Shown piece by piece: positions 1 to 20,000 of a stretch of DNA of 20,000 bases (position 1 is its first letter; each line of letters starts with the position of its first letter). A program made the position numbers and the translations under genes. The notes beneath the pieces were generated by a model. The model had not been told where the DNA came from, searched no databases, and saw nothing but the letters and a program-made list of their open reading frames with translations. The DNA lies in sequence record SRR31156797_5854. One strand, written 5' to 3'.

Positions 1-354
1 TACATTAAATTCGTCTGAAGCTTCCGAAAGCAGATATTCTTTGCCGATATCAGAAAGCAAAGCTAAATCTGATAGCAAAAAAATTCCTGACATAATTATT
101 AACACTACAAATACAGATGAAACGAAAGATACATTCATTGTCTTCAAACTCTGTGATAGTAAAAATAGGTGATATAATCCTATTATAAATAATGCAACTA
201 TAGTAAGTCCACCTAAAGTCTCTAAATACTTTGGCACTTCTGTTAACTGTGGTATAAGTTTTATTTTCAATAATATAAATACAATTAAACAGTAGATGAG
301 CAATAGAATTGACGTAATACCAAATATTTTCTTCCCAATATTATTCCTTTTCAT
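1..354 (-). CDS. Multi-pass membrane protein, 3' end runs off the window (not in ORF track)
   Basis: Manual translation from ATG at 354 (RBS GAGGT upstream): MKRNNIGKKIFGITSILLLIYCLIVFILLKIK...LGGLTIVALFIIGLYHLFLL...VFVVLIIMSGIFLLSDLALL. Open to base 1 with three hydrophobic stretches; overlaps the XRE gene end by 14 bp. Confidence 0.85.
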   Translation of the reverse strand, partial: MKRNNIGKKIFGITSILLLIYCLIVFILLKIKLIPQLTEVPKYLETLGGLTIVALFIIGLYHLFLLSQSLKTMNVSFVSSVFVVLIIMSGIFLLSDLALLSDIGKEYLLSEASDEFNV

Positions 355-574
355 TTAAATCTACCTCACTTTCATGTTCTAAATAGAATACTTCCTCAAC
401 AGTCGTGTGAAAAACTTCGGCCATTTTCAGGGCTAGCACAGTGGATGGCACATATTTACCTTTTTCTGTGGAATAGATAGTCATCCTAGATACTCCAACT
501 ATATCAGCAAGAGACTGCTGCGTCATTTCGCCATTTAAAAACCTTAGCTTTCTGATATTATTTTTTAATTTCAC
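341..574 (-). CDS. XRE/Cro-like helix-turn-helix transcriptional regulator
   Basis: NNIRKLR...MTQQSLADIVGVSRMTIYSTEKGKYVPSTVLALKMAEVF is a classic HTH_3 pattern; GTG start with RBS GAAAGGGG. Confidence 0.95.
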   Translation of the reverse strand: MKLKNNIRKLRFLNGEMTQQSLADIVGVSRMTIYSTEKGKYVPSTVLALKMAEVFHTTVEEVFYLEHESEVDLNEKE

Positions 575-612
575 TTATCGTACCCCTTTCCTATGAAGAT
601 TATACTTGTATT

Positions 613-675
613 ATAAAGCATACTTAGCATTATGTAAAGTATTCTTTACTTCAATTGATGTAAAATATATGTACA
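613..675. promoter_or_regulatory. Probable operator site(s) of the XRE regulator
   Basis: Inverted repeat GTAAAG-TATT-CTTTAC at 634-649, with degenerate copies at 613-628 (ATAAAG-CATA-CTTAGC) and about 660-675, just upstream of the XRE gene. Confidence 0.55.
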
Positions 676-691
676 ATCACTATACCTGTAC

Positions 692-746
692 AAAACAAAA
701 AGTCCGCTACTGTACAATGACGCTTTCACTGATACAGAACCGACTT
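692..746 (-). terminator. Long imperfect hairpin plus U-tract ending the LCP transcript
   Basis: Minus strand reads AAGUCGGUUCUGUAUCAGUGA-AAGCG-UCAUUGUACAGUAGCGGACUU-UUUGUUUU, about 50 nt after the LCP stop. Confidence 0.65.
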
Positions 747-797
747 AATAATAAAACTTTGATTTTTTGTTTTTTAAAATTCTTGTTAAGTTAAGTA

Positions 798-2012
798 TTA
801 TTCACTAATTTTATTATAGAATAAATCTATCACTAATTCACGAGTAGCTTTTGCATCCACAATATAGACTGCTTCCTCATCTTCACCCTCGGGTACTACA
901 GTCTCTCCTTGAATTGAAATTATCTCCTTAGAAGAAAAATCGTCAGATAAAACTGTTTGAACCAGAAATGAAAACTCATTATTTTCGATATTGTAAACAG
1001 AATAATCATTGATTAACTTCAACAATTCAAAAGGAAGCGTAACATTAGTCTTGGTTTGTTCCTTTACAGTATCTAAAAATGCATGAACAAACTGTATCTG
1101 CCTTGGGCGTCTACTCTCCAAATCACTGTTATCTTCTTTAGTATTTCGAACCTTAACATAAACACACGCTTCAGGACCATTTAAAGTAACTACATTCCCT
1201 TTTTTCATTTTATGTAAATTCATGCTATATTCCTGCTGCTTGGTCATTATACTGTTATATCGTGCATATGGATAAAAATCTTCTAAAACTTCCAGAGTAA
1301 TGCCCCCTACAGCATCAGTAAGCTCAATAATTGCATTTAGATTAATAGCAAAATATCTGTTAATCGGAATACTGTATAGAAGTGAACTTACTGCTTCGGT
1401 CGTAAGGTTCGCACTTATCTCCTTACCATCACCATAGGCATAGGACGTGCATATCTGCCCCTCAACGGTATTAATAACACGGGTATAGTTGGAATCCATA
1501 ATATCAATTTCTGTCAGACAATCCCTTGGTATGCTTATAATATTAGCTTCTTCTGTCTGTGTATTTATTGAAACCAGTACTAATAAATCCGCATGACCTC
1601 CAGTAATATAGCCATTCTTAATATGTCTGCCTTCCGTTGTTTCATCTACACCTATAAACAAAAGATTAATAAGATCTGGATTGTACTGATAAAACTCACC
1701 ATCATACTGCACAGCATTGTCAGGCAATTCCAGACCTGTGTCTACTACGTCTTCTTCTGGATTTTCTGAGGATTCAGTAGCAGCAACATCAATTACACTG
1801 GTATCCTCAATAACAAACATTTTTTCTTCATTATATTTTCCAGTAGATTTTACATAATAGACTGCATAAATAATTCCTGCTGTTATAATAAGAAGAAGTA
1901 CAATTATGAATATTTTTATAATTTCAGCTAATAGCTTCTTGGGATGTGTATTAGTATTTTCTTTCACAATGTCTAATGATTTACCATCATTTTGAATAGT
2001 ATCTTTACTCAC
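798..2012 (-). CDS. LytR-CpsA-Psr (LCP) family glycopolymer transferase
   Basis: Single N-terminal TM helix; motifs NLLFIGVD, ADLLVLVSIN, ISIPRD, SYAYG, DAVGGI, TLNGPEA..YVKVR, RRPRQ. Confidence 0.93.
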   Translation of the reverse strand: MSKDTIQNDGKSLDIVKENTNTHPKKLLAEIIKIFIIVLLLIITAGIIYAVYYVKSTGKYNEEKMFVIEDTSVIDVAATESSENPEEDVVDTGLELPDNAVQYDGEFYQYNPDLINLLFIGVDETTEGRHIKNGYITGGHADLLVLVSINTQTEEANIISIPRDCLTEIDIMDSNYTRVINTVEGQICTSYAYGDGKEISANLTTEAVSSLLYSIPINRYFAINLNAIIELTDAVGGITLEVLEDFYPYARYNSIMTKQQEYSMNLHKMKKGNVVTLNGPEACVYVKVRNTKEDNSDLESRRPRQIQFVHAFLDTVKEQTKTNVTLPFELLKLINDYSVYNIENNEFSFLVQTVLSDDFSSKEIISIQGETVVPEGEDEEAVYIVDAKATRELVIDLFYNKISE

Positions 2013-2029
2013 AATTTTATCCTTTAGTA

Positions 2030-2791
2030 TTAATATATCACTTCATCAATAAGTACGCCTACAACTAAATATCGTTTAGTACTTCGGTTTTTAACACAAG
2101 TTGATAATGTTATTATTTTATCATCTACCGTTACATCTACATCGTCTATATAATTATCTATAACTCCAGTATACTTTGAAAAGGTCTCTATATATGAAGT
2201 GTAGAATTCGTCATCATTATAATCAACACCCCATAGTATCCTTTTATCATCACGCTGATACGATGCAAAGATTTTATATGTACATTTCTTTTCTGGAGTA
2301 TAAATATATATCATTCTGTAATTATTTATAAATTCTTCATCTTCAAATTTGTGTAAATCAGCAAACATAGTACCATTATCATTATTGTGTCCATATATTA
2401 CTGTATTCCTATCTATTAAATCAGAAGAAGTATCGCAATCGAAAAAAATAGCTCCTCGCTCATCTGGATCCTGTCTGATAGAATTCTCAAGATAATACTG
2501 ATTGTCATATGTTTGGGCAATAGGATAATCAATAACAGTACCAGGTATCTCTATCCATCCTACAATATCCATATTTTCTTTATGCAATTCATCAAAATCT
2601 ACAATCTTTTCACCTGGAATCTCAATCTCTGGTGTAGGATTAGGTGTTACTGCTGAAATAGTAGTCATAGCTTGACTCTCTATTATATCATTTTCAGCTT
2701 TATTGACTTCAGCGCACGAGACAATACTTAACAATACTAATATTATTATAGCTATTGGCAAAATTCTGTTCTTGTAAGTTATTTTATTCAT
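2030..2791 (-). CDS. srtB: Class B sortase
   Basis: NMDIVGWIEIPGTVIDYPIAQ, DNQYYL, GAIFFD, NTVIYGHN (catalytic His), TLSTC (catalytic Cys) and downstream Arg (KRYLVVG). Confidence 0.95.
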   Translation of the reverse strand: MNKITYKNRILPIAIIILVLLSIVSCAEVNKAENDIIESQAMTTISAVTPNPTPEIEIPGEKIVDFDELHKENMDIVGWIEIPGTVIDYPIAQTYDNQYYLENSIRQDPDERGAIFFDCDTSSDLIDRNTVIYGHNNDNGTMFADLHKFEDEEFINNYRMIYIYTPEKKCTYKIFASYQRDDKRILWGVDYNDDEFYTSYIETFSKYTGVIDNYIDDVDVTVDDKIITLSTCVKNRSTKRYLVVGVLIDEVIY

Positions 2792-2817
2792 TTACAATCC
2801 TCATTGTCTCTTTTCAC

Positions 2818-2852
2818 GAAAAGAAAGGTTAATTGATCTATCAAGTAACCTT
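2818..2852 (-). terminator. Terminator/attenuator-like hairpin between the surface-protein gene and srtB
   Basis: Minus strand AAGGUUACUUGA-UAGA-UCAAUUAACCUU (one mismatch) followed by UCUUUU. Confidence 0.55.
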
Positions 2853-2900
2853 ATTTTAAATATAATTATTGTATGTTTACATAGTATACGAAATCAATAA

Positions 2901-3473
2901 CTAGAATTCTGCCATTCTCTTTTTATTAGCAAACAATGCTATTGAGGCTAATACTACACAAGCTATTATTAATCCAATAATAGTATAGGTATTTGTGCTG
3001 CCTGTGCTTGGTGATTCAGCCCCAGGTTCAGAATCAACAATAATAGAAATTAATGCAGGGAATTCAGCTGTAAACTTAACCATTCCATCTACGATTTCAC
3101 TTTCTAATACTATCCACTCGCCATCTTTATAACATAGAACTGTTACTACAGAATCTTCTGTTAAATTTTCAACCTGTAAAGAAACTGTTGCTTCTCCTTC
3201 AACGTCACTTCCGTCTGCATCAGCCAACTTAATTTCGCTCATGAGTATTGGAACACCTGCTACTTCATTTGCCTCAATATAAGCATCCATCTCTTCGTTT
3301 AGCTTTGCTTTTTCATTTTCATCTGTTAGATCAGAAACTGCAACATTTTCTACTTCAGCAGGTGCACCTTCAAAACGTATTGTACCTACTACCGGACTTG
3401 GAGCTGCTAATGCTGCTAACCACAATGAACATGTAGCAGCAATGACTAACACCATCGCAATAACTTTCTTCAT
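2901..3473 (-). CDS. Small acidic cell-wall-anchored protein with SPxTG sorting signal (probable SrtB substrate)
   Basis: Sec signal peptide (MKKVIAMVLVIAATCSLWLAALA); C-terminal SPSTG, then a hydrophobic helix and KKR tail; RBS AAGGTGG. Confidence 0.88.
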   Translation of the reverse strand: MKKVIAMVLVIAATCSLWLAALAAPSPVVGTIRFEGAPAEVENVAVSDLTDENEKAKLNEEMDAYIEANEVAGVPILMSEIKLADADGSDVEGEATVSLQVENLTEDSVVTVLCYKDGEWIVLESEIVDGMVKFTAEFPALISIIVDSEPGAESPSTGSTNTYTIIGLIIACVVLASIALFANKKRMAEF

Positions 3474-3559
3474 AATATTACCACCTTATAAATTTTTATC
3501 ATATTATTATAATATGTTACATACTTGCATAATCCATCCATTGCCTGTCTATGTGTGTA

Positions 3560-3588
3560 ATAATACCATTATTTACCTATGTTATCAA
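3560..3588 (-). promoter_or_regulatory. Putative sigmaA promoter for the SPxTG protein-srtB-LCP unit
   Basis: Minus strand TTGATA (3588-3583), 17 nt spacer, extended -10 TG-G-TATTAT (3568-3560). Confidence 0.5.
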
Positions 3589-3677
3589 CAACTTTTAAAA
3601 CACTTATTTCGACATATTATCACAAATTATTGTAATTGCTTGCACAAATAATAGTATTATTTTAATAAGTGACAAAT

Positions 3678-4856
3678 TTATTCAATAATTCTTGCATATA
3701 TTTTCGGGATTGCTCCTTCAGTTTCATTTACTTTCTCAATATTGATATTCTCAATATCTACGTACCCCATCAATTCTCCATACACTTGGAATCTCTCACC
3801 ATTTTTGATTGCTTTCTCTCCATAATATTCAATTAATGCTATATCGTCACTATCGTTATTTACATAAAATGTAAATATTTGAGTTGGATAACGCTGTATT
3901 ATTTCCTGTACTCTGCCAGATATCTGAAATATTGTATAACCAGCACTAGTATCATCTTGGCTTGTTAATGCTGTATAGTCAGACGATATCGCCGATGTTT
4001 TGTATATATCAATATTAAATTGCCTTTCAACGTCAATTGTTTGTGTATATGTACCAAATTCTGGCGAAAAAGCTACTATATCAAAAGAGTATTTGCCTGG
4101 AATAACCGGAATATTTGATAACCAAATATTAAAAGTTTCTGAATCTTCCTTATGCTCTATTTCATATTCTAAATCAGTACTAAGCTCAAGTTCAGTTCCC
4201 TTAGATACTGTTCCTGATATTAAGAGCTGATTTGTTTCAGTGCTAAATATCTGCTCTGGATTGAATGCCAGCTGAATACTGGTATATTTTCTGAATATAA
4301 TCAACTGCTTTTTAATACTATCACCATTTTGGGCAATTGCTCTTATTGTCACATGGTTTTCTCCATAATCCTCCACGGGAATTACAATTTCACAATTACC
4401 TTCTTCATCAATAGCTGTATCTGCTTTAAGTCCATCTACTTCAATAATTGAAGCATTTGTATTTGCATTAACAATCGCTTCATTACCTTCAATTACTATT
4501 ATATCCTCCAAATCATCTGAAAATGACAATGTCAATTCATAATTACCAATACTTTGCCCAATTACTGTACTGTTATTATTTGACTTAATATTTAGAAGCA
4601 TTGAAAGAAGATAAGCTAAAACAGCAAACAGCAAAATAGTAGCAATCCATACAACAGCAGTCAATTTTTTTATTCTTGTAGTACGCTGTACTTGTTTTTC
4701 AAGCATATGCCCCTTTTTTAAAATAACAATTGGTATCTGTCCATCATCACTATCATTATAATTCTGGACATCGTCTTGTTTTATAAGTTCATTGCCGCAT
4801 TTATAGCAATGAGTATGATAGTAATTATTAATTGTTTTACATTGAGTACATCTCAT
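3678..4856 (-). CDS. Zinc-ribbon single-pass membrane protein with beta-rich extracellular domains
   Basis: N-terminal CxxC-x10-CxxC, TM helix near aa 65-90, Ig-like segment (GENHVTIRAIAQNGD), C-terminal OB-fold-like pattern (FQISGRVQEI...FQVYGELMG...IPKIYARIIE). ATGA overlap with the upstream phosphatase gene. Confidence 0.8.
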   Translation of the reverse strand: MRCTQCKTINNYYHTHCYKCGNELIKQDDVQNYNDSDDGQIPIVILKKGHMLEKQVQRTTRIKKLTAVVWIATILLFAVLAYLLSMLLNIKSNNNSTVIGQSIGNYELTLSFSDDLEDIIVIEGNEAIVNANTNASIIEVDGLKADTAIDEEGNCEIVIPVEDYGENHVTIRAIAQNGDSIKKQLIIFRKYTSIQLAFNPEQIFSTETNQLLISGTVSKGTELELSTDLEYEIEHKEDSETFNIWLSNIPVIPGKYSFDIVAFSPEFGTYTQTIDVERQFNIDIYKTSAISSDYTALTSQDDTSAGYTIFQISGRVQEIIQRYPTQIFTFYVNNDSDDIALIEYYGEKAIKNGERFQVYGELMGYVDIENINIEKVNETEGAIPKIYARIIE

Positions 4857-5599
4857 TTAATAATCTCCTGATTATGTATTTGGTCGTTTTTCAGAATATT
4901 TAGTGCATTATTATTTACTAATTCAGTATAATATTCTTCATTTACTATTCTTCTTAGAATATATAACGCTTCACCTATATGCTCTGTATCCTGTATATCA
5001 TGAGCATCACTTCCAACAATATGAATAAGTCCACGCTTTAGCAGTTTTTTTACAAACCTCGCTGGAATTCTGCCATATTTACCTAATAAACTCAGTAAAT
5101 TCATCTGTATAATAACACCGTCATCAACCCAGGATTCTATAACATCAAATCTGTTCATTAATACATCTATTCGTTCTACATGAGCTAATATTGATTTTAA
5201 TCCCCATACTGATAAATTGTATATTACCTCATCTATCAAGAGAATATCCTGTCCAAATACAGGCTCTATAAGTACATATTCTGTATCTTCAATAACCAAA
5301 TTTCCTATAATATCTTGTGTTGTTATGCTGTCTCTAGTCTGTACTTCATACCCAAGTTTCAAATTAATAGGTATCTTTTCTTCTTTTATTCTTTCTTTTA
5401 ATAAATTAAACTGTTTATTAATTGTATGAAATTTCACACTGTAATCATTAGCTGTATACATATGAGGTGTTGCAATTATTGTATTTATACCAGCATCAGC
5501 GAGATTTTTTGCCATATGAACAGATACTTCAATATCTTCTGCCCCATCATCAACTTCGGGGATAATATGACAGTGAATATCGATTACATTCATTCTCAT
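4853..5599 (-). CDS. cpsB: CpsB/CapC/YwqE-type PHP-family protein tyrosine phosphatase
   Basis: IDIHCHIIPEVDDGA, IATPH, LAHVER, GSDAH metal-binding motifs. Confidence 0.95.
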   Translation of the reverse strand: MRMNVIDIHCHIIPEVDDGAEDIEVSVHMAKNLADAGINTIIATPHMYTANDYSVKFHTINKQFNLLKERIKEEKIPINLKLGYEVQTRDSITTQDIIGNLVIEDTEYVLIEPVFGQDILLIDEVIYNLSVWGLKSILAHVERIDVLMNRFDVIESWVDDGVIIQMNLLSLLGKYGRIPARFVKKLLKRGLIHIVGSDAHDIQDTEHIGEALYILRRIVNEEYYTELVNNNALNILKNDQIHNQEIIK

Positions 5600-6444
5600 A
5601 ATTTAAATCTTCTCTTTTTAGTGTCGGCAGTTTTGCTTTTGTTTCTTGAGTAAACAAATTTTCTATCTTGTGTGCTGTTTTTTTTACTATTTAGATTATT
5701 ATCAACATCTTCAACGTCTTCAGCATAATCACTCACATCATTATTTGAGTAGCCATAATTATTACCATAGCCATACCCATATCCATATCTGTATTTACCC
5801 CCTCTGGAAGTTTCCTTATATTGTGTCAGAATTGAACCGATTATATTTCCATCAACGACATCCAGCGCTTTCTTTGATTCCAAGAGAGTTTTTTCATGGG
5901 TAAACATATGCTTTGCCACGATTATAATTCCGTCTGATATTTTAGATAAGGACAATGCGTCCGGCACAACCAGCACAGGCGGTGTATCAATGATTATATA
6001 GTCAAAGTCTTCTTTCATTCTTTCAAACATAGAATATATTTTGGCAGAACTAAGCAAAGTCACAGGGTTTGGCGGCTTTAATCCACTAGTCATAATATAT
6101 AAATCATTAATCTCTGTTTCAATAACCACATCTGCATAGTCATCCAAAAAAACGGCGTTACTGAAACCATTATTATTTACAATGTTGAAATGTTTATGGA
6201 CTCTAGGCTGTCTAAAGTCACTATCTACTAATAGAACTTTCTCACCAGACATAGCAAGAGAGATTGCTGTATTTACCGATATAGTTGTTTTTCCCTCGCC
6301 CATAATTGAGCTGGTAATCATAATAGTTTTTATATTCTTATCTATTGTTGAGTACTTAATATTAAGTGCAATCTTATTAAATATATCGCGCAATACAGAT
6401 GATTCAATCAAATTCGATTGCGGTATAGTTGATAACTTCTTCAT
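5596..6444 (-). CDS. cpsD: CpsD/CapB-type bacterial tyrosine kinase
   Basis: Walker A GEGKTT, A' LLVDSDFRQP, Walker B IIIDTPP, and Tyr cluster YRYGYGYGYGNNYGY. Confidence 0.95.
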   Translation of the reverse strand: MKKLSTIPQSNLIESSVLRDIFNKIALNIKYSTIDKNIKTIMITSSIMGEGKTTISVNTAISLAMSGEKVLLVDSDFRQPRVHKHFNIVNNNGFSNAVFLDDYADVVIETEINDLYIMTSGLKPPNPVTLLSSAKIYSMFERMKEDFDYIIIDTPPVLVVPDALSLSKISDGIIIVAKHMFTHEKTLLESKKALDVVDGNIIGSILTQYKETSRGGKYRYGYGYGYGNNYGYSNNDVSDYAEDVEDVDNNLNSKKNSTQDRKFVYSRNKSKTADTKKRRFKL

Positions 6445-6446
6445 AG

Positions 6447-7163
6447 TTATGCCTTCCCTTTTCTATTAGTCTTGCTGACATCTAAATAAGGCACTATACC
6501 AAATGTCGTTGTCCCCAATATTTTATCCATTTGTTCTGAAGATGCAATAGTTGAATCAAATAAGTCAATTATTATAGCAAAAGCTGCAGCAATAAAAACA
6601 CCAGCAAAAATACCAATTAAAGTATTACGTTGTCTGTTTGGTCTTATAGGTATTACAGGTAATCTAGCATAGTCAATTACCTGAACATTATCCATTTTCA
6701 TGATTTCAGTCACTTCTTCCTGAAAAACGTCCACCAATGCATTTGCTATAATCTTTGCAGTATCGGGATTAGTATTTTGTACGGATATTTTTATAATCTC
6801 AGTATTATCCTCCGCCTCTACATCAATACTTTTTGCAAGATCTTTTACAGAAATATCCAAGCTTGTTTGTTCAATAACCTGAGACAGAACTCTCTCAGTC
6901 TTTGCAATGATTCTATACGAATTGACTAGCTTAAGTCCCAGATTATAATCATTGTAGCTGATATTAGTTAAATCGCTTTCATTCTTCTGTGAACTAATAA
7001 TAACAGTCGCTTCTGCTTGGTATATGTCCGGCAGAATTATCCATGAATAAGCCGCTGCTAATCCGCCAAACACAATAGCTGCTGCTGCAATCCACCATAA
7101 TCGCTTCATAATACTACGAAACAAGTCAACTAAGTTAATTTCTATATATTTCTCTTCGTTCAT
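6447..7163 (-). CDS. cpsC: Wzz/CpsC/CapA polysaccharide co-polymerase, kinase activator
   Basis: EINLVDLF start, two TM helices, PDIYQAEAT, VQVIDYARLPVIPIRPN, C-terminal LG...FGIVP. Confidence 0.93.
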   Translation of the reverse strand: MNEEKYIEINLVDLFRSIMKRLWWIAAAAIVFGGLAAAYSWIILPDIYQAEATVIISSQKNESDLTNISYNDYNLGLKLVNSYRIIAKTERVLSQVIEQTSLDISVKDLAKSIDVEAEDNTEIIKISVQNTNPDTAKIIANALVDVFQEEVTEIMKMDNVQVIDYARLPVIPIRPNRQRNTLIGIFAGVFIAAAFAIIIDLFDSTIASSEQMDKILGTTTFGIVPYLDVSKTNRKGKA

Positions 7164-7192
7164 TTAATACAAATCTCCACCTTAATATCATT

Positions 7193-8605
7193 CTAGTACG
7201 CTCCTTTTCCTAATAAAAGCACTACTACGGTTTTCCCTATTGTTCTTATGTCTTCCCATATAGACCATTTCTCAATATATTCTTTTTCCATTTTTACAAC
7301 TGCTTCGAAATCCAATATATCGCTTCTTCCATTTGCCTGCCACATACCAGTAATACCTGGAATCATTGACAATCTGACAAAATGTCTTTTTTCATATTCT
7401 TTTACTTCGCTTACTGTAGGTGGTCTTGTACCTACCAAACTCATATCTCCTTTTAATACATTTATAAACTGTGGGAATTCATCAATACTTGTCTTTCTCA
7501 GGAATTTTCCGATTTTTGTTATTCTTGGGTCATTGTCAATCTTAAACAATTGCCCCTTCATCTTATTATGTTTCTTAAGATCAGCCTTTTTGGCTTCAGC
7601 ATCATTACACATGGTCCTGAACTTATATATTTCAAATATTCTTCCGTTCTTGCCTACCCTGTCTTGTTTGAACAGAACCGGACCCTTGCTTCCAATTTTT
7701 ATTATCGGAGCAAATATTATAAACATTACTGCAAACAAAACAAATCCTATAGAACCCCCGAATAAATCCAAACATCTTTTAAGAAACAACTGACCATAAT
7801 TAAGGTGATGTATGGAGTACCTTATAGCCGGTATGTTCTCCTTAAAGGTGATTTTCCAATCTTCAAATCCCGGTATATATGGTTCAATAACCGCAGTTAC
7901 AGATACGCCTCTTTCCTTGCAAGTGCTTATAATTTCCCTATATTCGTCTTCGTATGTTCTCTTTTGGTCAATTACCACATGATCTATGGTTTCGCCTTTT
8001 ATTAATTCATTAAAAGAAGCTAATTTACCTTTATGCTTGACTTCGCAGGCTTCCATCATCTTGCATGGTTCATTGCTCAGATAGCCAATAATATCAGTAC
8101 CCATAAATTCATTTATTTTCACATATTTATGGTATCTTACTGTATCATCTGAGCTGCTAAGTATCAGTGTTTTTACAGCATTATTTTTGTATGAACCTTT
8201 ACGAATTAAGTACATAAGTATTCTATTGGTTACTGTAAATATAAAGTAAACAGTGGTAAAAACCACAAGTAACAGGAAACCCATTCCTGTGTTTTTGCTT
8301 AATAGTATTACCATTAATTCACTAATGCAAACGCTTAATCCTACCAGAGTAATTATAGTAAGAAACTTATTCAAAATGGTTTTATATTTGGATAAATCAT
8401 CTTGATAAACATTAAACAATGTGAACAAAACCGCAATCATAGCGGTTACAGATACTATAAAAGAAGCGCCTTTTAGCGAACTGGGAATCATTCGTAAAAA
8501 GTTCTCCCTCATTATTTTAGTACATATAATATAAGCAAACTGTATGCCTATTAAATCCAAAAAAAGATATTGAATCTTTAACAGTGTGGCTTTACTTTTC
8601 AACAT
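7193..8605 (-). CDS. cpsE: Priming polyprenyl-phosphate hexose-1-phosphate transferase (CpsE/WcaJ-like)
   Basis: Four N-terminal TM helices; KRCLD, FKQDRVGKNG, YKFRTM, DPRITKIGKFLRKTSIDEFPQFINVLKGDMSLVGTRP, PGITGMWQ. Confidence 0.93.
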   Translation of the reverse strand: MLKSKATLLKIQYLFLDLIGIQFAYIICTKIMRENFLRMIPSSLKGASFIVSVTAMIAVLFTLFNVYQDDLSKYKTILNKFLTIITLVGLSVCISELMVILLSKNTGMGFLLLVVFTTVYFIFTVTNRILMYLIRKGSYKNNAVKTLILSSSDDTVRYHKYVKINEFMGTDIIGYLSNEPCKMMEACEVKHKGKLASFNELIKGETIDHVVIDQKRTYEDEYREIISTCKERGVSVTAVIEPYIPGFEDWKITFKENIPAIRYSIHHLNYGQLFLKRCLDLFGGSIGFVLFAVMFIIFAPIIKIGSKGPVLFKQDRVGKNGRIFEIYKFRTMCNDAEAKKADLKKHNKMKGQLFKIDNDPRITKIGKFLRKTSIDEFPQFINVLKGDMSLVGTRPPTVSEVKEYEKRHFVRLSMIPGITGMWQANGRSDILDFEAVVKMEKEYIEKWSIWEDIRTIGKTVVVLLLGKGAY

Positions 8606-8957
8606 TTATTAATCTACCTCATTAATTGTATGTTAATTATCCTATATATATGTAATCAAATAATGTATTTAACAATTTAAACATATTTTCTATTTATTGG
8701 CAAGCAATTATGTCGCATTTCTATCCTTTTCTTATAAATCCTACTTATTTTTACAGATTTTTGCATCAGTGGATAAACAAATACTCTACTATAATACATA
8801 CGTGCAAAAAATCTAGTCTTTGCACTATACAATTATAAATAGAGAAGTTGTTAATAACACTTATAGTTTCCTATTACTATATGTTATTAATTTCTGAAAC
8901 ATGTATCTTGTTCTTCGCTGCAGCTATATTTTTATTGTTAACCTATTATATTGAAGA

Positions 8958-9890
8958 TTATAAAATATCTTCGAATAAATCTTCTTTGTATACACCATTA
9001 TCTATAAGATTTTTAAATGAATTCACTACAACAGGTTTATCCTCTTTATAAGTTACACCAAACCATTTATCTGTTGTTTCCAATACTTTTACAGATACCC
9101 TCTTCTCTCTTAAGAGCTGTCCGATATATATTGGAAGCAGATACTCTGCTTTTAAATCACTATCATCAATAGTCTCAAAGAATTTCTCAAATCCTTTTAT
9201 GAGTAAATCCATAAACTCAGGTGTTAATCCCCACATATTCATAGAAACATACGAATTAGGATCAATAACTATATCACCTGCCATTGCCCCATCTGGAGTT
9301 TTAACAATGTTTGATGTTTCCTGCACATCAGTTAAATAACCATTATCATCTACTACGCAAATACCTCTGGTTACACCGCCATTATCGCTAAGAGTATTTT
9401 TTAGTATAAATCCTGCTAAGCAGTAGCTATTTGCATTCTCTGAATTATAATCAAGCAAGAAGTAATGGATTTTTACAAATGCTTCTTTACCATAATAATC
9501 ATCTGCATTAATTACAGCAAAAGGTTCATTTATCATCCCTTTACAAGCTAATACGGCTTGTCCTGTGCCCCAAGGTTTTGTACGATCTTCAGGTAATGAT
9601 ACTCCTTCTGGTAAATCATCTAAAGCCTGAAATGCGTACATAATTTCCACACCCAGCTTTTCACAGATTGATTCTATTCTATTGCCAATAATTTCTCTAA
9701 AGTCTGATTCTATGTCTTTGCGAATAATAAAGATTATCTTGTTAAATCCTGCTTGAATAGCGTCATGGATAGAATAATCCATAATTATTTCACCATTTGG
9801 TCCCACTGCTTCCAGTTGCTTAATTCCTCCGCCGAATCTTGAACCGATACCAGCTGCCATAATTACCAATGAAGTCTTTACTTTATTCAT
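8958..9890 (-). CDS. Sugar-phosphate nucleotidyltransferase (NTP_transferase family)
   Basis: LVIMAAGIGSRFGGGIKQL, RTKPWGTGQAVL, FAVINADDYYG, VSMNMWG; RBS AGGAGA. Confidence 0.92.
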   Translation of the reverse strand: MNKVKTSLVIMAAGIGSRFGGGIKQLEAVGPNGEIIMDYSIHDAIQAGFNKIIFIIRKDIESDFREIIGNRIESICEKLGVEIMYAFQALDDLPEGVSLPEDRTKPWGTGQAVLACKGMINEPFAVINADDYYGKEAFVKIHYFLLDYNSENANSYCLAGFILKNTLSDNGGVTRGICVVDDNGYLTDVQETSNIVKTPDGAMAGDIVIDPNSYVSMNMWGLTPEFMDLLIKGFEKFFETIDDSDLKAEYLLPIYIGQLLREKRVSVKVLETTDKWFGVTYKEDKPVVVNSFKNLIDNGVYKEDLFEDIL

Positions 9891-9997
9891 TTCATTCTCC
9901 TATTACAGAATATCATATTAGCCTAATAATCACCGTTTTGTAAATCAAATCTAGTTCCTAAAAAACAAGTAATCAAAACAGTATAGTAAATGCAGTC

Positions 9998-10026
9998 TAC
10001 TTCCTGTACTTCCTGTACTTCCTGTA
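9998..10026. repeat. 9-bp tandem repeat (TACTTCCTG)x3 plus TA
   Basis: Exact copies at 9998, 10007 and 10016. Confidence 0.9.
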
Positions 10027-10147
10027 TATATTAGGCATGATATACATTAAAGCTGCAATTCATATAATCAACTTGTTAAGATGTTGTTATAAATTCCATA
10101 AAATCACTTTTAATTAACTTGTGCTTAATAACATATATCGCCAAACT

Positions 10148-10176
10148 ATTGTACTACATTTTTTCTGCAAAGTAAA
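10148..10176 (-). promoter_or_regulatory. Possible sigmaA promoter of the nucleotidyltransferase
   Basis: Minus strand TTTACT-17 nt-TACAAT; the AT-rich context weakens the call. Confidence 0.3.
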
Positions 10177-10390
10177 TCAGTTAGTTATCATTACTAACCA
10201 ATTATAAGGGTTTTTTAGAGACAATATAGAATACAGTACTCATTAGAGCTTAACTGTGTTCTATATCTTTATAATTAAGTAATAATATTCCTATTAGCAG
10301 ACTTTTTTAAACATTTTGCATATAATCATTGCAATATTTTATATAAACTAGTGCTAAATATCGAGTCAAATAATCAATTACTATAACTGC

Positions 10391-10419
10391 TTGAAAAAAG
10401 TGTTGAAATGTAATACAAT
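10391..10419 (+). promoter_or_regulatory. Putative sigmaA promoter of murA
   Basis: TTGAAA (10391-10396), 17 nt spacer, TACAAT (10414-10419). Confidence 0.65.
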
Positions 10420-10563
10420 GAACTACGATAAACATGCTTTGCGCATGTTTATGCTAGGTTATGGAAAAGAGAGCAAGTTAGTAGAATTCTCTTTTCAATA
10501 GTCAAAAAGTATTTTATAAAATACTTACATATTCCTATAAGTAATTAGAAGGGAACTATACTT

Positions 10564-11820
10564 TTGAGTAGCAGAATAGTTATAAACGGCAATAAACCCT
10601 TATGCGGCGAAGTAACCGTATCAGGAGGCAAAAATCCATCAGTAGCAGTAATTCCAGCAGCTTTGCTGTGTGATGATATTGTATATATTGAGAACGTTCC
10701 TATCATTGAAGATGTATTGGTATTACAGAAAATGATGGAAGCATTAGGTGCACAAGTCAGTATTGAAAATAACATTATGAAAGTTGACCCAAGAAATGTT
10801 TCAAAGCATAAAGCACCTGTTGCACTTGCGAGAGAAATGAGAGCAAGCTACTATCTGATGGGGGCACTATTAGGCAGATTTGGCAAAGCAGAAGTTGCTT
10901 TCCCCGGCGGATGTGATATTGGCTCAAGACCAATGGATCAGCACCTAAAAGGTCTGCGTGCATTGGGAGCAGATGTTGAATTAAAAAACGGTGTTTATGT
11001 TTGTAATGCTGATAAATTGACAGGCTGTGAAATATATATGGATTTAGCTAGCGTAGGAGCTACAGTCAACATTATGCTTGCTGCTGCAAAAGCAGAGGGA
11101 ACAACAACAATAGTTAATGCTGCTAGGGAACCGCATGTTGTTGACCTGGCCAACTTCTTGTCTGCTATGGGAGCCAGCGTAAAAGGTGCTGGAACGGAAA
11201 CAATCAGAATACGTGGTGCTAAAAAGCTAAAATCATGCAGATACTCTATCCTGCCTGATCAGATAGAAACTGGAACGTGGATGGCATTGGCAGCTGCAAC
11301 CAAAGGTGATATTACTATCCATGGATGTGTACCATTTCATATGGAGTCAGTATCAGCAAAGTTAGCTGAAATGGGAATTGAAGTAATTGAAGGTGAGGAT
11401 TTTCTGCGTGTTATTGGTAAAAATCGTCCTAAACCTGCGCACATACAAACCCTACCATATCCTGGTTTTCCAACCGACTTACAGCAGCCTTTTTCTGTAC
11501 TGTTGTCAGTAGCTTCTGGTACATCTATGGTAATTGAAACAATCTTTGAATCCAGATTCCGTCACATTGATGAATTGCGACGTATGGGTGCTACAATACA
11601 AATAAGCGGTGAAATTGCCATTATAAACGGCGTAGACGAATTATCAGGTGCTGAAGTCTCTGCTTCTGATCTGCGAGCTGGTGCAGCTCTGATAGTTGCA
11701 GGATGTATGGCAACAGGTACAACTATTATTTCCAATACCAAGTATATTGATCGAGGATATGAAGATATTGTAGGCAAGCTTCAGTCAGTCGGTGCTGATG
11801 TTCATAGAGAAGAGATATAA
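10564..11820 (+). CDS. murA: UDP-N-acetylglucosamine 1-carboxyvinyltransferase
   Basis: SGGKN, MRASYYLMGALL, PGGCDIGSRP (active-site Cys), PYPGFPTDLQQ, DLRAGAAL, IDRGYE; TTG start with RBS AGAAGGGA. Confidence 0.97.
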   Translation: MSSRIVINGNKPLCGEVTVSGGKNPSVAVIPAALLCDDIVYIENVPIIEDVLVLQKMMEALGAQVSIENNIMKVDPRNVSKHKAPVALAREMRASYYLMGALLGRFGKAEVAFPGGCDIGSRPMDQHLKGLRALGADVELKNGVYVCNADKLTGCEIYMDLASVGATVNIMLAAAKAEGTTTIVNAAREPHVVDLANFLSAMGASVKGAGTETIRIRGAKKLKSCRYSILPDQIETGTWMALAAATKGDITIHGCVPFHMESVSAKLAEMGIEVIEGEDFLRVIGKNRPKPAHIQTLPYPGFPTDLQQPFSVLLSVASGTSMVIETIFESRFRHIDELRRMGATIQISGEIAIINGVDELSGAEVSASDLRAGAALIVAGCMATGTTIISNTKYIDRGYEDIVGKLQSVGADVHREEI

Positions 11821-11880
11821 TATATTTTTTGATACAATGTTACTATTTATCAATTTAATTGTTAATAAATTGTAACTCGA

Positions 11881-11909
11881 TTTGTATTTTCCATATTTAA
11901 TGGTATAAT
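11881..11909 (+). promoter_or_regulatory. Putative extended -10 promoter of the pilin gene
   Basis: TG-G-TATAAT at 11901-11909 with TTGTAT 16 nt upstream. Confidence 0.55.
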
Positions 11910-11960
11910 TAATTGTATGTAATTACATTTATCTATGTCGATAAAGTAAGGAGGTTAGCA

Positions 11961-12575
11961 ATGCGTAATGATAAAGGTTTCACACTACTTGAAATAGTTA
12001 TTATTTTATCGGTTATGGCAATAATAGCTTCGGTTGCTATACCTAATTATATGTTAACATGGAAAGACAAAAGCTTAGATGCTGATAAAATGGCATTATT
12101 CTCTTTGAATGACGCAACCAAATCCCTTGCTATGGTACAAGATGTAAGTTTAGAAAACATCTTTAATGGATATGAGTCAAATTCAGACAAAATGGATTAC
12201 TTGGTTCAGAATGGCTTTGTAATATCTGTTCCTACTCCAGAAACTATTGATGCATACTTTGCATGGGATACAGAAAATACTGAATGGGTTTTAGTGTGTA
12301 TTGACGGTTCAAAGAAAACAAGTGAAAACTTAGTTCTGAGATATAGTAGCGGTGAGAGCTCATCAGATAACGATAATCTTTATATTGACCCAGACTCAAT
12401 CGAGGATTACTGCTCGGATGAAACATATAATAGAGGTGATATAGTAAAATATAAGGGCAAAATATTCGTATGCTCACCAAAAAATGACAAAAAGGATACT
12501 ATATCAGATATCAGTCCAATAAAAAATAGTCAAATAAACAGTAATTACTGGGAAGAAATTGAATTGGATGATTAA
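11961..12575 (+). CDS. Type IV pilin-like protein with C-terminal CBM5/12-like module
   Basis: Start reassigned to ATG 11961 (RBS AAGGAGG). Class III signal MRNDKG|FTLLEIVIILSVMAIIASVAIPNY; C-terminus TYNRGDIVKYKGKIF...SP...YWEE. Confidence 0.88.
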   Translation: MRNDKGFTLLEIVIILSVMAIIASVAIPNYMLTWKDKSLDADKMALFSLNDATKSLAMVQDVSLENIFNGYESNSDKMDYLVQNGFVISVPTPETIDAYFAWDTENTEWVLVCIDGSKKTSENLVLRYSSGESSSDNDNLYIDPDSIEDYCSDETYNRGDIVKYKGKIFVCSPKNDKKDTISDISPIKNSQINSNYWEEIELDD

Positions 12576-12701
12576 TACTTGAATGCCCATTATGCAGACA
12601 TAATATTTAATTATTGTGATTGAATAAATTATTATTATTTCCTCGTTTCAGTATCATGTACAACGAATTTTGTAAAATTTTCTAGATTCATTCACGAGAC
12701 C

Positions 12702-12730
12702 TTGATATTGAATAGATATTATGTTACAAT
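12702..12730 (+). promoter_or_regulatory. sigmaA promoter of the T-box-pheST operon
   Basis: TTGATA (12702-12707), 17 nt spacer, TG-T-TACAAT (12722-12730). Confidence 0.75.
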
Positions 12731-12757
12731 GCAAAAAAGTTTTTAACTTAATTAGTA

Positions 12758-12974
12758 AATGCAATGATAAAGCAAAGTAAGATATGGTGGATATTATCTC
12801 TAAGAGAGAGCTGTTACTAGCTGAAAGCAGCTTAGATAATACTATATACGAATTTCACTTTGGAGGCAGGTCATCTGACACGTAGGTTGACACGGAGCAC
12901 ACCGTTATGTGCATACTACTTAATTAGGTGGTTAACGTGTGATATTTCCTCGTCCTTTTATGGGCGGGGTTTTT
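12758..12974 (+). ncRNA. Phe-specific T-box riboswitch leader
   Basis: GA motif, AGTA bulge, AGAGA and GCTGA stem I apex motifs, specifier TTC at 12854-12856, CCGTTA F-box, T-box AATTAGGTGGTTAACGTG (12922-12939), and terminator; directly upstream of pheS. Confidence 0.92.
12948..12974 (+). terminator. T-box attenuator terminator
   Basis: CCTCGTCC-TTTTAT-GGGCGGGG-TTTTT. Confidence 0.85.
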
Positions 12975-13012
12975 AAGTTTAACAAATAAATACTTCAAGA
13001 AAGAGTGATATT

Positions 13013-14047
13013 ATGCAAGATGAATTAAACAAAATTATTGAGCAGTCAGGCTTGGATTTAGATTCTGCTGAAACTGCTGATGATTTACAGCTGCTTAGAC
13101 AGTCCCACTTGGGGAAAAAGGGGAAATTTACACAGCTGCTGAAATCCCTTGGCTCATTATCAGCTGATGAAAGGCCAAAAGCCGGTAAGATGATAAATGA
13201 AGCAAGACAGAGATTCGAGGCTGCCCTGTCTAAGCAGGAAGCCAAGTTCAAAGATGTAGAGAAACAGATTCGGCTTTCCCTAGAAACAATCGATGTAACC
13301 TTGCCGGGTGAGAAATCAACTGTAGGTTCAGCTCATCCTTTGAGCTTAGTTCGCAGTGAGCTAGAAGATATTTTTATCGCCATGGGATTTGAAATCGCAG
13401 AAGGTCCGGAAATAGAGCTGGATCACTTCAACTTTGAGCTCCTTAATGTTCCAAAAGGTCACCCTGCCAGAGATATGCAGGATTCATTCTATATAAATGA
13501 GAATACCCTCCTAAGAACCCACACCTCTCCTGTTCAAGCAAGAGTTATGACAACCCAGAAGCCTCCAATAAGGATTATCTGCCCTGGGCGTGTGTACAGA
13601 TTTGACGAAGTAGATGCCACTCATTCACCTGTATTCCATCAATGCGAAGGATTAGTAATAGACAAAGGCATCAATATGGGACATTTGCATGGTACTATTA
13701 ATACTTTTGCAAAGCAGCTATTTGGAAGTTCTATAAAGACACGTTTCCGTCCTTCTTTCTTCCCTTTCACCGAGCCAAGTGCTGAAGTAGACGTGTCATG
13801 TTATCTGTGCGGCGGCGATGACCCAAATTGCCGTGTATGCAGAGGCGGAGGCTGGGTAGAGATATTAGGCTGTGGTATGGTCAATCCTAATGTACTGAAG
13901 ATGTGCGGTATCGACCCTGATGTCTATTCAGGCTTTGCATTCGGTATGGGGCTTGACAGAATAACAGTTACAAGGTACACAATCAGTGACCTACGTACTC
14001 TGTTTGAAAACGACATGAGATTCCTGAAGCAATTCTCAGGTCTGTAA
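13013..14047 (+). CDS. pheS: Phenylalanine--tRNA ligase alpha subunit
   Basis: HPARDMQDSFY, LLRTHTSPVQ, FRPSFFPFTEPSAE, GFAFGMGLDR; Firmicutes-type Cys cluster CYLC...CRVC. Confidence 0.98.
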   Translation: MQDELNKIIEQSGLDLDSAETADDLQLLRQSHLGKKGKFTQLLKSLGSLSADERPKAGKMINEARQRFEAALSKQEAKFKDVEKQIRLSLETIDVTLPGEKSTVGSAHPLSLVRSELEDIFIAMGFEIAEGPEIELDHFNFELLNVPKGHPARDMQDSFYINENTLLRTHTSPVQARVMTTQKPPIRIICPGRVYRFDEVDATHSPVFHQCEGLVIDKGINMGHLHGTINTFAKQLFGSSIKTRFRPSFFPFTEPSAEVDVSCYLCGGDDPNCRVCRGGGWVEILGCGMVNPNVLKMCGIDPDVYSGFAFGMGLDRITVTRYTISDLRTLFENDMRFLKQFSGL

Positions 14048-14062
14048 GAAAGGGGAAGAAAT

Positions 14063-16450
14063 ATGTTAGCACCATTATCATGGATAAAAAAATACGTTGA
14101 TATAGACTCAGATATTGATATAGAAACATTGACACATAAATTAACTATGACTGGTTCAGAAGTTGAAGGCTATGAGGAAATCGGCAAACAATTTGACAAT
14201 GTAGTTGTAGGTAAAATAGAGAAAATGGAAAAGCATCCTGATGCCGACAGACTCCAAATATGCTCAATAAATGTTGGGAAAAAGAGCCTGCAGATAGTTA
14301 CAGGCGCAACAAATGTGTTCCCAGATGCATTGGTTCCAGTTGCATTAGTGGGTGCAAACCTGCCAAACGGTATGACGATTAAAAAGGGTAAACTCCGTGG
14401 TGTCACATCATTTGGTATGCTTTGTTCCGGTGAAGAACTGCAGATAGACGACAGCATCTATCCAGGAGCCAGCGTTAATGGCATAATGCTTATTAATGAA
14501 GATTATGAACCTGGTACTCCTATAGCAAAAGTTCTTGGTCTGGACGAAGTAGTAATTGACATCAAGACCTATGCAAACCGCCCTGACTCTCTTAGCATTG
14601 TAGGCACTGCCAGAGAAGCTGCTGCTACATTTAATCTGCCGATGAAATCTGTTGATGTCAGCTATATAGAGAATGAAAAAATATCATCAGATTTTGTATC
14701 AGTAAAAGTAAAAGAGCCTGAACTGTGTCCTCGCTACATGGCTAGAATAGTATATGATATAAAAATCGAACCATCACCAAAATGGATGCAAAAAGAGTTA
14801 ATTGCAGCTGGAGTACGTCCAATCAGTAATATTGTTGATATTACAAACTATGTAATGCTAGAGCTAGGTCAGCCTATGCACGCTTTTGACTTTAAATACG
14901 TAGAAGATCAGCAAATCGTAGTCCGCAAGGCTACTGATCACGAAAAAATCATCACATTGGATGAAAAAGAATATGATTTAAATTCTGATATGCTTGTAAT
15001 AGCTGATGCAAAGAAGCCATCTGCTTTAGCAGGTATTATGGGCGGACATAAATCTGGTGTATATGATGATACTGACGTGGTTCTATTTGAGTCTGCTACA
15101 TTCAATCCTATAAGTGTTAGAAGCACAGCAAGAGCTCTGGGTATACGTACAGAGTCATCTGCACGCTTTGAAAAGGGCTTGGATGCATCAAATACCAAGT
15201 TGGCAATGGATAGAGCGATGCACTTGGTAGAATTGCTGGGTGTTGGTAAGATTGCACAAGGAGCTGTTGACATACTGAACACATCAGTTGAGCCAAAAGT
15301 CATAGAAGTGTCAGTATCTGCCATTAACAAGCTACTGGGCTTAGATCTGCCTGGTAATACAATGGATGGCTTACTTCGTCACCTGCAAATAGAGAGCAAA
15401 GTTGAAGGAGATACACTGATATGTGAAGTGCCTCCATTCAGACAGGATTTGCATAACATGTCCGATATTGCAGAGGAAGTTATGCGAATATATGGCTATG
15501 ATAAGATTCCAAATACTTTGCCCGAAATGCATATTGCATCAAATGGCAGAACTCTAAATCAGAGAATGAAACTTACTATAAGAGGTCATATGGTAAGTCA
15601 CGGTCTTTATGAGGCAGTTCATTATTCATTTATGTCACCAAGCGTTTTCAAAATGCTCAATATTGACGATGACGATGAGTTAAGAAATGCTGTGGAAATT
15701 GTAAATCCTCTTGGTGAAGATTATTCACTAATGAGAACTACCCTATGCTCAGCAATGATTAATTCTATTGCAAACAATGTAAATCATCGCCAAAAGGACA
15801 TTAAGCTCTTTGAAATGTCAAAGACTTTCCATCCAACAGATGGTGATTTGCCTGTTGAAACCAATCGACTATGTATCGGCGTCTGTGCTGACAACGAAAC
15901 TTTCTTTACTTTAAAGGGTAGAATCGAAGCGTTGTTCAAGACAATTAGAATAAAGAACTATAAATTTGTAAAAGGTAAAAAGTCTTACCTTCACCCAGGA
16001 AGAACAGCAGAAATCTATGTAGATGATGTCTGTCTAGGTTACATGGGCGAACTGCATCCTGATATTGCTGATAAAAATGGTATTAAGGACAGAAGCTATA
16101 TAGCTGAAATCGACGTTGATGCATTAATGAATGTAAAAGCTCATGAATTAGTTGTAAAAGAACTGCCGAAATACCCTGCTATCGACAGAGACTTAGCTGT
16201 CGTAGTTGATAGGGATCAACCAGTTGGCGAATTAATGTCCCTAATCAAGGTTACTGCCGGAAAATTATTAGAGAGCATAGAAGTATTTGATGTCTATGAG
16301 GGCAAACAAGTTCCAGAGGGGAAAAAGAGTGTAGCGTTCTCGCTTATGTTCCGTTCTATGGAGCGTACCTTGGAAGACAAAGATGTTAACACCAAGTTTG
16401 ACAAGATAGTCAGAGTATTGGAAAGAAACTTCAATGCAACATTAAGGTAG
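14063..16450 (+). CDS. pheT: Phenylalanine--tRNA ligase beta subunit
   Basis: HPDADRL, LRGVTSFGMLCS, NRPD, VDITNYVMLELGQPMHAFD, LHPGRTA, C-terminal FDX-ACB domain. Confidence 0.98.
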   Translation: MLAPLSWIKKYVDIDSDIDIETLTHKLTMTGSEVEGYEEIGKQFDNVVVGKIEKMEKHPDADRLQICSINVGKKSLQIVTGATNVFPDALVPVALVGANLPNGMTIKKGKLRGVTSFGMLCSGEELQIDDSIYPGASVNGIMLINEDYEPGTPIAKVLGLDEVVIDIKTYANRPDSLSIVGTAREAAATFNLPMKSVDVSYIENEKISSDFVSVKVKEPELCPRYMARIVYDIKIEPSPKWMQKELIAAGVRPISNIVDITNYVMLELGQPMHAFDFKYVEDQQIVVRKATDHEKIITLDEKEYDLNSDMLVIADAKKPSALAGIMGGHKSGVYDDTDVVLFESATFNPISVRSTARALGIRTESSARFEKGLDASNTKLAMDRAMHLVELLGVGKIAQGAVDILNTSVEPKVIEVSVSAINKLLGLDLPGNTMDGLLRHLQIESKVEGDTLICEVPPFRQDLHNMSDIAEEVMRIYGYDKIPNTLPEMHIASNGRTLNQRMKLTIRGHMVSHGLYEAVHYSFMSPSVFKMLNIDDDDELRNAVEIVNPLGEDYSLMRTTLCSAMINSIANNVNHRQKDIKLFEMSKTFHPTDGDLPVETNRLCIGVCADNETFFTLKGRIEALFKTIRIKNYKFVKGKKSYLHPGRTAEIYVDDVCLGYMGELHPDIADKNGIKDRSYIAEIDVDALMNVKAHELVVKELPKYPAIDRDLAVVVDRDQPVGELMSLIKVTAGKLLESIEVFDVYEGKQVPEGKKSVAFSLMFRSMERTLEDKDVNTKFDKIVRVLERNFNATLR

Positions 16451-16471
16451 TTAAAGAAATATAAGGATATG

Positions 16472-16503
16472 TAAAGGGATAGATTTTTCTATCCCTTATT
16501 TTT
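16472..16503. terminator. Bidirectional terminator between convergent pheT and asnB
   Basis: Perfect 10-bp stem AAGGGATAGA-TTTT-TCTATCCCTT (16474-16497) with A/T-rich flanks. Confidence 0.8.
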
Positions 16504-18340
16504 ATAGCTGAATCTCAATTTTATATTCACGCAGCCAAATCTCTATTTGGTATAAAAAAGCTAAAAGCTGTGGAGTTGCCATTAGCTGGCCAAACCAAGG
16601 CATACCAATACTCGTATCCTTGCATATAGCTGCTAATTGCTCTTTATTAAAAATTTCAAAGATTTTACTGTTTGTGTTATTGAGAATATCTGTACAAAAT
16701 AAACCAACTATTTCATTCGTATATTCTGGATCAAATGTCTTTGGATATGGGCTTTTCTTTCTTTTCACTACAACATCAGGCAAAAAGGATTCCATAGCTC
16801 TGCGGAGCACTCCCTTTTCCTGCATACCAATGTTCTTTATAGACCAAGGAATATTGTAAGCATATTCCACCAGTTTGTAGTCGCAGAACGGCACACGCAC
16901 CTCCAGTCCGCTTGCCATAGACATCCTATCCTTCCTCTCCAGAAGATTTGCCATAAAATAATCAATATTCAAACAAAACATCTCTCGCCTCGCTAACTCT
17001 TCTTCTGTATCAATATCCAGCCTGTCAGCGTTATTAACACATTCTTTATATGAATTTGAAATGTATTCATCTATGTTTAGTTCTTTTACCAATTCTGAAT
17101 TCACCAGCGACTTCCTGAATTCTACATTACCTCCCCAAGGAAAAATACCATCCTGATACAGATGCGGATTGTGAAACCAAGGATATCCGCCGAAAATTTC
17201 ATCTGCACATTCACCCGATAACGCTACTTTTACGTGTTTTTTTACTTCCTTGCAAAACAATAAAAGTGATGTATCAATATCCGCCATCCCCGGCATATCT
17301 CTACCAAATACACCTCTATTCAGTGCTTCAATCTGAGAATGACTATCAAGCATAATGTTAAAATGATTGCTTTCAATATAATCACTGACTAGATTAATAT
17401 AATCAAAATCTGCATTTGGTTGAAATATACTAGGCACAAAATTTTCTCTGTTGTTTTCAAAATCCACTGAAAACGTTTTTAACTTCTGATTAAATGCTCT
17501 ATATTTCCTAGATGAGACTGAGGAAATTATACTGGAATCTAACCCGCCTGATAAAAAACAGCCCAGTTCCACATCACTGACCAGTTGTCTACGAATACTG
17601 TCAAGCACTAGTGTCTTTACATGCTCTATTGTATCCTCTGTATTCTCATTATGATATTTAGCCTTTATATCCCAGTACTTTTCTATCCTAATGCAATCAG
17701 CATTAACCTTAATATAATGTCCACGCTTTAATTCAAAAATATCCTTGTAGCATGTTCTGCCCGGTGTTCTAGCAGGAGATAAGCCAATTAATTCCCTCAT
17801 TCCGTCAATATTCAGTATCGGTCTGACATCTGGATGGTTTAGTATTCCCTTTATTTCTGAGGCAAATATGAACTTTTCATTCCACATTGAGTAGAACAAT
17901 GGCTTAACCCCCAGATGGTCTCTGGCGCAAAACAGCTCATCTTTTGAAGTGTTCCAAATAGCAAAGGCAAATATACCATTTATTATATCGAGGCATTTTT
18001 CCCCAAACTCAATATATGCTCTTAGAAGTACTTCTGTATCGGAATTCGTATCTGGAAGATTATTCTTACTTAGTTTATTTCGTACATTTGCAGTATTATA
18101 CAACTCACCATTGTATACAATAAAATATGTAACGCCTTCATAGGTAACGCTCATAGGCTGGCTGCCGCCTGATAAATCAATAATTGATAGTCTGTTGTGC
18201 CCTAGTGCAACATTTGGCAGGCACATTGTTCCGCTGGCATCAGGTCCACGGTATTTCATCGAGCTGTTCATTCTACTTATAATCTGTGACTTATCCTTAA
18301 TATCTTCACCATATTCCACTACACCGCATATTGAGCACAT
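16502..18340 (-). CDS. asnB: Asparagine synthetase (glutamine-hydrolysing), AsnO-like
   Basis: Ntn Cys2 (MCSICG), LGHNRLSIID, YNGELYN, ARDHLGVKPLFY, FLSGGLDSS, LSGECADEIFGGY, ERKDRMSMASGLEVRVPF, WFGQLM. Confidence 0.96.
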   Translation of the reverse strand: MCSICGVVEYGEDIKDKSQIISRMNSSMKYRGPDASGTMCLPNVALGHNRLSIIDLSGGSQPMSVTYEGVTYFIVYNGELYNTANVRNKLSKNNLPDTNSDTEVLLRAYIEFGEKCLDIINGIFAFAIWNTSKDELFCARDHLGVKPLFYSMWNEKFIFASEIKGILNHPDVRPILNIDGMRELIGLSPARTPGRTCYKDIFELKRGHYIKVNADCIRIEKYWDIKAKYHNENTEDTIEHVKTLVLDSIRRQLVSDVELGCFLSGGLDSSIISSVSSRKYRAFNQKLKTFSVDFENNRENFVPSIFQPNADFDYINLVSDYIESNHFNIMLDSHSQIEALNRGVFGRDMPGMADIDTSLLLFCKEVKKHVKVALSGECADEIFGGYPWFHNPHLYQDGIFPWGGNVEFRKSLVNSELVKELNIDEYISNSYKECVNNADRLDIDTEEELARREMFCLNIDYFMANLLERKDRMSMASGLEVRVPFCDYKLVEYAYNIPWSIKNIGMQEKGVLRRAMESFLPDVVVKRKKSPYPKTFDPEYTNEIVGLFCTDILNNTNSKIFEIFNKEQLAAICKDTSIGMPWFGQLMATPQLLAFLYQIEIWLREYKIEIQL

Positions 18341-18393
18341 ATTATACCTCCATTTTATATATTAGGTTATGCATACAATAATAAAATAATGAC

Positions 18394-18420
18394 AAAAAGA
18401 CGCATCAGATGATGCGCCCC
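18394..18420 (-). terminator. Intrinsic terminator after the serpin gene
   Basis: Minus strand GGGGCGCAUC-AUCU-GAUGCGUCUU-UUU. Confidence 0.75.
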
Positions 18421-18446
18421 ATGTAATATACTATTAACTTAATTGC

Positions 18447-19718
18447 TTATTCTAAGTTTTTAATAACCCCTGTAAACAATGGTTTATTATTTTCATTATC
18501 AACTATAAAGAATACAAATGGTTTGTTCGCAATAAACTCAAATAATTCTGCATCCAGCGGAGCACCTCTTAGTGACATAATCACAACAGTTGCTGCACTT
18601 GCCTCAGTACCAGCTTCTCCTACACTTACTTTTGCCTGATGGATTACTTTGCTCAAAAACAATCCTTTTCCTATACCATCAAAATCCGTAGACGTAATAA
18701 AAGCTTCCTTCATTCCAAGAGATATAAGAATATCATTCATGTTCAAACTCTGCTCAATTGTAAACTTTGGAATTATAATATTTGCATTTTCCTGGACTTC
18801 AAAATCACTAAGGATTTCTATGTATTTATCTTCATCCATACTTGATATAAATTCGTCTATGTCATTATCAGGTAATACCAGGATCATAGACGTTTCCATG
18901 TTTTTGCCATAATTGAGTTTAATCGTCCTACAATCATCATGAATATAACCATATACACTATCACTGCTTGTCATCATTTCCACATCTTCTGTAGTTTGCT
19001 TAGTACCTGAAAAATCCATATCGATATTACAATCATGATCAAAAGGCATAGTCCAGTCACCTTTAAAATATATTGCATTAACCAATACTAGCCTATCCAA
19101 TGGATCGAATGGGTTCTTTAGAATATCCTGTATCATTTTGTTGGTCTTTTTACTTATCCATTTATTAATTGTATTTACTGCTTTATCGCTCTGAAGGTCT
19201 ATATCATTAGCCTCAGCATCAAAGCTTAGCTTAACTTTATCCAAATAGTCTTGATTTATTTCGGCTTCATCATCAATCCATACAGAATTGGCAACATTGA
19301 CTGTGCTGTCAGTCATTGAATTATATCGGTCGATTTCAGTCTCATAATCATTGCTGATTTGGCACAAATCTCCATCAGAATATCCTAAAACATTTAGCAT
19401 CTCCTCCAGTGTTTTGCCAGAAGCTCCCATCATAACCATAGATAGTGCAGAATTAATTGAATATTCGCTGTAAAAAATATTGCTGCTATTATCTGAATCA
19501 TTTATTGCTTTCAGCAAACTTAAGTTGAAATTGCCCGTTAAGTACTCTTCATTTACTGCTATGTCTTCCTCTGAACTATCAATCTCTTCTGTTTGACTGC
19601 TAGTCTCATTATCTTTTTCAGTATTTTCATTTATATCTGTATCATTAATATTCTGTTTACAAGAAGTAAATAATCCGATAAATATCATAATACATAAAGG
19701 AATTAGTAATTTTTTCAT
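18447..19718 (-). CDS. Lipoprotein serpin (serine protease inhibitor)
   Basis: Lipobox-like LFTSC; NIFYSEYSI, VANSVW, INKWISKKTNKMI, LVLVNAIYFKGDW, hinge EAGTEASAAT, FIANKPFVFFI; RBS AAAAGGAGA. Confidence 0.95.
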   Translation of the reverse strand: MKKLLIPLCIMIFIGLFTSCKQNINDTDINENTEKDNETSSQTEEIDSSEEDIAVNEEYLTGNFNLSLLKAINDSDNSSNIFYSEYSINSALSMVMMGASGKTLEEMLNVLGYSDGDLCQISNDYETEIDRYNSMTDSTVNVANSVWIDDEAEINQDYLDKVKLSFDAEANDIDLQSDKAVNTINKWISKKTNKMIQDILKNPFDPLDRLVLVNAIYFKGDWTMPFDHDCNIDMDFSGTKQTTEDVEMMTSSDSVYGYIHDDCRTIKLNYGKNMETSMILVLPDNDIDEFISSMDEDKYIEILSDFEVQENANIIIPKFTIEQSLNMNDILISLGMKEAFITSTDFDGIGKGLFLSKVIHQAKVSVGEAGTEASAATVVIMSLRGAPLDAELFEFIANKPFVFFIVDNENNKPLFTGVIKNLE

Positions 19719-19747
19719 TGCATTTCTCCTTTTGCTTATTCCTTATT

Positions 19748-19775
19748 TTGACGGTATGTGTACATAATAAGTTCC
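19748..19775 (-). promoter_or_regulatory. ECF sigma factor-type promoter of the serpin
   Basis: Minus strand GGAAC (19775-19771), 17 nt spacer, CGTCAA (19753-19748); about 30 nt upstream of the ATG. Confidence 0.65.
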
Positions 19776-19810
19776 ATAAGTCTATATTTATTATTACATA
19801 ATTTACAATA

Positions 19811-19845
19811 AAATAAAAGACTGCCTACATCAATTGCAGACAGTC
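19811..19845 (-). terminator. Intrinsic terminator after the PFOR gene
   Basis: Minus strand GACUGUCUGCA-AUUGA-UGUAGGCAGUC-UUUUAUUU. Confidence 0.8.
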
Positions 19846-19881
19846 AGTTATTAACGTTATTTTGCTAGCATTCAGACAGTG

Positions 19882-20000
19882 TTATAGTACACGCTCTTCT
19901 GCTAACTTCTTGTATGTATCAAGTCTCTTCTTAGCTTCAGCTTCAGCTGTATCAAACAGCTCTTGAGCAACTTCTGGGAATTGAGTTGTCAATGTAGTAT
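19882..20000 (-). CDS. nifJ: C-terminal fragment of pyruvate:ferredoxin (flavodoxin) oxidoreductase (partial, not in ORF track)
   Basis: Manual translation TTLTTQFPEVAQELFDTAEAEAKKRLDTYKKLAEERVL* resembles the C-terminal helix of NifJ/Por; only about 38 aa are visible. Confidence 0.7.
   Translation of the reverse strand, partial: TTLTTQFPEVAQELFDTAEAEAKKRLDTYKKLAEERVL

Follow-up and report, generated by a model that had tools for sequence, protein, structure and literature searches.

A conserved trio of a small sorted protein, a class B sortase and an LCP enzyme in gut Clostridia, with a possible role in tethering capsule through a protein

Across gut Clostridia, a class B sortase (SrtB), an LCP glycopolymer phosphotransferase and a small protein that bears a cell-wall sorting signal (Sub) make up a conserved module and are not neighbors by chance. 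The window analyzed here is a stretch of 20,000 nucleotides from sequence record SRR31156797_5854. Judged from its genes, it holds, in divergent form, a module for capsule display that is conserved in Clostridia and has a published case in Mediterraneibacter gnavus. As a tentative reading, held with rather less than even confidence, many gut Clostridia may use a dedicated LCP subfamily to phosphotransfer a Wzy-type capsule to a candidate small carrier protein, likely at the Ser that follows its signal peptide, and the carrier would be anchored by SrtB, with the capsule not being ligated to peptidoglycan.

As the earlier note had described, eight co-oriented genes on the minus strand of the window run from position 8605 to position 798 in the order CpsE–CpsC–CpsD–CpsB–zinc ribbon–Sub190–SrtB–LCP, and SrtB, LCP, CpsE and CpsD score above curated cut-offs. 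The first gene (7193..8605) encodes the initiating enzyme, a CpsE-type polyprenyl-phosphate hexose-1-phosphate transferase of 470 aa (PF02397, 214 bits, 1.4e-63; TIGR03025, 346.6 bits against a cut-off of 295.55). It is followed by a CpsC/Wzz-type chain-length/kinase-activator membrane protein of 238 aa (6447..7163), which matches PF02706 at 62.5 bits and reaches 155.9 bits with TIGR01006, below the 296-bit cut-off of that model. The next two genes encode a CpsD-type tyrosine autokinase of 282 aa (5596..6444; TIGR01007, 157.3 bits against a cut-off of 108.05), with a C-terminal tail that by inspection is rich in Tyr (YGYGYGYG), and a CpsB PHP-type tyrosine phosphatase of 248 aa (4853..5599; PF19567, 190.6 bits, 3.6e-56). 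The fifth product, a zinc-ribbon protein of 392 aa (3678..4856), was recognized from motifs read in its sequence, namely, an N-terminal CxxC-x10-CxxC and a single transmembrane (TM) segment, with an outside part of about 300 aa. It matches no Pfam or NCBIfam family at threshold, its Atlas neighbors are Zn-ribbon/Ig-like hypothetical Bacillota proteins, and no relative was found in the comparison loci of the trio. Overlaps of 4 nt connect cpsD with cpsB and the stop of cpsB with the start of the zinc-ribbon gene. A 204-bp gap (3474..3677) lies 5′ of the Sub190 gene and contains an AAGGTGG ribosome-binding site and, by consensus scan only, two promoter-like sites; it possibly provides the Sub/SrtB/LCP trio with its own promoter.

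Compared to the streptococcal cpsA-B-C-D-E cassette, the window encodes the same five functions (LCP/CpsA, phosphatase, Wzz-like activator, tyrosine kinase and initiating transferase), but the order is permuted with the LCP gene last, and the window carries inserted genes for a sortase, a protein with a sorting signal and a zinc-ribbon protein, which the streptococcal cassette does not have. Ligation of the streptococcal capsule to peptidoglycan involves no sortase. No glycosyltransferase, Wzx flippase or Wzy polymerase was found among the 17 window ORFs scanned; these genes may sit elsewhere in the genome, and the window does not contain a complete Wzy-dependent capsule locus, in which glycosyltransferases, Wzx and Wzy accompany the regulators.

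Sub190, a protein of 190 aa (2901..3473), is predicted to be a secreted beta-sandwich protein, a sortase substrate and a candidate glycan carrier. It is the sole window ORF with a cell-wall sorting signal, consisting of a signal peptide, SPSTG at residues 154-158, 23 hydrophobic residues and a KKR tail. Homology of its beta-sandwich core places Sub190 in the Sub family: it matches the Sub protein of locus L038 at E 6e-10 (tblastn) and the M. gnavus-type Sub of locus L076 at 2e-4, with 34% identity over 70 aa (BLASTP), and the pLDDT of its AF2 model, which has helices at 2-22 and 162-189, rises from 57 to 83 once the family alignment is supplied. The fit of Sub190 to the Sub profile is circular, because Sub190 was in the seed alignments. 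The family is large, with 4248 cluster representatives, and no Pfam or NCBIfam model covers it.

The neighboring gene (2030..2791) encodes a class B sortase of 253 aa with an N-terminal TM anchor, which scores 168.4 bits with TIGR03064 against an equivalog cut-off of 153.75. Its YGHN (His), TLSTC (Cys) and KRY (Arg) motifs align with those of the M. gnavus-type SrtB4 ORF of L076, and the two sequences are 40% identical (E 1e-47). The SrtB of Clostridioides difficile is likewise a class B enzyme with the same motif type, and the available part of one report describes cleavage of SPSTG, SPQTG and SPKTG peptides between T and G in vitro (PMC4155245). However, the C. difficile enzyme is the only sortase of its host and serves generally, with adhesins and hydrolases among its substrates, and the same part of that report describes no LCP-coupled dedicated small substrate.

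The last gene of the cassette (798..2012) begins 17 bp beyond srtB, exactly the spacing given in the earlier note, and encodes an LCP glycopolymer phosphotransferase of 404 aa with an N-terminal TM segment. The product has the LCP domain above cut-off (PF03816, 81.2 bits; TIGR00350, 72.6 versus 62.3 bits) together with the conserved Arg/Asp cluster of the family. In an alignment of 20 sequences of its subfamily, from which alone conservation was read, D123, D142, R163, R289 and R301 are invariant, and the LCP domain is preceded by a Y-x-G-x-x-Y-x-Y motif. The protein belongs to the LCP subfamily that accompanies Sub and SrtB, and it is 32% identical to the LCP of L076 (E 2e-44).

The reference system for such a locus is the srtB4 cluster of M. 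gnavus ATCC 29149 (RGna_12030-12060), which forms the margin of a capsule cluster (Obana et al. 2026, PMC13121745). According to the available portion of that paper, a clean and complemented deletion of srtB4 and a disruption of the LCP gene each abolish capsule display, RGna_12050 (SPQTG) is marked as a candidate target (supplementary Fig. 4b), and a promoter was mapped in the corresponding cluster (supplementary Fig. 6 legend). The same portion proposes neither a carrier protein nor a mechanism behind the sortase requirement. These findings make outdated the statement in the earlier note that sortases are not part of canonical cps loci. The major metagenome cluster in the present survey (L076) is the M. 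gnavus srtB4 locus, with published check primers matching the sortase ORF, and its SPQTG protein, recorded as "hypothetical protein [Mediterraneibacter gnavus]", is a member of the Sub family. The window and the M. gnavus cluster have in common CpsC, a class B sortase, an LCP, a small SPxTG protein of the Sub family, CpsB and CpsD; the presence of these genes in one cluster makes the window, by gene content, an srtB4-type locus. The two differ in gene order, which is CpsC-SrtB-LCP-VanZ-Sub-CpsB-CpsD in M. gnavus and CpsE-C-D-B-ZnR-Sub-SrtB-LCP in the window. The VanZ gene is specific to the M. gnavus cluster and the zinc-ribbon gene to the window, and, unlike the M. gnavus cluster, the window has no adjacent sugar-synthesis or glycosyltransferase genes.

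The earlier note had proposed conservation of the trio beside cps genes as a check of its reading, and this conservation was found across Clostridia. A search with the Sub profile gave, as its best 30 matches in 401 Clostridia genomes, 13 small ORFs (≤300 aa) and 17 large ones. The small ORFs had an LCP gene within 1.5 kb in 12/13 cases, SrtB in 8/13 and cps regulators in 7/13, whereas the large ORFs with the same domain had an LCP gene in 0/17 and SrtB in 3/17; for LCP adjacency, the Fisher test gave p 1.5e-7, with loci that are not phylogenetically independent. Four of the 13 small-Sub loci have no sortase at all within 1.5 kb. When 400 genomes were searched with the LCP, 11 of the 16 matches at E<=1e-22 adjoined a sortase and 13 (by our count) adjoined a small protein with a sorting signal, while two (L051 and L055) had neither Sub nor a sortase near. 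Furthermore, among the metagenome loci, SrtB and LCP stand beside Sub in 61/62 of those with at least 2.5 kb upstream, and CpsB/C/D are present in 49/49 of those with enough flank; the 80 metagenome loci represent only 10 clusters at 90% identity, one of which accounts for 55.

The order of the trio varies among loci (Sub-SrtB-LCP, SrtB-LCP-Sub, LCP-Sub-SrtB, LCP-SrtB-Sub and SrtB-Sub with an LCP gene on the opposite strand), the SrtB and LCP ORFs overlap in 15/18 loci by longest-ORF calls, and cps regulators flank the trio in many loci. Of the seven distant loci found in a first scan, 5/7 show the full trio, and in 5/7 the trio stands without cps genes inside 10 kb. The latter loci, together with the lack of an LCP gene within 1.5 kb in 22 of the best 30 SrtB matches (it is present in the other 8), are what could be expected if the LCP were simply the CpsA of the cassette and Sub and SrtB an unrelated surface-protein pair. 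Against this are the difference in LCP adjacency between small and large proteins with the same domain, the survival of the linkage through several gene orders, and the loss of the M. gnavus capsule without srtB4; such a chance neighborhood is already disfavored and would be highly improbable. The reading of the earlier note is supported in part: the trio is conserved, it lies beside cps genes in many loci, and srtB4 and the LCP are needed for capsule in M. gnavus.

In the mechanism proposed here, CpsE would start a polyprenyl-linked polymer, the production of which would be controlled by CpsC, CpsD and CpsB. A dedicated LCP phosphotransferase, as the partner of Sub190, would take the polymer off its lipid carrier and transfer it to Sub190 at a stage when the C-terminal anchor of this protein still keeps it in the membrane. 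The class B sortase would cut Sub190 between T and G and join it to peptidoglycan, thus fixing the glycoprotein to the wall and tethering the capsule via a protein. Addition of capsule glycan to Sub by the LCP, with Sub as the putative acceptor, appears to be the most likely mechanism, at close to but short of an even chance, and the product of CpsE is the presumed glycan donor. In view of the distant loci that carry the trio with no cps genes within 10 kb, the tie of the trio to this particular CpsE-started polymer is an inference. If the proposal is correct, a carrier role of Sub would explain the need of M. gnavus for srtB4 in capsule display, and the system would be the first for protein glycosylation by an LCP outside Actinobacteria, with capsule tethered through a protein. 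The mechanism is directly testable.

A precedent for LCP-mediated transfer onto Sub is found in Actinomyces oris, where, as described in the available part of the report by Siegel et al. (2019, PMC6381275), gspA is directly followed by lcpA, and LcpA adds glycan to GspA, a sortase-anchored protein, before the sortase fixes it to the wall. The window and 12/13 small-Sub loci share with this GspA-LcpA-SrtA system the gene layout in which a sortase-anchored protein has an LCP gene as its neighbor. Several features differ. First, A. oris belongs to a different phylum from the window-type loci. Second, it uses a housekeeping SrtA encoded elsewhere, compared to a class B sortase that is dedicated to the trio and encoded in its operon. 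Third, LcpA has an actinobacterial disulfide. Finally, the window has a capsule-type CpsBCDE cassette, and none is described for the A. oris pathway in that part of the report.

The phenotypes of M. gnavus fit equally well an anchored helper protein and an LCP that ligates to peptidoglycan. In this somewhat doubtful but serious alternative, the LCP would ligate capsule to the MurNAc of peptidoglycan, and Sub would be a wall helper fixed by SrtB that is needed for capsule assembly or retention, whether it serves as a scaffold, retains capsule in the manner of a lectin, or activates the LCP or the export machinery. The solved relatives closest to the window LCP (TagU, TagV and others) are peptidoglycan-directed ligases or uncharacterised LCPs, and A. 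oris LcpA is absent from its 9 PDB sequence matches. The close pairing of Sub with LCP would be expected of a partner protein no less than of a substrate. Furthermore, Sub appears to fold as a plain beta-sandwich, its best matches being the beta-sandwich domains at the C terminus of glycoside hydrolases (Z 7.3 over 90 aligned residues, rmsd 3.4), but all of its matches fall below Z 8, where the tool sets its warning about common arrangements. The same holds for autoproteolytic folds compared with VIA-align (CARD8 FIIND, Z 6.8; NLRP1 FIIND, 6.0; ZU5, 5.7-5.8; GAIN, 5.0-5.6). Pfam FIIND matched 4/47 Sub family members, all below threshold (best 22.8 versus 25.8 bits), and in Sub190, which lacks the S-[LF]-S-P turn of the family, the turn before the last strand, where FIIND, ZU5 and GAIN are cleaved, contains neither Ser nor Cys. 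The family shows no conservation in the linker that joins the Sub domain to the sorting motif, and this linker is almost missing in L041 and L042; therefore, the family has no conserved Ser/Thr stalk. The sole conserved candidate acceptor is the Ser directly after the signal peptide. This Ser hardly varies in A3, and in 105/137 small representatives it is part of an AxA-A-x-S pattern; the conservation of this Ser could equally be explained by signal-peptidase context. However, it is not obvious why a helper should require covalent attachment to the wall by a dedicated sortase, the ORF of which so often overlaps that of the LCP, and A. oris, the only experimentally dissected neighbor pair of an LCP and a sortase substrate in the sources available, is a pair of enzyme and acceptor.

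Sortases accept various amine nucleophiles, and in a further alternative SrtB itself might couple SPSTG, through its Thr, to an amine of the polymer, either lipid-linked or nascent, and not to the peptidoglycan cross-bridge, after which the LCP would ligate the conjugate to the wall. The tight coupling of the sortase and LCP ORFs and the sortase requirement of the M. gnavus capsule are consistent with such a reaction, but it is judged very unlikely: a literature search turned up no precedent, and the sorting signal is of the ordinary type for SrtB in Clostridia. C. difficile SrtB substrates with such signals are attached to peptidoglycan, according to the available parts of two reports (PMC5569036, PMC4591827).

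Eight co-oriented genes, as described in the earlier note, fill positions 8605-798 of the window on the minus strand. The products of four of them were identified with Pfam and NCBIfam: an initiating phosphotransferase of the CpsE type, which scores 346.6 bits for TIGR03025 (cut-off 295.55); a Wzz/CpsC protein; a PHP phosphatase, CpsB; and a tyrosine autokinase, CpsD, which carries YG repeats in its tail and scores 157.3 for TIGR01007 (cut-off 108.05). At the far end of the cassette lie a class B sortase, SrtB (2030-2791; TIGR03064, 168.4 against 153.75), and a LytR-CpsA-Psr (LCP) transferase (798-2012; PF03816, 81.2 bits), and the 17-bp spacing reported for these two genes is correct. The remaining two products, a 392-aa zinc-ribbon protein (3678-4856) and the small protein Sub190 (2901-3473), matched no family in Pfam or NCBIfam. 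Sub190 has 190 residues: a signal peptide comes first, then a folded middle part, and last a sorting signal made up of SPSTG, a hydrophobic stretch and KKR; this signal, also recognized earlier, is the sole one in the window. The genes from cpsE through the zinc-ribbon gene are tightly packed, with two 4-nt overlaps, and a 204-bp gap with promoter-like sites separates the zinc-ribbon gene from the Sub190, srtB and LCP genes. This gene spacing suggests that the cassette may comprise two units, split at the gap.

The zinc-ribbon protein has an N-terminal CxxC-x10-CxxC motif, one transmembrane segment and a large outside part, which is Ig-like, and the first 4 nt of its gene are shared with the end of cpsB. 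Unnamed proteins of Bacillota are its atlas neighbours, and Zn_Ribbon, Big_6 or PEGA domains occur in some of them. Membership of the module was considered for it and dismissed, because relatives were absent from every fetched locus; it is possibly a lineage-specific regulator of the cassette.

When species-representative genomes were scanned with the window sortase, only distant relatives were found, at seven loci with 35-44% identity. Five of the seven encode a small (87-190 aa) [S/A]PxTG protein, a sortase and an LCP in the same order as in the window, and at one of the other two the contig stops just past the sortase. About 400 Clostridia genomes were also sampled three times, by sortase, LCP and Sub profile. 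Sortase matches at E<=1e-25 occurred in 62 of the 399 scored genomes, and an LCP lay within 1.5 kb of the sortase at 8 of the 30 best sortase loci. The LCP query at E<=1e-22 gave 16 matches in 15 of 400 genomes; by coordinates, nine of the 16 lay within 2 kb of a sortase match at E<=1e-25, and family and profile searches placed a more divergent sortase and a Sub protein directly beside two further LCPs (genomes G341 and G102), for a total of 11 sortase-adjoining LCPs. A profile built from 47 Sub sequences matched 24 of 401 genomes at E<=1e-8.

The 30 fetched Sub-profile loci fell into two size classes, 13 with a small ORF of 146-291 aa and 17 with a large one of 374-2022 aa, the large ORFs being bigger surface proteins that hold the Sub domain internally. 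Within 1.5 kb of the small ORFs, LCP was present at 12 loci, SrtB at eight and cps regulators at seven, whereas the large ORFs had LCP at none and SrtB at three; the contrast for LCP gives a Fisher p of 1.5e-7 over loci that are not phylogenetically independent. A small Sub protein almost always has a member of a particular LCP subfamily as its neighbour and often a dedicated sortase, and the tightest pairing within the trio is that of Sub with LCP. The Sub beta-sandwich core was also seen inside very large ORFs of 1050-2022 aa (loci L148, L150, L153, L155, L157, L161, L163 and L165, from genomes G097, G025, G354, G226 and G234), none of which has an LCP within 1.5 kb.

The triplet of SPxTG protein, srtB and LCP is conserved and recurs in Clostridia loci in several gene orders: Sub-SrtB-LCP, SrtB-LCP-Sub, LCP-Sub-SrtB, LCP-SrtB-Sub, and an order in which SrtB-Sub is met by a convergent LCP. 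At 15 of the 18 loci having both genes, the reading frame of the sortase overlaps that of the LCP, a count that rests on longest-ORF calls and perhaps overestimates the overlaps. That the linkage is kept despite rearrangement argues for a shared function, and a neighbourhood due to chance is very improbable.

The earlier note had suggested looking for the triplet beside cps genes across Clostridia. CpsB/C/D/E homologues flank the module in many loci (L038, L043, L050, L052, L054, L143, L147 and L156), and no cps gene was found within 10 kb at any of the seven first-scan loci (tblastn with 17 window proteins; Pfam on the 58 ORFs nearest the sortase of 110 listed). When metagenomes were scanned with a narrower Sub alignment (A4), 225 relatives were obtained, of which the best 80 loci were kept. 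Among these, SrtB and LCP adjoin Sub in 61 of the 62 whose upstream flank reaches at least 2.5 kb, and CpsB/C/D are present in every one of the 49 that extend far enough to either side. The loci are from human gut and highly redundant, forming 10 clusters at 90% identity, one of which holds 55, so the count of 61 says little about diversity. The lone exception, the M. gnavus-type locus L069, keeps Sub, CpsB and CpsD and is missing SrtB and LCP; in their place, its first 6903 positions hold a transposase as well as genes for a TraG-like coupling protein and a MuF-like product, and synteny with another metagenome locus, L076, begins at 6904.

L076 corresponds to the srtB4 capsule cluster of Mediterraneibacter gnavus: the published srtB4 check primers match its sortase ORF with 0 and 1 mismatch, and the database record of its Sub reads "hypothetical protein [Mediterraneibacter gnavus]". 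According to Obana et al. 2026 (PMC13121745), a clean srtB4 deletion abolished the capsule and was complemented, and disruption of the neighbouring LCP gene RGna_12040 or of a phosphatase gene also led to capsule loss; the latter is RGna_12055 in the main text and RGna_12050::erm in a supplementary legend. RGna_12050 [SPQTG] is marked as a candidate target in Supplementary Fig. 4b, and the sections consulted propose no mechanism by which the sortase would be required. L069 may represent the srtB4-negative strains mentioned there. Compared to the window, L076 has a different order (CpsC, SrtB4, LCP, a VanZ-like gene, Sub, CpsB, CpsD), and the two loci share 40% identity in SrtB, 32% in LCP and, over 70 residues, 34% in Sub. 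The gene between LCP and Sub (6412-6951 of L076, plus strand) encodes a VanZ-like membrane protein (PF04892, 7.8e-22). The window is a divergent member of a locus type known genetically from that one 2026 paper, and the small SPxTG family, annotated as hypothetical, is likely the missing piece of the sortase-dependent capsule.

The Sub family was reached by profile only. A word-based search with Sub190 screened 434 candidates, none of which proved a homologue at E<=1e-3. With a profile of 10 locus-derived Subs, 4248 cluster representatives were recovered at E<=1e-3, and 1643 when the limit was E<=1e-10; since this profile included the signal peptide and anchor, the weaker matches may be inflated. 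Most members have 180-250 aa, with a signal peptide, a variable N-terminal part, a conserved core, a variable linker and, in most, SPKTG or SPQTG. Among 47 members scanned, the anchor motif alone was matched, and no Pfam or NCBIfam model covered the core. AF2 with the family alignment gave a confident beta-sandwich for Sub190 residues 29-147 (pLDDT 83). This model had no PDB match at E<=1e-3 in Foldseek, a wide VIA-align search reached Z 7.3 or lower and assigned no fold, and the 47-Sub profile found only signal-peptide-like stretches and SH3 fragments among PDB sequences (E>0.08).

In the tight turn ahead of the last beta-strand, a covarying motif was noticed (for example in representatives P0031 and P0039, and at L041:11519-12091 and L044:10417-11040). 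Among 150 representatives, 96 fit a simple pattern, with S-L-S-P in 65, S-F-S-P in 15 and H-[LFT]-C in seven; Sub190 has F-P-A-L-I-S there, without the family motif. This motif, the weak VIA-align fold matches to FIIND, ZU5 and GAIN domains (Z 5.0-6.8) and sub-threshold Pfam FIIND matches jointly raise the question of whether members with the motif might cleave themselves at the turn.

A Y-x-G-x-x-Y-x-Y-N motif is nearly invariant in 20 trio-associated LCPs (alignment A5); in the window protein it occupies residues of about 101-112, just ahead of the canonical domain, and is not covered by the alignment to solved LCP structures. It may be a subfamily signature or a partner-binding element. One LCP ORF, of 502 aa (L043:8035-9543, plus strand), has a long hydrophobic N-terminal extension.

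In the simplest reading, LCP would load a lipid-linked polymer onto Sub and the sortase would anchor the loaded protein. It is simplest because Sub and LCP are the tightest pair, A. oris offers a precedent and the M. gnavus capsule depends on a sortase; we hold it tentatively, at slightly under an even chance. LcpA and GspA of A. oris, enzyme and acceptor (PMC6381275), are the only dissected case of an LCP gene adjoining a sortase-substrate gene, and a 2021 review calls the case "so far unique"; the precedent for the proposed chemistry is actinobacterial. Several observations count against loading of Sub. The nearest solved relatives of the window LCP act on peptidoglycan. LCP may ligate to peptidoglycan as usual, with Sub as an anchored helper or retainer, a possibility to which we give a chance well short of even. 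No conserved stalk joins the Sub domain to the sorting motif; a Ser/Thr-rich stalk was rejected as acceptor because this linker varies among members and almost vanishes in L041 and L042. Right behind the signal peptide, a Ser is conserved in nearly all family members; it is the sole candidate acceptor site and a weak candidate. The trio is also found without cps genes nearby, and the donor pathway is absent from the window, where a family scan detected no glycosyltransferase, flippase or polymerase genes. A protein-polymer link made by the sortase itself is improbable, and a small chance is left for none of these four readings.

Capsules of gut Clostridia influence colonisation and inflammation, and sortase is a known drug target. 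If LCP does load capsule onto Sub, protein acceptors of LCP enzymes would extend far outside Actinomyces, these bacteria would depend on sortase to anchor their capsule, and the trio could be used to recognise capsule loci. A search of the literature open without subscription for a described sortase-LCP-capsule mechanism led to the studies of M. gnavus and A. oris and to no others; neither a family-wide Sub-LCP(-SrtB) rule nor a carrier candidate forming a large family without a Pfam or NCBIfam model was encountered there.

Elsewhere in the window, a 423-aa serpin is encoded at 18447-19718 on the minus strand (PF00079, 1e-97); serpins are uncommon in bacteria. Alone between murA and pheS stands the gene of a 220-aa protein (11913-12575, plus strand) that carries a type IV pilin N-methylation motif and matches CBM_5_12 weakly. 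No Rfam family reached its gathering score anywhere in the window, including a T-box or other match in the 437-bp gap (12576-13012) upstream of pheS-pheT. In one sampled genome (locus L031; G080:C4:106003-109548), pheS-pheT directly follow a class B sortase gene, and the PheS is 54% identical to that of the window. In the window, about 10 kb separate the sortase gene from pheS, and the arrangement may be a remnant of shared synteny.
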